Assembly: GCA_050014195.1 (NCBI GenBank)
Contig: JBEKDT010000001.1
Span: 1-64,000 of the forward strand
Length of the DNA stretch: 64,000 bases
Origin: Desulfomonilia bacterium
Lineage (GTDB): Bacteria; Desulfobacterota; Desulfomonilia; UBA1062
Direction: 5' to 3'
Part shown: positions 1 to 64,000 of the stretch, piece by piece
Numbering within the stretch: the first letter of the stretch is position 1
Layout of the letters: every line of letters starts with the position of its first letter
Made by a program: the position numbers and the translations under genes
Notes under the pieces: generated by a model
What the model was told of the DNA's origin: nothing
The model's database searches: none
Seen by the model: the letters and a program-made list of their open reading frames with translations, nothing else

Positions 1-467
1 AAGAAGCAGGAAACAATATCCTCCACTATGTGAACCTGCCGTTCCATGAAGCGGGGCACATCTTCTTCAGGCTCTTTGGTGAATTTTTCACTGTTCTGGG
101 CGGGAGCCTGTTCCAGCTTATCATGCCCCTTATCTGTTGTGTTACACTTCTCTTAAAGACAAGGGACCCGTTTGGTGCATCGGTAGCCTTTTGGTGGTTC
201 GGCGAAAACTTTATCGACATGGCGCCCTACATCAACGATGCCCGTGCACTTAAGTTGACGCTCCTGGGTGGAGTGACCGGTAAAGACAGGCCAGGCTTCC
301 ATGACTGGGAGAACATCCTCGGCACACTCGGCATGCTCCCCTATGACCATGCAATCGCTTCAGCCGCCATGTGGCTCGGCCTGATATGCATGATCACAGC
401 CTGCGCCTGGGCAGGGTTCCTGCTCTTCAAGGAATTATCCGTGCTGAGGCAGGGGAGACCCTCCTGA
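1..467 (+). CDS. 3' part of a membrane protein with an HEAGH (HExxH, M50-like) motif; 5' end lies outside the window
   Basis: ORF with LPFHEAGH, LGGSLFQL, GFHDW and hydrophobic helices; near-identical to 9249-9715. Confidence 0.75.
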   Translation, partial: EAGNNILHYVNLPFHEAGHIFFRLFGEFFTVLGGSLFQLIMPLICCVTLLLKTRDPFGASVAFWWFGENFIDMAPYINDARALKLTLLGGVTGKDRPGFHDWENILGTLGMLPYDHAIASAAMWLGLICMITACAWAGFLLFKELSVLRQGRPS

Positions 468-551
468 TGGGAATTACTCCAGAGCCAGTGTAGACTATAG
501 TAAGAAAGCTCTGTTTGATCATACGAAATCCGGACCAATGATTTATCGCAG
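1..551 (+). repeat. Direct repeat copy 1 (pairs with 9249-9801)
   Basis: Manual alignment at offset 9248: 9 substitutions in 1-467, then a small indel near 483 and one substitution near 547. Confidence 0.97.
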
Positions 552-912
552 GAATATTCAGTCTCTCCGGAGCATAATGTTCTTATAGTAATCATTACTT
601 CATCTTGTTCATCGACGAGTAAATTTTATGTTTAGAACTATTCAATGTCGTTAAAGGATTGCTCATGGCACATTATCTTCACTATTATTGAAAGCTTACT
701 CGATCCCAAACCTTATGAACTCAGCACATTCAGCAGTACAATTAGCTCATGAAGTACCCCGGGACTTAGTGCGCATATCGAGCTTAATGCGCAAGATGTA
801 AGAGACGAAACAAGTGTCTCAGAAGGCTAGGTGGAGATATGAAAGCACTCCAGGAATTGACCACCACTCGACATCACGGCAAAGGGCGAGTAATGGCAGG
901 GTGAAGTATTCA

Positions 913-1059
913 GGATTGCATCCTATCGGTGCAACTGATGCGAGGATTGTCATGACTCTAGCCAATGAACTCAGGAGGAGGGGCGGAGGAATCGGCGTCT
1001 GCGGCATCTGTCCCGGTCATGCTCAAGGGGATTCCATATTGATCAAGGTAGAGAAGTAG
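913..1059 (+). pseudogene. C-terminal relic of an acetyl-CoA acetyltransferase (thiolase)
   Basis: [38 protein letters not shown] matches the thiolase GHPxGAxGAR...C(I)GGGQG tail; upstream part absent. Confidence 0.8.
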
Positions 1060-1107
1060 GATGGTGCCTCCCCATATACACGTAAGAAAATATGAGAGGA
1101 AGTAATT

Positions 1108-1167
1108 ATGACGATAAAGACATTTGGTGTTATCGGTGCAGGTCAAATGGGCTATGGCATTGCCTAG
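1108..1167 (+). pseudogene. N-terminal relic of a 3-hydroxyacyl-CoA dehydrogenase
   Basis: SD GAGAGGA, then MTIKTFGVIGAGQMGYGIA-stop (Rossmann GxGxxG; TAG where Gln is expected). Confidence 0.75.
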
Positions 1168-1214
1168 GTTACCTGGAATCCCTGAAAAAGATTTTTCAAT
1201 CATGCAACCGTCCG

Positions 1215-3377
1215 TTAGGTGTGGTTGTAAGTCAGCTTGTATTTCGCCACCTTACGCACTAGAGCCGATTGGCTGATTCCCAAATGGGCGGCAGCCTTTC
1301 TCGTCGTACCGAATTCCCGCAAGGCATTGAGAATGATTTCTTTTTCAAAATGCGCTACGGCAGGTTTATATTTCATTTCCTGGATATAGTCCGGCAGGTC
1401 ATTGGGGGACTCATTACCGTTAAAATCAACAAGTTCTATATGATCAATCAAATCATCCGAACAGGTAATCATACTTCGTTCAACAATGTTCTCTAGTTCT
1501 CGGATGTTACCGGGCCAATCATATTTCAATAATTCAGGAAAGATTTTTTCATCGAAACGCTTGTTCAAGTCATATTTCTTATTGAACAGTTGGGTAAAAT
1601 GAAAGACTAAATCAGGAATTTCCTCTTTTCTTTCCCGCAGAGGAGGAATCGTGATTGGCACGACATTCAGCCGATAAAAAAGATCTTTACGGAAAAGGTT
1701 CTGCGTCACCATGTCCCAGAGGTCGCGATTAGTGGCGGCGATGATGCGGACATCGATTTTCGTAAGCGTATTCCCTCCCAGTTTTGCGATTTCTTTTTTC
1801 TGAATCGTCCGTAAGAGCTTAGATTGCAGTGCCAGAGGCATTTCACCGATTTCGTCCAAAAAAATCGTTCCGCCGTTTGCCGTTTCAAACGCGCCGATTT
1901 TTCCTTTTTTGTTTGCACCAGTAAACGCGCCTGGGTCGTATCCGAATAGCTCCGATTCCATGAGATTCTCGGGAATTGCAGCACAATTAATAGAAATCAT
2001 GGGTCTTTCTTTTCTGAGGCTGTTTTCGTGGAGCATCTCGGCAATGACATCTTTGCCAACGCCCGATTCGCCGAGGAGTAGCACCGTTACATCTATTTTG
2101 CTGAGATTCATGACCAGCTTGATCAAGTCTTTTGATTTCTGCGTTTTGGCGATGTATTTGTTCGATTTCATGATCTGCAATTGTTCTTTATAGTGTTGAC
2201 TTTCGTTTTCAGCCTTCTCCAGCTGTTTTTTGAGACGGTTTAACTCCGTTATGTCGCGGACATTATGCACAATCCGAATAATATTGTTATGATTGTCCGG
2301 AATCGGACTGCTCGTAACCAGGATAGTCTTTCCTGTGTTGACTTCTTGTGAAATGGTGATGGGCTCGCCCTTGAGAATATCAAGGAGAGGGATATCCTGT
2401 TTGAATATACCGCCCTCAAAGAGCTCCTTCATGGTTTTGTGGATCAATTCTTCTTTTTTGATTCCCGTGATCCGCACAAATGCATCGTTTACGCGTAGAA
2501 TTTTTCCAAAATTGTCCGTCAGGTAGATGCCGTCAAAGGACGATTCGATGATGGTATCCAGTTCCCCTTTCAATTCTTTCGTATATTTCAATTCTTCCGA
2601 TATGTTTTCAAAATCAGATATATCCTGGATAATGGCGACGGCGCCGACTGCTTCATTTTTATGCCTTAATTGACTGATGTTGGTTATCAGAATTCTGTTA
2701 TTAAAAAAAAGCTTGTCGCCGAATATCGTCTGGCCTGTATCCATGACGTCCTTCATTTTCAGGGCCAGGTAAATATTCGGTATGGACTGTCCCAAGATGT
2801 CTTTGCTTGATAGATTCAACATTCGCTTTCCGGCGGCATTGATAATCTGGATATGAAGATCTTTGTCGATGGAGATAATGCCGCTATGGGCGGATTGGAG
2901 AACCGTTTGCAATTCTTCATGCAGCATGAGCACCGAACTGAAGCAGGCCCGGACGGTATCCGAAAGGGTAACAAGGCCGGCGATTCGTCCGTCTTCCACA
3001 ACGGGGAGGCTGCCGATGGGGATTCTAAGCAAAGGAAGGATGTTCTCTTGAGGCGCTGTAACCTCTGGATTGATTTTCATCACATCGCGAACGCAGGTAC
3101 TTAGGGCACCTCCCTTATTGATTTCTCTTAAGGCCAGTTTCTGGGTGACGACGCCGATAATGACACTATTGTTATCAACAATTGGTACGGTATCTATATT
3201 ATTTTCAGCGATTATTTTTATGGCATCGGACAGCTTGGCATCTCCTTTCAACGCAATGGGATCTGCCCGCATGAAATCCTTCACTTTGAAATTCATTCCC
3301 GGATATCCGATTCCGGTTTCATTGAAAAAATCCTTGACCTGCTCCAGAAAATCTCTAGCGGTAAGATTGAGTTTCAT
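1215..3377 (-). CDS. Sigma54-dependent activator: CBS pair, PAS-PAS, AAA+, HTH
   Basis: [34 protein letters not shown]; N-terminal CBS-like repeats; start chosen at ATG 3377. Confidence 0.92.
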   Translation of the reverse strand: MKLNLTARDFLEQVKDFFNETGIGYPGMNFKVKDFMRADPIALKGDAKLSDAIKIIAENNIDTVPIVDNNSVIIGVVTQKLALREINKGGALSTCVRDVMKINPEVTAPQENILPLLRIPIGSLPVVEDGRIAGLVTLSDTVRACFSSVLMLHEELQTVLQSAHSGIISIDKDLHIQIINAAGKRMLNLSSKDILGQSIPNIYLALKMKDVMDTGQTIFGDKLFFNNRILITNISQLRHKNEAVGAVAIIQDISDFENISEELKYTKELKGELDTIIESSFDGIYLTDNFGKILRVNDAFVRITGIKKEELIHKTMKELFEGGIFKQDIPLLDILKGEPITISQEVNTGKTILVTSSPIPDNHNNIIRIVHNVRDITELNRLKKQLEKAENESQHYKEQLQIMKSNKYIAKTQKSKDLIKLVMNLSKIDVTVLLLGESGVGKDVIAEMLHENSLRKERPMISINCAAIPENLMESELFGYDPGAFTGANKKGKIGAFETANGGTIFLDEIGEMPLALQSKLLRTIQKKEIAKLGGNTLTKIDVRIIAATNRDLWDMVTQNLFRKDLFYRLNVVPITIPPLRERKEEIPDLVFHFTQLFNKKYDLNKRFDEKIFPELLKYDWPGNIRELENIVERSMITCSDDLIDHIELVDFNGNESPNDLPDYIQEMKYKPAVAHFEKEIILNALREFGTTRKAAAHLGISQSALVRKVAKYKLTYNHT

Positions 3378-3436
3378 GGCCTTTCTTCCCTTCAATCTTG
3401 ATTGTTCTTCTTATAATATCAGTCCTTAACATCTCT

Positions 3437-3515
3437 TGATGCTAAAGAGAATCAATAATTGGTGATTGATTACAAATAGCATCAGATATTGGCTATATGA
3501 GTCTGAAGCGATTCA
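3437..3515. promoter_or_regulatory. Three 18-bp TGA-N12-TCA boxes, candidate enhancer (UAS) sites
   Basis: TGATGCTAAAGAGAATCA (3437), TGATTACAAATAGCATCA (3467), TGAGTCTGAAGCGATTCA (3498); spaced 30 and 31 bp. Confidence 0.6.
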
Positions 3516-3625
3516 AAACGGCCAATCATTAGGGCTTTTTATCAGCGGATTTTGCCAGCCTTATTAAATAATTATGTATTTAAATAAATGAGATAAAGTT
3601 GTAATTAAAATTATCATCGGAGTTG

Positions 3626-3641
3626 TGGCACAGTCTTCGCA
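3626..3641 (+). promoter_or_regulatory. Sigma54 -24/-12 promoter
   Basis: TGGCACAGTCTTCGCA with GG and GC 12 bp apart, divergent from a GAFTGA activator. Confidence 0.8.
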
Positions 3642-3662
3642 GTCAAACTCATCATATCAACA

Positions 3663-3954
3663 AAGTTTATAACCCTCGTCATTAGCAGTGAGGAGAACTT
3701 TGCCCCCGGAGCGGACATTAAAGAGATGATGGATATGGGTCCTGAGGAGGCGCGAGGATTCTACTTCAATAAGACGTATGCGAAGATTGAAAACCTTCTC
3801 ATCCCCACCGCCATGTCAGAGTATGCCTATGGACCTCAAGTCGGGGATGGCGCTAGAGGAGTTGGCCTGGTCGGGTCTATATGTCACAAAGGATCAGAAG
3901 GAAGGAATGAGGGCCTTTGCGGAGAAGAGAAAACCGGAATTTATAGGAAAATAA
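3663..3954 (+). pseudogene. Enoyl-CoA hydratase (crotonase) pseudogene with 5' and internal deletions
   Basis: One frame gives NFAPGADIKEMM...KIENLLIPT; a second frame from 3829 gives MDLKSGMALEELAWSGLYVTKDQKEGMRAFAEKRKPEFIGK-stop; the catalytic middle is missing. Confidence 0.88.
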
Positions 3955-3979
3955 ATACTTATAGCGAAAGGGCAATCTT

Positions 3980-5116
3980 ATGGATTTCAATTTGACGGAT
4001 GAACAAGAGGCGCTGAGGAAAACGGCACGTAAATTTTCAGAACAGGAAATAATCCCCTGCATTCAAGAGTATGACGACAAGGAAGAATTCCCCTGGAAGA
4101 TCATCAGGAAAATGCATGACGTCGGGCTCATGGCGACAGGGGTTCCAGAGGAGTATGGTGGGCCGGGGATCGATATGGTCGGCCAGATGCTGGTTACCGA
4201 GGAGTTGTGTTACGGTGACCTTGGCGTAGGGATCACCATGGCGTCGAGTGCCCTCTTGGCTCCTTGTCCTGTCCTTGTCGGTGGGAACGAAGACCAGAAA
4301 ACGCGCTTTTTCGATGCCTTAAATGGGGGAAAGCTGGCGGCATTCTGCCTGACCGAGCCCGGCGCGGGGTCGGATGTGGCGGCGCTGACGACCACAGCGG
4401 TGAAAAAAGGGGATTACTACATCCTCAATGGGACCAAGCAGTTCATTACGAACGCCGGCGTAGCGGATATGTATGTCGTTTTTGCGACGACTGACAGAAA
4501 CCAGCGTTACAAAGGCATCATCGGCTTCATCGTCGATCGGCACACACCGGGCATCTCCGTCGGACCGGAAGAGAAGAAGATGGGCGTGCACACCTCCGAT
4601 ACGCGGCAGGTCATCTTTGAAGACGTTGCCGTGCCGTTGGCGAATCGCCTGGGAGAGGAAGGCGAGGGGTTTAAGATCTGCATGAAGGCCCTGGATCTCT
4701 CCCGACCCTCCGTAGCGGCGGAAGGCGTCGGGGTCGCGCAGCGGGCTTTCGATATTGCCGTTCAATACTCCAAAGAGAGAACCACCTTCGGACAAACCAT
4801 CTCCAATTATCAGGCCATCCGTTTCATGCTGGCCGATATGGCCATGGAAATCGAGGCGGCAAGATTACTGACGTACAAGGCCTGCTGGTTGGCCATGAAC
4901 GGCCTGCCTTTCTCCCATATTGCGTCGTATGCAAAATGTTTCGCTTCGGATGTGGCGATGCGAGTAACGACAAACGCTGTGCAAATTCTCGGCGGATACG
5001 GCTATCTCAGGGAGTATGGGGTGGAAAAGTTGATGCGTGACGCCAAGGTTATGCAGATTTATGAAGGCACGAATCAGATCCAGAGGGTCGTCATCTCCAA
5101 CCATATTTTCAAGTAA
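3980..5116 (+). CDS. Acyl-CoA (butyryl-CoA-type) dehydrogenase
   Basis: FCLTEPGAGSD, LNGTKQFITN, QILGGYGY, IYEGTNQIQR. Confidence 0.95.
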   Translation: MDFNLTDEQEALRKTARKFSEQEIIPCIQEYDDKEEFPWKIIRKMHDVGLMATGVPEEYGGPGIDMVGQMLVTEELCYGDLGVGITMASSALLAPCPVLVGGNEDQKTRFFDALNGGKLAAFCLTEPGAGSDVAALTTTAVKKGDYYILNGTKQFITNAGVADMYVVFATTDRNQRYKGIIGFIVDRHTPGISVGPEEKKMGVHTSDTRQVIFEDVAVPLANRLGEEGEGFKICMKALDLSRPSVAAEGVGVAQRAFDIAVQYSKERTTFGQTISNYQAIRFMLADMAMEIEAARLLTYKACWLAMNGLPFSHIASYAKCFASDVAMRVTTNAVQILGGYGYLREYGVEKLMRDAKVMQIYEGTNQIQRVVISNHIFK

Positions 5117-5180
5117 CCGGTTTTGTAGCGAGATGTCAAAGAATCAAGAAGCTTGAAATTATAAAACAAGGAGGTACGAC

Positions 5181-6038
5181 ATGGACGTTAAAAAGGTTTG
5201 TGTAATAGGCGCGGGATTGATGGGGAGCGGGATTACACAGGTTTGTGCCCAGGCTGGTTTTGAAGTCGCCATGCGGGACATTGAGCAGCGCTTTGTCGAT
5301 AAAGGAATAAGCATGATCAAGAAGAACCTCGAACGTGATGTGACGAAGGGGAAGCGGACCCAGGCCGACATGGATGCCATTTTGGGCCGGATCAAGCCGA
5401 CTCTCGACCTGAAAGAGGCCGCTCAAGACGCAGACATTGTTGTTGAAGTCGTCACCGAGGTCATGGAGGTGAAGAAGAAGGTTTTCGCGCAACTGGAAGA
5501 GGTCGTAAAGCCGGAGTGTTTGTTCTTCAGCAACACCTCCAGCCTGAGTGTGACTGAGATGGCCGCAGCGACCAAAAGACCTGATAAATTCATCGGCACA
5601 CATTTTTTCAACCCCGTGCCCGTCATGAAACTCCTGGAAATTGTGAAAGGGTATGAAACTTGTGCTGAGACCCTGGCGATTGCGGAGGCCTGGGGCAAAA
5701 AACTGGGGAAAGAAGTCATCGTCGTAATCGACATGGCAGGATTCGCCGTGAATCGTATCACGTCACCTATGCTGAACGAGGCGTTTTTCGCCTTGGGTGA
5801 TGGCGTGGCGAGTGCGGAAGACATCGACAAGGGGATCGTATTTGGATTGAATCATCCCATCGGGCCGCTGGCCCTAGCCGATATGGTGGGCCTTGAAACC
5901 CTCCTCCACGTCATGGAGACCTTTCATGCGGAACTGGGCGATAAGTACCGACCCGCTCCGCTCCTCGTCCAACTGGTGAGAGCGGGCCGCTACGGGCGTA
6001 AGACGGGGAAAGGCGTTTACGATTATACGAAAAAGTAG
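5181..6038 (+). CDS. hbd: 3-hydroxybutyryl-CoA dehydrogenase
   Basis: [33 protein letters not shown]; SD AAGGAGG. Confidence 0.93.
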
Positions 6039-6106
6039 CTTGTATAGTTCAATTGTGGAATGATTATGGATAGTTAAGACCATTAAACAAGGAGGGGGGA
6101 GGCGTC

Positions 6107-7573
6107 ATGCCGTTGAAAACTAAGGAAGAATATTTTGACAGTATCAGGCAGTTGAATCTGCCCGTTTATATAATGGGAGAGCGGGTTGCGAACGTGGATC
6201 ATCCTATGATCTGGCCTTCCATCAATTGCGTGGGAGTTACCTACGATCTTGCCCAGGACCCGCTATATGATGATCTTGCAACAGCCACATCGCATATCAC
6301 GGGCAAAAAAATTAACCGGTTCTGTCATATCCATCAAAGTACGGAAGACTTGACGAAGAAAGTGAAACTCCTCCGTCTGATGGGACAGAAGACGGCATCC
6401 TGCTTTCAGCGTTGTGCGGGTCTTGATGTGATGAATTCCCTTAATGCGATAACCTATGAAATGGATGCGGATCTGAAAACGGAATATCACCAGAGATTTC
6501 TAAATTTTTTAAAGAACATGCAGGAAGAGGATCTGGTCTGTGATGCGGCCATGACCGATGCGAAGGGAGATCGCTCCCTGCCTCCGAGCCAGCAGGCGGA
6601 TCCAGACATGTATTTACATGTTGTCAAGAAAGAAGCCAAGGGCATTGTCGTACGGGGTTGCAAAGCCCATCAAACGGGCGCTACCAATTCTCATTGGATA
6701 GCGGTTGTACCAACCACGACTATGAAAGAAGCAGATAAGGATTATGCCGTTGCCTTTGTTACACCATCTAACACTAAGGGGATCACCTATGTTTACGGCC
6801 GCCAGTCCTGTGACACGCGAAAAATTGAAGATGGTGCCATCGATGTTGGAAACCTCAATTTTGGAGGACAAGAGGCATACATAATTTTTGATGATGTTTT
6901 CGTTCCCTGGGAGAATGTTCTCATGTGCGGCGAGACCAAATATTCGGGACGACTTGTTGAAATATTCGCTAATTATCACCGTACCAGCTATGGAGGTTGC
7001 AAGGTCGGCGTTGCCGATGTCCTGATCGGAGCTGCATCATTGATGACAGTATACAATGGTACGGCCAAAGCCTCGCATGTCAAGGACAAGCTGACTGAAA
7101 TGGTTCACCTCGCCGAAACATGCCATGCGTGTGCGCTTGCCGCTCAATCCGAAGGAAGCCGTCACAGTTCCGGAGGCTATCTCGTTAACGGGTTATTGGC
7201 CAATGTCTGTAAACTCAATATTACCAGATTCCCTGCGGAGATTTCGCGTCTAGCTCAGGATCTGGCGGGGGCGGTTATTGGGACAACTCCCTCGGAAAGG
7301 GATCTTGAGATACCTGGTGATGTCGGTAAACTCATGAAGAAGTATTTGAAAGGTGTGGCGGATGTCTCTTGGGAGGACAGGGTCCGCTGCATTCGGTTGA
7401 TTGAGAACATCACGATGGGCACCGGAGCCGTAGCGTTCTTTACGGAGTCGATTCATGGGGCTGGCTCCCCGCAGGCACAGAAAGTGATGATTTCCCGCTA
7501 TAGCAATATGAGTATGAAAGAAAAGCTGGCCAGAAAGATCGCGGGAATTCATAGAGACTCTTATAATAAATAA
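6107..7573 (+). CDS. abfD: 4-hydroxybutyryl-CoA dehydratase / vinylacetyl-CoA isomerase
   Basis: CFQRCAG and YHRTSYGGCK (Cys/Cys/His/Cys Fe-S ligand pattern), MTDAKGDRS, HGAGSPQAQ. Confidence 0.9.
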   Translation: MPLKTKEEYFDSIRQLNLPVYIMGERVANVDHPMIWPSINCVGVTYDLAQDPLYDDLATATSHITGKKINRFCHIHQSTEDLTKKVKLLRLMGQKTASCFQRCAGLDVMNSLNAITYEMDADLKTEYHQRFLNFLKNMQEEDLVCDAAMTDAKGDRSLPPSQQADPDMYLHVVKKEAKGIVVRGCKAHQTGATNSHWIAVVPTTTMKEADKDYAVAFVTPSNTKGITYVYGRQSCDTRKIEDGAIDVGNLNFGGQEAYIIFDDVFVPWENVLMCGETKYSGRLVEIFANYHRTSYGGCKVGVADVLIGAASLMTVYNGTAKASHVKDKLTEMVHLAETCHACALAAQSEGSRHSSGGYLVNGLLANVCKLNITRFPAEISRLAQDLAGAVIGTTPSERDLEIPGDVGKLMKKYLKGVADVSWEDRVRCIRLIENITMGTGAVAFFTESIHGAGSPQAQKVMISRYSNMSMKEKLARKIAGIHRDSYNK

Positions 7574-7643
7574 GAGGCACTCATATTAAAAAATTTAGCC
7601 AGCACATAAAGATCAATTATAAATTGAGAGGAGTATTAGATAC

Positions 7644-8834
7644 ATGTCTAACGATGTAGTTGTTGTGGAAATGGGTAGAACGGCAGTGGGAAGGATGGGA
7701 GGTGGACTTACCAATGTTCCATCCATTGAACTGGCCACCTTTATTATTTCTTCGATTATGAAGAAGGTCAACTTCGATCCGGAGGAGATCGGCGAAGTTA
7801 TTCTAGGTAATGTAGAGAACCGGAGCAATGAATCATGTCTGGCTCGCTGGGCTGGTCAGCGTGCCGGGTTGCCGGTTTCTGTTATCGGATACGGCATCAA
7901 CAAACTGTGCGGGTCCGGTCTGAAGGCTTTGCATAATGCAGCGGATTCAATATTGGCCGGGCGTAATGACGTAGTTTTGGCCGGTGGTGTGGAAAACATG
8001 TCCCAGTATCGATACGCCCTGAATAAAGCCAGGTTCGGGTACCGCATGGGAGACGACATCCTGGTGGATACTCTTATGCAGGTATTGGCGGACAATCCTG
8101 ATCCGCAAAAACGGCCGGCGGCGCAAACGGCGGAAAATTTGGCCAAGCTGTACGATATCACCCGGGAAGATCAGGACATTTTTGCCTACACGAGCCAGCA
8201 GAGGGCCATATCGGCGATCAAGGAAGGAAAGTTCAAAGAAGAGATCATTCCTATTGAGGTGAAGGTCAGCAAGAAACAAACAAAAATCATTGACACGGAT
8301 GAGCACCCCCGTGCGGAAACCACGGTGGAAGGACTCGCCAAGCTGTCCCCCATTGTTCCGGGTGGGACAGTTACGGCCGGCAATGCCTGCGGCATCAATG
8401 ACGGGGCATCCCTCATGATGCTCATGAGTGAGAAGAAGGCCCAGGAGCTAAAGATGAAGCCGATTGCCAAGATCAGGGGGTATGCGTCGGCTGGCGTCGA
8501 AATGCACATCTTCGGAATCGGACCTGCCCCGGCGATAAAGGCCTCATTAAAAAGAGCGAACTTGAATCTGGGCGATATGGGTCTGATTGAGATCAACGAA
8601 GCGTTTGCCGCCCAGGTTATTGCCTGCGAAAAAGAACTGGGGCTGGACCACAACATGGTCAACGTCAACGGTGGCGCCATTGCCTTGGGCCACGCTCTGG
8701 GCAATACGGGGACCAGAATCAGCATTACCCTTCTGAAAGAAATGATCCGCAGAAAATGCAAATACGGCGTCAGCAGCGCATGTATCGGATCAGGATTGGG
8801 CATCGCCGTTGTATGGGAAAACATGGCCATATAA
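7644..8834 (+). CDS. Acetyl-CoA acetyltransferase (thiolase)
   Basis: NKLCGSGL, NEAFAAQ, GGAIALGH, CIGSGLG. Confidence 0.95.
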   Translation: MSNDVVVVEMGRTAVGRMGGGLTNVPSIELATFIISSIMKKVNFDPEEIGEVILGNVENRSNESCLARWAGQRAGLPVSVIGYGINKLCGSGLKALHNAADSILAGRNDVVLAGGVENMSQYRYALNKARFGYRMGDDILVDTLMQVLADNPDPQKRPAAQTAENLAKLYDITREDQDIFAYTSQQRAISAIKEGKFKEEIIPIEVKVSKKQTKIIDTDEHPRAETTVEGLAKLSPIVPGGTVTAGNACGINDGASLMMLMSEKKAQELKMKPIAKIRGYASAGVEMHIFGIGPAPAIKASLKRANLNLGDMGLIEINEAFAAQVIACEKELGLDHNMVNVNGGAIALGHALGNTGTRISITLLKEMIRRKCKYGVSSACIGSGLGIAVVWENMAI

Positions 8835-8837
8835 TGT

Positions 8838-9715
8838 GTGTTTGCCTGCAAATGCAACGTTTGGATGAGGGAGTCGTTCATGGGAAAGATGCCTCAGAAA
8901 CTGGATAAAACACGGAAAGGGTATTATGCGAACGCGTCCATTGCCGCCTTCGGTGCACGGATGCCGGAATTTTCCGGACTTGGCCGGGTGGTCAAGAACA
9001 AAAGCCGGATGGGTTTGTCGAATGCTCTCAGTGCGGGGTTATCTTTGGCAAGATCCATACGAATGAAGAGAAAAATCATATCCGGATCGACGAAAACGTG
9101 GAATCAGGACCCTCATCCCCTGCCGAGACACTGAAGGGTCTGTTCTTTTCCGTAAAGACCGATCCCGATCCCATCATCCTTTCCCTGAAGGCCATCCTCA
9201 TCGCGATTATCCTTATCTGGGGCCTCAAGCTCTTTTTCACCCCCATCGAAGAAGCAGGAAACAATATCCTCCACTATGTGAACCTGCCGTTCCATGAAGC
9301 GGGGCACATCTTCTTCAGGCTCTTTGGTGAATTTTTCACTGTTCTGGGCGGGAGCCTGTTCCAGCTTATCATGCCGCTTACCTGCTGTGTTACACTTCTC
9401 TTAAAGACAAGGGACCCGTTTGGTGCATCGGTAGCCTTTTGGTGGTTCGGCGAAAACTTTATCGACATGGCGCCCTACATCAACGATGCCCGTGCACTTA
9501 AGTTGACGCTCCTGGGTGGAGTGACCGGTAAAGACAGGCCAGGCTTCCATGACTGGGAGAACATCCTCGGCACACTCGGCATGCTCTCCTATGACCATGC
9601 AATCGCTTCAGCCGCCATGTGGCTCGGCCTGATATGCATGATCACAGCCTGCGCCTGGGCGGGCTGCCTGCTCTTCAAGGAATTATCCGTGCTGAAGCAG
9701 GGGAGATCCTCCTGA
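8838..9715 (+). pseudogene. Second copy of the HEAGH membrane protein with a degenerate N-terminus and zinc ribbon
   Basis: Frame of 9098-9715 extends upstream as TWPGGQEQKPDGFVECSQCGVIFGK (first CxxC lost) to a stop at 8906; the further 5' part appears to lie in another frame. Confidence 0.65.
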
Positions 9716-9801
9716 TGGGAATTACTCCAGGGCCCCAGTGTAGACTATAGTAAGAAAGCTCTGTTTGATCATACGAAATCCGGACCAATGATTTATTGCA
9801 G
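9249..9801 (+). repeat. Direct repeat copy 2 (pairs with 1-551)
   Basis: About 98% identical to the window start. Confidence 0.97.
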
Positions 9802-10166
9802 TTATGTACAGTCTGGGTGATGCTTCATGTTCACATAGATATCTTCGGTCTATCCTGTTCACCGTCTTGTAGAGACAATCGGAAGAAATATTCTGCATGA
9901 TCTGAGCTTAACATATCCGAATATTATGCCTTTTACGACATTATTGTAATATTCTAAATATACTATTGATTTGTTACAACCGTATCATCAAGGATTTGAA
10001 CCTGCTTAAGGTCTCATCAGAACTTGTTCTACGGGTATGCCGCGACCGTAGGGCAGATATAGTCAAATTCATCTAATGTTTTTTCTTTAGTTTAACGATC
10101 AATCTTTCCGAGGAGTATAAATATATAAACTGTAAAAGAGTATTATGCATTAAGGAGGCGAGAACT

Positions 10167-11093
10167 ATGAATAAACACTGGAAACTCTTGTTGGGCAGTA
10201 ATCACACATTATTCGTTGTATTATTCAGTCTGACTATCCTGCTATCAGGATGTGGTGGTGGTCACTGGGACTTGTATAGTGGGGGTGGAAATAGTAATAG
10301 TGATTCCAGCGCCCCTGTAAGTGAATATTCAATATCAGGGAGCATAACATTAAATGGTGTAGCCTTAGCTGGAGCAACTGTTACCTTATCCGGTGCCAGC
10401 AGTGCCACAACAACCACTGATGCTAATGGCAACTATAGTTTCACAGGATTGTCAAATGGATCATACACAATTACCCCAACACTTACTGGGTATAATTTCA
10501 GTAACACCAGCGATGCTGTTACAATCAATGGAGCCAGTGTGACTGTATCAACTGAGATAGCAACATCCAGTTCCAGCTCCACCTATAGTATTTCAGGGAC
10601 AGTGACATCAGGTGGTGCTCCATTATCTGGTGTAACAATTACCTTATCCGGTACCAGCTCAGGAACAGCCACAACTGATACAAATGGTGATTACTCCTTT
10701 ACTGGACTGGCTGATGGTTCTTACACAGTCACACCATCACTTGCAGGGTATACCTTTACCTCCCCCATTGATGTTACTCTCAATGGAGCTGACTCAGCAT
10801 CCAATAACTTTGTAGCTACATCCACTACGAATCCCACATATTTCATTTCTGGAACAGTATCTACCAGTAGTGGAGTCCTGAGTGGTGTAACCATGACCCT
10901 GTCAGGCACGAACGGAACAACAGCAACTGTGACTGATTCCAATGGGGATTACATTTTTACAGGATTGGATAATGGTTCTTATACGCTTACACCTTCACTT
11001 GCCGGATACACTTTCACTCCTGCTATTCAGACGGTTATTATCAATGGAGCCAATTCAACTATTAATAACTTCACAGCAACAGCCAATCCATAA
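10167..11093 (+). CDS. Ser/Thr/Gly-rich lipoprotein with three tandem beta-sandwich (carboxypeptidase-regulatory/SdrD-B-like) repeats
   Basis: Lipobox LSGC; three repeats of the form YSISGT..GVT.TLSG...TD.NG.Y.FTGL..GSYT.TP; SD AAGGAGG. Confidence 0.85.
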   Translation: MNKHWKLLLGSNHTLFVVLFSLTILLSGCGGGHWDLYSGGGNSNSDSSAPVSEYSISGSITLNGVALAGATVTLSGASSATTTTDANGNYSFTGLSNGSYTITPTLTGYNFSNTSDAVTINGASVTVSTEIATSSSSSTYSISGTVTSGGAPLSGVTITLSGTSSGTATTDTNGDYSFTGLADGSYTVTPSLAGYTFTSPIDVTLNGADSASNNFVATSTTNPTYFISGTVSTSSGVLSGVTMTLSGTNGTTATVTDSNGDYIFTGLDNGSYTLTPSLAGYTFTPAIQTVIINGANSTINNFTATANP

Positions 11094-11175
11094 CCAACAT
11101 ACAGTATTTCAGGGACAGGTAGTGGTGCTGTAGCGCAAGGGGAGTAGCTATAATATTATCAGGTTCAAGCTCCTC

Positions 11176-12372
11176 TCAGGGTAGGTTTTCTCTAGACCAT
11201 TGAGGTTTATGAGGGCCGGAGTCAACAGATGTTACGTTCTCATCCTTTGATGCAGTCAAAGATGGGGCAGGATTTTCGGATGCAATCATAATCTTGCCGA
11301 TCCCGTTTTGATAGTGGATGACCGTTCCGAAACTTTTAGAAATCTCCATGAGATGCGTAATGATCTTTTTTGCCGGGGTGTCTCTGACGAGCCTGGGCTG
11401 AAAACCGACATCCTGGTTGTGTACATTCAGGGGATATAGGTTCACCCGCACCGGTTCATTCCCATGAAAAATGATCTTGGCTGCAAAGCTGAATACGACT
11501 GCCTCGCTCATTGACCCGAAGGCATAATTACCGAGACTGTAGAAGATGGGCTTGCCCTTATAGACCTCTATGGGCTGGGGGACATGGGGATGGTGGCCCA
11601 GCACGACATCCGCCCCTGAGTTTATGGCATGGTGTGCAAAGACGATCTGATATTTCTTGGGGTCTGCTTTCAGTTCTTCGCCCCAGTGAAAGCTCACGAT
11701 AAGGATATCAACCTCCGGCCTTGCAGCCCTGATATCCTGTCCCATCTGTGCCCAGTCGGGGTGAGCGGTCCCTGGCTTTTCGGAAGTTGCCCAGAATTCC
11801 TTGGGGAAAGTAAGGGAATAAGCCAGGAGGCCGTAACGCACCCCATGCCTCTTGAGAACGCCCAACCTGAGAGCCGATGTCAGGTCGGTCCCTGCCCCGG
11901 CATAGACGAGCTTGTTTATCATGCACTGACGAATGGTATCTTTCAGCCCTTTCTCCCCGTAGTCCATGATATGGTTGTTTGCAAGCGAGAGCAGGTCGAA
12001 GCCCGCCCTCTTGACGGCTCTGAGCGATTCAGGCATGCCCCTGAAGGTGTACTCCTTATCCTTGTACCTGTTGCCTCCCATCGTGATGGGATATTCGAGA
12101 TTGCCGAATGCAACATCAGAGGAAGTAATGATCTTCCCAAGGTTATTGTCCTTGAATGGGTAGTCGTATCCCTTTGCTTGTAAAAGGGGGGTAGCACTCC
12201 CGGACAGCATGATGTCCCCCACAGCAATGAGCGTGTGAACCGCAGCAGTTCTTTCACTGTGTGTATTCACGAGTGTATCACCGAATAATGGGCCGGGACA
12301 CCCTGCAAACAATGCCAGCATGATACAGATGCTTAAGCCCGGAGCATGCGGAAAGGCCTTTGGGAACTTCAT
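11176..12372 (-). CDS. CapA/PgsA-family metallophosphoesterase-like protein
   Basis: VGDIML, GNLE, LANNH, FHWG, GHHPHV, YSLGNY; N-terminal signal. Confidence 0.88.
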   Translation of the reverse strand: MKFPKAFPHAPGLSICIMLALFAGCPGPLFGDTLVNTHSERTAAVHTLIAVGDIMLSGSATPLLQAKGYDYPFKDNNLGKIITSSDVAFGNLEYPITMGGNRYKDKEYTFRGMPESLRAVKRAGFDLLSLANNHIMDYGEKGLKDTIRQCMINKLVYAGAGTDLTSALRLGVLKRHGVRYGLLAYSLTFPKEFWATSEKPGTAHPDWAQMGQDIRAARPEVDILIVSFHWGEELKADPKKYQIVFAHHAINSGADVVLGHHPHVPQPIEVYKGKPIFYSLGNYAFGSMSEAVVFSFAAKIIFHGNEPVRVNLYPLNVHNQDVGFQPRLVRDTPAKKIITHLMEISKSFGTVIHYQNGIGKIMIASENPAPSLTASKDENVTSVDSGPHKPQWSRENLP

Positions 12373-12403
12373 GAAAAGCCGCGTAACATATAGGTGTTCT
12401 CTA

Positions 12404-13816
12404 TTATCCTCTTGAAACGGCGTGCGATTTGCCTGTGCCTTTCTTGGTGTAGAATTTCCGTGTGCTGTCTTCGAGTTTCACCGGGTTGATATAAGTCCCG
12501 TGGTGGGTAATGCGGAAGTCGAGATGGGGCCCGGTCGCAAGCCCGGTCATCCCCACATAGCCTATGGTCTCCCCTTTTCTCACCCTCTTTCCCATTATCA
12601 TGTTTTGTGCAAAACGGGAAAGATGGCCGTATTGGGAAATGAACCCATTGGCATGTACGATGCGGATGGTCTTGCCGTAGCCCCCATCCCACCCGATAAA
12701 TTGCACCACTCCTACTCCGATTGAATACACCGGTGTTCCGGACGGGGCGGAGTAATCGATGCCGAGATGAGGCTGTGCCATATTTGTGAATGGGTCTACC
12801 CTCGAGTAGCTGAAGCCTGATGACACACGTCGGTAGGCAAGCGGAGCCTTGAGGAATGTGGGCTCAGGGGCTTTTGCAATATGGTCGCGATGAGTCTTTT
12901 TTGCCAGGTTTTTCTTATGAAACAAGGGGGCATTTTTCTTTCCGGATGTCTGTCGTTTCGCCGATGCCTGTTCTTGATCATTCATATTTCCGGACCTGTC
13001 GAGCGTTGCCTTTAGGGTATCTTTATCCCATGGAGGCAATACAGGAGAAAGTACCATGCCGCTTGCCAGCAACTCATACTCTGTCTGAGGGGCAGCCTGA
13101 ATGTCTTGAGGCAAACCGCAGTTATAGGATGAAGAAATTCTCATGGTTCTCTTTGCTGTCGTGCTGTTTGATTGCGCCGTGCATATCTTGGCAGAGTCGG
13201 GTTTCTTTGTTATGTGCTGATTGTGGCTTGAAAGGGCTTGGGTCTTCAAAGAAATATTGAGTGCCTTCCGGTTCTCATCGGGTATAGCCGCGTGCCGGGT
13301 CGTAATCGTTGATGGCTTTTTTTCTGACTTTTGCGGACCGGCCTGCGGACTCTGAGTAGAGGCGATATTCGGTTTTCCATGGGCCAGACCGATGACCTTG
13401 CCATTATACAAGACCATCTTTTTCAGGCTGGAAATCTTGTAGTCAACCTCTTGGAGGCCGGAGCCATCCGGGCTGAAATAGAGCTCCAGCACGCTGCCCG
13501 GCCGCATCTTTGTGAGCTTGTAGACGCCAAGGGCCTTCTTTGAGATATACAGGGCATCTTTCCTTGATATGCCGGACTTCACCAGAATATCGCAGAATAC
13601 ATCACCAGGTTGTATGACATATATCTTAAGCCTTGTTGAAGGGGTTTGCAGTATATCATGGGCCAGTTGTTCCTTTACCAGGTTCGCACCGGTCGGATAA
13701 GAGCTTGCGCCGGTGCTGCACGCCCCGATAGAAGGCAGGAAGATCTGCCCCAAAAAACCTGCCATGCATACATACAGAACATACCGCACGCAGAACGGTT
13801 TCTTGTTTTTATTCAT
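12404..13816 (-). CDS. M23-family peptidoglycan endopeptidase with a LysM-like domain
   Basis: HLGID, YGHL, TGPHLDF; N-terminal signal; YVIQPGD LysM-like start. Confidence 0.88.
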   Translation of the reverse strand: MNKNKKPFCVRYVLYVCMAGFLGQIFLPSIGACSTGASSYPTGANLVKEQLAHDILQTPSTRLKIYVIQPGDVFCDILVKSGISRKDALYISKKALGVYKLTKMRPGSVLELYFSPDGSGLQEVDYKISSLKKMVLYNGKVIGLAHGKPNIASTQSPQAGPQKSEKKPSTITTRHAAIPDENRKALNISLKTQALSSHNQHITKKPDSAKICTAQSNSTTAKRTMRISSSYNCGLPQDIQAAPQTEYELLASGMVLSPVLPPWDKDTLKATLDRSGNMNDQEQASAKRQTSGKKNAPLFHKKNLAKKTHRDHIAKAPEPTFLKAPLAYRRVSSGFSYSRVDPFTNMAQPHLGIDYSAPSGTPVYSIGVGVVQFIGWDGGYGKTIRIVHANGFISQYGHLSRFAQNMIMGKRVRKGETIGYVGMTGLATGPHLDFRITHHGTYINPVKLEDSTRKFYTKKGTGKSHAVSRG

Positions 13817-14018
13817 GGGATGAATCCTCCCCGCAGAATGCCCTGATAAGAGATATCAGGCTTAATTGCATTAACTGGGGTCTATACTATGTATGAAACT
13901 GAAAAGCAAGGAAAGTATTCTCTATGGATATCAATCGGATATTCAGCAAAAACAATTTTTCAATCCGCAAGATGGGGAACTTGTAGATAGAGAGAGGTCA
14001 ATATTGGGCGTCGGGATG

Positions 14019-14053
14019 CCCTCATTCCCGGGGAATCCACCCGGGAACGAGGG
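14019..14053 (-). terminator. GC-rich hairpin downstream of 14077-14352
   Basis: CCCTCATTCCCGGG-gaatcca-CCCGGGAACGAGGG inverted repeat; no clear U tract. Confidence 0.5.
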
Positions 14054-14076
14054 GAAGGAAAGCCTATCTTCCGGGT

Positions 14077-14352
14077 TTATATCAGGTCTTTACCGGACGG
14101 CGGCAACTCAGTGGCGGCCTTTTCATAGTCGCCTTTGCGTTTGTCGCGATCCCGCTTGCGCTCCTGGCATAGGAAGAGAAGTGCCGCGGCATTGGCCTTT
14201 ACATGGGCAAAGATACTCTCGGGCCCGGTATATTTATCATAGTGCTCCAGATTATATTCAAGATCCTTGATGGCCTTGGCTAAGGCCTCCTCGTGCATAC
14301 TGTGCTTTTTCTGCACCATGACCTTTTTTGCTTGGGCTTCGTATTCATCCAT
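14077..14352 (-). CDS. Small hypothetical helical protein
   Basis: SD AAGGAGG before ATG 14352; follows the upstream gene by 17 bp. Confidence 0.65.
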   Translation of the reverse strand: MDEYEAQAKKVMVQKKHSMHEEALAKAIKDLEYNLEHYDKYTGPESIFAHVKANAAALLFLCQERKRDRDKRKGDYEKAATELPPSGKDLI

Positions 14353-14369
14353 GGCGGTCCTCCTTTGAG

Positions 14370-14702
14370 TCAATTCTTAGGGGTTGCATTCTTCTCGTTC
14401 TTTTCGCCCTTATCAACCTTGTCGCTTTTCTCGGTCTTGTCCGTCTTCTCGTCTATGGTCCATTTGAACTCGGACACTTCCACCTTCTTCTTGGTCTCTA
14501 CCCTCTTCACAGGCACCGGTTTGAGGGTTATTTCATAAAGCTTGCCTTCGCCTGTGTAATTATCCAGGGCCTCTTTGAGGGTTTGGTAGATCTCGATCTT
14601 CTGGCTGCCGAACATGGTGTCCTTGATAATTGCATATTCTTTGGCATATGCCGCACTTGTGAAGAAAAGAGCGGCCACTAAGACCACATATATTTTATTC
14701 AC
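14370..14702 (-). CDS. Hypothetical secreted protein
   Basis: SD AAGGAGG before GTG 14702; signal peptide ending AAYA; Lys/Glu-rich tail. Confidence 0.65.
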   Translation of the reverse strand: MNKIYVVLVAALFFTSAAYAKEYAIIKDTMFGSQKIEIYQTLKEALDNYTGEGKLYEITLKPVPVKRVETKKKVEVSEFKWTIDEKTDKTEKSDKVDKGEKNEKNATPKN

Positions 14703-15038
14703 AGCCCATCCCTCCTTCATCTCACCTTTTTTGTCAGGCATTTTCACATAGATGTCAACAATCAACAATATCTTAGAATTCTTAAGACAAAATTTAAGGT
14801 ATTCTTTTGAGATTCCAGGATCGATCCTTTCCCTGTGGGCGCTTCTCGCGGTTATGTCGATGAACAGGGTGGTGAGTGAGAAATCGCTATGCATCATTGC
14901 CTACTCTCGTTAAATCTACCGACAACCTCAACAGTAATGAGCCATTGCGTAGCTCCTCAGATTCGATACTGGCATGAGTTGCCACGGCCTTTTAAGTGTG
15001 ATAATGCCTATATGCTATGAGTAATAAGGAGGACAGAT

Positions 15039-15233
15039 ATGATTAGCACGACGCATCTTCTCATCCTGCTGGTTATCGTACTCGTTATCTTCGGTGCCGG
15101 CAAGCTGCCCGAGGTGGGATCGGCCCTGGGCAAAGGAATCAAGAATTTTAAATCCGCCATGGATGAAACCCCCGGCAGCAAGGAAGCAAAAGGCGATATC
15201 GAGGACAAGAATAAAGGGCCGAAGGTAGACTGA
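15039..15233 (+). CDS. tatA: Twin-arginine translocase TatA/E
   Basis: [22 protein letters not shown]. Confidence 0.95.
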
Positions 15234-15343
15234 CTTTACTAAGCCCATCCCCACCCACTGCCACTTTCTAAGGCATCACACAAGCCTGCTCCCACCAAGC
15301 ACCGGCCTTTAACAGCTATCACTCCTTGGTATTTTAATTCACA

Positions 15344-16633
15344 TTACAAGGTGCGGTTATCGATGACGCGGACGGCCTTGCCCTGGGCCGCCTGTATGCC
15401 GCCGGGCTCGCAGAGGATGACATCCGGCGTGATGAGGATCTCGTCTCGCAGCTCCCGGGTAATCCTCTTCTTGAGTGAATCCAGTGTCCTGAAATCGTTA
15501 ATGGACAGATTCGAGTCGATCTCCACCTTTACGATCATGTGATCGTTGTGGCCTTTGGATTCCAGGGTGATCTGATAGTTCCTTCCCACACCGGAGATGC
15601 CGATGAGCACCGCCTCGATCTGCATGGGAAAGATGTTGACCCCCTTGAGGATCAGCATGTCGTCACTCCTGCCTGTTATCCTCGTAATCTTATGATGGGT
15701 CCTTCCGCAGGAGCACGGTCTTTCGATGAGCGTGGTAAGGTCTTTGGTGCGGTAGCGGATAATTGGCATGGCCTCCCTCTGCAATGTGGTAAGGACAAGC
15801 TCGCCCCTCTCACCCGGCTCAACACTCTCGAGCGTGTCCGGATTGATGACCTCCACCAGAAAGGCATCTTCCCAGATGTGCATGCCGTCTTTTGCCGGGC
15901 ATTCGAAGGCCACACCCGGACCGTTCATCTCGGACAGGCCATAGGAGTTGAAGGCATCGATGCCGAAGAACGCCTCCACCTTCCGCCTGGTCTCCTCGGT
16001 GTGCGGCTCGGCTCCAAGGAAGGCATATTTTAGTGAAGGGAATTCCTTCTGAGGATCGATGCCCATGGCTTCGATCTCATCTGAGAGGTGTAGCGCATAA
16101 CTCGGGATCACATGGATAGCGCTCGTGCCGAAGTCCTTCATGAACTTGAGCTGCCGTTTGGTATTGCCGGGCCCTGTCGGGATGGTGAGGCAGCCGATGC
16201 GCTCGGCACCGTAGTGCAGGCCCAATCCTCCGGTAAACAGCCCGTAGCCGATCATATTCTGGAAAACGTCATGCCTCCGCACGCCGATCATAAAGAGGCA
16301 CCTCGCCACAAGCTCGGTCCAGGAATCGATGTCTTTCGATGAATGGTAGACCACCGTTGGGGTCCCTGTCGTGCCAGATGATGAATGGAGCCGCACCACC
16401 TTATCCAGAGAGGTGCAGATCATCCCAAACGGATATGCGTCCCGCAGATCGTCCTTGGTTGTGAAGGGGAGTTTCCTGATGTCCGAGAGATCGGACACCT
16501 TATAGTCCTTGAGCCCCAGGCCCTTGTAGAATGGGGCATCCGATGCCCTCTTTACGGTCTTTTTTAAATGTTTGAGCTGTTGTTCTTGGAGTTTTTCCCT
16601 CGAGATGCATTCGCTGTCTTTGTTCCAGTACAT
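15344..16633 (-). CDS. paaK: Phenylacetate-CoA ligase family
   Basis: SSGTTGTP, YGLFTGGLG, YGLSE, GRSDDM, GKAVRV. Confidence 0.9.
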   Translation of the reverse strand: MYWNKDSECISREKLQEQQLKHLKKTVKRASDAPFYKGLGLKDYKVSDLSDIRKLPFTTKDDLRDAYPFGMICTSLDKVVRLHSSSGTTGTPTVVYHSSKDIDSWTELVARCLFMIGVRRHDVFQNMIGYGLFTGGLGLHYGAERIGCLTIPTGPGNTKRQLKFMKDFGTSAIHVIPSYALHLSDEIEAMGIDPQKEFPSLKYAFLGAEPHTEETRRKVEAFFGIDAFNSYGLSEMNGPGVAFECPAKDGMHIWEDAFLVEVINPDTLESVEPGERGELVLTTLQREAMPIIRYRTKDLTTLIERPCSCGRTHHKITRITGRSDDMLILKGVNIFPMQIEAVLIGISGVGRNYQITLESKGHNDHMIVKVEIDSNLSINDFRTLDSLKKRITRELRDEILITPDVILCEPGGIQAAQGKAVRVIDNRTL

Positions 16634-16696
16634 GTGGCCCCCGCTCTTCTCTGATCACTTCTCGGATCAAGAGCTACCATTAACCTATACAGATGG

Positions 16697-17095
16697 CTAT
16701 TTGACCGGTAGTACAGGTACTGCAGGTGCAGGTGTTACGGGCATCACAGGGGTCGAAGGCGCCTTTGAAGCCGGTGGAGCACCGGGATTCTGCTGCGCGC
16801 CGGGTGCTACAGGTATTGTCTGGCCGGGAACGGATCTGGAGGACATGATGCTTGATGTGCTCCTATGGAGCGCGAAAAACCCTAAAGTGAACGAGGTGAT
16901 CATGAACACGACCACCAGAACCCGGGTGCCCTTGTTCAGGAAGTCCACCGGTCCGGAGCTGCCGAACAGGGCCTGGCTGCCGGCCCCGCCGAAGACCGCA
17001 CCGATGTCGGCTCCTTTGCCGGCCTGCAGAAGCACGGCCACGATCAGAAAGATACATGCAAGAATATGGATGGTTAAAACGAGCGTATGAAACAT
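16697..17095 (-). CDS. secG: Preprotein translocase SecG
   Basis: VLLQAGKGADIGAVFGG; follows tpiA. Confidence 0.93.
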   Translation of the reverse strand: MFHTLVLTIHILACIFLIVAVLLQAGKGADIGAVFGGAGSQALFGSSGPVDFLNKGTRVLVVVFMITSFTLGFFALHRSTSSIMSSRSVPGQTIPVAPGAQQNPGAPPASKAPSTPVMPVTPAPAVPVLPVK

Positions 17096-17100
17096 GTTAT

Positions 17101-17856
17101 TTATCCTCTATATCGAATTATTCTCTCGAACGATGCCACTTCAAGGCTTGCGCCTCCTACAAGGGCCCCGTCGATATCCGCTTGTGCCATAAGGCTGTCA
17201 ATGTTGTCCGGCTTCACGCTTCCACCGTACAGGATGCGGATCATACCCGACAACTCGGGCCCGAACAGCTCGTTCAGTTGCGAGCGTATAAATCCATGGA
17301 CCTCCTGGGCAATAATGGGTGTGGCGGTCTTTCCGGTACCGATGGCCCAGACCGGTTCATATGCGATCACCAGGTGTGCTGCCTGGGTTTTGGAAACACC
17401 TTGCAACCCGCCTGTCATCTGTGTGCGGATCACATCCATTGTTTTTGCCGCCTCACGTTGCTCCACGGTCTCACCCACGCAGACAATCGGTGTGAGGCCG
17501 GCCCGGAAGCACGCCTCAAGGCGCTTGTTCACCGTCTTGTCGGTCTCTGCGAAATACTGCCTGCGCTCGGAGTGGCCGATAATGGCGAAGCGTGCGCCTG
17601 AGCTCTTGACCATGGGGGCGCTCACCTCACCGGTATAGGCGCCCTGATCCTCCCAATAGATATTCTGGGCTCCGACAAACACGGGTGAGCCCTCAAATGC
17701 ATGTACAAGCGGATGGATGTATAAGGCTGGGGGGCAGATGAGGATCTCCCGGTCGTTCACGTCACCAACCAGGCGCGCGATCTCCCCCGCGAAGAGTACC
17801 GCCTCTTCCTCGGTCTTGAACATCTTCCAATTGCCTGCGATCAGGGCCTTTCTCAT
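17101..17856 (-). CDS. tpiA: Triosephosphate isomerase
   Basis: AGNWKM, GHSERR, AYEPVWAIGTG, LVGGASL. Confidence 0.98.
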   Translation of the reverse strand: MRKALIAGNWKMFKTEEEAVLFAGEIARLVGDVNDREILICPPALYIHPLVHAFEGSPVFVGAQNIYWEDQGAYTGEVSAPMVKSSGARFAIIGHSERRQYFAETDKTVNKRLEACFRAGLTPIVCVGETVEQREAAKTMDVIRTQMTGGLQGVSKTQAAHLVIAYEPVWAIGTGKTATPIIAQEVHGFIRSQLNELFGPELSGMIRILYGGSVKPDNIDSLMAQADIDGALVGGASLEVASFERIIRYRG

Positions 17857-17865
17857 GATCCGTCC

Positions 17866-19050
17866 CTATTTATCCAATATAGCCACTCCGGGGAGCACCC
17901 TGCCGCCGAGCATCTCGAGGAAAGCGCCTCCCGCCGTGGATACAAAGCTTACCTTATTCGTAAATCCGCTCTTGTGGAGTGCAGCATCTGTATCACCACC
18001 GCCCACAATGGTCAAGCCTTTGGATGAAGCCACATCCTTGGCGAGGGACATCGTGCCGGCTGAGAAGTCTTTTATTTCGAAGACCCCCATGGGACCGTTC
18101 CATATTATGGTCTTGCAATCGCTTAAGGCCTCGGAGAACAGGGTTATGCTTGCAGGTCCGAGGTCGAGCCCCATGAGGTCGGAGGGTATCTCCTGGATGG
18201 TTGCAACCTTGGTCGTCTGACCATCCTTGGCTTCTGCGGCGCAGAGAGCATCCACGGGCAGGTAGAGCTTCACGCCCTTGGCCTTGGCCTTTTCAAGAAT
18301 GGATTTGGCCGTGTTCAGAAGTTCTTCCTCTACCAGCGACTTGCCGATCCCCTGGCCGAGGGCCTTAACAAAGGTGAAGGCCATGCCGCCGCCGATGATG
18401 ATCTTATCCGCCTTGTCCAGCAGGTTCTCCACCAGCTCAAGCTTGTCCGAGACCTTGGCCCCGCCCAGCACGGCGGCAAAAGGCCGGTCAGGATTCTTCA
18501 ATGCCTTGTTGATGAACTCCACCTCTTTGAGGAGCAGAAAACCTGCTCCACAGTCCTTTATGTAATCGCAGACACCTGCGGTGGATGCATGCGCCCTATG
18601 GGCGGTGGCAAAGGCATCATCCACATAGACGTCGCCAAGAGACGCCAACTCCTTGGCGAACTCGGGGTTGTTCTTCTCTTCTTCTGCATGGAAACGCAGG
18701 TTTTCCAATAGGAGGACCTCTCCGGGTTTCAGCCCGTCCACCATGGCCTTTACCTTGTCGCCGATGCAGTCAGGCGCCATGTTCACGCTGGTGCCGAGCA
18801 GTTCGGAGAGTCTTCTGGCAACGGGGATGAGACTCTTCTTCTTGTCCACCTTCCCCTTGGGCCTGCCCAGGTGTGACATGAGTATGACCTTTGCCCCCTG
18901 GCCGATTGCATACTGGATGGTGGACAGCGCCCCTTTGATGCGGGCATCATCGGTGATGGCGCTGTTTTCATCAAGCGGAACATTGAAGTCGACCCTGATC
19001 AACACCTTCTTATTTTTCAGGTCCAGATCCTTGATGGACTTAATACCCAT
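17866..19050 (-). CDS. pgk: Phosphoglycerate kinase
   Basis: RVDFNVP, SHLGRP, LENLRF, GGAKVSDK, WNGPMG. Confidence 0.98.
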   Translation of the reverse strand: MGIKSIKDLDLKNKKVLIRVDFNVPLDENSAITDDARIKGALSTIQYAIGQGAKVILMSHLGRPKGKVDKKKSLIPVARRLSELLGTSVNMAPDCIGDKVKAMVDGLKPGEVLLLENLRFHAEEEKNNPEFAKELASLGDVYVDDAFATAHRAHASTAGVCDYIKDCGAGFLLLKEVEFINKALKNPDRPFAAVLGGAKVSDKLELVENLLDKADKIIIGGGMAFTFVKALGQGIGKSLVEEELLNTAKSILEKAKAKGVKLYLPVDALCAAEAKDGQTTKVATIQEIPSDLMGLDLGPASITLFSEALSDCKTIIWNGPMGVFEIKDFSAGTMSLAKDVASSKGLTIVGGGDTDAALHKSGFTNKVSFVSTAGGAFLEMLGGRVLPGVAILDK

Positions 19051-19241
19051 AGTTCTTCCTCCTTAGAAAATATTTCCTGCGTCGAGTAGGCGCTTTATTG
19101 CCTGAAAAAGAAATGAACCTTTATGGGAAAAATACCCGTATGTCAATATTGACCCCTTTACAAACCATTGAACATCCCGTTACATACCACATGGGGTGAT
19201 GTTTGTCATGACCGAACATGAACAAATACCGGTAAGTATCC

Positions 19242-19934
19242 ATGATTAATACAAAGAACATCAATGGTCCTGAGATAATGAATGCCGTCAGCGACCGGTT
19301 CAAGAGGCTCATAAGAGACCTCCTGAAAGGAAATATTAAACGGGCCCGCTCACTGGCTGCCCGGGTTCAAAAGGAAATACCCTCGGACGGGGAGCACATT
19401 GCCTTCCAGAATCTCATTGAGGTCCTGGCCCAGGGCCAGGCTGTCCGCAACGCCTTCATCAACCTTCCCTCTGCGTTCCCGGGCATTGGTACCATTATTT
19501 CGTGGATACTCATCAGTCTGGAGGATTTCTTTGTTCTGGATCAAAGCGTGACACTCATTCTCACATTAAGCCTCCTCCATGGGCTTGATCCGGAGGATCA
19601 CAAAGACATGGAGGAATTTGCCATAAGCGTCGTCGGAGAGGCCTACGGCCTTGAACCATCCGGTCCTGAGGGCGACTCGAACGCATTTATGAAAAATTTC
19701 ATGATCAAACTTCTGCCCGTAAGATATGTGAACTTCGGGTTGACCAGGTGGGTCAAGGCATTCATGAAAAGGCTGTTACCCTTCAGGAGGAAGTCGCGGC
19801 TCCTGCCGGCAGGGTTCGGCATTCTGGTCTCCGCATGGGACGCCTATGACACCATTGTAAAGGTAGGCCGGATTCTCATGCGGGAACTTCCCGGCAGGAG
19901 GCATCAGAAAGGATTTGATTCTCCGAACGAGTAA
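19242..19934 (+). CDS. Hypothetical protein, EcsC-like
   Basis: Long ORF with a PGIGT motif and hydrophobic segments; family call tentative. Confidence 0.55.
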   Translation: MINTKNINGPEIMNAVSDRFKRLIRDLLKGNIKRARSLAARVQKEIPSDGEHIAFQNLIEVLAQGQAVRNAFINLPSAFPGIGTIISWILISLEDFFVLDQSVTLILTLSLLHGLDPEDHKDMEEFAISVVGEAYGLEPSGPEGDSNAFMKNFMIKLLPVRYVNFGLTRWVKAFMKRLLPFRRKSRLLPAGFGILVSAWDAYDTIVKVGRILMRELPGRRHQKGFDSPNE

Positions 19935-19941
19935 GGAAACG

Positions 19942-20370
19942 TTAGAGCCTGTATACGTCCTTGTCCCAGATTTTGACCCAGTTTCTCTTCAGCACTTCAG
20001 TGGCGACCTTGATGTTGTCCACCTCCATGATCATGATCGGGTTGGTCGCCCTGCCGATGTAGGGATACATGGAGACGGCATTGATCTTGGCCTCACGCAG
20101 CGGTTTGAGCACTGCGTTCATGCCCCCCGGATGATCCGGCATCTCCACGGCTAAGACATCGGTCTCCTGATATTCGATATTCTCTGAGGTCAGCGCGTTC
20201 TTTGCCTTTTTCGGATCATCCACCACGATGCATATGGATGATACCTCTTTGGATTCGAGTCCAACCGAGATGGCCCGGATGTTTACGCCATGCTTGGCCA
20301 GGACGTCAGAGAGATATGAGAGCTTTCCGGATACATTCGCTGTCTGAAGACGAAACTGTTTGACAGGCAT
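19942..20370 (-). CDS. Tandem ACT-domain protein
   Basis: GVNIRAIS, MPDHPGGM, 142 aa. Confidence 0.85.
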   Translation of the reverse strand: MPVKQFRLQTANVSGKLSYLSDVLAKHGVNIRAISVGLESKEVSSICIVVDDPKKAKNALTSENIEYQETDVLAVEMPDHPGGMNAVLKPLREAKINAVSMYPYIGRATNPIMIMEVDNIKVATEVLKRNWVKIWDKDVYRL

Positions 20371-20373
20371 GAC

Positions 20374-20919
20374 CTACTTCTCCTTCTGAAAATATTCATA
20401 CCCGACCTTCAGGGCTTCGATATTTTTGTCCTTGAACTTAACCTTTGATTTGCCAAGTATGATGTCCATCTTATCGATCATTGTGGAAAACTTCACCTGG
20501 TGGGTCCTGTTTACAAAGGCACCCAGCATGACCATATTGGCATACTGCTCGCCGACGGTCGATATGGCCAGCTCATTGACGGGGATTTCCACGAGTTCGA
20601 CATCGCCCCTGCCGGGCCTGTCGGTGACGATGCTGGAGTTGATGAATATTTCTCCGCCCGAGGCGCTCTGATTCTGGAGCCGGAGCAGCGACTCATTGTC
20701 CATGACGACCAGATAGTCGGGAGATGATGCCACCGGGGAGGCGATCTCTTCATCCGAAATGGCAATGGTGCATGAGGCTACGCCTCCGCGCATCTCGGCG
20801 CCGTAGGACGGGAGGTAGGTTACATGATGACCCTCGAGCATGGCCGTCCAGGCGAGGCACAGACCGGAAAATAATATTCCCTGCCCGCCTATGCCGCTCA
20901 TGATGGTCTTCTGGAGCAT
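20374..20919 (-). CDS. 2-oxoacid:ferredoxin oxidoreductase gamma subunit
   Basis: GIGGQG, PSYGAEMRGG, NMVMLGA. Confidence 0.92.
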   Translation of the reverse strand: MLQKTIMSGIGGQGILFSGLCLAWTAMLEGHHVTYLPSYGAEMRGGVASCTIAISDEEIASPVASSPDYLVVMDNESLLRLQNQSASGGEIFINSSIVTDRPGRGDVELVEIPVNELAISTVGEQYANMVMLGAFVNRTHQVKFSTMIDKMDIILGKSKVKFKDKNIEALKVGYEYFQKEK

Positions 20920-20920
20920 A

Positions 20921-21673
20921 TCAGCTTTCCTTTGTCTTGGTGATGTCCTTGAACACACCCAAGGGATATTCCTTTTCCATGATCTCTTCCAGAAACTTGA
21001 AGGCCTCCTTCGGTGACACCTTCCAGTTGGTGGGACATGGTGACAAAACCTCCACCAGTGTATATCCCGACCCTAAAATCTGTATTTCAAATGCCCTTTT
21101 CAAGGCCTTCTTGGTGGCCATGACCTTGGCCGGTGTGGCCACCGACGTCCGGGCCACATAGGCAGCACCGGGAAGCTGGGCGATGAGGTCGGTGATCTTT
21201 AAAGGGTAGCCCTCAACCTTGGATCTCCTGCCATAAGGGGATGTGGTTGTCTTCTGGCCGAGCATGGTCGTGGGGGCCATCTGTCCGCCGGTCATGCCGT
21301 AGACCGCATTGTTCACGAATATGCTGGTGATGATCTCGCCGCGGTTGGCCGCGTGTATGGTCTCGGCAGTGCCGATGGCAGCCATATCGCCGTCACCCTG
21401 ATAGGTGAAGATTATGCGGTCGGGCAAGGCGCGCTTGAACCCTGTTGCAATGGCGCAGCCCCTGCCGTGGGCGGACTCGCACGTGTCGATGTCAAAATAG
21501 TTGTAAGCCAGCACTGCACAGCCGGCAGGCGGGATGCAGATGGTTTTTCCGCGTATATCCATCTCATCGATGAGCTCTGCTACGAGCCTGTGGATTATGG
21601 AATGTCCGCACCCGGGACAGTAATGGAACGGTGCGGGTTTCAGGCACTTGGGTCTGGTAAAAACCTTTTTCAT
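20921..21673 (-). CDS. 2-oxoacid:ferredoxin oxidoreductase beta (TPP-binding) subunit, Vor-like
   Basis: YCPGCGH, YQGDGD, NNAVYGMTGGQ, SPCPTNW. Confidence 0.93.
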   Translation of the reverse strand: MKKVFTRPKCLKPAPFHYCPGCGHSIIHRLVAELIDEMDIRGKTICIPPAGCAVLAYNYFDIDTCESAHGRGCAIATGFKRALPDRIIFTYQGDGDMAAIGTAETIHAANRGEIITSIFVNNAVYGMTGGQMAPTTMLGQKTTTSPYGRRSKVEGYPLKITDLIAQLPGAAYVARTSVATPAKVMATKKALKRAFEIQILGSGYTLVEVLSPCPTNWKVSPKEAFKFLEEIMEKEYPLGVFKDITKTKES

Positions 21674-22743
21674 GAGAGCTCCCACTGCAGCCAGTGCCTC
21701 TCGATGATCCGGGAGATCTCCTGGGGTGCCGCAACGACACCGCCGGGCCTGCCGTAGAATTCGCAGTCAACCTTGCCCCGGGTGGCAAGGCGGACGTCGT
21801 CGATCATCTGGCCGGTGCTCATCTCAAAGACCAAGATGAGCTTTGCCTTCTTCGTGAGGGTTACAATGGCTTCGTCCGGGAAGGGCCACAGGGTGATGGG
21901 CCTGATGAGCCCAACCTGGAAACCGCTGGCCCTGACACGCTTCACCGCGCCTTTGGCGATCCTGGCGGCCGTTCCGTAGGCAACTACGATCATCTTTGCG
22001 TCTTCGGTCATGAATTCCTCGTGAAGGGGGAGGTCCCTCTTCATGAGGTCGTACTTGCGCTTGAGCTTCCAGTTGTGCTCCTCCATGAGCCGCACATCAA
22101 GGATCAGGGATTTGACGATGCGGGAAGGTCTCCCTGCAGCCCCGTCTAAGATATAATCCTTGGGAGGAAGCTCGATGTCCTCTCTACCATGAAGGATGAC
22201 GGGTTCTACAATCTGTCCCATCATGCCGTCGCCCAAGATCATAACCGGAGACCGGTATATGTCGGCAATATCGAAGCACTTCATGGTGATGTCATAGAGC
22301 TCCTGGACCGAGGCCGGGGCATAGACCGGCATACGGTAATCACCGTGTCCGCCTCCTCTGGTTGCCTGGTAGTAGTCGCCCTGGCTGGGGGCAATGTTGC
22401 CAAGACCCGGCCCGCCGCGGTTGATGTTGACTATGACCGCCGGCAACTCCAGAGACGCAAGGAAGGAGAGCCCTTCCTGCTTGAGACTGATTCCCGGAGA
22501 TGATGAACTGGTCATGGCGCGGGCGCCGCTCGCTGCGGCACCTAAGACCATGTTGATGGATGCGATCTCGCTCTCCCCCTGAAGAAATACCCCGCCCACT
22601 TCCTCCATCCGTCTGGACATGTATTCCGGGATCTCATTCTGGGGGGTGATAGGGTAGCCGAAGTAGCACTTGCACCCTGCCTGGATCGCAGCCTCACCTA
22701 TGGCATCCGTACCTTTCATCAAGACCTTTTCGGTCTTATTCAC
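21670..22743 (-). CDS. 2-oxoacid:ferredoxin oxidoreductase alpha subunit, VorB-like
   Basis: GYPITPQ, ESEIA, SSSPGISLKQE, RGGPGLG; GTG start at 22743. Confidence 0.93.
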   Translation of the reverse strand: MNKTEKVLMKGTDAIGEAAIQAGCKCYFGYPITPQNEIPEYMSRRMEEVGGVFLQGESEIASINMVLGAAASGARAMTSSSSPGISLKQEGLSFLASLELPAVIVNINRGGPGLGNIAPSQGDYYQATRGGGHGDYRMPVYAPASVQELYDITMKCFDIADIYRSPVMILGDGMMGQIVEPVILHGREDIELPPKDYILDGAAGRPSRIVKSLILDVRLMEEHNWKLKRKYDLMKRDLPLHEEFMTEDAKMIVVAYGTAARIAKGAVKRVRASGFQVGLIRPITLWPFPDEAIVTLTKKAKLILVFEMSTGQMIDDVRLATRGKVDCEFYGRPGGVVAAPQEISRIIERHWLQWELS

Positions 22744-22948
22744 GGTACACCTCGATTGCCACTTCCGGACACATAACGGCGCACAGAGAGCACCCCTTAC
22801 AGGTTTCCACAATGAACTCCGCAGGATGGTAACCCTTGTGGTTGAAGGTCTCTGCTATGCGGATTGCCTTTTCAGGGCATACGGTGATACAGAGTTCGCA
22901 GCTCTTGCAAAGTCCTTGATCGATAGTAATCTTTCCCTTTGCTGCCAT
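22736..22948 (-). CDS. 2x[4Fe-4S] ferredoxin (delta subunit)
   Basis: CKSCELCITVCP and CKGCSLCAVMCP. Confidence 0.93.
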   Translation of the reverse strand: MAAKGKITIDQGLCKSCELCITVCPEKAIRIAETFNHKGYHPAEFIVETCKGCSLCAVMCPEVAIEVYRE

Positions 22949-23033
22949 AGTCCTTTACATACTCTTCATTCGGGATTAGTCGATGATATTTAACATCAAA
23001 AAGCAGCGCTGTACAGTGTGATTTTCTCATCCC

Positions 23034-23059
23034 CTTGAAATTTTAAAAAGCAACCCTAT
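23034..23059 (+). promoter_or_regulatory. Sigma32-like heat-shock promoter
   Basis: CTTGAAA-N13-CCCTAT upstream of the hsp20 cluster. Confidence 0.55.
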
Positions 23060-23105
23060 TAAAATCTAGGAAATAATACCCTACTGATTTAGGGAGGTGA
23101 AAGAA

Positions 23106-23543
23106 ATGATAACCATAGCAAGACCTGATTTGAGATGGGATCCATGGCGTGAGATGGATCGGCTACAGCGTGAAATGACTGGTGTTTTTACCCTGCCGAG
23201 GCGGCCGGTGGCGGCTTTCCCGCCATTGAACATCCATACCGGTGATGATGACGTTATCATCACGTCCGAGATACCGGGGATCGATCCGGCTGATATCGAC
23301 CTGACCGTAACGGGCGATACGCTCACCATTAAAGGGTTGAGAAAGGAACATGAGGCTAAAGAGGGCGAGACCTGGCATCGCAGGGAGCGGGGTTCAGGGA
23401 ACTTCTATCGCACCGTGCAATTGCCCTACAATGTGGACGGCAATAAGGTCCAGGCAGACTATGTCAATGGCGTGCTTAAGATGGTACTGCCACGCGCTGA
23501 GGCCGATAAACCCAGGAAGATCAGCGTTACGTCCGGGAAGTAA
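23106..23543 (+). CDS. Small heat-shock protein Hsp20
   Basis: RER.SGNF.R..LP and NGVL alpha-crystallin motifs. Confidence 0.93.
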   Translation: MITIARPDLRWDPWREMDRLQREMTGVFTLPRRPVAAFPPLNIHTGDDDVIITSEIPGIDPADIDLTVTGDTLTIKGLRKEHEAKEGETWHRRERGSGNFYRTVQLPYNVDGNKVQADYVNGVLKMVLPRAEADKPRKISVTSGK

Positions 23544-23561
23544 ATAAGGAGGTGAACGAAC

Positions 23562-23972
23562 ATGGCAGACATCAGCAAATCATTGAAGTCGGAAAAGGCT
23601 CAGGCCCAGGAAGCCGCACTAGCAGAGCGAACCAAGGACCGGCTGACATATAATCCTGCCGTAGACATCCTTGAGGATGCCGACAATTTGTATATCTATG
23701 CGGATATGCCCGGTGCGGATGATAAAAGTGTGAATGTGTCCCTGGAGAATGACGTGCTGACCATCGAGGCACAGGCTCAAGACGTGAGCTTTGACAAGCA
23801 TGACGTAACCTATGCGGAGTATGGGGTCGGCGATTATTACAGGGCATTCACCCTGAACGAGACCGTTGACCGTGACAAGATCGAGGCCAGGATGAAAAAC
23901 GGTGTGCTCAATATCGTGCTGCCCAAGGCCGAGGCGGTCAAGCCCAGGAGCATACCCATTAAGGTAGGGTAA
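23562..23972 (+). CDS. Small heat-shock protein Hsp20
   Basis: PAVDI, ADMPG, NGVL. Confidence 0.93.
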   Translation: MADISKSLKSEKAQAQEAALAERTKDRLTYNPAVDILEDADNLYIYADMPGADDKSVNVSLENDVLTIEAQAQDVSFDKHDVTYAEYGVGDYYRAFTLNETVDRDKIEARMKNGVLNIVLPKAEAVKPRSIPIKVG

Positions 23973-23996
23973 GAAACGGTAAGGAGGTGAGAAACT

Positions 23997-24506
23997 ATGG
24001 CAATGAGATATCTGACTCCGTTTAAATGGGGTCGCAGGAGTGTTCCTGCGGGTCGCGAGTTTGAAGCGCATCCTATCGATTTATTCCAGAAAGAGATGAA
24101 CCGGCTCTTTAACGACTTCTTTACAGGCACCGGGTTAAGGCCGTGGTCTGAAGAGATGGAATCTCTGGGTGCGTTCAACCCCCAGGTGAACATGACCGAG
24201 GACGAAAAATCCATCCAGGTAAGCGCAGAGCTGCCCGGGCTCGAAGAGAAAGACATCGAGATCAGTCTGAGCAAAGATTCCCTGACCATCAAGGGAGAAA
24301 AGAAGGAAGAGGCCGAGCACAAGGATAAAGAGGCCTACTACCTGGAGCGCTCTTTCGGTTCGTTTACCAGGGTTTTGCCCATCCCCAAGGATGTGAATAC
24401 CGAAAAGGCCGAGGCCTCCTTCAAGAAGGGGGTGCTCACCATCAGCCTGCCCAAGCTTGAGAAGGAAAAGCAGTCCCAGAAGAAGATAAAGATCAAGACA
24501 GACTGA
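23997..24506 (+). CDS. Small heat-shock protein Hsp20
   Basis: AELPG, ERSFGSF.R, KGVL. Confidence 0.93.
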   Translation: MAMRYLTPFKWGRRSVPAGREFEAHPIDLFQKEMNRLFNDFFTGTGLRPWSEEMESLGAFNPQVNMTEDEKSIQVSAELPGLEEKDIEISLSKDSLTIKGEKKEEAEHKDKEAYYLERSFGSFTRVLPIPKDVNTEKAEASFKKGVLTISLPKLEKEKQSQKKIKIKTD

Positions 24507-24535
24507 TTAACCTAATTCTTCTTAACCTTGATGAT

Positions 24536-24565
24536 GAGGGGGGCTCCATGGAAGCCTCCCTTTTT
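24536..24565 (+). terminator. Rho-independent terminator
   Basis: GAGGGGGGCTCCATGGAAGCCTCCC followed by TTTTT. Confidence 0.65.
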
Positions 24566-24691
24566 GGTTTATCTGTTCTTAAAAGAGAAAAGATCTTGAA
24601 ACATGTGCGAGTAAAACCTAAACATTATGTAGGATGAGGTGTGTGGTAATGCACCCCGACAATCCGTAACGGACCAAAGGAGCATGAATAG

Positions 24692-27334
24692 ATGGATGTG
24701 AACAAGTTCACGCAGAAATCCCAAGAATCGCTTGCCGGCGCCCAGAATACGGCTGTCCGCTTTGGGCATGTCGAGATGGACGTCGAGCATCTGCTGCTGG
24801 CGCTTATTGAACAACAAGACGGGCTTGTCCCACGGCTCTTTGCCAAGATGGATGTCCCGCTGCCGAGCTTTGCAGCCGAGTTGGTCAAAGAACTCGAGCG
24901 AAGGCCCAAGGTGTCGGGCCCTGGTGCCGAACCGGGCAAGATCCTCGTCTCCCAGAGACTCGGCAGGGTCCTGGTAAAGGCCAAGGATGAGGCGGCCCGG
25001 CTTAAAGATGAGTACGTCTCCGTGGAACACCTGCTCTTTGCCATGATCGACGAGGGCAAATCCGCACCTGCGGCAAAGATATTGGGCCAGTTCAAGATAA
25101 CAAAAGAGCGCCTGTTGCAGGCCTTGACCTCCATCAGGGGAAACCAGAGGGTGACCAGCGACAACCCGGAGACCGCATACGAGGCCCTGGAGAAATACGG
25201 CATCGACCTCGTGGCCCAGGCCCAGCTCGGCAAGCTCGACCCGGTCATAGGCAGGGATGCCGAGATCAGGCGCGTGGTCCGCATCCTCTCCCGCAAGACC
25301 AAGAACAACCCGGTGCTCATCGGCGAGCCGGGTGTGGGCAAAACAGCCATCGTGGAGGGCCTGGCCCAGAGGATCGTGCGAGGGGACGTGCCCGAAGGGC
25401 TCAAAGACAAGACCGTCTTCGCATTGGACATGGGTTCACTCGTGGCGGGGGCCAAATACCGTGGCGAGTTTGAGGAGCGGCTCAAGGCGGTTTTAAGCGA
25501 GATCAAGGCGAGCGAGGGGAGGATCCTGCTCTTCATAGACGAGCTGCATAATATCGTGGGCGCGGGCAGGGCCGAAGGCTCCATGGATGCAGGCAATATG
25601 CTTAAGCCCATGCTGGCCAGAGGCGAGCTCCACTGCATCGGTGCCACAACGCTTGATGAATACCGCAAATATGTGGAAAAGGACAAGGCCCTGGAGCGCC
25701 GGTTCCAGCCTGTTGTCGTGGACCCGCCAACCGTCGAGGATACCATCTCCATCCTGAGGGGCCTCAAGGAGCGCTTCGAGGTGCATCATGGGGTGAAGAT
25801 ACAGGACACTGCCCTGGTGGCGGCTTCGGTCCTGTCCAACCGGTATATATCCGACCGCTTCCTGCCGGACAAGGCCATCGACCTGGTGGATGAGGCATGC
25901 GCCATGATCCGTACCGAGATCGACTCCATGCCAAGCGAGCTCGATGGCGTGACCAGGAAGATCATGCAGCTCGAGATCGAAGAGGCGGCCCTGAAAAAGG
26001 AAAAGGACAAGGCAAGCCATGCACGCTTGGAAGAGCTCCGCAAGGAGCTCGCAGACCTCAAGGAGCACTCCGGCGCAATGCGGGCCCAGTGGGAGAGCGA
26101 AAAGGGCTCCATCCACAAGATCACCCGTTTCCGTGAGGAGATCGAGGAGACCAAGCGGCTCATCGAGCGTGCCGAGCGGGATTACGACCTGAACAAGGCC
26201 GCCGAGCTCAAGCACGGCAGGCTCCCCCAGCTGGAGCGGCAGCTTGCAGAGGCCGAGAAGACGGCCGGCGCCCAGGAAAAGAGGCTGCTCCGCGAGAGCG
26301 TTACCGAGGATGTGATAGCGGACATCGTTGCATGGTGGACCGGCATCCCGGTGTCACGGCTCGTGGAGGGAGAGAAGGAGAAGCTCTTGAGGCTCGATTC
26401 CATCCTGCACAAGCGGATCATAGGCCAGGATGAGGCGGTCCAGGCCGTGGCCGATGCAGTCATCCGGGCGCGCGCCGGCATCAAGGACCCGAAGCGGCCC
26501 ATCGGATCGTTCATCTTTTTAGGCCCCACGGGCGTGGGCAAGACCGAGCTTGCCAAGGCCCTGGCAGAGGCCCTTTTCGACACGGAAGAGAACATGGTCC
26601 GCATCGACATGAGCGAATACATGGAGAAGCACGCGGTATCCCGCCTCATCGGGTCCCCTCCCGGCTATGTCGGATATGAGGAAGGGGGACAGCTCACCGA
26701 GGCGGTGCGGCGCAAGCCCTACTCGGTAGTGCTCTTTGATGAGATCGAGAAGGCCCACCAGGACGTGTTCAACGTGCTGCTCCAGATCCTTGACGACGGT
26801 CGGGCCACCGACTCCCACGGCAGGACCGTGAACTTCAAGAATACGGTCATCATCATGACCAGCAACATCGGCTCGAGCGACCTTATCGAAGGGGTCACCA
26901 AGGACGGCGAGATTACCGAGAAGGCAAGGACTGCCGTGCTGGCCGAGATGCGCATGCACTTCAGACCCGAGTTTTTGAACCGGGTGGACGACATCGTGCT
27001 CTTCAAGGCGTTAACGCTTGCCGAGATAAAGCAGATCGTGGTGCTGCTCACCGATGAGATCCAGAAGCGGCTGGCCGAGCGGCAGATAAGCTTCTCTTTA
27101 AGCGATGCGGCCAAGGAATTCATCGCGAAAGAAGGGTACGATCCGGTCTATGGCGCACGGCCCCTGAAGCGGTTCATCCAGCGGGAGCTTGAAACCAAGC
27201 TCGGCAGGGCGCTTATCGCCGGAGATGTCATGGACGGTTCACAGGTGACGGTGGATGTGAAGGGCCAGGAACTGGCTTTCAAAATGGACAAGCCGGGAGA
27301 GAAGACCAGGCAGGCCCGGGCTTCCGGACAATAA
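24692..27334 (+). CDS. clpB: Chaperone ClpB
   Basis: Two AAA modules ([16 protein letters not shown]) and a long coiled-coil middle domain; 880 aa. Confidence 0.97.
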
Positions 27335-27351
27335 GTATCCTCCAGGCATAT

Positions 27352-27390
27352 CCCCCCTCACCCTGACCCTCCCCCGCCAGGGGGGGAGGG
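27352..27390 (+). repeat. REP-like palindrome CCCCTCACCCTGACCCTCCCCC...GGGGGGAGGG
   Basis: Internal hairpin; an inverted partner lies at 27576-27691. Confidence 0.7.
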
Positions 27391-27398
27391 AAAATTAG

Positions 27399-27530
27399 TG
27401 TAAAGACCGAACATAGTTTACACAATAAACCGGACACATGGTTTACACTTTTTCCCTAAAAGGGGATCTTTTCATGTGCCCTACCTTACCGGTGAGTTCA
27501 TCGAGTATCCTTGAAGATAAAGCTGTTGCA
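27399..27530 (-). mobile_element. Probable IS terminal remnant (IS481-like)
   Basis: Starts TGT, with ACATAGTTTACAC / ACATGGTTTACAC repeated; minus strand reads ...ILDELTGKV...KV-stop-TMCPV, resembling a transposase tail; family call from memory. Confidence 0.45.
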
Positions 27531-27575
27531 GGAGTCTTTATTATAAACTGAGACATGGGATGCAGGTCTTGACAG

Positions 27576-27691
27576 CCCCCTCTCCCCTGGTGGGAGTGAC
27601 TCAGGCCATACATGGCCTTCGCCCTATGGGCGTTCCTTTGGAACGTCCATTTCTGCTGTCCATGCAGAAATGTGGGTTGGGGTGAGGGGGG
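27576..27691 (-). repeat. Inverted REP copy interrupted by a ~77-bp multi-hairpin insert (27597-27673)
   Basis: CCCCCTCTCCCCTGGTGGGAG [insert] GGGTTGGGGTGAGGGGG. Confidence 0.65.
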
Positions 27692-27825
27692 AGCTTGAGA
27701 CCTCCCTTGTGGTATTAAACCTACCTTTACCCTCTATCCCCTCACGGGATAATGCCATCCCAATAAACATTCAATACACAACGCTTCATTCATGTATATC
27801 TCCCCTTGTTTTCACGGGTGAGTTG

Positions 27826-28575
27826 CTAAAGGTTCTGTGTCAGGAATTCCCGGATCTTCTCTTGGTAGGTGTTGGCATGCGGGGAAATGAAGGCATCGAT
27901 ATGACCGACCCCCTCAAGGATGAGGATCTCTTTCGGCCCTGCCGCAACCTCGTGCATCTTTATGGAATGTGAAAAGGGGACAACGCCGTCTGCGGTCCCG
28001 TGGATAAAGAGCTTGGGCACCGGGCTTAAGGGGAGCGTATCAAGCGCAGAGTAGCCTTTGTCGGGAACGGTGCACTCGATGTCCGGGTAGGCCTCGCAGA
28101 AGAGGTTGTGAAACGAATACAGACCTGCCTCTAAAATGGCGCCCTTGAGCCAGGGGAATTCCGGCAGGACCCTGGCAAGCGTATATGCCCCCATGGACTG
28201 GCCGAACCCAAATACGGAGCCGCCGAATCTTTCCGGGTTATTAAGGACATGGCGGAAGACCAGCCGCGCATCTTCCTGAATCCCTGCGAGCGTAGGCGTG
28301 CCCTTTGACTGTCCGTAGCCGGCGTAGTCAAAGGCCAGGACGTGGTAGCCCATATCCAGCAGGAACAGGGCGCCGGTTACATGGGAAGTCATGTTCTCGG
28401 CATTGCCGTGGAGGTGGATGATAAGGGCATCCTTCGTTTCGGGCTGCGGGGGGTGGATGAGCCAGCAGTGGATGCGATCATGCAGCCAGATGTCTTCCCT
28501 CTGGAATCCTCGAGTGGCAGGGTCGAAGTATACATAGCTGTCCGGGTAGAAGCAGCTCTGCTCGGTAATCTTCAT
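27826..28575 (-). CDS. Alpha/beta hydrolase
   Basis: HGNAEN, DYAGYGQS, GQSMG, HGTADGVVP, GHID. Confidence 0.9.
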   Translation of the reverse strand: MKITEQSCFYPDSYVYFDPATRGFQREDIWLHDRIHCWLIHPPQPETKDALIIHLHGNAENMTSHVTGALFLLDMGYHVLAFDYAGYGQSKGTPTLAGIQEDARLVFRHVLNNPERFGGSVFGFGQSMGAYTLARVLPEFPWLKGAILEAGLYSFHNLFCEAYPDIECTVPDKGYSALDTLPLSPVPKLFIHGTADGVVPFSHSIKMHEVAAGPKEILILEGVGHIDAFISPHANTYQEKIREFLTQNL

Positions 28576-28656
28576 CCACGCCAGTATAGAGAATACTTAT
28601 CTGCCATGCAAGGGTCGTATTGACTGATACCCGCTTCGGCGTATGATAATGGCACT

Positions 28657-29382
28657 ATGAGGCCCCTCGTCACCTTTCTTTCGGATTTCGGGCTCAAGGA
28701 TGCCTATGTGGCCCAGGTGAAGGCCGTCATCCTCTCACATATCCCTGAGGCATCGATCGTCGACATCACCCATGACATAGAACCTTTTCAGGTCATATCA
28801 GCGGCATGGCTCCTCTCAACAAGCTCTCGATTCTTTCCTCCGGGGACCGTGCACCTGGCCGTGGTGGACCCCGGCGTGGGCACCGGACGGGGAATCCTTG
28901 CCATGAGAAAGGGGGGGCATCTCTTCATCGGCCCAGACAATGGGATTTTTTCATTTCTCTACCCTTCAGAGGAGATCCTTGAAATCACCTGGAGGCCCCA
29001 AGGCGCCGTATCATCGACCTTTCACGGCAGGGACATCTTTGCCCCCCTTGTAGCGAAGGTGCTTTCAGATCATGTGCTGAACGAACTCGGTATTCCCAAG
29101 ACCGACCCGGTATCCTTTGATGTAAAGGCACCCATGGTAGTACACATCGACACCTTCGGGAACGTAATCACGAACATCGGATGCGAGCGTCTGGGCCCGG
29201 GTACATTGTTTAAGGTGAACGGAACGACGGTCAGTACCGTATCCGGTACCTTTGCCGATATCCCGCCCGGGGCCGTGGGCCTCATCTGCGGCAGCGAAGG
29301 CACCATCGAGATCGTGGCAAACCGGGTCCGGGCGTCAGATATTATCGGGGCTCGGGTGGGGATGATGGTTTCGATGATTTGA
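28657..29382 (+). CDS. SAM hydroxide adenosyltransferase (DUF62) family
   Basis: SDFG, VVDPGVGTGR, GPDNG, TFHGRDIFAP, DTFGN. Confidence 0.9.
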   Translation: MRPLVTFLSDFGLKDAYVAQVKAVILSHIPEASIVDITHDIEPFQVISAAWLLSTSSRFFPPGTVHLAVVDPGVGTGRGILAMRKGGHLFIGPDNGIFSFLYPSEEILEITWRPQGAVSSTFHGRDIFAPLVAKVLSDHVLNELGIPKTDPVSFDVKAPMVVHIDTFGNVITNIGCERLGPGTLFKVNGTTVSTVSGTFADIPPGAVGLICGSEGTIEIVANRVRASDIIGARVGMMVSMI

Positions 29383-29675
29383 ACCCTGATATAGTAGTCA
29401 TAAATTTATTGAAGAAATCTATGTTCTCGAATAAGCGATAGTAAGATCAGATTTTAAGTAATGTTTTGCTTTGAAAAACATTTAGCTCTTGCAAATATTG
29501 CTCTATCTGCCTATTTTTAAAATATATATTCATTGTGATTATTATGAGTATTATTGAATAGCGCTAAGTGGGAATGTGGCATCACCATGTAGCTCTGTCA
29601 TCATTCAGTGCCATTTACTTGCCAACCGGACTAAAGGGATCACAGGGGTGAGGTGATACCGGAAGAGGTCACGTT

Positions 29676-31691
29676 GTGAAAAAGAGCACTGGCAACGATT
29701 CAAATTCCACTGATCTGCGTCTCCGCGCAGAAAAACGGCTGGGCGAGACACGGACCGCAACAGGACCACACCCGAAGAAAGAAGACACCTCAAAACTGAT
29801 CCACGAACTGCAGGTCCACCAGATAGAGTTGGAGATGCAGAACGAGGAGATCATGCAGGCGCGCGCCGAGATTGAGGTGAGCCTGGAAAAGTACTCCGAT
29901 CTCTACGATTTTGCCCCGGTGGGCTATTTTACCCTTACAGACGAAGGTATCATCCGGGAGGTCAACCTTACGGGCACGGCCCTTCTGGGGGAGGATCGTT
30001 CACGTCTGATCAACCGGCGCTTCGGTCTTTTCATTTCCGATGAAACGAATTCCATCTTCCATTCGTTTCTCAGAAAGGTGTTTGGGGACACCACCAGGGA
30101 GACATGTGAGGTGGTGCTTAAAAATAACTCAATCAATATCCATATCGAGGGTACTGCAATGGAAGCCGGCAAAAACATAGGCCGGCTTTGCCTGGTGGTT
30201 GCCCAGGACATCACGAAGCGCATACGAGCGGAAGAGGCTTTACATAAAAAAACAGAAGAGATCGACTGCTTCTTTGATGTCGCCTTGGACTTGCTCTGTA
30301 TTGCGGAGCCTAATGGCTCTTTTAGGTTATTAAACCCGGCCTGGGAAAGGATCTTGGGATTTACCCGTGAAGAGCTCATGGCCGAGCGATTTTTCGAGTT
30401 CATCCACCCGGACGATGTGGAGATGACCCGTAAAGCAATTGCAACGCTGGTCTCGCAGCAAGAAATTACTAATTTTACTAACCGCTATCGCTGTAAGGAC
30501 GGTTCATATCGCTGGTTTGAATGGCGCTCGGTTCCAGTCGGCACGTTGATCTATGCCGCAGCCCGCGATATTACCGAACGGCACCGTATAGCAGAGGCTT
30601 TACAAAAAGCTCACGCCGAACTGGAATGCCGGGTGGAGGAGAGGACTGTCGAACTGAAGGAAGCTCTTACTGAAATCAAAGCAATGAAAGACCAACTCGA
30701 GACCGAGAATATATTCTTCCGTGAAGAGAACAAAATGAAATATCAATCCGCCAATATTCTCGGTGAAAGTAATGGTCTCAAAAATGTTCTCTACCAAGTA
30801 GAGCAGGTCGCACCCATGAACACGACGGTGCTCATCCTCGGTGAGACCGGTACAGGTAAGGAGCTGGTCTCTTCCGCTATCCACAACATGAGCCCTCGCA
30901 AGGACCGGCCGCTGATTTTTGTCAACTGTGCAGCGCTGCCGGCTAATTTAATTGAGAGCGAATTGTTCGGCCGTGAGAAGGGGGCATTTACCGGGGCCGA
31001 TATCCGGCGGGTAGGCCGGTTCGAAATCGCCCATGGTTCCACCATTTGCCTGGACGAGATAGGGGAACTTCCGCTGGAAATCCAGGCCAAGCTGCTCCGG
31101 GTGATCCAGGATAACAAGTTCGAACGCTTGGGCTCATCCCAAACCATCATGGTAGATGTAAGGATCGTGGCAACGACAAATCGAAACCTCAAGGAAGAGG
31201 TCCGCAATGGCCGGTTTCGGCTGGACCTTTACTATCGGCTCAACGGCTTCTCCATCACTGTCCCTCCACTGCGGGAGCGGAAGGAAGACATTCCGTTGTT
31301 GGTCGAAGTTTTTACCGAGCGATATTCCAGGAAATTAGGGAAACAGATCACGTCGATCCCGAAGGAGACGATGAAGGCACTACAGGATTACCCATGGCCT
31401 GGGAACATCCGGGAGCTGGAAAGTGTCATTGAACGCTCTGTGATTTTGTGCCCCGGGAGGGTCTTACATCTGATAGATGAATTAGATATCTGTTTATCCC
31501 CATTGTCATCCACCGTGAGAACTCTGGATGAGACAGAACGAAACCAAATCCATAAAATACTTTCAGAAACGGAGTGGCGAATCGATGGAAAGGATGGGGC
31601 TGCAGCGATCCTGGGTCTCCACCCGAGTACCTTAAGATCAAGGATGCATAAGCTCAAGATTTTCCGACCGAAGACCAAAGAGCCAGTTTAA
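29676..31691 (+). CDS. Sigma54-dependent activator with two PAS domains
   Basis: [13 protein letters not shown] coil, PAS domains, [22 protein letters not shown]-terminal HTH. Confidence 0.92.
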
Positions 31692-31845
31692 GCGCTCCGG
31701 ACCTCCTCGAATCATCCATCAACATATCGAGGTTCCACGATATATGGAGGGCTGACAAATAGTTGCATGCTTCCTTACTGCCCTCCTATTCATCTAATGC
31801 CTCGTTATTATTCATTGATTAATAACTTTCATTTTTTCCGGTTAT

Positions 31846-31861
31846 TGGCAGACCTTTTGCT
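31846..31861 (+). promoter_or_regulatory. Sigma54 -24/-12 promoter
   Basis: TGGCAGACCTTTTGCT; inverted repeat ATATCG-N8-CGATAT at 31724-31743 upstream. Confidence 0.8.
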
Positions 31862-32014
31862 CTTACTGTTTATATAAACCAGGTTATCTTACGCAATTTT
31901 TCCTATACCAGCATCGAGAACTAATAACCTTGCGGATTCGTCGCCTTGGTTTGTGACGCGAGCGATTAACGCAAGTCTTCCATGGGATGTTGGGAGAAAA
32001 GGAGGTAAGATTTT

Positions 32015-32287
32015 ATGCGTGTCTGTTACGTACTGATGGCATCATTCATCGCTCTACTGACAGCAATGGTGATCCTGCTCGGAGGTCTTGGTGATATTCA
32101 AGGGAACCATTGGGCAATGTCCTCTCAAATAAATAGTGCTTACGGCACTCAAGAGGCATCTCGCACGGGAACCTCGGCGTATCCCTGGCAGCTTGATTAT
32201 ATAACCCTTGGGACCAAGGTGGAAATAGCCGATGCTTCCATGCCTAATTATTTATTGCCATACAAAGAAGAACACAGGGCAAGATAG
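32015..32287 (+). CDS. Small secreted or membrane-anchored hypothetical protein
   Basis: Strong SD AAAAGGAGGT; N-terminal hydrophobic helix. Confidence 0.6.
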   Translation: MRVCYVLMASFIALLTAMVILLGGLGDIQGNHWAMSSQINSAYGTQEASRTGTSAYPWQLDYITLGTKVEIADASMPNYLLPYKEEHRAR

Positions 32288-32304
32288 AAGTTAGTACGGT
32301 ACTT

Positions 32305-32613
32305 GTGGAATTTTTGAAAGAATTGAATAGTCGAAAAACGGACACGTGGAAAAAGGTGGGTACGACCTCACAGAATGGAAGGGGTATCGTATCTAGAGCA
32401 GAAAGAGAGGAAATCATGGAACGTATTGTCGAACAACGGGTTAATATCAAGCGCACGCAGAAGAGGATCTTCACTCTGCTTACCCAGTGTATCGCGGACA
32501 TCCGAAAGACTGTCACAGCATCGGGGCTTGAACTGCTGGATGTTGGTGTCGGGTTCGAGAGGCACCAGACAACCGCGGATTCATACATCGTTGATTTGAA
32601 GTTGTGCGTATAA
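32305..32613 (+). CDS. Hypothetical protein (start uncertain)
   Basis: ORF between 32015-32287 and a terminator. Confidence 0.4.
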   Translation: MEFLKELNSRKTDTWKKVGTTSQNGRGIVSRAEREEIMERIVEQRVNIKRTQKRIFTLLTQCIADIRKTVTASGLELLDVGVGFERHQTTADSYIVDLKLCV

Positions 32614-32639
32614 AATCTTTTTAAGAAAAATCCATACAG

Positions 32640-32662
32640 GGAGCCCAAGAGGCTCCTTTTTT
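32640..32662 (+). terminator. Rho-independent terminator
   Basis: GGAGCC-CAAGA-GGCTCC-TTTTTT. Confidence 0.75.
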
Positions 32663-32830
32663 CTAGTACATGACAACTTTCAAAACTATCTCTTAATCTT
32701 GTGACCTCACGGTGTTGATTACTTCGATAGATCATCGTTTTCAGTGTAACCTGAAAAGTAAATGTTCCTGGAGGTAATCTTTAAGCGTTGAGTTTTTGAG
32801 GGAGTAATCTAAATTTAATACGTGCCGGCC

Positions 32831-33493
32831 TCAGTACGGCCGTTGTCCGAAGATCCTCGTGCCGATGCGGACCATGGTTGCCCCTTCCTCGATGGCAATA
32901 TGATAGGAATCGCTCATGCCCATGGAGAGCACCTCCATGCTCACGTTCGGAATATCCAGTGCCTTTATCTCATCGAAGAGAGTCTTGGCCTGACGGAAAT
33001 ACGGCCTGAGTTCCTCGGGGTCTTCCACAAAGGGGCCCATGGTCATGAGCCCTTTCACAGAGATGTTCGGTAGGCCGCTTATCTGCCGGATCAGTCCGGG
33101 GACGGCTTCAGGCATGGCGCCGTGCTTCTGTGCTTCGCGCCCGATATTCACTTCGATGAGCACGGGCATGATCTTGCCGTGCTTGGCTGAATGCTGGTCG
33201 ATCAGGCCCGAGAGCTCCAAAGAGTCAACGGTCTCGATCATATCGAACAGCGGCACGATGTGCTTGACCTTGTTCTTCTGGATATGGCCGATAAAATGCC
33301 ATGCAGCCTTCTTGCCGATGGCTTCTATCATTTCCTTCGATTCCTGGAGATAGTTTTCACCCACGGCCGTGATGCCTGCGTCGATGGCCTCAAGGATCTC
33401 CTGGGCGTTCCGTGACTTGGCAGCCGCTACTATATTGATACCCTGGGGTATCTCCGAGCGCAATTCCAAGACATTGTCTCTGATCTGGCCCAT
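32831..33493 (-). CDS. yggS: PLP homeostasis protein
   Basis: GENYLQE, WHFIGHIQKNK, GLMTM, LSMGMS, RIGT. Confidence 0.95.
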   Translation of the reverse strand: MGQIRDNVLELRSEIPQGINIVAAAKSRNAQEILEAIDAGITAVGENYLQESKEMIEAIGKKAAWHFIGHIQKNKVKHIVPLFDMIETVDSLELSGLIDQHSAKHGKIMPVLIEVNIGREAQKHGAMPEAVPGLIRQISGLPNISVKGLMTMGPFVEDPEELRPYFRQAKTLFDEIKALDIPNVSMEVLSMGMSDSYHIAIEEGATMVRIGTRIFGQRPY

Positions 33494-33558
33494 GATTTTT
33501 TCCTATGCTTTGGGGGCAGTCGTTGTCAACGTGCAAAAACTTACTCAGTGATTGAGAG

Positions 33559-33606
33559 TTGACAGGCCTATAGTGCGATGTTACCTTAAACGGCAATAGG
33601 TTACCG
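33559..33606 (+). promoter_or_regulatory. Sigma70 promoter with a candidate NrpR operator
   Basis: TTGACA-N17-TACCTT, then CGGCA-ATAGGT-TACCG (two mismatches to CGGAA-N6-TTCCG). Confidence 0.55.
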
Positions 33607-33626
33607 ATATTCCTTAGGAGATCATT

Positions 33627-34637
33627 ATGTTCGCCTATGATGAGATGGAACGGAAGAGCATCCTGATTTTGCGCATCCTCAACCAGGCCCAGCAGCCCCT
33701 CGGTGCGCGCATCATCGCCCGGAGGATGAAGGATTACGGGATCAACCTGAGCGAGCGGGCGGTGCGATACCACCTGCAGTTCATGGACCAGCGGGAGCTC
33801 ACCCGGTTCGTCGGCAGGAGGGACGGCAGGGTGATCACACCGAAGGGTGTCGAGGAGCTCCGCAATGCACGGGTACAGGATAAGGTGGGATACTGTATCT
33901 CCCGCATGGAAATCCTTGCCTACAAAACAACCTTCGACCCTACAGCCGGTAATGGCGTGCTCCCCATCAATGTCTCATTCTTCCCTGCCGAGAGCTTTAA
34001 AGAGGCGTTGAAGGGTATGAAGCCTGCATTTGAAAAGAACTTGTGCGTAAGCGAGCTTGTGGCGGTAGCCCCTGAGGACGCCTTCCTCGGGGATGTGCAT
34101 GTGCCCCAGGGGTGCATAGGCTTTGCCACGATATGCAGCATTGTACTATCCGGCGTTCTCCTAAAACGCGGCATCCCCCTGGAGTCCAAGTTCGGGGGTA
34201 TCCTCCAGGTCAGCGAACACAAGCCCATGCGTTTTGTGGACCTCATCCATTATTCCGGGACATCCCTGGATCCATCCGAAGCCTTCATCAGCGCCAGGAT
34301 GACCGCCGTGCGGGATGTTTTGAGACGGGGGGAAGGCAAGATCCTTGCGAACTTCTGTGAGGTTGCCGGTGTCTGCAGGGATGGTGTCGAAGAGGTCATG
34401 GAGCTCTTAAAGGGTGTGGGGATAAATGCCGTGATCATAAAGGGCAAGATGGGTGAGCCGGTCTGCCAGGTGAGCGTCGATGTGAACAAGATGGGCATGA
34501 TCCTGCTGGGCGGACTCAACCCGGTTGCAGCAGCAAGGGAGGCCGGAGCGGAAGAGACGAACCTCCCTATGTCCACGGTCATGGAATACAACGATCTCAG
34601 AAGATTCTCATCCGTGTATCGCGAGTATCTTGGGTGA
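33627..34637 (+). CDS. nrpR: NrpR-family nitrogen repressor (wHTH plus one NRD domain)
   Basis: PLGARIIA..LSERAVRYHL, TICSI, Y.GTSLDP.E.F, GGLNP. Confidence 0.85.
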   Translation: MFAYDEMERKSILILRILNQAQQPLGARIIARRMKDYGINLSERAVRYHLQFMDQRELTRFVGRRDGRVITPKGVEELRNARVQDKVGYCISRMEILAYKTTFDPTAGNGVLPINVSFFPAESFKEALKGMKPAFEKNLCVSELVAVAPEDAFLGDVHVPQGCIGFATICSIVLSGVLLKRGIPLESKFGGILQVSEHKPMRFVDLIHYSGTSLDPSEAFISARMTAVRDVLRRGEGKILANFCEVAGVCRDGVEEVMELLKGVGINAVIIKGKMGEPVCQVSVDVNKMGMILLGGLNPVAAAREAGAEETNLPMSTVMEYNDLRRFSSVYREYLG

Positions 34638-34682
34638 AGAACTGTTGCCCCGCGCAGCAAGCTTAGGCGGGATCATTAAAAG

Positions 34683-37061
34683 CTAACCCAGCTCTATCCT
34701 GGTCCTGCTGATGATCTCGTCCTTCACGGTGTCGGGCAACTCATCGAAATAGGCGCAGTAACCCGCCACCCTCACTACAATGCCCGGATACCTACCCGGG
34801 TGCGACCGGGCGTCCATGAGGACCTCGGGGTCCAGCACATTGAGCTGCATTTCCATGCCACCCTGGGCGAAGAATCCTTTTGTGAGTGCGGTTATGGTGT
34901 CCAGGGCCTTTTCCCCTTTCAGTGAGGGCATATCAAAGCGCATGTTCAGGGCATAGCCATTGGGAGATAGCCTCGAATCCACGGCGGCCACCGAGTTGAG
35001 CAGGGCCGTGGGGCCGTTTAAGTCCCGCCCGTTGCAGCACCCCATGCTTGCCGCAAAGGGCTCTCCCGCCTTTCTTCCGCTCGGCAGGGATGGTGTCCTT
35101 CTCCCGAACGCTACATGGGTCGTGGAGGAATAGAACCCCGGCACATAGGGGCCTCCCCTGGTGTTACGATATCGGGAAAGGGCATCATGGAAGATATGTA
35201 CCACGAGGTCGGCGTAGCGTTCAGGCTCGCCGAGGTCATTGCCGAATTTCCCGGCGGAAAGCAGCTCGGCCCTCAATTTCGCGTTGTCCTTGAAGTCTTG
35301 CCTCATGGCCTCGATCACCTGCGCCAGGGTGTATGACTTTTTTCTGAACACCACCTCTTCGATGGCGGCAAGCGAATCCGCCACATCCGCCACACCCACG
35401 CCCTGGATGCCGCTTGAATTGTACCTGGCGCCTCCTGCAGTCACATCCTTACCGCTCTTCAGGCATCCCTCCACAAGCATGGAAGAAAACGGGGTGGGGT
35501 GGAAGTCGCAATTGGCCTTCTCGATGATCCGGATGTCCCTGACCAGGCGTTTCACCATGAATTCCACCTGGGCCTTGAAGGCATCGATGATACCGTCCAT
35601 GGTCGTGAAGGTGGATGGATCGGCAGTTCTGGCCCCGGCCCTGAACCTATGATTCGGCCTCTTACCTTTGTTCAGTGCCAGGACCAGGCACAGGGGGAGG
35701 TTGAAGAGAGCGGCATCGGTCGAGCAGAAGCTCCTGCCGGGTATGGTCGGCTCCACGCAGCCCACCACGCCATAGTCGCGGGCATCTTCAAGGGGATAGC
35801 CATGGGAGATGAGCGATGCGATGGTAGCCTCATCGTTGAACAGGCCCGGCACACTGTTTCCTTTTCGGGCCACATCCAGGGTGCGCCGCACATATTTCTC
35901 GGGTGATGCGGCATGGATCCTGGCCATGTAGTTGGGGTCGCGCAGGCCCGCAAGCTCCATGACATCGAGGAAGAGGTAGGTCAGGTCGTTGACTGCATCC
36001 CTGCCGTCCCGGTCCATGCCTCCCACGGTGGCTGCCTGGGCCACCAGGTATCCGCCGTGGTATTCGCTCGTCCTGCTGGAGAGCAGGAACATGTGTTCGG
36101 TTGTCTTGGCAGAGAAGCACAGCAGCAGCTCCAGGGCCTTGTCCTTGTCTATCCTGCCTGTCTCGATGTCATTCTGGTAAAAAGGATAGAGGTACTGGTC
36201 GATACGACCGAAGGATACTGCAGAGTTGATTCCTTCAAGGCAGACAGCCATGTGGGTGAGCCACAGCGCCTGCAGGGCCTCATGGAGTGTCTCGGCGGGC
36301 TCCAGGGGCACCTTGTCGCAGATGTGTGCGATATCGAGCAGCTCCTGCCTTCTCGCTTGCAAGGGCTCCGTGGATGCGAGCCTATATGCCTCAAGGGAGA
36401 GCCTTTTTGCATATTCGGCCAGACCCTCGCAGGCGATCAGCGCCGCTGCATGGAGGTCGGACCTGGACTCCTCTAAAGTTTCCATGAAGCCCTTGATGCC
36501 GAGCCTTATCATGCTGCCGTAATCGGGCAGGAAATGGCCGATGCCCCCGCTCTCATTGATGAGGTAGAAGGTGGCGTTAAGCTGCTCCAGTACAAAACGC
36601 ATAAGCTTCGGGCTGTACCACTTGAATGCCCGTGAATTCATATTCCTGAAGTACCAATAGGGGATGACCTTAAAGAGGAGTTCCAGGCGCTCCTTCCAGG
36701 AAACCGGGTAAGGGTTTGTCTTTCTCCTGTTCATCCAGAGAAGCTCTTCGCTCATGACGACCCCGGACAGCTCCGGTTGAATGATAACCGATTTCCGGTG
36801 GCTGCCCACATTGCCGACGATGAGCTCGTCGTCGAATATCTTCACCGACTTATTCCGGAGCAGGTAACGCAGTGCCTTGGCCTTGCGCACCATCATAGAT
36901 TCTGTTGGATCGTCGTGCCTCTTGAAAAATTCCGTGATGAGCAGCGCTCGCTCGGTACAGAGGCGTACCGGCTGTGAGAGCAGGGCTTCCTTGATACGAG
37001 TGAAACGCCCGGCAGGGCTTTTATTGTCGTCGGGCCTCTTTTGTGCGGATTTGGCTCTCAT
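34683..37061 (-). CDS. Glycyl-radical enzyme B (eliminase/dehydratase-like, 792 aa)
   Basis: SFGRIDQYL, GCVEP Cys loop, C-terminal RVAGY. Confidence 0.93.
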   Translation of the reverse strand: MRAKSAQKRPDDNKSPAGRFTRIKEALLSQPVRLCTERALLITEFFKRHDDPTESMMVRKAKALRYLLRNKSVKIFDDELIVGNVGSHRKSVIIQPELSGVVMSEELLWMNRRKTNPYPVSWKERLELLFKVIPYWYFRNMNSRAFKWYSPKLMRFVLEQLNATFYLINESGGIGHFLPDYGSMIRLGIKGFMETLEESRSDLHAAALIACEGLAEYAKRLSLEAYRLASTEPLQARRQELLDIAHICDKVPLEPAETLHEALQALWLTHMAVCLEGINSAVSFGRIDQYLYPFYQNDIETGRIDKDKALELLLCFSAKTTEHMFLLSSRTSEYHGGYLVAQAATVGGMDRDGRDAVNDLTYLFLDVMELAGLRDPNYMARIHAASPEKYVRRTLDVARKGNSVPGLFNDEATIASLISHGYPLEDARDYGVVGCVEPTIPGRSFCSTDAALFNLPLCLVLALNKGKRPNHRFRAGARTADPSTFTTMDGIIDAFKAQVEFMVKRLVRDIRIIEKANCDFHPTPFSSMLVEGCLKSGKDVTAGGARYNSSGIQGVGVADVADSLAAIEEVVFRKKSYTLAQVIEAMRQDFKDNAKLRAELLSAGKFGNDLGEPERYADLVVHIFHDALSRYRNTRGGPYVPGFYSSTTHVAFGRRTPSLPSGRKAGEPFAASMGCCNGRDLNGPTALLNSVAAVDSRLSPNGYALNMRFDMPSLKGEKALDTITALTKGFFAQGGMEMQLNVLDPEVLMDARSHPGRYPGIVVRVAGYCAYFDELPDTVKDEIISRTRIELG

Positions 37062-37096
37062 GCGGACTTCTCCTCCTTCATGGGGTCTTCTTTTAA

Positions 37097-37153
37097 GTAG
37101 GAGCGGCTTCAGCCGCGACCATTACATACCGATCGCGCCTGAAGGCGCTCCTA
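37097..37153. repeat. GTAG-type REP doublet
   Basis: GTAGGAGCGGCTTCAGCCGCGA ... TCGCGCCTGAAGGCGCTCCTA; same family as 62189-62465. Confidence 0.85.
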
Positions 37154-37164
37154 GAAAACCTGAC

Positions 37165-38013
37165 TCAATAATTCACTACGGGTTTAAACTCCTGTTCGGG
37201 GTAGATCTGGCCCGGCTTGGGCGGCATGGAATTGTATACCCAGTCGATGTCCACACATCCGAGTGTGATCCCCCGGTGCTTCTCAAACCCGGTGAACACA
37301 CCCCTTACCAGCACATCCTCCATGTCCATGGTCAGGCCGAACACGGCTACAACAGAGCCCTTATGTATCGCGTTCAATTCTTCCTTATATGCCAGCGGCG
37401 AAAATGCGAGTCGCGTACTGCCTGCTGCCTGGCAGCCGATCAAAGGGATGATCACCGGGTATGAGTCCTCACCGGCGTACGAGATAAACTTGATGGTGTC
37501 GAGCCTCTTGAACAGGCCCTCGGCCCAGGGCTTCAGGATGCGCTTTGAAAGCATCGGCCTGACGGCCGACCTTCCCGCCAGGGCCAGGACCGAACCGAGC
37601 CCGATCCGTACAAGCGGCAGGGATTCCTTGCCGTAAGTCTCAACGAGGTCCATATAGTGCACGGTATGGATGCCGAAGTAGGCATTGTAGCGGAACATGG
37701 GCTTCAAGTTGAACATCTCGTAGTCTTCGCCGTGGGCGGCCTTATGGGTATAGAGCGCCTTGCCGCGCCACAGGCTCTTGTCCATGGTCATGATGGCAAA
37801 GCCTGTCTTGGGATTGGTCTTCACGTGCTCCTTGCTCATGCCTTCTGAGAACTGGCCCCAGATGAGCTTGGTGGGGGTCTTTGCCTGCAGCGCCGTGATG
37901 AGGGTGACGTGGGGCAGGCCTTCGGGGTTTATCGTGGCGATCAATCCAACCTTTGCCTCGGGCTCAAACTGCTTCAGGTCTTCATCATCAAAACGCGTAT
38001 AGGTCTTTTTCAT
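37165..38013 (-). CDS. Tandem pyridoxamine-5'-phosphate-oxidase-like (FMN split-barrel) protein
   Basis: IATINPEGLPHVT...NPK in the N-half; ISYAGEDSYPVIIP in the C-half. Confidence 0.75.
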   Translation of the reverse strand: MKKTYTRFDDEDLKQFEPEAKVGLIATINPEGLPHVTLITALQAKTPTKLIWGQFSEGMSKEHVKTNPKTGFAIMTMDKSLWRGKALYTHKAAHGEDYEMFNLKPMFRYNAYFGIHTVHYMDLVETYGKESLPLVRIGLGSVLALAGRSAVRPMLSKRILKPWAEGLFKRLDTIKFISYAGEDSYPVIIPLIGCQAAGSTRLAFSPLAYKEELNAIHKGSVVAVFGLTMDMEDVLVRGVFTGFEKHRGITLGCVDIDWVYNSMPPKPGQIYPEQEFKPVVNY

Positions 38014-38145
38014 GCATGCCCTCCCCTTTTATTCTCGGTGACTCTTCCTCTATCCACCGTGTCATTCCTACGAAAGCTTCGAATCCAGGAATATCAAAGC
38101 ATTCTGAGCCCATGCTCCCGGGGATGACAGTCCTTTGCTCCTTGA

Positions 38146-39189
38146 TCATCCGATCACCCCTTGCTTGGTGACGCCCAATGAGGCTTTTTCATCTGCATAC
38201 TCATACGGATGGACCTTGCTCATGGGCCCGCTCAGATGGACAATTTCAGGGTCAACACCCGAACTCCTTGCACTCTTTGCAAGGCGCTCGGCCTCATCCT
38301 GGTCAAGGAGCGCCGTCTTCCTGAACTGCCAGTCAATCCCAAGCCCGTCATACTTATTGATGCACAGGTTGTTGAAGGTGCACAGCTCCCACCTGCTCAC
38401 GGCCGGACTCAAGTTTTTCTTGATAAATGCACCGATCCCCTTGAGGTTGTCCGGTGTGGCGGTGTATCCCGGAATCAAAGGAGTGCGCACCCAGAGATCC
38501 CCGGGCATGGAGCTGTCCTCCATGGATTTGCCGATCTTGACAAGGTTTTCGAGGATCTTCTCAGGGGAGACCCCGGTGAATTCTTTATGCCTCTTGGGGT
38601 CAATCTCCTTGAGATCGTAGAGGACCAGGTCCGTATACGGCAGGAGCGACTTGATGGTCTCCCACGAACACTGCCCGCAGGTATCAAGGGCGGTATAGAC
38701 GCCCTTGAGCTTGAAGGCCGCGAGGAGCTCTTGTGTGAATTCGCCCTGCAGGGTGGGCTCGCCGCCCGAGAGGGTCACCCCGCCGCCTGACTTCTGAAAA
38801 TACACCTTATCCTTGAGCACCTCATGGAGGAGACCATCCACCTCGCAGACCTCTCCATAGACCTCCATGGCCGTAGACGGGCAGGCCTGCACGCACGCGG
38901 TGCAGGAATCGCATTTCGATCGGTCGATGGTTATACCGCTGCCCGCCAGCGCGAGAACCCCTTTCGTGCAAGCCTCGATACAGCTGCGGCAGCCGATGCA
39001 CCTGGACTTCACCCAGTGCACCTGGAGCCTCTTTGAGATGCTCTCCGGATTGTGGCACCAGACGCACTTCAACGGGCAGCCCTTGAAGAATATAGTGCTC
39101 CTGATGCCCGGCCCGTCTTCCGTGGACATGCGCTGGATCCTGAGGATGGTACCCTTGTGCTTATCTTCGTTGCCTTTCATGGTGATCAC
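38146..39189 (-). CDS. Glycyl-radical enzyme activase (radical SAM with a 2x[4Fe-4S] insert)
   Basis: DGPGIRS, GCPLKCVWCHNPE, CIGCRSCIEAC, CDSCTACVQAC, GGVTLSGGEP. Confidence 0.95.
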   Translation of the reverse strand: MITMKGNEDKHKGTILRIQRMSTEDGPGIRSTIFFKGCPLKCVWCHNPESISKRLQVHWVKSRCIGCRSCIEACTKGVLALAGSGITIDRSKCDSCTACVQACPSTAMEVYGEVCEVDGLLHEVLKDKVYFQKSGGGVTLSGGEPTLQGEFTQELLAAFKLKGVYTALDTCGQCSWETIKSLLPYTDLVLYDLKEIDPKRHKEFTGVSPEKILENLVKIGKSMEDSSMPGDLWVRTPLIPGYTATPDNLKGIGAFIKKNLSPAVSRWELCTFNNLCINKYDGLGIDWQFRKTALLDQDEAERLAKSARSSGVDPEIVHLSGPMSKVHPYEYADEKASLGVTKQGVIG

Positions 39190-39203
39190 TTCTCCTTGTG
39201 CCC

Positions 39204-41717
39204 CTATATCGACTCATGGCTTATCCTTGCTATGACCTCGTCCTGCAACTCTCTCCCGATACTCGTGAAATAGGCGTTGTACCCCGTGATCCGCACCAGC
39301 AGCGAGCGGTAGTCCTCGGGCCTCTTCTGCGCGTCGCGCAGCATGTCGGCATCCAGCATGTTGATCTGCAGCGCGCTGCCTCCGTTTTCCACATAGCCCC
39401 TTAAGAATGCCTTGAACTTGGAGCGGTGCTCGGGGTTCTGCAGCAGCGACGGGTTGATGGTGATGGTGTGGCTCGCGCCGTTGGGCAGGCAGTTGTAATA
39501 CCCCTTATAGTCGCCCTGGCCCTGGGGGTCTTTGCCGCCCATGGCCTTGCCTACGGAGTTCGCATTGGCTGTGGGGCCGTTGATGTCCGCCCCGTTGCTC
39601 GGGCAGATGGCGTTTGACAGGAACCTCCCCTTGGGCCTGCCGTCCGGACTCGCCGGCAGGATGAAGCCGTCGCCCACCCAGTAGTTCCAACTCAGCATGC
39701 CCGGCCGGAACCGGCGGTTTGTGGAGACGGTCTTGTACTTCCATGTCTCCTCGCTCCACAGCGCCATGACCGCATGTGCCAGGGCGTCGGCCTTGTCGTC
39801 GTCGCAGCCGTATTTCGGGGCCTTGAACCTGGCCTTGGCCTGCAGCTTTTCATGGCCTCCCCAGTTTGCCTTCAGGGCCCCGATGAGCTCGGCCATGGTG
39901 CATTCCTTGTTGTCGAACACCAGGTTCTTGACTGCCAGCAGCGAGTCCACCGTGGTGGCGAACGTTACCGCCTCCAGCGTGGTGAAGCCCAGCTCAGAGC
40001 CGCCCTCGGTGATGTCGAGCCCCTTTTCCGCACATCCCCTTACCAGGCACGAGAGGTACGGCGTGGGACAGAACCGGGCCCTGATGGATTCGGACTGCTC
40101 ATAGAGCTCGGCACATTTCTTCACGATGAAGCGGGTCTGCTCGGCATACGCCCCCCAGAACTGCTCCCAGGATGCAAATGTCGCTGCATCGCCTGTCCTG
40201 GGTCCGGCCTGCGACACCTTCTCCTTCTTGCCCGTAATGGGGTCGATGAAATCGAAGAAGTCCTTCCCGTTATTCAGGGCCAGCTCAACGGCCTTCAAGA
40301 GGTTGAGGTTGTTGTCCACCGTGCCCGAGCGGTCGTTGCCCTGCATGGTGTTCTCCAGGCAGCCCACGGGAGCATAGTCGTGCACGTTGTTCTCGTTGAT
40401 CAGGTGCGTAACGTTTCCCCTCTTTGCCTCGCGCAGCATCCCGGCCATGGACCGCTCGTCGAAATTCAGCAGAAAAGGCGCGCCCTGGCTCACCGAGATC
40501 ATGTCCACCACCTTGTCCAGCAGCTCATCCGGGGTCCCCCGGTGCAGGCGCACATTGGGCTTGGGCTCTAAAATGGGCGTCATCTCGTCGATGACCTCCA
40601 GCATGGCGAAGGTAAGGTCATTGGTCATATCCTTGCCGCCCGCACCCACGCCGGAGAGCGTGATGAGCTGGCCGTAACCGGCGGTGATGCCGTTGAAGCC
40701 CACGCGGATCATGGCGTCGTACACCGTGTTGGCATGCACCCAGAAGCATTTCAGGATCTCCTTGCCGAACTCAGAGTCCATGCCCTGCTCTATCGAATAC
40801 TGCCAGTAGGGCAGCAAATACTGATCGATGCGTCCGAAGGACACTCCCGGTCCGGGGTAATTCTCGTCGCTCATGATGAGCATGTGCGTGAGCCACAGGG
40901 CCTGCACGGCTTCCCAGAAGGTTGTTGCAGGCTCCCAGGGGACCTTCTTCAGGTTTGCGGCCATCTGGTTAAGCTCTGCCTTTCGGCCCGCATCCTTTTC
41001 CGATGCGGCAAGCTTCCCGCACAGGTCGGCATACTTTGCAGCCAGGTCCCTTGCCATGGTGGAGGCGGTCATCATGGCCTTCAGCTGGGCGCCTTTTCTG
41101 CCCTTCTTGTCATTCCCGGCTAGGGCCTTGTATTTCTTTTCCAGGTCTTCATGGAGGCCCTTCCAGCCGATCTTGAGCGCACGCTCGTATCCGGGGATGA
41201 GGTGGCCGCTCGTGGCACCCGAGTTGCCGTATCCGTGGTCGTGGAACCACTTCATGGATGCGCGGGCCCCCTTCTTGCCGTATATGAGCCTGTCGCGCTC
41301 TTTTGCCTCTTTCTTTGTCCAACACTTGGACGTCTGCAGGTTGAAGCGGCCGCCCGCAATCAGGTCTCCGGGCAGGATCTCCTGGGGCACATAGTTCACC
41401 ATCACCTCCTTGATGAACCAGGCCTTTCGTTCAACCAGGCTCCAGGTCCAGAAGTCCGGGTGCAGCTTAACGGGCCTGGCAGCCTGCTGCATGGATGAGC
41501 GGAAGGTCTGCATGAACGGGTACGTCTCGGGCACGATGTAGAAGGTCATCTCGTCGAACTGCACGTCCCAGGGCGTGCCTGTCGTCCAGGCGGTGAACTC
41601 GTTGTTCCAGGCGCGCTCCACGCCCTTGTAGTAGTAGTCCCGCAGCCAGGTTATACGCGGTGAGAGGTTCTTCGGTTCCTTGATCTTCGAAACGCTAAGT
41701 GCCGCCTGTGCGCTCAT
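39204..41717 (-). CDS. Glycyl-radical enzyme A (divergent, 837 aa)
   Basis: SFGRIDQYL, GCLEN Cys loop, SPDGR, C-terminal RITGY. Confidence 0.93.
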   Translation of the reverse strand: MSAQAALSVSKIKEPKNLSPRITWLRDYYYKGVERAWNNEFTAWTTGTPWDVQFDEMTFYIVPETYPFMQTFRSSMQQAARPVKLHPDFWTWSLVERKAWFIKEVMVNYVPQEILPGDLIAGGRFNLQTSKCWTKKEAKERDRLIYGKKGARASMKWFHDHGYGNSGATSGHLIPGYERALKIGWKGLHEDLEKKYKALAGNDKKGRKGAQLKAMMTASTMARDLAAKYADLCGKLAASEKDAGRKAELNQMAANLKKVPWEPATTFWEAVQALWLTHMLIMSDENYPGPGVSFGRIDQYLLPYWQYSIEQGMDSEFGKEILKCFWVHANTVYDAMIRVGFNGITAGYGQLITLSGVGAGGKDMTNDLTFAMLEVIDEMTPILEPKPNVRLHRGTPDELLDKVVDMISVSQGAPFLLNFDERSMAGMLREAKRGNVTHLINENNVHDYAPVGCLENTMQGNDRSGTVDNNLNLLKAVELALNNGKDFFDFIDPITGKKEKVSQAGPRTGDAATFASWEQFWGAYAEQTRFIVKKCAELYEQSESIRARFCPTPYLSCLVRGCAEKGLDITEGGSELGFTTLEAVTFATTVDSLLAVKNLVFDNKECTMAELIGALKANWGGHEKLQAKARFKAPKYGCDDDKADALAHAVMALWSEETWKYKTVSTNRRFRPGMLSWNYWVGDGFILPASPDGRPKGRFLSNAICPSNGADINGPTANANSVGKAMGGKDPQGQGDYKGYYNCLPNGASHTITINPSLLQNPEHRSKFKAFLRGYVENGGSALQINMLDADMLRDAQKRPEDYRSLLVRITGYNAYFTSIGRELQDEVIARISHESI

Positions 41718-42454
41718 GGCTCCCTCCTTTTGGGCTGGTTGAGGATTGTGCGCAAATGCTCTTCGCCGTGGTTCAATGTCTCTATCATGACGTTCACCGC
41801 CCGCACGGTGTTCTTCTTTGCAATGGCATCCACAAGCCTGCCATGGAAGGCTGCTGTGGCCGGCACATTGGCAGGGTCTGAAAAGAACACGCCGGTGAAG
41901 TTCATGTACACCGGCTTGAACGAGTTGATGAGCAGCGGGTAGATGACGTTTGCGGATGCCATGCCGATGGTATGGTGGAACCTGAAGTCGAGTGCGGTGA
42001 TCTTCTTTACATTCCCGGGGTCAACGGACTCTTCCTTTTCGAGGATCTCGCGGAGCTCGGTTAGGTGATCCTCGGTCCGGTTGGCTGCTGCAAGCCTGGA
42101 GGTCTCGCTTTCCACCAGGAGCCTTATCTGCAGCAGGCTTTCCAACAGGCCTTCGTCGATCGCACCCTGCTGGTAGTTGATGATGGAGTTCAGGATGGCC
42201 AGCGACCCCTCCTTGCGGTAGTCGTTCACAACCGTGCCGATCCTCGGCTTCATGGTAACCAGGCCCTTGGCCGCGAGGTCAACGAGCCCCTCGTGCACCA
42301 CGGGCCTGCTCACGCCCAGCTGCAGGGCCAGCTCTCTTTCCGAGGGCAGCTTCTGCCCGATGGCGATCTTGCCGGTCAGGATCAGGTCTTCGAACCGCGA
42401 GATGAACACGTCTACCAAGCTGTCCGAATGGAGCGGCTTCAGCATGTCCTTCAT
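41714..42454 (-). CDS. FadR/GntR-family regulator
   Basis: LPSERELA..LGVSRPVV; FCD domain with D..FH; stop overlaps the GRE A start (ATGA). Confidence 0.93.
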   Translation of the reverse strand: MKDMLKPLHSDSLVDVFISRFEDLILTGKIAIGQKLPSERELALQLGVSRPVVHEGLVDLAAKGLVTMKPRIGTVVNDYRKEGSLAILNSIINYQQGAIDEGLLESLLQIRLLVESETSRLAAANRTEDHLTELREILEKEESVDPGNVKKITALDFRFHHTIGMASANVIYPLLINSFKPVYMNFTGVFFSDPANVPATAAFHGRLVDAIAKKNTVRAVNVMIETLNHGEEHLRTILNQPKRREP

Positions 42455-42472
42455 TGAACCCCCTTTTATGTG

Positions 42473-42523
42473 GCTGGTGGTAAGGCCAGCTGACAATATA
42501 CACCTGAAATGAGGGGGAGGCAA
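42473..42523 (-). promoter_or_regulatory. Sigma70 promoter and palindromic operator of the GRE operon
   Basis: Minus strand TTGCCT-N17-TATATT (42523-42495); GCTGG-N8-CCAGC containing TGGTAAGGCCA at 42473-42490. Confidence 0.6.
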
Positions 42524-42760
42524 GGAGGAAAAGTACCTTTGATTCTTTATTATGATGTTTAAGTATCGAGCGGAGACTGGAATCAGGCGCTATCCAGTCT
42601 GATCTCTTATTTCGAGATCATTGGTTTGGGAGCCTTCCGAACGTGCCAATTTATTGAAGGAATCTACAGAAATGTATATGGTTAAGATAGTATATATTCA
42701 GAATAAATCAATGTATATAAGGTGGTAATTAATAATTCCACACGTTAAAGGGGGAACAAA

Positions 42761-43339
42761 ATGAAACATCTCATCGTCTATTCACACCCGAACCCAAAGA
42801 GCTTTTGTCATGCAATACTGGAAGAAGTTATAAAGACCTTAAAATTAAGGAATCATGATCTTGTGGTAAGAGATCTCTACGACCTTAAGTTCAATCCCGT
42901 TTTGAGCACATCGGACTTTGTGGCTATTCAGTCCGGAAACATTCCACATGACGTCAAGGAAGAACAAAATTTCATTATCTGGTCTGATATTATTACCGTG
43001 ATACATCCTGTATGGTGGACAGGTATTCCGGCTATGTTCAAGGGCTACATTGATCGTGTGTTTTCACATGGCTTTGCCTATGCCATAGGCGATAAGGGTC
43101 TCGAACAGCTTCTCAAAGGCAAGAAAGTTATCATCTTTAACAGCCAGGGGACACCCAAAGAGATCTATGATGCCTCAGGGATGTCAAATGCTATGCACAT
43201 GACATCAGACACTGGCATATACCAGTTTTGTGGCATCGAAGTACTCGAGCATATATTCTTTTCTGCTGTCCCTTATGTGGATGATAAAACACGGAAGGAT
43301 TATATTGAACAGGTTGGCAATGTTATGGGTCGATATTGA
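42761..43339 (+). CDS. NAD(P)H:quinone oxidoreductase, flavodoxin-2 (MdaB/KefF-like)
   Basis: SHPNPKSF, RDLY, PVWW..PA..KG.IDRV. Confidence 0.9.
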   Translation: MKHLIVYSHPNPKSFCHAILEEVIKTLKLRNHDLVVRDLYDLKFNPVLSTSDFVAIQSGNIPHDVKEEQNFIIWSDIITVIHPVWWTGIPAMFKGYIDRVFSHGFAYAIGDKGLEQLLKGKKVIIFNSQGTPKEIYDASGMSNAMHMTSDTGIYQFCGIEVLEHIFFSAVPYVDDKTRKDYIEQVGNVMGRY

Positions 43340-43582
43340 TTGATTGATGTTCGAGATCATCAGTTTTAAGACATTGCAAAGGCGCCAATCTATCGAAGAG
43401 ATCTTCAATCCAGGCTCATTGTGATGAATGGCATGAAATATTTAGTTTAACCTGGCTATGTTTTATGATGGAATATTATGGTATAAAAAGACAAGAATAT
43501 GTATTTTGTGTCAATAGGTAAGAAATGCATCGCTGAATAACATGCACGCACATTTATTGCATTTATGTTGTGAAAGAAGCAT

Positions 43583-45418
43583 ATGTACATCAAACATTTA
43601 CTTTTCGAGAACGTTGGACCCATTCAGTACATCGACTACACTTTTCCTTTTGACGACGAAGGAAAACCAAAGCCTGTGGTGCTGGTTGGGATGAATGGTT
43701 CTGGAAAAAGTATCTTGCTATCACACATCGTGAATTCACTGATTAGTGCCAAACAAGAAATATTTGAAAACACTGAGGTTGAGAAAGGGAAAGTATATAA
43801 ATACAGATCCCCCAGTTATATCACGACAGGATATGAATACTACTTCGCTAGGCTTCAGTTCGAATCTGATCTTGAGTCTGGAGAGTGGCAGATAAGCATG
43901 TCACGCAACGATTTCGAAAGCAAGTTTAACTACACGCCGAACCACAAGGAATGGTCACTGGTGCCGGAGAAGGAAACATCAATGATATGGTCAAACTTTA
44001 ACAACAAGATAAATGATGTTAAAACTCTCCTGAATAACAACTGTGTCCTCTACTTTCCCCCCAATCGATTTGAAGAACCGGCATGGCTCAATTATGACAA
44101 TTTGGTCGCTCGTGCGGAGTTTTCGGATATCAAACATATTCAGGGCATCTCCAACCGTAGTATCATCCAATACTCCCCCCTTACACAAAATAAGAATTGG
44201 CTACTGGATGTTCTCTTTGATAGACAGGCCTTTGAGATTCAGACGCAAAATTTTCCTGTGCAACTGGATCCAACCAAAAACATTCCATTACCGTTATTTG
44301 CCGGATACTCTGGTCCCTCGACCAACCTGTACTTGGGGATTTTAGACGTGCTCCGTTTAATAGTCGGATCAATAGACAACCCCCGTTTCGGAGTGGGGCC
44401 ACGCAAAAATCGCCAGCTAACCGTGATGCGTAACGAGAGACCATGGATCCCAAATGTATTTCAACTCTCTACCGGAGAGACTTTGGTTCTGAATCTTTTC
44501 CTTTCTCTACTCCGCGATTTCGATCTGACCGATGGCGGATTCCATAGTTTGGACCAAGTAAGAGGAATAATGCTGGTAGACGAGATTGACTCACATCTCC
44601 ACTGTGACCTACAAAGCAACGTAATTCCTTCTCTAATGAAACGATTCCCCAGAGTGCAGTTCATTGTAACATCGCACTCGCCCTTGTTCTTAATGGGTCT
44701 CCAAAGAGAGTTGTCTGATGACGGCTTTCGAATTCTGTCTCTCCCGGAAGGTAATGAAATAGGTATTGAACGATTCTCGGAGTTTCAGAACGCATATCAA
44801 GTTTTCAAGCAATCATCTGCTTATGAAAACGATCTTAAACTGATACTCGAACGGGCAGGACAAGATGTTGTCATTGTCGAGGGCAATTACGATGTTCTCT
44901 ATCTTCGGAAAGCTGCCTCGTTGCTTGGCCACGAAGAAACCATTAAGGGTGTGGAGTTACTTGATGCTGACGGTTTTGGCAATCTGGACAAGATATGGAA
45001 ACACTTTGATTCACGATTGGCTCAGCTCTCCCCCCGTAAAACCCTTCTCGTCTATGACTGCGACACGACCAAGCAAAATGCTGATCGGGGGCGGATTATT
45101 AAACGGGTTGTCCCTTCAGTATCCGGCAACCCAATAACCAAAGGTATAGAAAACCTTTTCCCTCAAAGCACAATCGATGCCGCACGCAAAGCAAACCCCC
45201 GTTTCATAGATGTGACGCCGGCTGTTAAAAGGATAATTCGTGGAAATGAGATCATTCAACCCGAAGTTTTAGAAGTCAATAAAGATGAGAAAGCTAATCT
45301 GTGCAATTGGCTGTGCCAGAATGGTACCGTCGATGATTTTATTGGCTTTCAGTCAGTTTTTCACCTCATAAGGAATGCATTGGAAGAAGGATCAGGCACA
45401 CGCGAGGATGAGGCGTAA
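43583..45418 (+). CDS. ABC-type ATPase with a C-terminal TOPRIM-like domain (OLD-family-like)
   Basis: GMNGSGKS, LSTGE, LVDEIDSHLH, TSHSP; VEG..D and YDCD; AT-rich. Confidence 0.8.
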   Translation: MYIKHLLFENVGPIQYIDYTFPFDDEGKPKPVVLVGMNGSGKSILLSHIVNSLISAKQEIFENTEVEKGKVYKYRSPSYITTGYEYYFARLQFESDLESGEWQISMSRNDFESKFNYTPNHKEWSLVPEKETSMIWSNFNNKINDVKTLLNNNCVLYFPPNRFEEPAWLNYDNLVARAEFSDIKHIQGISNRSIIQYSPLTQNKNWLLDVLFDRQAFEIQTQNFPVQLDPTKNIPLPLFAGYSGPSTNLYLGILDVLRLIVGSIDNPRFGVGPRKNRQLTVMRNERPWIPNVFQLSTGETLVLNLFLSLLRDFDLTDGGFHSLDQVRGIMLVDEIDSHLHCDLQSNVIPSLMKRFPRVQFIVTSHSPLFLMGLQRELSDDGFRILSLPEGNEIGIERFSEFQNAYQVFKQSSAYENDLKLILERAGQDVVIVEGNYDVLYLRKAASLLGHEETIKGVELLDADGFGNLDKIWKHFDSRLAQLSPRKTLLVYDCDTTKQNADRGRIIKRVVPSVSGNPITKGIENLFPQSTIDAARKANPRFIDVTPAVKRIIRGNEIIQPEVLEVNKDEKANLCNWLCQNGTVDDFIGFQSVFHLIRNALEEGSGTREDEA

Positions 45419-45840
45419 GAAAATATTCCGCTTTAGCTAATCCGGGTGTTACCCAATATGATGATTCCTGCGATAAATGATCGGGTTCAAACGTTCTAAG
45501 AAACTGATGATCTTCTGCCAGATTGGCGCTCTGAGTCTTAGCCTGAATACCATAGATTTGGAAACATGATGTCCTGTTTTCAGCCTTCTCAAAACCGCGA
45601 TGAAACCGAGGAGATCTCTCGGATAAAGGGGGCAGATTTATTTTCTGAAGGGAAGCAGGCTTCAGATGGTAGGCATGAGAATCGAAATCCAGGAGGTTCG
45701 AAATGCCATTGCAGCTTATGAGGCTCGATGATTGGGACTTGACTTCTCGTGCAAAGGCGCAATGAAGATGATCGTATGAAATCATTGCCGGAGAACAGAC
45801 CCGATAAACATGTATCTATTATCATCCATAAAAGGAGTTC

Positions 45841-46347
45841 ATGATGAAAAATTGCGATCCCCTTGCCATTTCCGAAACCCTGACAACCCGGATTAAAAAA
45901 GGCGCCTTCCTGACCGTCAAGGCAGGAGACTCCATGAACACCATGACCGTAGGCTGGGGCCTGGTCGGGTTCATCTGGCAGCGGAGCGTCTTCATGGTGG
46001 CCGTGCGCGACTCGCGCCATACCTTCTCCATCATGGAAAAGGCTTCTGATTTCACGGTCACCTTTCCGACGAAGGACATGCAAGACACCCTCATGTTCTG
46101 CGGCTCCAAATCCGGCCGGGATCTGGACAAGTTCAAGGCCTGCAAGCTGATCCCTGTGGCGGCGCAGCAGACTCTCTCCCCGGTCCTCCAGGTGCCGGGC
46201 ATCCACCTCGAATGCCGGATCTGTTTCAAGGCGCCCATGGACCCCGCTTATCTCGATGGGGCCCTTCATGACCTCTATCCGGCAAAGGACTACCACACCC
46301 TCTATTTTGGTGAGATCGTGGCCTGTTACGAAACCGATACACCGTGA
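45841..46347 (+). CDS. Flavin reductase-like protein
   Basis: NTMTVGWG, CGSKSGRD.DK, DYHTLYFGEI. Confidence 0.88.
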   Translation: MMKNCDPLAISETLTTRIKKGAFLTVKAGDSMNTMTVGWGLVGFIWQRSVFMVAVRDSRHTFSIMEKASDFTVTFPTKDMQDTLMFCGSKSGRDLDKFKACKLIPVAAQQTLSPVLQVPGIHLECRICFKAPMDPAYLDGALHDLYPAKDYHTLYFGEIVACYETDTP

Positions 46348-46468
46348 GCGGTTGCATGGCAATTCACCAGGCAATGGGACCGGTAAAGGACCTGGGACAT
46401 TCATAAAAATGGATCTTCTCTGTGAAGCATATTTTATGGTTTGCATCCTTTTCCCAGCCCATTGTTCT

Positions 46469-46667
46469 CACCACGAAGGACACGAAGAGCACAAAAAAGA
46501 TCTAAAAAATGCAAACAGACACTCTTAGACCTTTTGAACTGGTCCATAATTTCTAAAAATCCTTTCTTCGTGTCCTTCGTGCTCTTCGTGGTGAAGCACC
46601 TCTATGTCTGCTCAAATGCTATGCTCCATTTTGGTTGCGGCTATGCTGCGCTAAGCTCTTCGTGGTG
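46469..46667. repeat. REPIN-like inverted repeat built from 9-nt CACGAA(G) units
   Basis: CACCACGAAGGACACGAAGAGCAC ... CTTCGTGTCCTTCGTGCTCTTCGTGGTG, plus a third arm near 46657. Confidence 0.8.
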
Positions 46668-46806
46668 AAATATCCCTTTTGTGTGCTCTTCAATGATCCG
46701 AGTATGCTTTACCTAAAAATGCGGCTACCTGGGCAAGGCCTTCTGCCTTGACCCGTGCCACCCGATGATTTCTTTTTATCTTAGCTACCCGTCCGAGTGA
46801 CCCTGT

Positions 46807-47307
46807 TCATCTCTTGAAGATCTTTGCAATGAGCGGGTTCTTGCCGGGCGATGCTTCGTAGACTGTTCCCAGCTCTTTCTGATAACCAGCGACAATGGAA
46901 TGGATGATCCGGTCAAAAAACAGGTTCACGTAGAAATTGATCTCCATGAGCTGATTGAGGTCGAATCCGCTGTCCACCGAGATCTGAGCCTTTATTACAT
47001 CCCAGATCCCCCTCTTGATCAGCAGGAACACCATGACCACCTCATCGAGGGGAATGCCTTCCCGGCACCTCTGGGCACCGAGATCCGAATAGTAGGCGAA
47101 CAAAGTGTTCTTCGGTTTGTTCTTGTTGAGCCAGTTCCCGAGCCTCTGGTATACATTGCGGATCACCTGGGAGATGCGCTCCGAAGTGACATCTTCCGAG
47201 ATTTCCCGGTAATGTCTGGTTTCTTCCCTCTTCCGGATATCCTGCAGGAGTTTATTGGTAATCTTCTCTGCATTTTTCTCGATGAGATCCATGAATCGCT
47301 CGTACAT
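46807..47307 (-). CDS. Hypothetical protein, RsbRD N-terminal-like helical domain
   Basis: LGAQRCREGIPLDEVV pattern; SD GGAGG. Confidence 0.65.
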   Translation of the reverse strand: MYERFMDLIEKNAEKITNKLLQDIRKREETRHYREISEDVTSERISQVIRNVYQRLGNWLNKNKPKNTLFAYYSDLGAQRCREGIPLDEVVMVFLLIKRGIWDVIKAQISVDSGFDLNQLMEINFYVNLFFDRIIHSIVAGYQKELGTVYEASPGKNPLIAKIFKR

Positions 47308-47496
47308 GACTCTTTCCTCCCTTGTATGGTGAACAATAGAATAAGAATTATATCAATATTGTCAATGGAAGCAGCCTCCCTTCACGGTTCGCACCGGGTG
47401 TAATGAAGACGGTGATGTCCCGACCGTATTGACATGTAAACCGTGGTTCTTAATCTAAGGAATATCTCGAAAGGCTAAAATGCATGGAGGGAAGAG

Positions 47497-47886
47497 ATGA
47501 AAATCCTGATGTACTATGACGGTACGGAATATACGAAAGAAGCCCTGCCCCTGGTAAAATCACATGCAAAGGCCTTCAATGCCAGTGTCGATGTGGTTTC
47601 CTCTCTTCCCAGAGGGGGGGAGCCGCAGCTCAAGGAGGTTGAGTCGAGGGAAGATGAGCTTGCATACATAAAGAGCACCTTTGACAAGGAAAAGATCCCC
47701 TGCGAGACCCACCTCCTGATCAAGGGTCATGATGCGGGAGTAGACATTGTCCAATTTGCCGGGGAGCACAAGGTCGACGAGATCATTATCGGGACCGAAA
47801 AGAAAACGAGGGTCGAAAAGTTCATTATAGGCTCGGTCGCCCAGTACGTGATCATCAACGCGAAGTGCCCGGTGGTCGTCGTCTGA
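47497..47886 (+). CDS. Universal stress protein
   Basis: KIL..YDG, IIIG, IGSVAQYVIINAKCPVVVV; upstream TTGACA-N16-TAATCT. Confidence 0.92.
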   Translation: MKILMYYDGTEYTKEALPLVKSHAKAFNASVDVVSSLPRGGEPQLKEVESREDELAYIKSTFDKEKIPCETHLLIKGHDAGVDIVQFAGEHKVDEIIIGTEKKTRVEKFIIGSVAQYVIINAKCPVVVV

Positions 47887-47971
47887 TCGAAGTCCTATTG
47901 CAATAAGGCCCTGCCTCAAAGGTTTGAACAGCAAGGAGGGAGAGTTTCCTGAAAGGAAACCGGGAGAGAAT

Positions 47972-48391
47972 ATGAAAATAATAAAGACGTTTGGTTGTGT
48001 CTACGCGGCAGTTTTCATGATGGGCATTTTCATCTGTATTCTTCCTCATACGCTCAATGCCGCAGATGCCCCGCGAATGGGGAAGGATGAATTAAAAAAA
48101 CTGCTGGACAACACGGATGTCATCATTCTCGATGTGCGCACCCAGGTTGATTGGGAACAAAGTGAATATAAGATAAAGGGAGCCAAGCGCCTGGAGGATG
48201 TCGACGCAGTGGACAGCATTGTTGCTAACCCGAAGGACAAAACCATTGTACTCTACTGTGCCTGACCGCATGAGGCGACGAGTGCCAGGCTGGCACCCAG
48301 ATTGATGTCAAAGGGCTACACGAAGGTCTATGTACTGAAGGGAGGCTGGAACGAGTGGTATGATTCCGGCTATCCTGTTGAAAAGAAATGA
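47972..48391 (+). CDS. Secreted rhodanese-domain protein, probable selenoprotein (in-frame UGA at 48263-48265)
   Basis: IVLYCA-UGA-PHEATSARLA...VYVLKGGWNEWYDSGYPVEKK completes the rhodanese fold in the same frame; hairpin GTGCCA-GGC-TGGCAC at 48282-48296. Confidence 0.88.
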
Positions 48392-48450
48392 ACGGTTTAC
48401 ATTACGAGAACGAAAACCCCGGTTTACCCCTGTTGACGGACAGGGAGAAT

Positions 48451-49407
48451 TTATCTGGCGGAGCCGAGCAGCATAATGAATGCCCTGAACAGATCGGGAT
48501 CAAAATCATGCGCCATCTCAACTTGCATGATCTTGAGGGCCTCAAACGGACTCTTGGGCGCTTTGAAAGGCCTCCCTGCAGTCAATGACTCAAAGGTGTC
48601 TGCAATGGCGCATATCTTTGCATAGACAGGGATCTCACTGCCTGATTTTCCAAAGGGGTATCCATTCCCATTGCATCTCTCGTGGTGATACAGAATAATC
48701 GCGGTCGACTCATCACTGTGATAGTTGGCCTTCTTGAGCCTGTCCTGTCCCCAGAGGGGGTGTTTCCTTATGGTTTCCCATTCGCTGTCGGATAAAGGTT
48801 CTTCTTTATCCAGGATAGTGCTCGGGACCTTGGTCATCCCGATGTCATGGAGAAAAAATGCCATGCTCAGTTCATCGATATTGTGATCATCGATCTTATC
48901 CTGAAAAAGGTTGATCGTCATGGCAGTGCCATAGACCCCCACCTTTACCGAATGCTTAATGGTGTAGTGGTCGCTGCTGGTGATTTTTATAAAATCCTCC
49001 ATAACCCTGCCGTCTGAGAGAATCATCTTTACGATTTTTTTGGATATCTTTTTCAGCTCTGACAATGTCTTCAAGTTTGTTCCCTGAAATACCTCCCGGA
49101 TGGATTTCATGGACGCTGAATATGCAATATCCGCCTTTGCCTGCGGGCTCACCTCGGGATCGGTCAGTATATCCATAAGGTAGGCATCCAGACGCTCCTG
49201 TGCATCGGTGGAATCCTGCGCGATGAAAAAGAGCTTCAGCTTCTCCTTTTTGAACTGATGGAATTGTTCCTCGGGTAAAAGCGCCCCCTTGGCTGCAAAC
49301 AAGCGATAGTCACCCCTGATCTTGGTATAAAGATCCATAGTACATTTCTGATCTATGAAGGCTATCTGAAGGGGAATCTCTTTATAAATCAATGCATGTC
49401 TCCTCAA
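48451..49407 (-). CDS. HD-GYP domain phosphodiesterase
   Basis: HS, LHDIG, HHER.NG.GYP, AD.F. Confidence 0.9.
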   Translation of the reverse strand: MRRHALIYKEIPLQIAFIDQKCTMDLYTKIRGDYRLFAAKGALLPEEQFHQFKKEKLKLFFIAQDSTDAQERLDAYLMDILTDPEVSPQAKADIAYSASMKSIREVFQGTNLKTLSELKKISKKIVKMILSDGRVMEDFIKITSSDHYTIKHSVKVGVYGTAMTINLFQDKIDDHNIDELSMAFFLHDIGMTKVPSTILDKEEPLSDSEWETIRKHPLWGQDRLKKANYHSDESTAIILYHHERCNGNGYPFGKSGSEIPVYAKICAIADTFESLTAGRPFKAPKSPFEALKIMQVEMAHDFDPDLFRAFIMLLGSAR

Positions 49408-49670
49408 TAACGATCTCTAGGATTTTTACGGAGTTTTGGATCACTCAACAACGGCATATAACTCTTTATCGTCAAAGAGATGATTAGTATTAATACATTG
49501 ATGAGAAAAGAACAGGCAAATCTAAGGCATTTCCAAGAACACCCTCCTTTCTGCTGTCATAAGGCGAATACTCAACCAGGTCTTCCCTATCAGGGGCAGG
49601 CGTTTAATATATATGGTTCATTACCGTAAGGCATACTCGGATCATTGAGGAGCACACAGAGGGATATCTA

Positions 49671-49797
49671 ACCACGAAGAGCACTTTAGGACACGAAAAA
49701 AAATCCTCTTGAAATCACTGACCGGGGGAAAGGAATCCAAGAATGTTCGTTTACGCATTTCTTAGGTCTTTTTCGTGCTCTTCGTGTCCTTCGTGGT
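49671..49797. repeat. REPIN-like inverted repeat, same family as 46469
   Basis: ACCACGAAGAGCAC...GACACGAAAA ... TTTCGTGCTCTTCGTGTCCTTCGTGGT. Confidence 0.8.
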
Positions 49798-49868
49798 GAG
49801 AACAGAGAGATATACTATCTAAGGGGATATCCTTGGATAGCATCATTCATACTATTGGAGGTGAAGGA

Positions 49869-50348
49869 ATGGACAGACGGACGTTTCTGAAAACTGCAGC
49901 AGCCGGTTCCGCGGCGGTTATGTTTGCCCGCACTGCTGCAGCTGCCGATCGTTATTTCCCTACGCAGGTGAACCAGTCACTCTTCGAAGGTGTCAACCGG
50001 GTAAAGGACCCTGCCATGGAAACAGGGCTTGAAAAAAGCCATGCCCCTGTGCTTAAGGCCCCGGCATCGGTCAAGGCCGGCGAGCCGTTTATGGTTGAAG
50101 TGTCTGTCGGCGAAACACTCCACCCCATGGGGCCTAGCCATTGGATTGAATTCATCGAACTCAGAATCGGTAATGAACCGGCCGGAAAGGCCGATCTCCA
50201 AGCAAACGGATACCTGAAGCCCAGAGTCGCCTTTACCGTGGTGATCCCCAAGGAAGCTGCCCAGGCAGGGAAGATGACCCTGGTGGCCAGACAACAGTGC
50301 AATCTCCACGGCCTGTGGGAGAGGAGTCTCGATATCGCAGTGAGTTAA
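49869..50348 (+). CDS. 1Fe superoxide reductase (neelaredoxin/class II SORL) with a Tat signal
   Basis: MDRRTFLK signal; EKSH, HPM, HWI, CNLHG ligands. Confidence 0.9.
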   Translation: MDRRTFLKTAAAGSAAVMFARTAAAADRYFPTQVNQSLFEGVNRVKDPAMETGLEKSHAPVLKAPASVKAGEPFMVEVSVGETLHPMGPSHWIEFIELRIGNEPAGKADLQANGYLKPRVAFTVVIPKEAAQAGKMTLVARQQCNLHGLWERSLDIAVS

Positions 50349-50471
50349 GCCGGACAGGCTCTGCTCCTGCCCTCAATCACACAACGGCCTTGAGGTTTAT
50401 TATGAAAAACGCCTTCGTCTTGCTGGGCAAGGAACGCTTATTCTCCAAGAGCGCTAGTGGAAGCAAACGCC

Positions 50472-51359
50472 TTACTTGTTGATCTGCTTGAAGAGTAGTG
50501 CGGAAAAGGTTTGTGCAAACTTGTGCACATCACCCGGCCATCGTGCCGATATGTAGGATCCATCCTGCACCACCCAGGAAGGTCGATCGTCAGAGGCTGT
50601 ATCACGGAACAGGCCGCTGGTCTTGCGGAAGTAAAAGGGGTCGTGTCTCGGAACATCCAGGAAGTCTTCGGGTTTCTCAAGGATGCGCGTCACCTCCGCC
50701 TGTACACTCCGGTAACCCTGCGGTTCTCCGGGTTCTTCAACATATGTACGGTAATAATCGGCATCCCAGATCCGACCGGCAAAACGCATCATCGACCATG
50801 CAGCCTTTTCCAACTGCCACGTCAGTGCCGTGGTCTTTCGGCCATAAAGAACCGATCTGCCGGTCTTTGGTGAAACGCTCCGTGCAGCAACCACAACACC
50901 ATGGCAAATAGCCCCTACGGGTTTTCCACTGTCAAAGAATGCACCAACGAAAGACTGTAGGGTGCGGTCTTCCAGATAGCGCCGCATGCCCCGGGCATAG
51001 TGCCCTCCCGGCAAAATAAGTCCATCGAAATTCCCGGCAGAAAGTTCCTGATACAACAACGGTTTCAAAAAGGCCGGATCGGATTCCATCGTTTGGTAGG
51101 CGTGACGTGCTTCGGTATTCGCACGCAGCAGGAGACCAAGCATCTTGATTTTCTTCAGTCCCGGGATGAAACCCCAAATGTCGAGCCCTTCGCCTGTCAG
51201 CATGCGAGGATCTCCGTAGGCCCTTGTTCCATCAGGCGTGGCAAATTTCACGCTATGGCCGGCCTCTTTAAGTATCCGCCAGCTCAAGGCTGCTTCCGAT
51301 GGATCAAAGTCTTGATTGGGGAGCGGAATCACGATGGTGGCACTACGGTGATCTTGCAT
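50472..51359 (-). CDS. DJ-1/PfpI family protein
   Basis: DFDPSE, LPGGH, AICHG, SARWPGD. Confidence 0.88.
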   Translation of the reverse strand: MQDHRSATIVIPLPNQDFDPSEAALSWRILKEAGHSVKFATPDGTRAYGDPRMLTGEGLDIWGFIPGLKKIKMLGLLLRANTEARHAYQTMESDPAFLKPLLYQELSAGNFDGLILPGGHYARGMRRYLEDRTLQSFVGAFFDSGKPVGAICHGVVVAARSVSPKTGRSVLYGRKTTALTWQLEKAAWSMMRFAGRIWDADYYRTYVEEPGEPQGYRSVQAEVTRILEKPEDFLDVPRHDPFYFRKTSGLFRDTASDDRPSWVVQDGSYISARWPGDVHKFAQTFSALLFKQINK

Positions 51360-51485
51360 GATCAAGTCTCCTAGAGAGGGGTTTGCATGATTCTTAAAAA
51401 ACACCCAATTAAAATAAATCCCGGCTGGATATTGTCAAGTTATGCGGCACCTAAAGAAAAAGGGGAGAGATTTATTTATTATGCA

Positions 51486-52112
51486 TCACATCAATGGTAC
51501 TACGGCAAAGATACATGCGCTCCAGAGAGAATGGCATATAATGAGGGTATCCAGGCGCTTCAGCTTCATGTAGAGAAGCCCCCAGAAGGCACCTGCAACA
51601 GCTGCAGCCCCGATAAGCATGAAGTTGAAGGACCAGATATGCACACCGGTATAGATCATGGTGGCCAGCAGCCAACCCGTGAATTCGCCGTAACGGCTCA
51701 TCAGGTTCCGCTGCAGGAAGCCCCGCCAGTAGATTTCTTCACACGGCCCTGTGACGAGCAGCAGGAGGAAAAAGATGGTCAGCGTTGAAAACCCTGTCCC
51801 CTTGCCGTAAATAGCGCCGATCTGGTGCGAGGCAAAAGGGAAAATGCATGACGATACCACCTTCCCGACCCAGAATACGAGATAGAGGACAACGGCAGCA
51901 ATAACCCCCTGGAAAATGGCGGTCCTGTCGAAAGACAGCCTGTTATCCCTTATGGTGTGCGCCCATACGGACAATGCTGCAAGCGTGGCTGCGGAAAAGG
52001 CAATCTTGATCCAGAAATTGAGCCATGTAAGGTAAAAGGTAACGAACCACAGCACGAAGGCCAGTATGACCATCGGCCATACAAGCCTCGGCCGGAACCC
52101 TTTTTGATTCAC
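51486..52112 (-). CDS. CPBP (CAAX/Abi) intramembrane metalloprotease
   Basis: EEIYWRG, Y...H, HSLW; GTG start overlaps the menA stop. Confidence 0.85.
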   Translation of the reverse strand: MNQKGFRPRLVWPMVILAFVLWFVTFYLTWLNFWIKIAFSAATLAALSVWAHTIRDNRLSFDRTAIFQGVIAAVVLYLVFWVGKVVSSCIFPFASHQIGAIYGKGTGFSTLTIFFLLLLVTGPCEEIYWRGFLQRNLMSRYGEFTGWLLATMIYTGVHIWSFNFMLIGAAAVAGAFWGLLYMKLKRLDTLIICHSLWSACIFAVVPLM

Positions 52113-52999
52113 CCCATGAACCCCTGGATGACCAGCGCCGCTACAAGGAGAACCCCAAAGGCCGTGTCGAGTTTGGCAGTCTGGGCATCGGCATCTGCAG
52201 GGATACTCGTCTCCATCTGCCTCAGAAGCTTTATGGCCAGCGGCAGGGAGAGGAATACCAGGAGCCCCCACGGGGTGAGCACACCGGATAAGGTGATGAT
52301 GAGCGTGCTTATGTAGGCAAGGACCATGATCACCAGGTAGGCATGTATCCCGGCACGGGGGCCTAAGAATATGGCAATGGTCTTGATATGGCGGCTGCTG
52401 TCATGCTCTATGTCCCGGATGTTGTTTGCAAAGATCACCAATGCGACCAGTACGCCGAAGGGGATGGATATCAGCAGTGCATTCAGGCTTAAGATATGCC
52501 TTTGAACATAGTAGGCGCCTTCGACCATGAGAGGCCCCCACATGAGAAATACCGAGACCTCGCCCAATGCGATATATTTATATTTCACCGGCGGGGCGGT
52601 ATAACCTATTCCGGCCAGGACCCCGATCAGACCGAAGCATAATACCACCCAGCCGCTGACAAAAGCGAGATAGAGCCCGATGGCTGAGGCAAGACCAAAA
52701 AGGCCATAAGCCGCAAGGCGCACCTGCCAAGCAGGCAATAGACCATGGACGATCGGGTGAGGCCGGTACTGGGCCGTTGCCGCTGCTTCGGTATCCAGGC
52801 CATGCCTCACATCGTAATAATCGTTCAAGAGGTTCGTACCCGCATGCATGAATACGACACCTGTTACCGTAAGAAGGTAGAGTAACCAGGAAAAGCGACC
52901 TTCGATGGCACCTAATGCACTGCCCACACTCACTGATATCACTGTCATGGAAAATGACCAGGGGCGCGTAGCAATAAACCAATTCTGCACAAGCTTCAT
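52109..52999 (-). CDS. menA: 1,4-dihydroxy-2-naphthoate prenyltransferase (MenA/UbiA family)
   Basis: ATRPWS, NDYYD, YT.PP, LGE, NNIRD...D. Confidence 0.85.
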   Translation of the reverse strand: MKLVQNWFIATRPWSFSMTVISVSVGSALGAIEGRFSWLLYLLTVTGVVFMHAGTNLLNDYYDVRHGLDTEAAATAQYRPHPIVHGLLPAWQVRLAAYGLFGLASAIGLYLAFVSGWVVLCFGLIGVLAGIGYTAPPVKYKYIALGEVSVFLMWGPLMVEGAYYVQRHILSLNALLISIPFGVLVALVIFANNIRDIEHDSSRHIKTIAIFLGPRAGIHAYLVIMVLAYISTLIITLSGVLTPWGLLVFLSLPLAIKLLRQMETSIPADADAQTAKLDTAFGVLLVAALVIQGFMG

Positions 53000-53199
53000 G
53001 GATACCATCCTCTTACGTTGAATTTCAGGGTTAGAGTCCACATTGGAACTCAATACAGATAATGGAAGGCATGCATACTGTCAAGAAGCCTGTATCTCAT
53101 ATCCCAAGTGACTTGAATTTATGCACAATACTGTGCATAGGGATATCTTGAGAGATGGGTGGTGGCGATTTCGTATCTGATGATCGTAAAGGAGGTGTT

Positions 53200-53646
53200 A
53201 TGGACCCTGAGGAACTCAAGACGGCCATTACCGATACCATTGCATGGGTGAAGATGAGCAGGCTCAGGGTGGAGACCTTTGAGGAAGGCCATGTGAAGCT
53301 CTTCGTACCGGCCACGATCCACATGAACCATGTCGGTATCGTCTATGCAGGCACACACTTCATGCTTATGGAGGTATCCGGTGCAGCCCTGTTTCTTGCT
53401 ACCTACGGCATAAAGCAATTCTTACCTATAAACAAGGGAATGAACATCCGCTTTCTGAAGCCCGCTACGACCGACATCTCCTGCGAGCTCAGGATGGATA
53501 AGGATCAGGCTGAAGAAAAGCTCAAGCCCATAAAGGAGAGGGGCAAGGGGGAATGGGTGCTCGATATGACCGTCACCGATGCTCACAGTACCATTGTCTC
53601 CACTTCGACCTGCACATACTATCTTATTCCATCCCCCATGGCATAA
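53200..53646 (+). CDS. Hotdog-fold thioesterase (PaaI/YiiD-like)
   Basis: NHVGIVYAG..F.L.E, IRFLKPA. Confidence 0.82.
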   Translation: MDPEELKTAITDTIAWVKMSRLRVETFEEGHVKLFVPATIHMNHVGIVYAGTHFMLMEVSGAALFLATYGIKQFLPINKGMNIRFLKPATTDISCELRMDKDQAEEKLKPIKERGKGEWVLDMTVTDAHSTIVSTSTCTYYLIPSPMA

Positions 53647-53759
53647 CCCGCATGCCCTGATTCCTGCGGATGGAACGCAGGCGGTCTTGGAATCACGAGA
53701 GCCGCAAGAGAGCGCCCCCCATCAGGTTCGCCCTCTTCGGCTTTATTCAGACATTTACT

Positions 53760-54188
53760 TTAGTGGACTCGTAATTGTTTTGCATAGTCGACCATGCCCT
53801 GGAAGTCCACGACCACGACAGGTTCATCACCGACTACCCAGGCATCATGACCTACCGGCAGCAGGGACACGTCTCCTGCCTTGCATTCTAATTCTGTCCC
53901 GTCATCCATGACGATCCTGATGGTCCCGGAGACATGATACTGAAAATGTGGTGCTTCACAGCTCTTGGTTTTCGCCAATGGCTGCACGGAGGTAGACCAC
54001 CGCCATCCCGGTTCGAAGATGGCCCGTCCGATGGTGGCACCGCCTATTTTTATCAATTCGAGTCTCCCTTTGGGGAACGTCCTCACCTCATCCGGTTTGT
54101 CAAAGCTTTTCGCTTCCGCCTTTTCCAAAACCTTGCCTCTTGACCTCCCGATCGTCCTTTCCTTTATCCGCTCTATTGTCTTATTCAT
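53760..54188 (-). CDS. Cupin domain protein
   Basis: PGWRWS, CEAPH, PVGHDAWVVG. Confidence 0.85.
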   Translation of the reverse strand: MNKTIERIKERTIGRSRGKVLEKAEAKSFDKPDEVRTFPKGRLELIKIGGATIGRAIFEPGWRWSTSVQPLAKTKSCEAPHFQYHVSGTIRIVMDDGTELECKAGDVSLLPVGHDAWVVGDEPVVVVDFQGMVDYAKQLRVH

Positions 54189-54342
54189 AATCTTCTCCCT
54201 CCTTGAGGATGGTTTCTCTCCTTCCTGCATCAAGAAACCCTGTCATCTCTATGTTTTCAGATGCTCAAAGAAATTTTAGGATGCAGATATGCAATTTTAT
54301 GGGTAACAAGCTAATATCATGGATATATACTTTTTACCCGGG

Positions 54343-54783
54343 CTAAAGCACGGTTATCTCGCCGGTGTCCCCATTGACTTCGACTTGAGCGCCGGTCTTT
54401 ATTTTATCGAAGATATCCTCATTCGGGTACTCGACGATGGGTATTCCTTTATCGAACCAGACGTCTGCAAGTATGGAGCCTGCCGCCAGCAGCGGATCTG
54501 CGTTCTGAACGATGATCGCAGCAGGCGCCGTGCCTCTGTACATCAGCTCGAGCAGCACCATCCCGGTGTAAGTGGAGCCTATGGTCGCAGGGTATATGAA
54601 GACCGTTTTCCTGATGTTCTTGTTGAACAGGTCGTGGTTGCTGTCCTGCACGAGCGACCTCCAGGCCGGGATGAGATTCTTCGGCTTGGTGAACGAGGCG
54701 GTGAAATTCATGGGCATCTTCGTAACCAGGGCAGGCCCCGAAGCCCTGCCTTTTATCACCGGATTTCCCTTAAGAACCGTCAT
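54343..54783 (-). CDS. Aconitase X swivel subunit (DUF126)
   Basis: G.A.G.ALVT, GST, APAAII; start overlaps the upstream stop (ATGA). Confidence 0.85.
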   Translation of the reverse strand: MTVLKGNPVIKGRASGPALVTKMPMNFTASFTKPKNLIPAWRSLVQDSNHDLFNKNIRKTVFIYPATIGSTYTGMVLLELMYRGTAPAAIIVQNADPLLAAGSILADVWFDKGIPIVEYPNEDIFDKIKTGAQVEVNGDTGEITVL

Positions 54784-55940
54784 TGCATCACCCCGCATGC
54801 CTTCAGGCAGTCATCTTCAGTGCCGTATTCAGCGCCTTTAAGGTAATATAACAGCTTTCCGGAGGGAGTCAGGATGTGCTTCTTGCCCAGACGCAGGGAA
54901 AATGCCGCCAGCGGGCAATATTCAAAGATCGTGATCCCGGCGTCCAGCGTCTTTGAAAACTGATCGTGCTTTTTGAATTCGGTGAGCTCATCGGGAACCA
55001 TACAGAACCAAGTCGGGACCTTCACCTTTTTGCCAACGAATTTCTCTGCGACCGCGAGTGCCTCCGTGCAGGTCATCTGCGGGCATCCGAACACGACCAT
55101 ATCCGCAATTTGGGGTTTGCGCAGGCGCAGGGAATCCAGGTCCTCCTGGGTGACGGTGATGGTGACCTTGGGGGGTCCGTCGAAGACCGTTTTCATGTCG
55201 GGTGCCTCCGGGGTGAGTCCCTCGACATGGAACAGCGCCACACCGCCGGAGGCCGCCATGGAACCACCCATGTTCTTCAGCTCGATGCGGCTGAACGGGT
55301 AGTGCTCGATGACCGGGACCTTGTCCACGACCTTTTTCCCGAGGAGGTAGCCGAGTGCAGGGGCGTCCATTTTTCTGATGTTCAGCCTTACCAGCATCTG
55401 GCCGCGCCTGTGCTCATCAAGCAGATAGCCGAATTCAGGGGTGAAGCCGGTGAGAGAACAGCAGACGTCCATTAATATCGAATTCCGGTTGGTGCGTGCC
55501 CCCAGCACCGAATTGGCGAACTGCACGGCCGACGACTCCGCCCAGGCAAGGCGGTCTCCAAATGAGGGCACGTTGGCCTTCTCATAGCAGACGCATGAAT
55601 AATTGGGGGTGACGCCGATGGCGGAGAGAAGCCCCTCCAGAGCTTCCTGCTTGGTGAATACGATGTGACGGTTGATGAAATTAAGGTCATACCCCGGCCT
55701 GGGATTGACCGTGGTGGGCACCCTTACCCGTAATCCTTCCGATGCGATCCGGCGCAGGATGTGTATGTACGCCCCGTAGGGACCTATGCCGAACGTCCCT
55801 GCAAGGTGGCCTGACTTGATGGGCACGAGCCTTTTCGCCCCGAAGGCCTCTCCGTACTTGACGACGGTCTCCATGGCCTTGGCCATGATCGGACCGTTTC
55901 CACCTTTGAGCATGCCTTCCTGTTCGCCTTCGAGCTTCAT
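54780..55940 (-). CDS. Aconitase X catalytic subunit (DUF521)
   Basis: AWAESSAV.FANSVLGARTNR, LFHVEGLTPEA, GCPQ, SGK. Confidence 0.88.
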   Translation of the reverse strand: MKLEGEQEGMLKGGNGPIMAKAMETVVKYGEAFGAKRLVPIKSGHLAGTFGIGPYGAYIHILRRIASEGLRVRVPTTVNPRPGYDLNFINRHIVFTKQEALEGLLSAIGVTPNYSCVCYEKANVPSFGDRLAWAESSAVQFANSVLGARTNRNSILMDVCCSLTGFTPEFGYLLDEHRRGQMLVRLNIRKMDAPALGYLLGKKVVDKVPVIEHYPFSRIELKNMGGSMAASGGVALFHVEGLTPEAPDMKTVFDGPPKVTITVTQEDLDSLRLRKPQIADMVVFGCPQMTCTEALAVAEKFVGKKVKVPTWFCMVPDELTEFKKHDQFSKTLDAGITIFEYCPLAAFSLRLGKKHILTPSGKLLYYLKGAEYGTEDDCLKACGVMQ

Positions 55941-56143
55941 CGGCCCTCCATAACCATCAATAATTAGTTTCCGGCATTATGTCAATTCTAAGGGCATGTT
56001 GCTTCTCGCCTTAAGTCCAAGGGCATGGATGACGATGATCAAAGGAGGTGATGTCGTGAGGAAGATACATACTACCTTGCACCAGGACCAAACGGGTTGA
56101 CAAGTAAAGGGTCTGTTCTGTATCTTGCCCGGAAAGAGGATCG

Positions 56144-56728
56144 ATGAAAAGCCCTCACTCACATATCCTTAAGACAATGGGACATAAAATCCGCCGCCGC
56201 AGTTTCCTGAAGGCAGGGGCACTGGCACTGGGCGCATGTGCCTTCCCCCAGGCCCTTCTCGGCGCCTTCCAAGCGCCGCTGTCGCCCGAACGGTCACTCT
56301 CGTTTTATAACCTGCACACCGGCGAGTCCCTTAAGGCGGCATATTGGTGCAAGGGTGAATACCTTTCAGCTCCCCTGGCACAGATCAACCACATCCTGAG
56401 GGATTTCCGCACCGGAGAGATAAAGCCAATAGACACCTCTCTCCTTGATCTTCTCTCTACGATCCGCGAAAACCTGGGGTCGCAGGAAATGTTCCACATC
56501 ATCTCCGGCTATCGTTCTCCAGCCACGAACGCCCTCCTGCACGAGAACAACTGCGGAGTAGCCGGTCACAGCCTCCACATGCAGGCAAAAGCCGCAGATA
56601 TCCGCCTGCCCGGGTGCAGTCTTTCATCCCTGCATCAGATGGCGGTGTCGCTAAAAGGCGGTGGCGTGGGTTACTACCCCGGCTCAGACTTCGTACACGT
56701 GGATGTCGGGCGGGTACGATACTGGTAG
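56144..56728 (+). CDS. YcbK/MepK-family (DUF882) peptidase with a Tat signal
   Basis: RRRSFLK, SGYRSP.TN, SLHM..KAAD, GVGYYP, FVHVD. Confidence 0.92.
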   Translation: MKSPHSHILKTMGHKIRRRSFLKAGALALGACAFPQALLGAFQAPLSPERSLSFYNLHTGESLKAAYWCKGEYLSAPLAQINHILRDFRTGEIKPIDTSLLDLLSTIRENLGSQEMFHIISGYRSPATNALLHENNCGVAGHSLHMQAKAADIRLPGCSLSSLHQMAVSLKGGGVGYYPGSDFVHVDVGRVRYW

Positions 56729-56803
56729 ACTTCAGGACATACCGGCAACAAAGGATGCTTCAGATCGCCAGCCACTTTCCCTGTATTTAAGAGAGCGAAA
56801 AAC

Positions 56804-58459
56804 ATGTCACTAAGAATTCTTATTGCCCTGCTCCTGGTCTTCATGCTCATGCCGGCAGGCACAGGACGCGCCCAGCCCCCAGATGACGCCGTTGCCGGGA
56901 TAATACGGGAGAAGCTTGGGGGGGCACCGGTTGCAGGCGGGCTCAGCGTGGGCACCTGCCAGATCTCGTCTCTGAAGGTCATGCCCGAGCTCTATGAACG
57001 GCGCGGCTACCGCCCGATCTGGGTGAAGCCTCAAGCAATAGATGATCTCATTCATGTAATAGAAGAGACATACGAAGACGGCCTTGACCCGCAGGACTAT
57101 CATCTTGATGAGATCCGGCAGGCGATGATCGATGCCGGTAAATCCACTGATCCGTTGCTCGCCGCATCCCGTGACCTGCTCCTCACCGACGCCTTTATCC
57201 GGCTTGCCAACCATTCCAACTGCGGCAAGGAGGACCCTGTGTCGCATCACCCGCAGTGGAATCTCGACAGGAAGATAGATGATGCCGACCCTGTCTTGTT
57301 CATTGAGAAGGCCATCGAATCACCCTCCATTATGCAAACGATCGACAAATGGAAGATACGCCACCCGTCTTACTCCCGCCTGAAAACGGCACTTGCCGAG
57401 TATCGCGCTATAAAGGCTCGCGGCGGTTGGGAAACGGTGCCGTCAGGCCGGACACTGAGAAAAGGCATGATAGACCCGCGGGTTAAAACGCTGAGCAGTC
57501 GCCTGGCCGTAACCGGAGATCTGCAGGGGGAAGCGGCATATGACCCCATGACCTTCGATAGAGATCTCGAGCAGGCGCTCATCCACTTTCAGCACAGGCA
57601 TGGCTTGAAAGAGGATGGTGTAGCGGGGAAAGGGACCCTGGAGGCCTTGAATATCCCGGTGGAGTACCGCATCGACCAGATCCGTGTAAACCTCGAGCGC
57701 GCCAGGTGGGTGCTCCACGACCTCGGCGACACATTCGTCCTCGTCGACATAGCGGGTTTCCAGGTGTATTTCCAAAAAGACGACAAGATCATATGGTCCT
57801 GCAGGGCACAGGTGGGGCAGCCCTATCGGGACACGCCGGTGTTCAAGTCGAGCATTACATATGTTGAGCTCAATCCGCCATGGGTGGTACCGCCGACTAT
57901 CTTTGTAAAAGATATATTGCCGGCCGTCCGGAAGGACATGGGCTACCTCCAGAAAAAAAACATTATGGTCTTGGACGGCAAGGGCAGAGAGGTGAACCCG
58001 AAGACTATCAACTGGTCGCTGTACCCCGGCCGGCCGTTCCCTTACACGCTCAGACAGAACCCCGGGGAGGGGAGCGCCCTTGGCCGCCTCAAGATCTCCT
58101 TCCCTAATCGATATCTTGTGTACCTGCACGACACCCCGCATAAAGAACTGTTCGAAAAAGAGGACAGGACATTCAGCTCGGGATGCATCCGCCTGGAGAA
58201 ACCATTCGAGCTGGCGGAACTGCTGCTGAATGATCCGTCAAAGTGGAATCTTGATAATATCATGAAGGCTATTGAATCGGGAAAAACCCGGGATGTCCCC
58301 CTGTCCAAGCCTGTTGCCATACTGCTGCTGTACTGGACGGTGACGGTGGACGAAGGCGGCGTTATCTATTTCAAAAAAGACCCCTACCATGAGGACAACG
58401 CCGTACTTGAAGATCTGGGGCGTGATTCCGAGATCAAACCTTTCCGTCCTTTAAATTGA
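56804..58459 (+). CDS. YcbB/LdtD-like L,D-transpeptidase
   Basis: PG-binding FQ..HGL..DG..G, NPPW.VP, YLHDTP, SSGCIR. Confidence 0.93.
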   Translation: MSLRILIALLLVFMLMPAGTGRAQPPDDAVAGIIREKLGGAPVAGGLSVGTCQISSLKVMPELYERRGYRPIWVKPQAIDDLIHVIEETYEDGLDPQDYHLDEIRQAMIDAGKSTDPLLAASRDLLLTDAFIRLANHSNCGKEDPVSHHPQWNLDRKIDDADPVLFIEKAIESPSIMQTIDKWKIRHPSYSRLKTALAEYRAIKARGGWETVPSGRTLRKGMIDPRVKTLSSRLAVTGDLQGEAAYDPMTFDRDLEQALIHFQHRHGLKEDGVAGKGTLEALNIPVEYRIDQIRVNLERARWVLHDLGDTFVLVDIAGFQVYFQKDDKIIWSCRAQVGQPYRDTPVFKSSITYVELNPPWVVPPTIFVKDILPAVRKDMGYLQKKNIMVLDGKGREVNPKTINWSLYPGRPFPYTLRQNPGEGSALGRLKISFPNRYLVYLHDTPHKELFEKEDRTFSSGCIRLEKPFELAELLLNDPSKWNLDNIMKAIESGKTRDVPLSKPVAILLLYWTVTVDEGGVIYFKKDPYHEDNAVLEDLGRDSEIKPFRPLN

Positions 58460-58630
58460 AGATCGTTCTTTCACTCTTCGGAATACCTGTTGGAATAAGA
58501 TTCTGGGGCCGTGTCAGACCTATACCGCTATAGGTCTTTCCATGGAAAAAGGTTACAAGTTTTTATGATATCTTTTTACTGCGTCGCATCTTGAAATCGA
58601 AGGCAGTGACCTGACCCGTAGAGGCTCTCA

Positions 58631-58987
58631 TCACGCGAGCCATACCAACGCCATCGCCACTGCACCGGGAAGTGCTTGAACCCAGAGTATCTTGCGATCG
58701 GCAGTGGCGGCCCCAAAGATCCCGGCAACAATGACGCAACCAAGAAAGAAGATCTTGATCGGGTTTCCTGCAATGCCGAGACTCAGGCCCCAGACAAGCC
58801 CTGCTGCGAGAAAGCCGTTGTACAAACCCTGATTTGCGGCAAGTGCTTTTGAAGCAGCTGCGAATTCCGGATTCAGACCGAAGATTCGACGACCCAATGG
58901 TTTGTCCCAGAAGAACATCTCAAGGGCAAGGAAATAGAGGTGCAGAACAGCCACCAGCGCTACAACGATATTCGCGATTGTTGTCAT
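58631..58987 (-). CDS. DUF1304 membrane protein
   Basis: LEMF, LAANQGLYNGFLA, QALP. Confidence 0.85.
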   Translation of the reverse strand: MTTIANIVVALVAVLHLYFLALEMFFWDKPLGRRIFGLNPEFAAASKALAANQGLYNGFLAAGLVWGLSLGIAGNPIKIFFLGCVIVAGIFGAATADRKILWVQALPGAVAMALVWLA

Positions 58988-59184
58988 ATACGGCTCCGTC
59001 TTTTGATCACCAACGATCACCCTTATTTTTAAAATTGCCGATTATCCGGATATCATCCGGGCATGCTCACCTCGACAATAGCCGGTTATCCACTGTAGAG
59101 TAAGCGTTGCTGTTCCCTTGTCAAGGCCGGGAGGAAAGAAAGGGTTTAAGGAAATTCCGGCATTGAAGCTATGCCGACAGGGTT

Positions 59185-60321
59185 CTACAGCAGTGCCAGG
59201 CTGTCGGCAACTGCCATGCCGGAACGGGTGGGGCGGATACGGCCGCATCCGATCTCGATGAGACCTGTCCTGCTCAGCTCCTTCAGCACAGGGCCCTTTT
59301 CCTCCATGAGGTCATAGCCATATCGGCTCTGGTACTGAACAAGGTCGATCCCCTTCCTTGTCCTCAGCCCGAGAAACAAGGCCTCTAATCGCAGCTGTTC
59401 GCCGGTGAGCTCTTCCGAAGCTCCTACAGGCAGTAAAGAACCCTCGAGGTTGGAAATGTAGTCATGCAGGGATTCATGGTTCCACCAGCGCCGCTGCCTA
59501 TTGAAAGAATGGGCCGAGGGCCCGAGGCCGAGGTAGGGTGTATGGTCCCAGTATTTTTGGTTGTGCCTTGATGCCTTGTCCATGCCTCGTGCGAAGTTGG
59601 AGATTTCATAGTGGATGTAACCCGATGCCTCCAGGAGCTCTGAGGTTCTCATGAAGAAATCACGCCGGGCGTCTTCCGTGCTGAGTCGGAATTCACCCTT
59701 TTCGCTTCTGAGACCCAGCGGTGTGTGGGGTTTGAGCTCCAGTTCATAGCAGGACAGATGGGCGGGCTCAAGACTTAAGCCCTTCATGAGGGACTCCTGC
59801 CATTGCTGAAACGTTTGGCCGGGCAGGCCGTAGATCAGGTCGATGCCGATGTTGTGGAAACCGGCATCGACAGCGTCTTGGATGGTACACATGGCCTGCT
59901 GAGAGTTGTGCCGGCGGCCCAGAAATATCAGTTCCTTCTCGTTAAATGACTGGACGCCGATAGAAATCCGGTTGATGCCTATATCCCGCGCCTTGTTCAG
60001 ATCGTTTTTCCCCCAGTCGGCCGGATTCACCTCAATAGTGATTTCCGCATCGAACGGAATAGTGAAGGCATGGCGGATCTTGTCCAGGAGGGCCTTAATC
60101 TGATCGAGGGACAGCAGGGACGGGGTTCCGCCGCCGATATAGACCGTATCGAATTCTCTGAATTCTTCCCTGTACTTGTCAATCTCCTTGAACAGGGCAT
60201 CGAGAAAGCCTGTGATAAGCCTTGTATCCGTGACGGAATAAAAATCACAATATCCGCACCTTCTCTTGCAGAACGGGATGTGGATGTACAGGCCGGGAAC
60301 GGATGTCTCTTCCTTATTCAT
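59185..60321 (-). CDS. hemW: Radical SAM heme chaperone HemW
   Basis: YIHIPFC...C.YCDF, GGGTPS, YEISN, HNQKYW; ATG overlaps the lepA stop. Confidence 0.9.
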   Translation of the reverse strand: MNKEETSVPGLYIHIPFCKRRCGYCDFYSVTDTRLITGFLDALFKEIDKYREEFREFDTVYIGGGTPSLLSLDQIKALLDKIRHAFTIPFDAEITIEVNPADWGKNDLNKARDIGINRISIGVQSFNEKELIFLGRRHNSQQAMCTIQDAVDAGFHNIGIDLIYGLPGQTFQQWQESLMKGLSLEPAHLSCYELELKPHTPLGLRSEKGEFRLSTEDARRDFFMRTSELLEASGYIHYEISNFARGMDKASRHNQKYWDHTPYLGLGPSAHSFNRQRRWWNHESLHDYISNLEGSLLPVGASEELTGEQLRLEALFLGLRTRKGIDLVQYQSRYGYDLMEEKGPVLKELSRTGLIEIGCGRIRPTRSGMAVADSLALL

Positions 60322-62117
60322 CAATCCGTGTCGGATTTCAATACCGCCAGGAAGGCGCTCTGGGGGATGCTGACGGAGCCGATCATCTTCATCCGCTTCT
60401 TCCCCTTCTTCTGCTTTTCCAGCAGTTTGCGCTTCCGCGTGATGTCCCCGCCGTAGCACTTTGCCGTAACATCCTTCCGGAAGGCCGAGATGGTCGAGCG
60501 GGAGATGATCTCTCCGCCGATGGCCCCCTGGATGGCTATCTTGTACATCTGCCGGGGTATCTCATCTTTCAGGCGGTCGCATGCCAGGACGCCCCTGGCG
60601 CGGGCGCGGTCCCGGTGGACGATCTGGGAAAGGGCGTCGACCTTCTCCCCATTGACCAGAATGTCTAAGAGCACGAGATTGCTGGCCCGGTAGTCGATGA
60701 GGTCATAATCGAACGAACCATAGCCCTGGGTCATGGATTTGAAGCGGTCATAAAAGTCAAAAATCACCTCGGCGAGCGGCATCTCGAACGTCAGCTCCGC
60801 GCGTCCGGGGCTTGTGTAGTGCAGGTTTGAGTTCACCCCCCTCTTTTCGATGCACAGGCTCATGGCCGAGCCGAGGTACTTATCCGGCATCATCATGGAC
60901 GCACGGATGTACGGTTCTTCGGATGCGGCAATCGTCATGGGGTTGGGGTAATGGGCGGGGTTGTCCACAGAGAGCACCGTCCCATCCTTCAGGGTGAACC
61001 GATAGCGGACGCTCGGCACGGATAGGATGATGGAGAGGTCATACTCCCTCTCAAGGCGCTCCTGGACGATGTCCAGGTGCAACAGGCCGAGGAAGCCGCA
61101 CCGGAAACCCTGCCCCAGTGCAGCGGAGGAGTCTTTCTCATAGACAAAGGCGGCATCGTTGAGCTTGTACTTTTCCACGGCCTCGGCCACGGCCTCGTAA
61201 TCATCCGAGGCAATGGGATAGATCGAGGCAAAAACAACGGGCTTCACCTCTTTGAACCCGGGCAGAGGTTTCTTGCAAGGCCTCTCATCCAGGGTGATCG
61301 TATCACCGATGCTCACACTGGAGACGGTCTTCACACCGGCAATGATGTAACTCACCTCACCTGCGCGAAGCTGCTCCCGCCTCTCCCGGGTCAGCCGGAA
61401 GTGCCCCACCTCTTCCACGCGGTAAACAGAATTATTAAACATGAACCGGATGGTATCGCCGGCCTTTACGCTCCCGTCAAAGACCCGGCAGAAGATGAGC
61501 GTTCCCCGGAAGGAGTCGTACTGTGCATCGAATATCAGGGCGGCTAGAGGCGCCCCGGGATCACCTTTGGGTTGCGGGATCCGCTGAACGATGGCCTCCA
61601 GGATTTCATCGATGCCGGTCCCCTCTTTTGCAGAGCATTTCAGGTGCGTGCCCGGGTCGAGCCCCAGCTCTGTCTCGATCTCCTCGATGACCCTCTCCAC
61701 ATCGGCAGAGGGCAGGTCGATCTTGTTGATGACAGGGATGATCACCAGGTCATGTTCGAGGGCGAGGTAGAGATTTGCCAGGGTCTGGGCCTGAACACCC
61801 TGCGCGGCATCGATGAGCAGCAGGACTCCTTCGCAGGATGCCAGCGACCGGGACACCTCATAAGAAAAATCCACATGCCCCGGGGTATCGATGAGGTTCA
61901 GGCTGTAGTTTTTTCCATCTCTTGCCTGATAGGGAAGCGAAATGGCCTGGCTCTTGATGGTAATCCCGCGCTCCCGCTCGATATCCATGGTGTCGAGCAT
62001 CTGGTCTTTATAGGTGCGTGCGTCACAGACCCCGGTCCTAAGGATCAGGCGGTCGGCAAGGGTCGATTTCCCATGGTCGATATGGGCAATGATGCTGAAA
62101 TTACGAATCTCATCCAT
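60321..62117 (-). CDS. lepA: Elongation factor 4
   Basis: AHIDHGKST, DTPGH, GFLGLLH, KCYGGD. Confidence 0.98.
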   Translation of the reverse strand: MDEIRNFSIIAHIDHGKSTLADRLILRTGVCDARTYKDQMLDTMDIERERGITIKSQAISLPYQARDGKNYSLNLIDTPGHVDFSYEVSRSLASCEGVLLLIDAAQGVQAQTLANLYLALEHDLVIIPVINKIDLPSADVERVIEEIETELGLDPGTHLKCSAKEGTGIDEILEAIVQRIPQPKGDPGAPLAALIFDAQYDSFRGTLIFCRVFDGSVKAGDTIRFMFNNSVYRVEEVGHFRLTRERREQLRAGEVSYIIAGVKTVSSVSIGDTITLDERPCKKPLPGFKEVKPVVFASIYPIASDDYEAVAEAVEKYKLNDAAFVYEKDSSAALGQGFRCGFLGLLHLDIVQERLEREYDLSIILSVPSVRYRFTLKDGTVLSVDNPAHYPNPMTIAASEEPYIRASMMMPDKYLGSAMSLCIEKRGVNSNLHYTSPGRAELTFEMPLAEVIFDFYDRFKSMTQGYGSFDYDLIDYRASNLVLLDILVNGEKVDALSQIVHRDRARARGVLACDRLKDEIPRQMYKIAIQGAIGGEIISRSTISAFRKDVTAKCYGGDITRKRKLLEKQKKGKKRMKMIGSVSIPQSAFLAVLKSDTD

Positions 62118-62188
62118 GTAAAGGTTCCGTGTTTGGTGTCGTAGTTGATGCCGTAGGGTTTGTCAATGGATGCTTCATCCTGATCATT

Positions 62189-62465
62189 CGTAGCCCCCAT
62201 ACCTTCCCTGTGTCGCGGCTAAAGCCGCTCCTACGATATAAATAATGAATCATCCTGTAGGAGCGCCTTCAGGAGCGACCCGATTACCCACGATCGTCCC
62301 ATCGTTACCCCCATACCTTACCCTCTGTCGCGGCTAAAGCCGCTCCTACGGTATAAATAAAGAACCATCCTGTAGGAGCGCCTTCAGGCGCGACCTGATT
62401 ACCCACGATCGTCCCATCGTAGCCCTCATACCTTACCCTCTGTCGCGGCTAAAGCCGCTCCTACA
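62189..62465. repeat. Tandem array of about 2.4 x 115-bp units carrying GTAG-type REP pairs
   Basis: TGTCGCGGCTAAAGCCGCTCCTAC at 62211, 62326 and 62441, alternating with TGTAGGAGCGCCTTCAGG(A/C)GCGAC. Confidence 0.92.
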
Positions 62466-62621
62466 GGTCATGATTCCTCTCAGATGCAAAATTGGAGGTT
62501 CGAGAAGACGGGGATCATGTTTTTCCCTTGTCTATCCCAACAGTCCAAAGCAGGAGACATTCATGAAAAAGGGGCCGCTTGTCCCCTACCACGATGCATA
62601 GGACTGTGTTAGATAACTTAC

Positions 62622-63425
62622 GTGATTGAAAAAAAAGTAAACAGGAGGGTTATGAGTTTCCACATCCCCACGAAGAGTAATTCCAGGCTGAAAAGGCTGC
62701 TCGAAAGGATCTATGAGAATGAAGAACTTATACAGCTGTGGAAATGCGCCAATGTGAACGCAGTCGATCGCAGCGGCATTAATGATCATGGCGAAGTCCA
62801 TATCCGTATTGTTGCCAATGCCGCGTTGAGGATACTTCGCCTCCTGGTGCATGGCGGTGTCACACCCAGTGTGGTGAAGAACTACGGTCTTGAGATGGAC
62901 GATGCCGAGGTGATCGTGGTACTTGCCGCATGTCTCCACGATCTCGGCATCTCTGTCCATCGTAACGACCATGAACACAACAGCCTCATCTTCGCATATC
63001 CGAAATGCCGGGAACTGCTTGCAGGTATTTATGAAGAGCCCAATCTGACCATTGTGACTTCAGAGATCATGCATGCCGTCATTGCACACAACGCCAAAGA
63101 AACCTGCCTGACCATAGAGGCCGGTGTCCTGAAGGTCGCCGACGCGCTGGACATGAAAGAGGGAAGGTCACGCATCCCGTTTGAATCCGGCAAGGTCAAC
63201 ATCCACTCCATCTCCGCCAAGGCCGTTGATGAGGTCGATATTGAGGCGGGCGACGATCGGCCGGTAAAGCTCGTGATAACCTTGGCTAACTCTGCAGGGA
63301 TCTTCCAGGTCGACGAACTCCTCCGCCATAAGCTCCAGAACTCCTCGATCGCCGACTATGTTGAAGTGACGGCCAGGATTGAGGGAGAGATGGAGCGCAG
63401 GATCATCGGGACCTATAAACTCTAG
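62622..63425 (+). CDS. HD-superfamily phosphohydrolase
   Basis: DHGEVH, LHDLG, AH, ADALD; start may be the ATG near 62652. Confidence 0.85.
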   Translation: MIEKKVNRRVMSFHIPTKSNSRLKRLLERIYENEELIQLWKCANVNAVDRSGINDHGEVHIRIVANAALRILRLLVHGGVTPSVVKNYGLEMDDAEVIVVLAACLHDLGISVHRNDHEHNSLIFAYPKCRELLAGIYEEPNLTIVTSEIMHAVIAHNAKETCLTIEAGVLKVADALDMKEGRSRIPFESGKVNIHSISAKAVDEVDIEAGDDRPVKLVITLANSAGIFQVDELLRHKLQNSSIADYVEVTARIEGEMERRIIGTYKL

Positions 63426-63572
63426 GACAACCGGGGTGACCTGAAGGAACGAGACAGATTATCCGATGAAGCTCCGCGCAGCACGCTTAAGGGGAATCAC
63501 CTGGTTGGATGTATCTCTTCTGGTCCCCATATTCAATGTATTACAGGAGATCCATATAAGCGATAAGCCTGT

Positions 63573-63980
63573 TCATGTCCTGTCTGCTTCTATCAAACCG
63601 AACTCCTGGAGATAGCCAAGCAATTTACTTTTATTGATGGGTTTGACCATATAGGCATCACAAAGTTCTTTGAACGATGTCAACACGTTCTCTTTGTCGC
63701 TCAGGGCTGTAGTCATTATGATTTTTACCCCGTTGCCGGGCAAAATACCTTCGGATTCTTCCATGCTACGGATTCCCTTAAGCACTACCTGGCCATCCAC
63801 ATCAGGCATTTTGATATCCAGACATATGAGGTCGTACCGGAGGCCTTCATGCCAGGCCAGCATGAAGGCCTCGATGGCTTCCTGGCCGTTTACTGCCATG
63901 TGATACTCACCATGGGGACTGAGGATCTCCTGAAGCACTACACGGCTGGTAAAATCATCATCAACAATGAGGATCTTCAT
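63573..63980 (-). CDS. Single-domain response regulator (CheY-like)
   Basis: ILIVDDD, LDIKMP..DG, MTT, VKP. Confidence 0.9.
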   Translation of the reverse strand: MKILIVDDDFTSRVVLQEILSPHGEYHMAVNGQEAIEAFMLAWHEGLRYDLICLDIKMPDVDGQVVLKGIRSMEESEGILPGNGVKIIMTTALSDKENVLTSFKELCDAYMVKPINKSKLLGYLQEFGLIEADRT

Positions 63981-64000
63981 CGCCGGCCCCCCCATCGAAA

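Follow-up and report, generated by a model that had tools for sequence, protein, structure and literature searches.

The operon at positions 34,683 to 42,523 of the window, the 64,000-nucleotide stretch of Desulfomonilia DNA analysed here, joins a widespread glycyl-radical enzyme (GRE A), its activator and a tandem split-barrel protein (SB) to a distantly related second glycyl-radical enzyme (GRE B) that probably borrows this activator. The conserved unit is GRE A, SB and the activase, not the five genes. The operon would have two functional layers, a core cassette and an activase-borrowing GRE B, a reading that we consider probable. All five genes lie on the minus strand, and their reading frames were found intact where an earlier note had placed them. 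The regulator (41714..42454) is followed by GRE A (39204..41717, 837 aa), the activase (38146..39189, 347 aa), SB (37165..38013, 282 aa) and GRE B (34683..37061, 792 aa), with intergenic gaps of -4, 14, 132 and 103 bp. The usual GRE partners are missing, as the note had remarked; among ORFs of at least 80 aa, none next to the operon encodes a microcompartment protein, an aldehyde/alcohol dehydrogenase or a small Fe-S subunit.

The regulator has Pfam GntR and FCD domains and belongs to the FadR subfamily. It does not reach the cut-offs for E. coli-type FadR (85.5 vs 189 bits for NF003444, 83.5 vs 249.2 bits for TIGR02812), so the name 'FadR' given to it earlier holds as a subfamily label only. 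The 269-aa frame first assigned to it starts with a TTG at 42523. Because this TTG is the first half of a conserved -35 box, the start is most likely the ATG at 42454, giving a protein of 246 aa. The box is part of a sigma-70-type promoter (42495..42523, minus strand) consisting of -35 TTGCCT at 42523-42518, a 17 bp spacer and -10 TATATT at 42500-42495. Its match to the consensus, 9 of 12 positions, is alone at chance level; most relatives have a TTG-type box and a -10 box at the same position before the regulator. The -10 box is closely followed by a GntR/FadR-subfamily operator (42472..42490, minus strand), whose conserved motif precedes 47 of 50 cassette regulators. It is the only strong site in the genome, with a PWM score of 30.4 against 18.0 for the runner-up. 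The pattern was matched in 16 of 22 selected genomes, mostly at one site each and nearly always before the cassette. Through extra sites, each confined to a single lineage, an acyl-CoA dehydrogenase (L188) or a membrane protein and a sulfatase (L052) come first in the operon. The regulator stands upstream of GRE A in 42 of 76 testable loci. The core layer of GRE A, activase and SB may be pictured as a self-contained, self-repressed cassette.

GRE A and GRE B are 30% identical. Both belong to the PFL-like superfamily, with PF02901 and PF01228 above cut-off and an invariant Cys and Gly (C453/G812 in A, C435/G767 in B). Each keeps the glycine and a single Cys-x-Glu, as read earlier: A has GCLE (G452-C453-L454-E455) and the loop RITG812Y, and B has GC435VE437 and RVAG767Y. 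The other invariant residues are H172, E455, R463, T466, D468, E582 and W677-N678-Y679 in A and H176, E437 and D449 in B. Cys-x-Glu is the signature of GRE eliminases and isomerases (PMC13450708 sections 5.6-5.7), here C453-L-E455 and C435-V-E437, each invariant at C and E. It is necessary but not sufficient for this class, because decarboxylases carry it too. The best reading of the sequences is that A and B are two separate enzymes of the eliminase/isomerase type.

The two enzymes form tightly conserved clades outside all classes in the 2026 review (PMC13450708), and the earlier impression that they fit no recognised class held for every characterised class compared by profile cut-off or with solved GREs. 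GRE A has 332 relatives in GTDB genomes. In an NCBIfam search neither enzyme reached any cut-off; even that of the TIGR01774 subfamily, 678.2, was above both scores (633.9 and 407.6). Pyruvate formate-lyase was rejected on Cys-x-Glu instead of Cys-Cys and on TIGR01255 (86 and 145 bits vs 994), CutC on TIGR04394 (314.5 and 480.8 bits vs 1050) and the absence of shell genes, and HypD on NF043068 (341.8 and 482.6 bits vs 1100). The C-S lyases IslA/IseG/HpsG and HpfG (NF048009/NF048011, 357-471 vs 1000 bits) and the decarboxylases HPAD and IAD (NF033715/NF033718, 176-327 vs 1100-1150 bits) were likewise rejected. Gly673 of GRE A aligns with the sulfonate-binding late-strand Arg of IseG. With CutC/CutD, A shares the Thr at Cys+13, the G-x-L-S strand and the late-barrel-strand His, but a His replaces the CutC Asp in the first active-site loop, the aromatic cage positions are lost and the microcompartment is absent.

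The best single-sequence match among solved GREs is A. fulgidus PFL2/PflD (2f3o) for both A (289 bits) and B (497 bits), followed for B by 1r8w (488 bits). B further resembles PflD in its S-[ST]-D-A-A-L strand and in having a small residue in place of the pocket Tyr; the similarity is distant, and the function of PflD itself is debated (PMC13450708). One or both enzymes might be fumarate-adding alkyl- or arylsuccinate synthases, as proposed for PflD and its Asgard homologues. Ass activity is suggested for PflD (PMC8163825; PMC13450708 section 7), and a limonenylsuccinate synthase operon contains the PNPOx-like gene lssP (PMC12583861), whose product is a candidate relative of SB. This reading is most improbable. 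BSS and MASS, among the lowest-scoring solved GREs, fall far below the eliminases (163-169 vs 289 bits for A, 193-219 vs 497 bits for B), both enzymes carry Cys-x-Glu, and small Fe-S subunit genes, sought among ORFs of at least 80 aa, are not conserved nearby.

The DhaB1/DhaB2 system of C. butyricum (1r8w/1r9d) and the GRE propanediol dehydratase (5i2a, 9rco) resemble A and B in the GRE fold, Cys-x-Glu and a His at the general-acid position (H172 in A, H176 in B). The DhaB1/DhaB2 system also has a ferredoxin-insert activase like the one here. Residue letters in this comparison come from alignments, with H164, C433 and E435 as reference numbers. GRE B keeps five dehydratase site residues, H176, C435, E437, D449 (the Asp at Cys+14) and Y644 (the GLYP-strand Tyr). 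The second His-Ser pair and the pocket Tyr are replaced, by S280-A281 and A341 in B and by P290-G291 and G349 in A. GRE A keeps only H, C and E in register; it has a Val at Cys+14 and a unique SWNYW strand, and its Asp is at Cys+15, shifted one position from that of glycerol dehydratase, so the active site is not a diol-dehydratase copy. Glycerol/propanediol dehydratase was rejected for both enzymes since neither keeps the full active site. Unlike the DhaB1 system, the operon has no diol-pathway dehydrogenases or shells, and it has a split-barrel partner.

Gene distribution was followed in genomes that are related by descent and mostly MAGs, the wide searches scoring at most three candidates per genome. 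A conserved unit of all five genes was not supported, since GRE B comes after the cassette at no more than 10 of the 46 loci where this could be tested. B is an optional member and usually a lone gene without an activase. Its orthologues (59% or more) occur in 14 of 301 genomes of the phylum, 13 of which carry A, while 28 of the 41 A-carrying genomes have no B orthologue. Five close relatives have A, activase and SB intact and no B, and in two of these a B remnant of 32-33 codons remains directly behind SB. An activase was found within about 6 kb of none of 11 unlinked B loci, vs three of four loci of B's sister group. At one locus (L085) a B lies upstream of an A of the distant type and clusters with lone B genes in a FastTree GRE tree built without characterised references; judged from this grouping, it is a second, independent joining of B to an A cassette. 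GRE B would then have moved into the operon in this lineage and independently in one other.

These distributions bear on the suggestion that A and B are the two different halves of a single catalytic unit, an obligatory heterodimer, which would suit their co-transcription in this lineage with a single activase. It was rejected because B is optional, missing from most A genomes and deleted in close relatives; both enzymes also retain full Gly/Cys/Glu sets, and the word heterodimer is absent from the 2026 review (PMC13450708). We see hardly any chance that it is right.

Another reading makes A and B consecutive enzymes, the product of A (with SB) being converted by B and the shared activase a by-product. 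B is nested within A, has joined the operon twice, and begins about 15 bp after SB at two loci (L059, L060). In established GRE chemistry, eliminase products (aldehydes, ketones) rarely feed a second eliminase without a redox step, which counts against it, although SB could supply that step. In one genome (G239, 97% complete) B is present with an activase of the cassette clade and neither A nor SB was found, lone B genes have unrelated neighbours, and most A genomes do without B. We regard consecutive steps as rather unlikely. Of the earlier note's two sequential eliminations, only a one-way dependence survives, in which B would require the system of A and A would do without B.

The preferred reading, in which B borrows the activase, rests on the distribution of that enzyme. 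It has a CxxxCxxC motif at C38 and two CxxCxxCxxxC motifs at C64 and C93, the radical SAM and two-cluster ferredoxin insert of a GRE activating enzyme, and scores 318.7 bits with TIGR02494 (cut-off 174.35). In a quick IQ-TREE analysis it falls in an 18-row clade (SH-aLRT 99) that occurs in A genomes and B genomes. This cassette clade is present in 13 of the 14 B genomes, the exception (G217, 88% complete) having B and no activase assembled. One genome (G115, 98% complete) has A, B and just one GRE activase. A and SB are adjacent without the activase at several loci (L020, L022, L082, L136, L185-L188, L196), and the four genomes of this kind that were tested (G211, G241, G297, G181) each have an activase of the cassette clade elsewhere. 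L081 was dropped as an activase-less locus since the absence there is an N gap.

The genome also holds a lone second activase (contig C7), which groups with activases flanking other GREs and could in principle serve B. It is improbable, in our view, that B is served by a cognate activase of its own, here the C7 enzyme, and is linked to A by niche or ancestry only. Each GRE is described as having its specific activase (PMC13450708 abstract, section 2.5), cross-activation being rare and mostly between near-identical loops (section 2.5), and the glycine loops differ, RITGYNA in A and RVAGYCA in B. However, G115 has a single activase alongside both enzymes, and no clade other than the cassette clade spans the B genomes. 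The C7 clade has members in seven of 14, all of which except the C7 enzyme flank their own GRE. The C7 enzyme itself groups with the activase beside a GRE (L006) whose closest relative is the third GRE of this genome, on contig C4. Thus one activase probably serves both GREs despite their different loops, in agreement with the earlier note. E. coli PflA also serves a second, unlinked GRE (PflB and TdcE; PMC13450708 section 2.5), but the PflB and TdcE loops are identical.

The description of SB as a tandem split-barrel protein was borne out, with its flavin cofactor putative. Its AlphaFold2 model from a 59-row alignment has a pLDDT of 90.3 (30.7 from the single sequence). Residues 1-134 form a split barrel by the model, closest to HupZ (7kpz, Z 14.4; also 5esc), Swol_0183 (3in6, Z 13.7) and the D. 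vulgaris FMN-binding protein (Z 11.7), and for the second domain the same fold follows from its profile alignment with the first domain (HHalign probability 97.6%, E 2.8e-12). Unlike these single-domain proteins, with which it shares 10-17% identity, SB consists of two domains fused in tandem, has an internal helix and carries the invariant motif R108-Y109-N110-x-Y112; P264-P265 is invariant as well. Its Pfam score of 21.2 is below the cut-off of 28.1. The basic-Ser/Thr turn of the split barrel, which we take to bind phosphate, survives only partly in domain 1, and domain 2 lacks it. The residue in this putative turn is Met59 here and K in 51, R in 17, L in 24 and M in 6 of 118 relatives, so flavin binding by SB is uncertain.

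SB is linked to GRE A. Of the 56 loci that could be tested among the best 80 of the 332 relatives, 55 have it no more than 6 kb downstream of A. In the 301 genomes, A was found in 40, SB in 41 and both in 39; G211, where A is broken by an N gap, would make 40. One genome (G091, 93% complete) has A near a contig end, and SB was not found in it. At 14 of 15 loci with a distant SB (22-29% identity), a distant A (43-50%) is its neighbour; the contig of the remaining locus is 4.2 kb long. At one exception (L061) the 10 kb downstream of A contain no SB and no activase. A complex prediction for GRE A residues 120-837 and SB scored 0.01, which speaks neither for nor against binding. SB is a GRE A partner by gene linkage, and a physical interaction of the two is putative. 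HPAD, BSS and MASS also have dedicated co-inherited accessory proteins, but there the partners are Fe proteins, either HiPIP-like or rubredoxin-like (PMC13450708 section 4.2). A literature search listed no paper joining 'glycyl radical' with 'split barrel' and none describing the cassette.

SB might instead be a flavin electron carrier for the activase, substituting for flavodoxin. Radical SAM activases require a one-electron reductant, the fold is nearest to small FMN-binding proteins, and the SB gene usually directly follows the activase gene. But SB stays beside A where the activase has moved away, none of six lone cassette-clade activases (L177-L182) has SB alongside, and G239 keeps the activase without SB. 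An electron-carrier role is very improbable.

For the core cassette with a borrowing GRE B, we infer the chemistry of A from that conserved among Cys-x-Glu GREs. The activase would put the radical on Gly812. Cys453 would then take H from the carbinol carbon of the substrate, Glu455 would deprotonate the hydroxyl and His172 would help the neighbouring group leave, resulting in a 1,2-elimination or isomerisation. SB, from its gene linkage, would act with GRE A rather than as electron donor of the activase, either as an accessory subunit or as an enzyme for the substrate or product of A. GRE B would be an independent homodimeric dehydratase-type enzyme, with the glycerol-dehydratase His/Glu/Asp triad in a widened pocket. 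Having no activase of its own, it would be activated by the cassette activase, usually in trans.

No conserved catabolic neighbour gene was found beside the cassette. A post hoc enrichment test covered 15 families chosen after seeing them, in 120 loci in 55 clusters with this genome alone as background. Enrichment was seen in this post hoc test for enoyl-CoA hydratase (7 clusters, 1.6 expected; P 0.001) and glycerol kinase (3 clusters, 0.34 expected; P 0.005), and not for acyl-CoA dehydrogenase, acyl-CoA ligase or Fe-alcohol dehydrogenase. Sulfatase occurred in two clusters, with zero background copies. The neighbourhood gives a weak hint of glycerolipid or fatty-acid breakdown. Our best guess at the substrate, a tentative one, is a bulky vicinal diol or beta-hydroxy ether or amine from such breakdown. 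It is conceivable, though unlikely, that A with SB is a new GRE class, a flavin-type subunit coupled to radical catalysis, which cleaves a glycerolipid ether or head-group bond in syntrophs and sediment anaerobes, the activase being a generalist that also switches on an unrelated B, which has a different loop and would otherwise be without an activase.

The two GRE clades, found in syntrophic and sediment anaerobes, lie outside the classes of the 2026 review, and SB would be an accessory protein of a type new to GREs. If one activase serves two GREs as different as A and B, the pair would test what sets activase specificity; activases with such promiscuity are wanted as tools (PMC13450708 sections 2.5 and 7). 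Since all components are in one transcription unit, the operon is the simplest construct to probe activase sharing and the role of SB. Genes of this kind carry the labels 'formate C-acetyltransferase' or 'glycerol dehydratase'.

Some neighbours of A reflect synteny. The thiamine genes beside A, presumably ThiT-like and pyrophosphokinase-like, are divergent from it and confined to a single family, and NrpR and YggS occur in close relatives only; neither set was kept as a functional link. The SB-B gap contains a REP-like inverted pair (37098..37153, minus strand) with a long hairpin fold. It has 100 matches on both strands of the genome at no more than 3 mismatches, and so is a genome-wide repeat not specific to the cassette.

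The five genes at 34683..42523 proved intact and, as the earlier note had described, co-directional; they lie on the minus strand in the order GntR/FCD regulator, glycyl-radical enzyme (GRE) A (837 aa), activase, tandem split-barrel protein (282 aa) and GRE B (792 aa). By Pfam, the regulator is of GntR/FCD type, both GREs are PFL-like/Gly-radical proteins, the activase is a radical SAM protein carrying a Fer4 insert, and the split barrel gives a weak PNPOx_N match. Three of these genes, A, activase and split barrel, form a cassette that constitutes a GRE system with a previously undescribed type of partner. The best 80 of 332 A loci in GTDB, from Desulfobacterota, Spirochaetota, Chloroflexota, Binatia and others, were compared. 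Among these 80, the activase directly follows A in 66/69 testable loci and the split barrel lies downstream in 55/56. The five-gene neighborhood is not conserved as a whole; the regulator stands ahead of A in 42/76 testable loci and B follows the split barrel in just 10/46. No further conserved neighbors of A were found among the loci compared.

In 301 genomes of the same phylum, with the A clade defined by a threshold of our own (E <= 1e-130), the split barrel occurs in 41, A in 40 and both in 39. The exceptions are G211, where A is interrupted by an N gap; G091, where A is close to a contig end and the split barrel was not found; and G264, which has a weak single-domain barrel only. Of 15 fetched loci with distant split barrels (22-29% identity), 14 have a distant A enzyme next to the split barrel, which in one locus (L094) is single-domain. 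The order A-activase-split barrel is found in all five Chloroflexota-centered loci fetched with sufficient flank (L233-L237). In nine loci A adjoins the split barrel with no intervening activase, and the four such genomes examined have a lone activase elsewhere. Thus the split barrel, staying beside A where the activase has moved, tracks A rather than the activase.

The single-domain split barrel (147 aa) of L094, at 7742-8185, lies behind A and activase within an operon for an ABC transporter of the branched-chain amino-acid type; it is possibly a clue to the ancestral state or to a different substrate. Locus L006 packs four GREs and three activases into 22.5 kb, among them this cassette plus two more GRE-activase pairs. 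Cassette genes in L002, L059, L016, L032 and L192 are broken by frameshifts or stops, which are probably sequencing errors.

An AlphaFold2 model of the split-barrel protein, built with an alignment, shows two barrels and a joining helix with confidence (pLDDT 90.3), and the two halves are homologous to each other. Fold searches, which bear on the first domain and barely probe the second, match it to HupZ, Swol_0183 and the D. vulgaris FMN-binding protein. This is a broad family, with 184 clusters at 50% identity (E <= 1e-30), and it retains RYNxY and a C-terminal Pro-Pro. The predicted fold is of the FMN-binding type; flavin binding itself is putative. A PNPOx-like gene, LssP, is reported in the GRE operon of limonenylsuccinate synthase, with a function unclear to the authors (PMC12583861). 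The abstract and sections 2.5, 4.2, 5 and 7 of a GRE review describe no split-barrel partner (PMC13450708).

A and B share 30.1% identity over 674 residues. Neither reaches any NCBIfam cut-off, including that of the broad PFL2/glycerol-dehydratase subfamily (scores 633.9 and 407.6, cut-off 678.2), in keeping with the earlier view that these are not a characterized GRE class. Solved GRE structures are all distant from both; A. fulgidus PFL2 is the best single-sequence match among them for each enzyme, and in profile searches CutC, HypD, PFL2 and glycerol dehydratase rank almost level. B resembles glycerol dehydratase in having His/Glu/Asp/Tyr in register but differs in carrying small residues at its second-His and pocket-Tyr positions, as PFL2 does. 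A carries His172 and Cys453-x-Glu455, but the strand after its Cys loop differs from that of glycerol dehydratase and has an invariant D462-R-S-G-T-V-D468. In the same set of 51 sequences, the most divergent at 44% identity, E285/Y287, N330/Y333/D334, E384-P-K386, E582 and S676-W-N-Y679 are invariant too; the pocket-lining residues among all of these are predicted from alignments only.

B orthologues (at least 59% identity) occur in 14 of the 301 phylum genomes. A is present in 13 of these 14, versus 41/301 overall (Fisher P 1e-11, overstated since the genomes are kin). None of 11 unlinked B genes has an activase within ~6 kb; in the B sister group (43-46%) an activase is present at three of four loci. 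B joined the cassette twice. In the window's lineage it sits behind the split barrel; in L085 it precedes a distant-type A and groups with lone B genes. Five close relatives of the window's lineage have no B anywhere in the genome. Remnants of 32-33 codons lie right after the split barrel at L010:14477-14572 and L012:14462-14560, with no other B copy in either genome. This loss from close relatives, with the 10/46 linkage, leaves a heterodimer of the two GREs unsupported.

Sharing of one activase by A and B across their different clades is probable. Every TIGR02494 match was collected from the 13 B genomes besides this one. A quick IQ-TREE run unites the cassette activases in a single clade (18 rows, SH-aLRT 99), represented in 13/14 B genomes; the assembly of G217 (88% complete) contains no activase. 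Among these are lone copies in the B genomes G211, G241, G269, G297, G181 and G239; in G239, A and the split barrel were looked for and not found. G115 has A, B and one activase only. Against sharing, the glycine loops of A and B differ, and section 2.5 of PMC13450708 notes that the cross-activation known so far, itself rare, mostly concerns GREs with near-identical loops. Also against it, the window's genome has an additional lone activase (contig C7, L135:7269-8210). This enzyme, however, clusters with the activases of other GREs, and its plausible partner is a third GRE (contig C4, L134:6051-9014) that lacks an adjacent activase; the two are probably a split cognate pair. Neighbors of the third GRE are presumably TetR-like, aldehyde oxidoreductase-like and glycerol kinase-like genes. 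Elsewhere, a single 1084-aa ORF (L238:6756-10010, G303:C143) is a predicted activase-GRE fusion, in which the radical SAM activase part (residues 34-199) is N-terminal to a complete PFL-like GRE that includes the Gly-radical domain.

For the regulator, ATG 42454 is the more likely start, because the TTG ahead of it forms the -35 box of a putative promoter; relatives share both promoter boxes and the operator that follows them. A 19-bp motif directly follows the -10 box upstream of 47/50 cassette regulators, and in the window's genome this operator is the only strong site. Both features fit a regulator that, by analogy with the GntR/FadR subfamily, would autorepress this operon alone. The sole terminator-like site on the minus strand (33500-42800) is past B, which makes one transcript for all five genes plausible. 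The gap between split barrel and B holds a REP-like hairpin with 100 matches genome-wide. The closest relative with a name is a Desulfomonilia MAG (96%). At 32831-34637, an NrpR regulator convergent with B and a divergent YggS/PLP-binding gene are retained in close relatives only.

We infer a scheme in which both GREs would catalyze Cys-x-Glu type eliminations or isomerizations on hydroxylated substrates bulkier than glycerol, the split barrel would assist A, and the single activase would serve both. Hosts include Smithellaceae and Syntrophaceae, which we take to be fatty-acid syntrophs. A post hoc test shows modest enrichment of enoyl-CoA hydratase and glycerol kinase genes around A, where scattered genes for acyl-CoA dehydrogenase, acyltransferase, aldehyde oxidoreductase and lipase-like proteins also occur. 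Derivation of the substrates from glycerolipid or fatty acid is a tentative suggestion, more doubtful than likely. Outside the operon, at 43583-45418 on the plus strand, a lower-GC stretch encodes a 611-aa ABC/AAA ATPase matching the Septu PtuA and PARIS AriA models, with its C-terminal part unassigned; it is possibly a single-gene anti-phage system.
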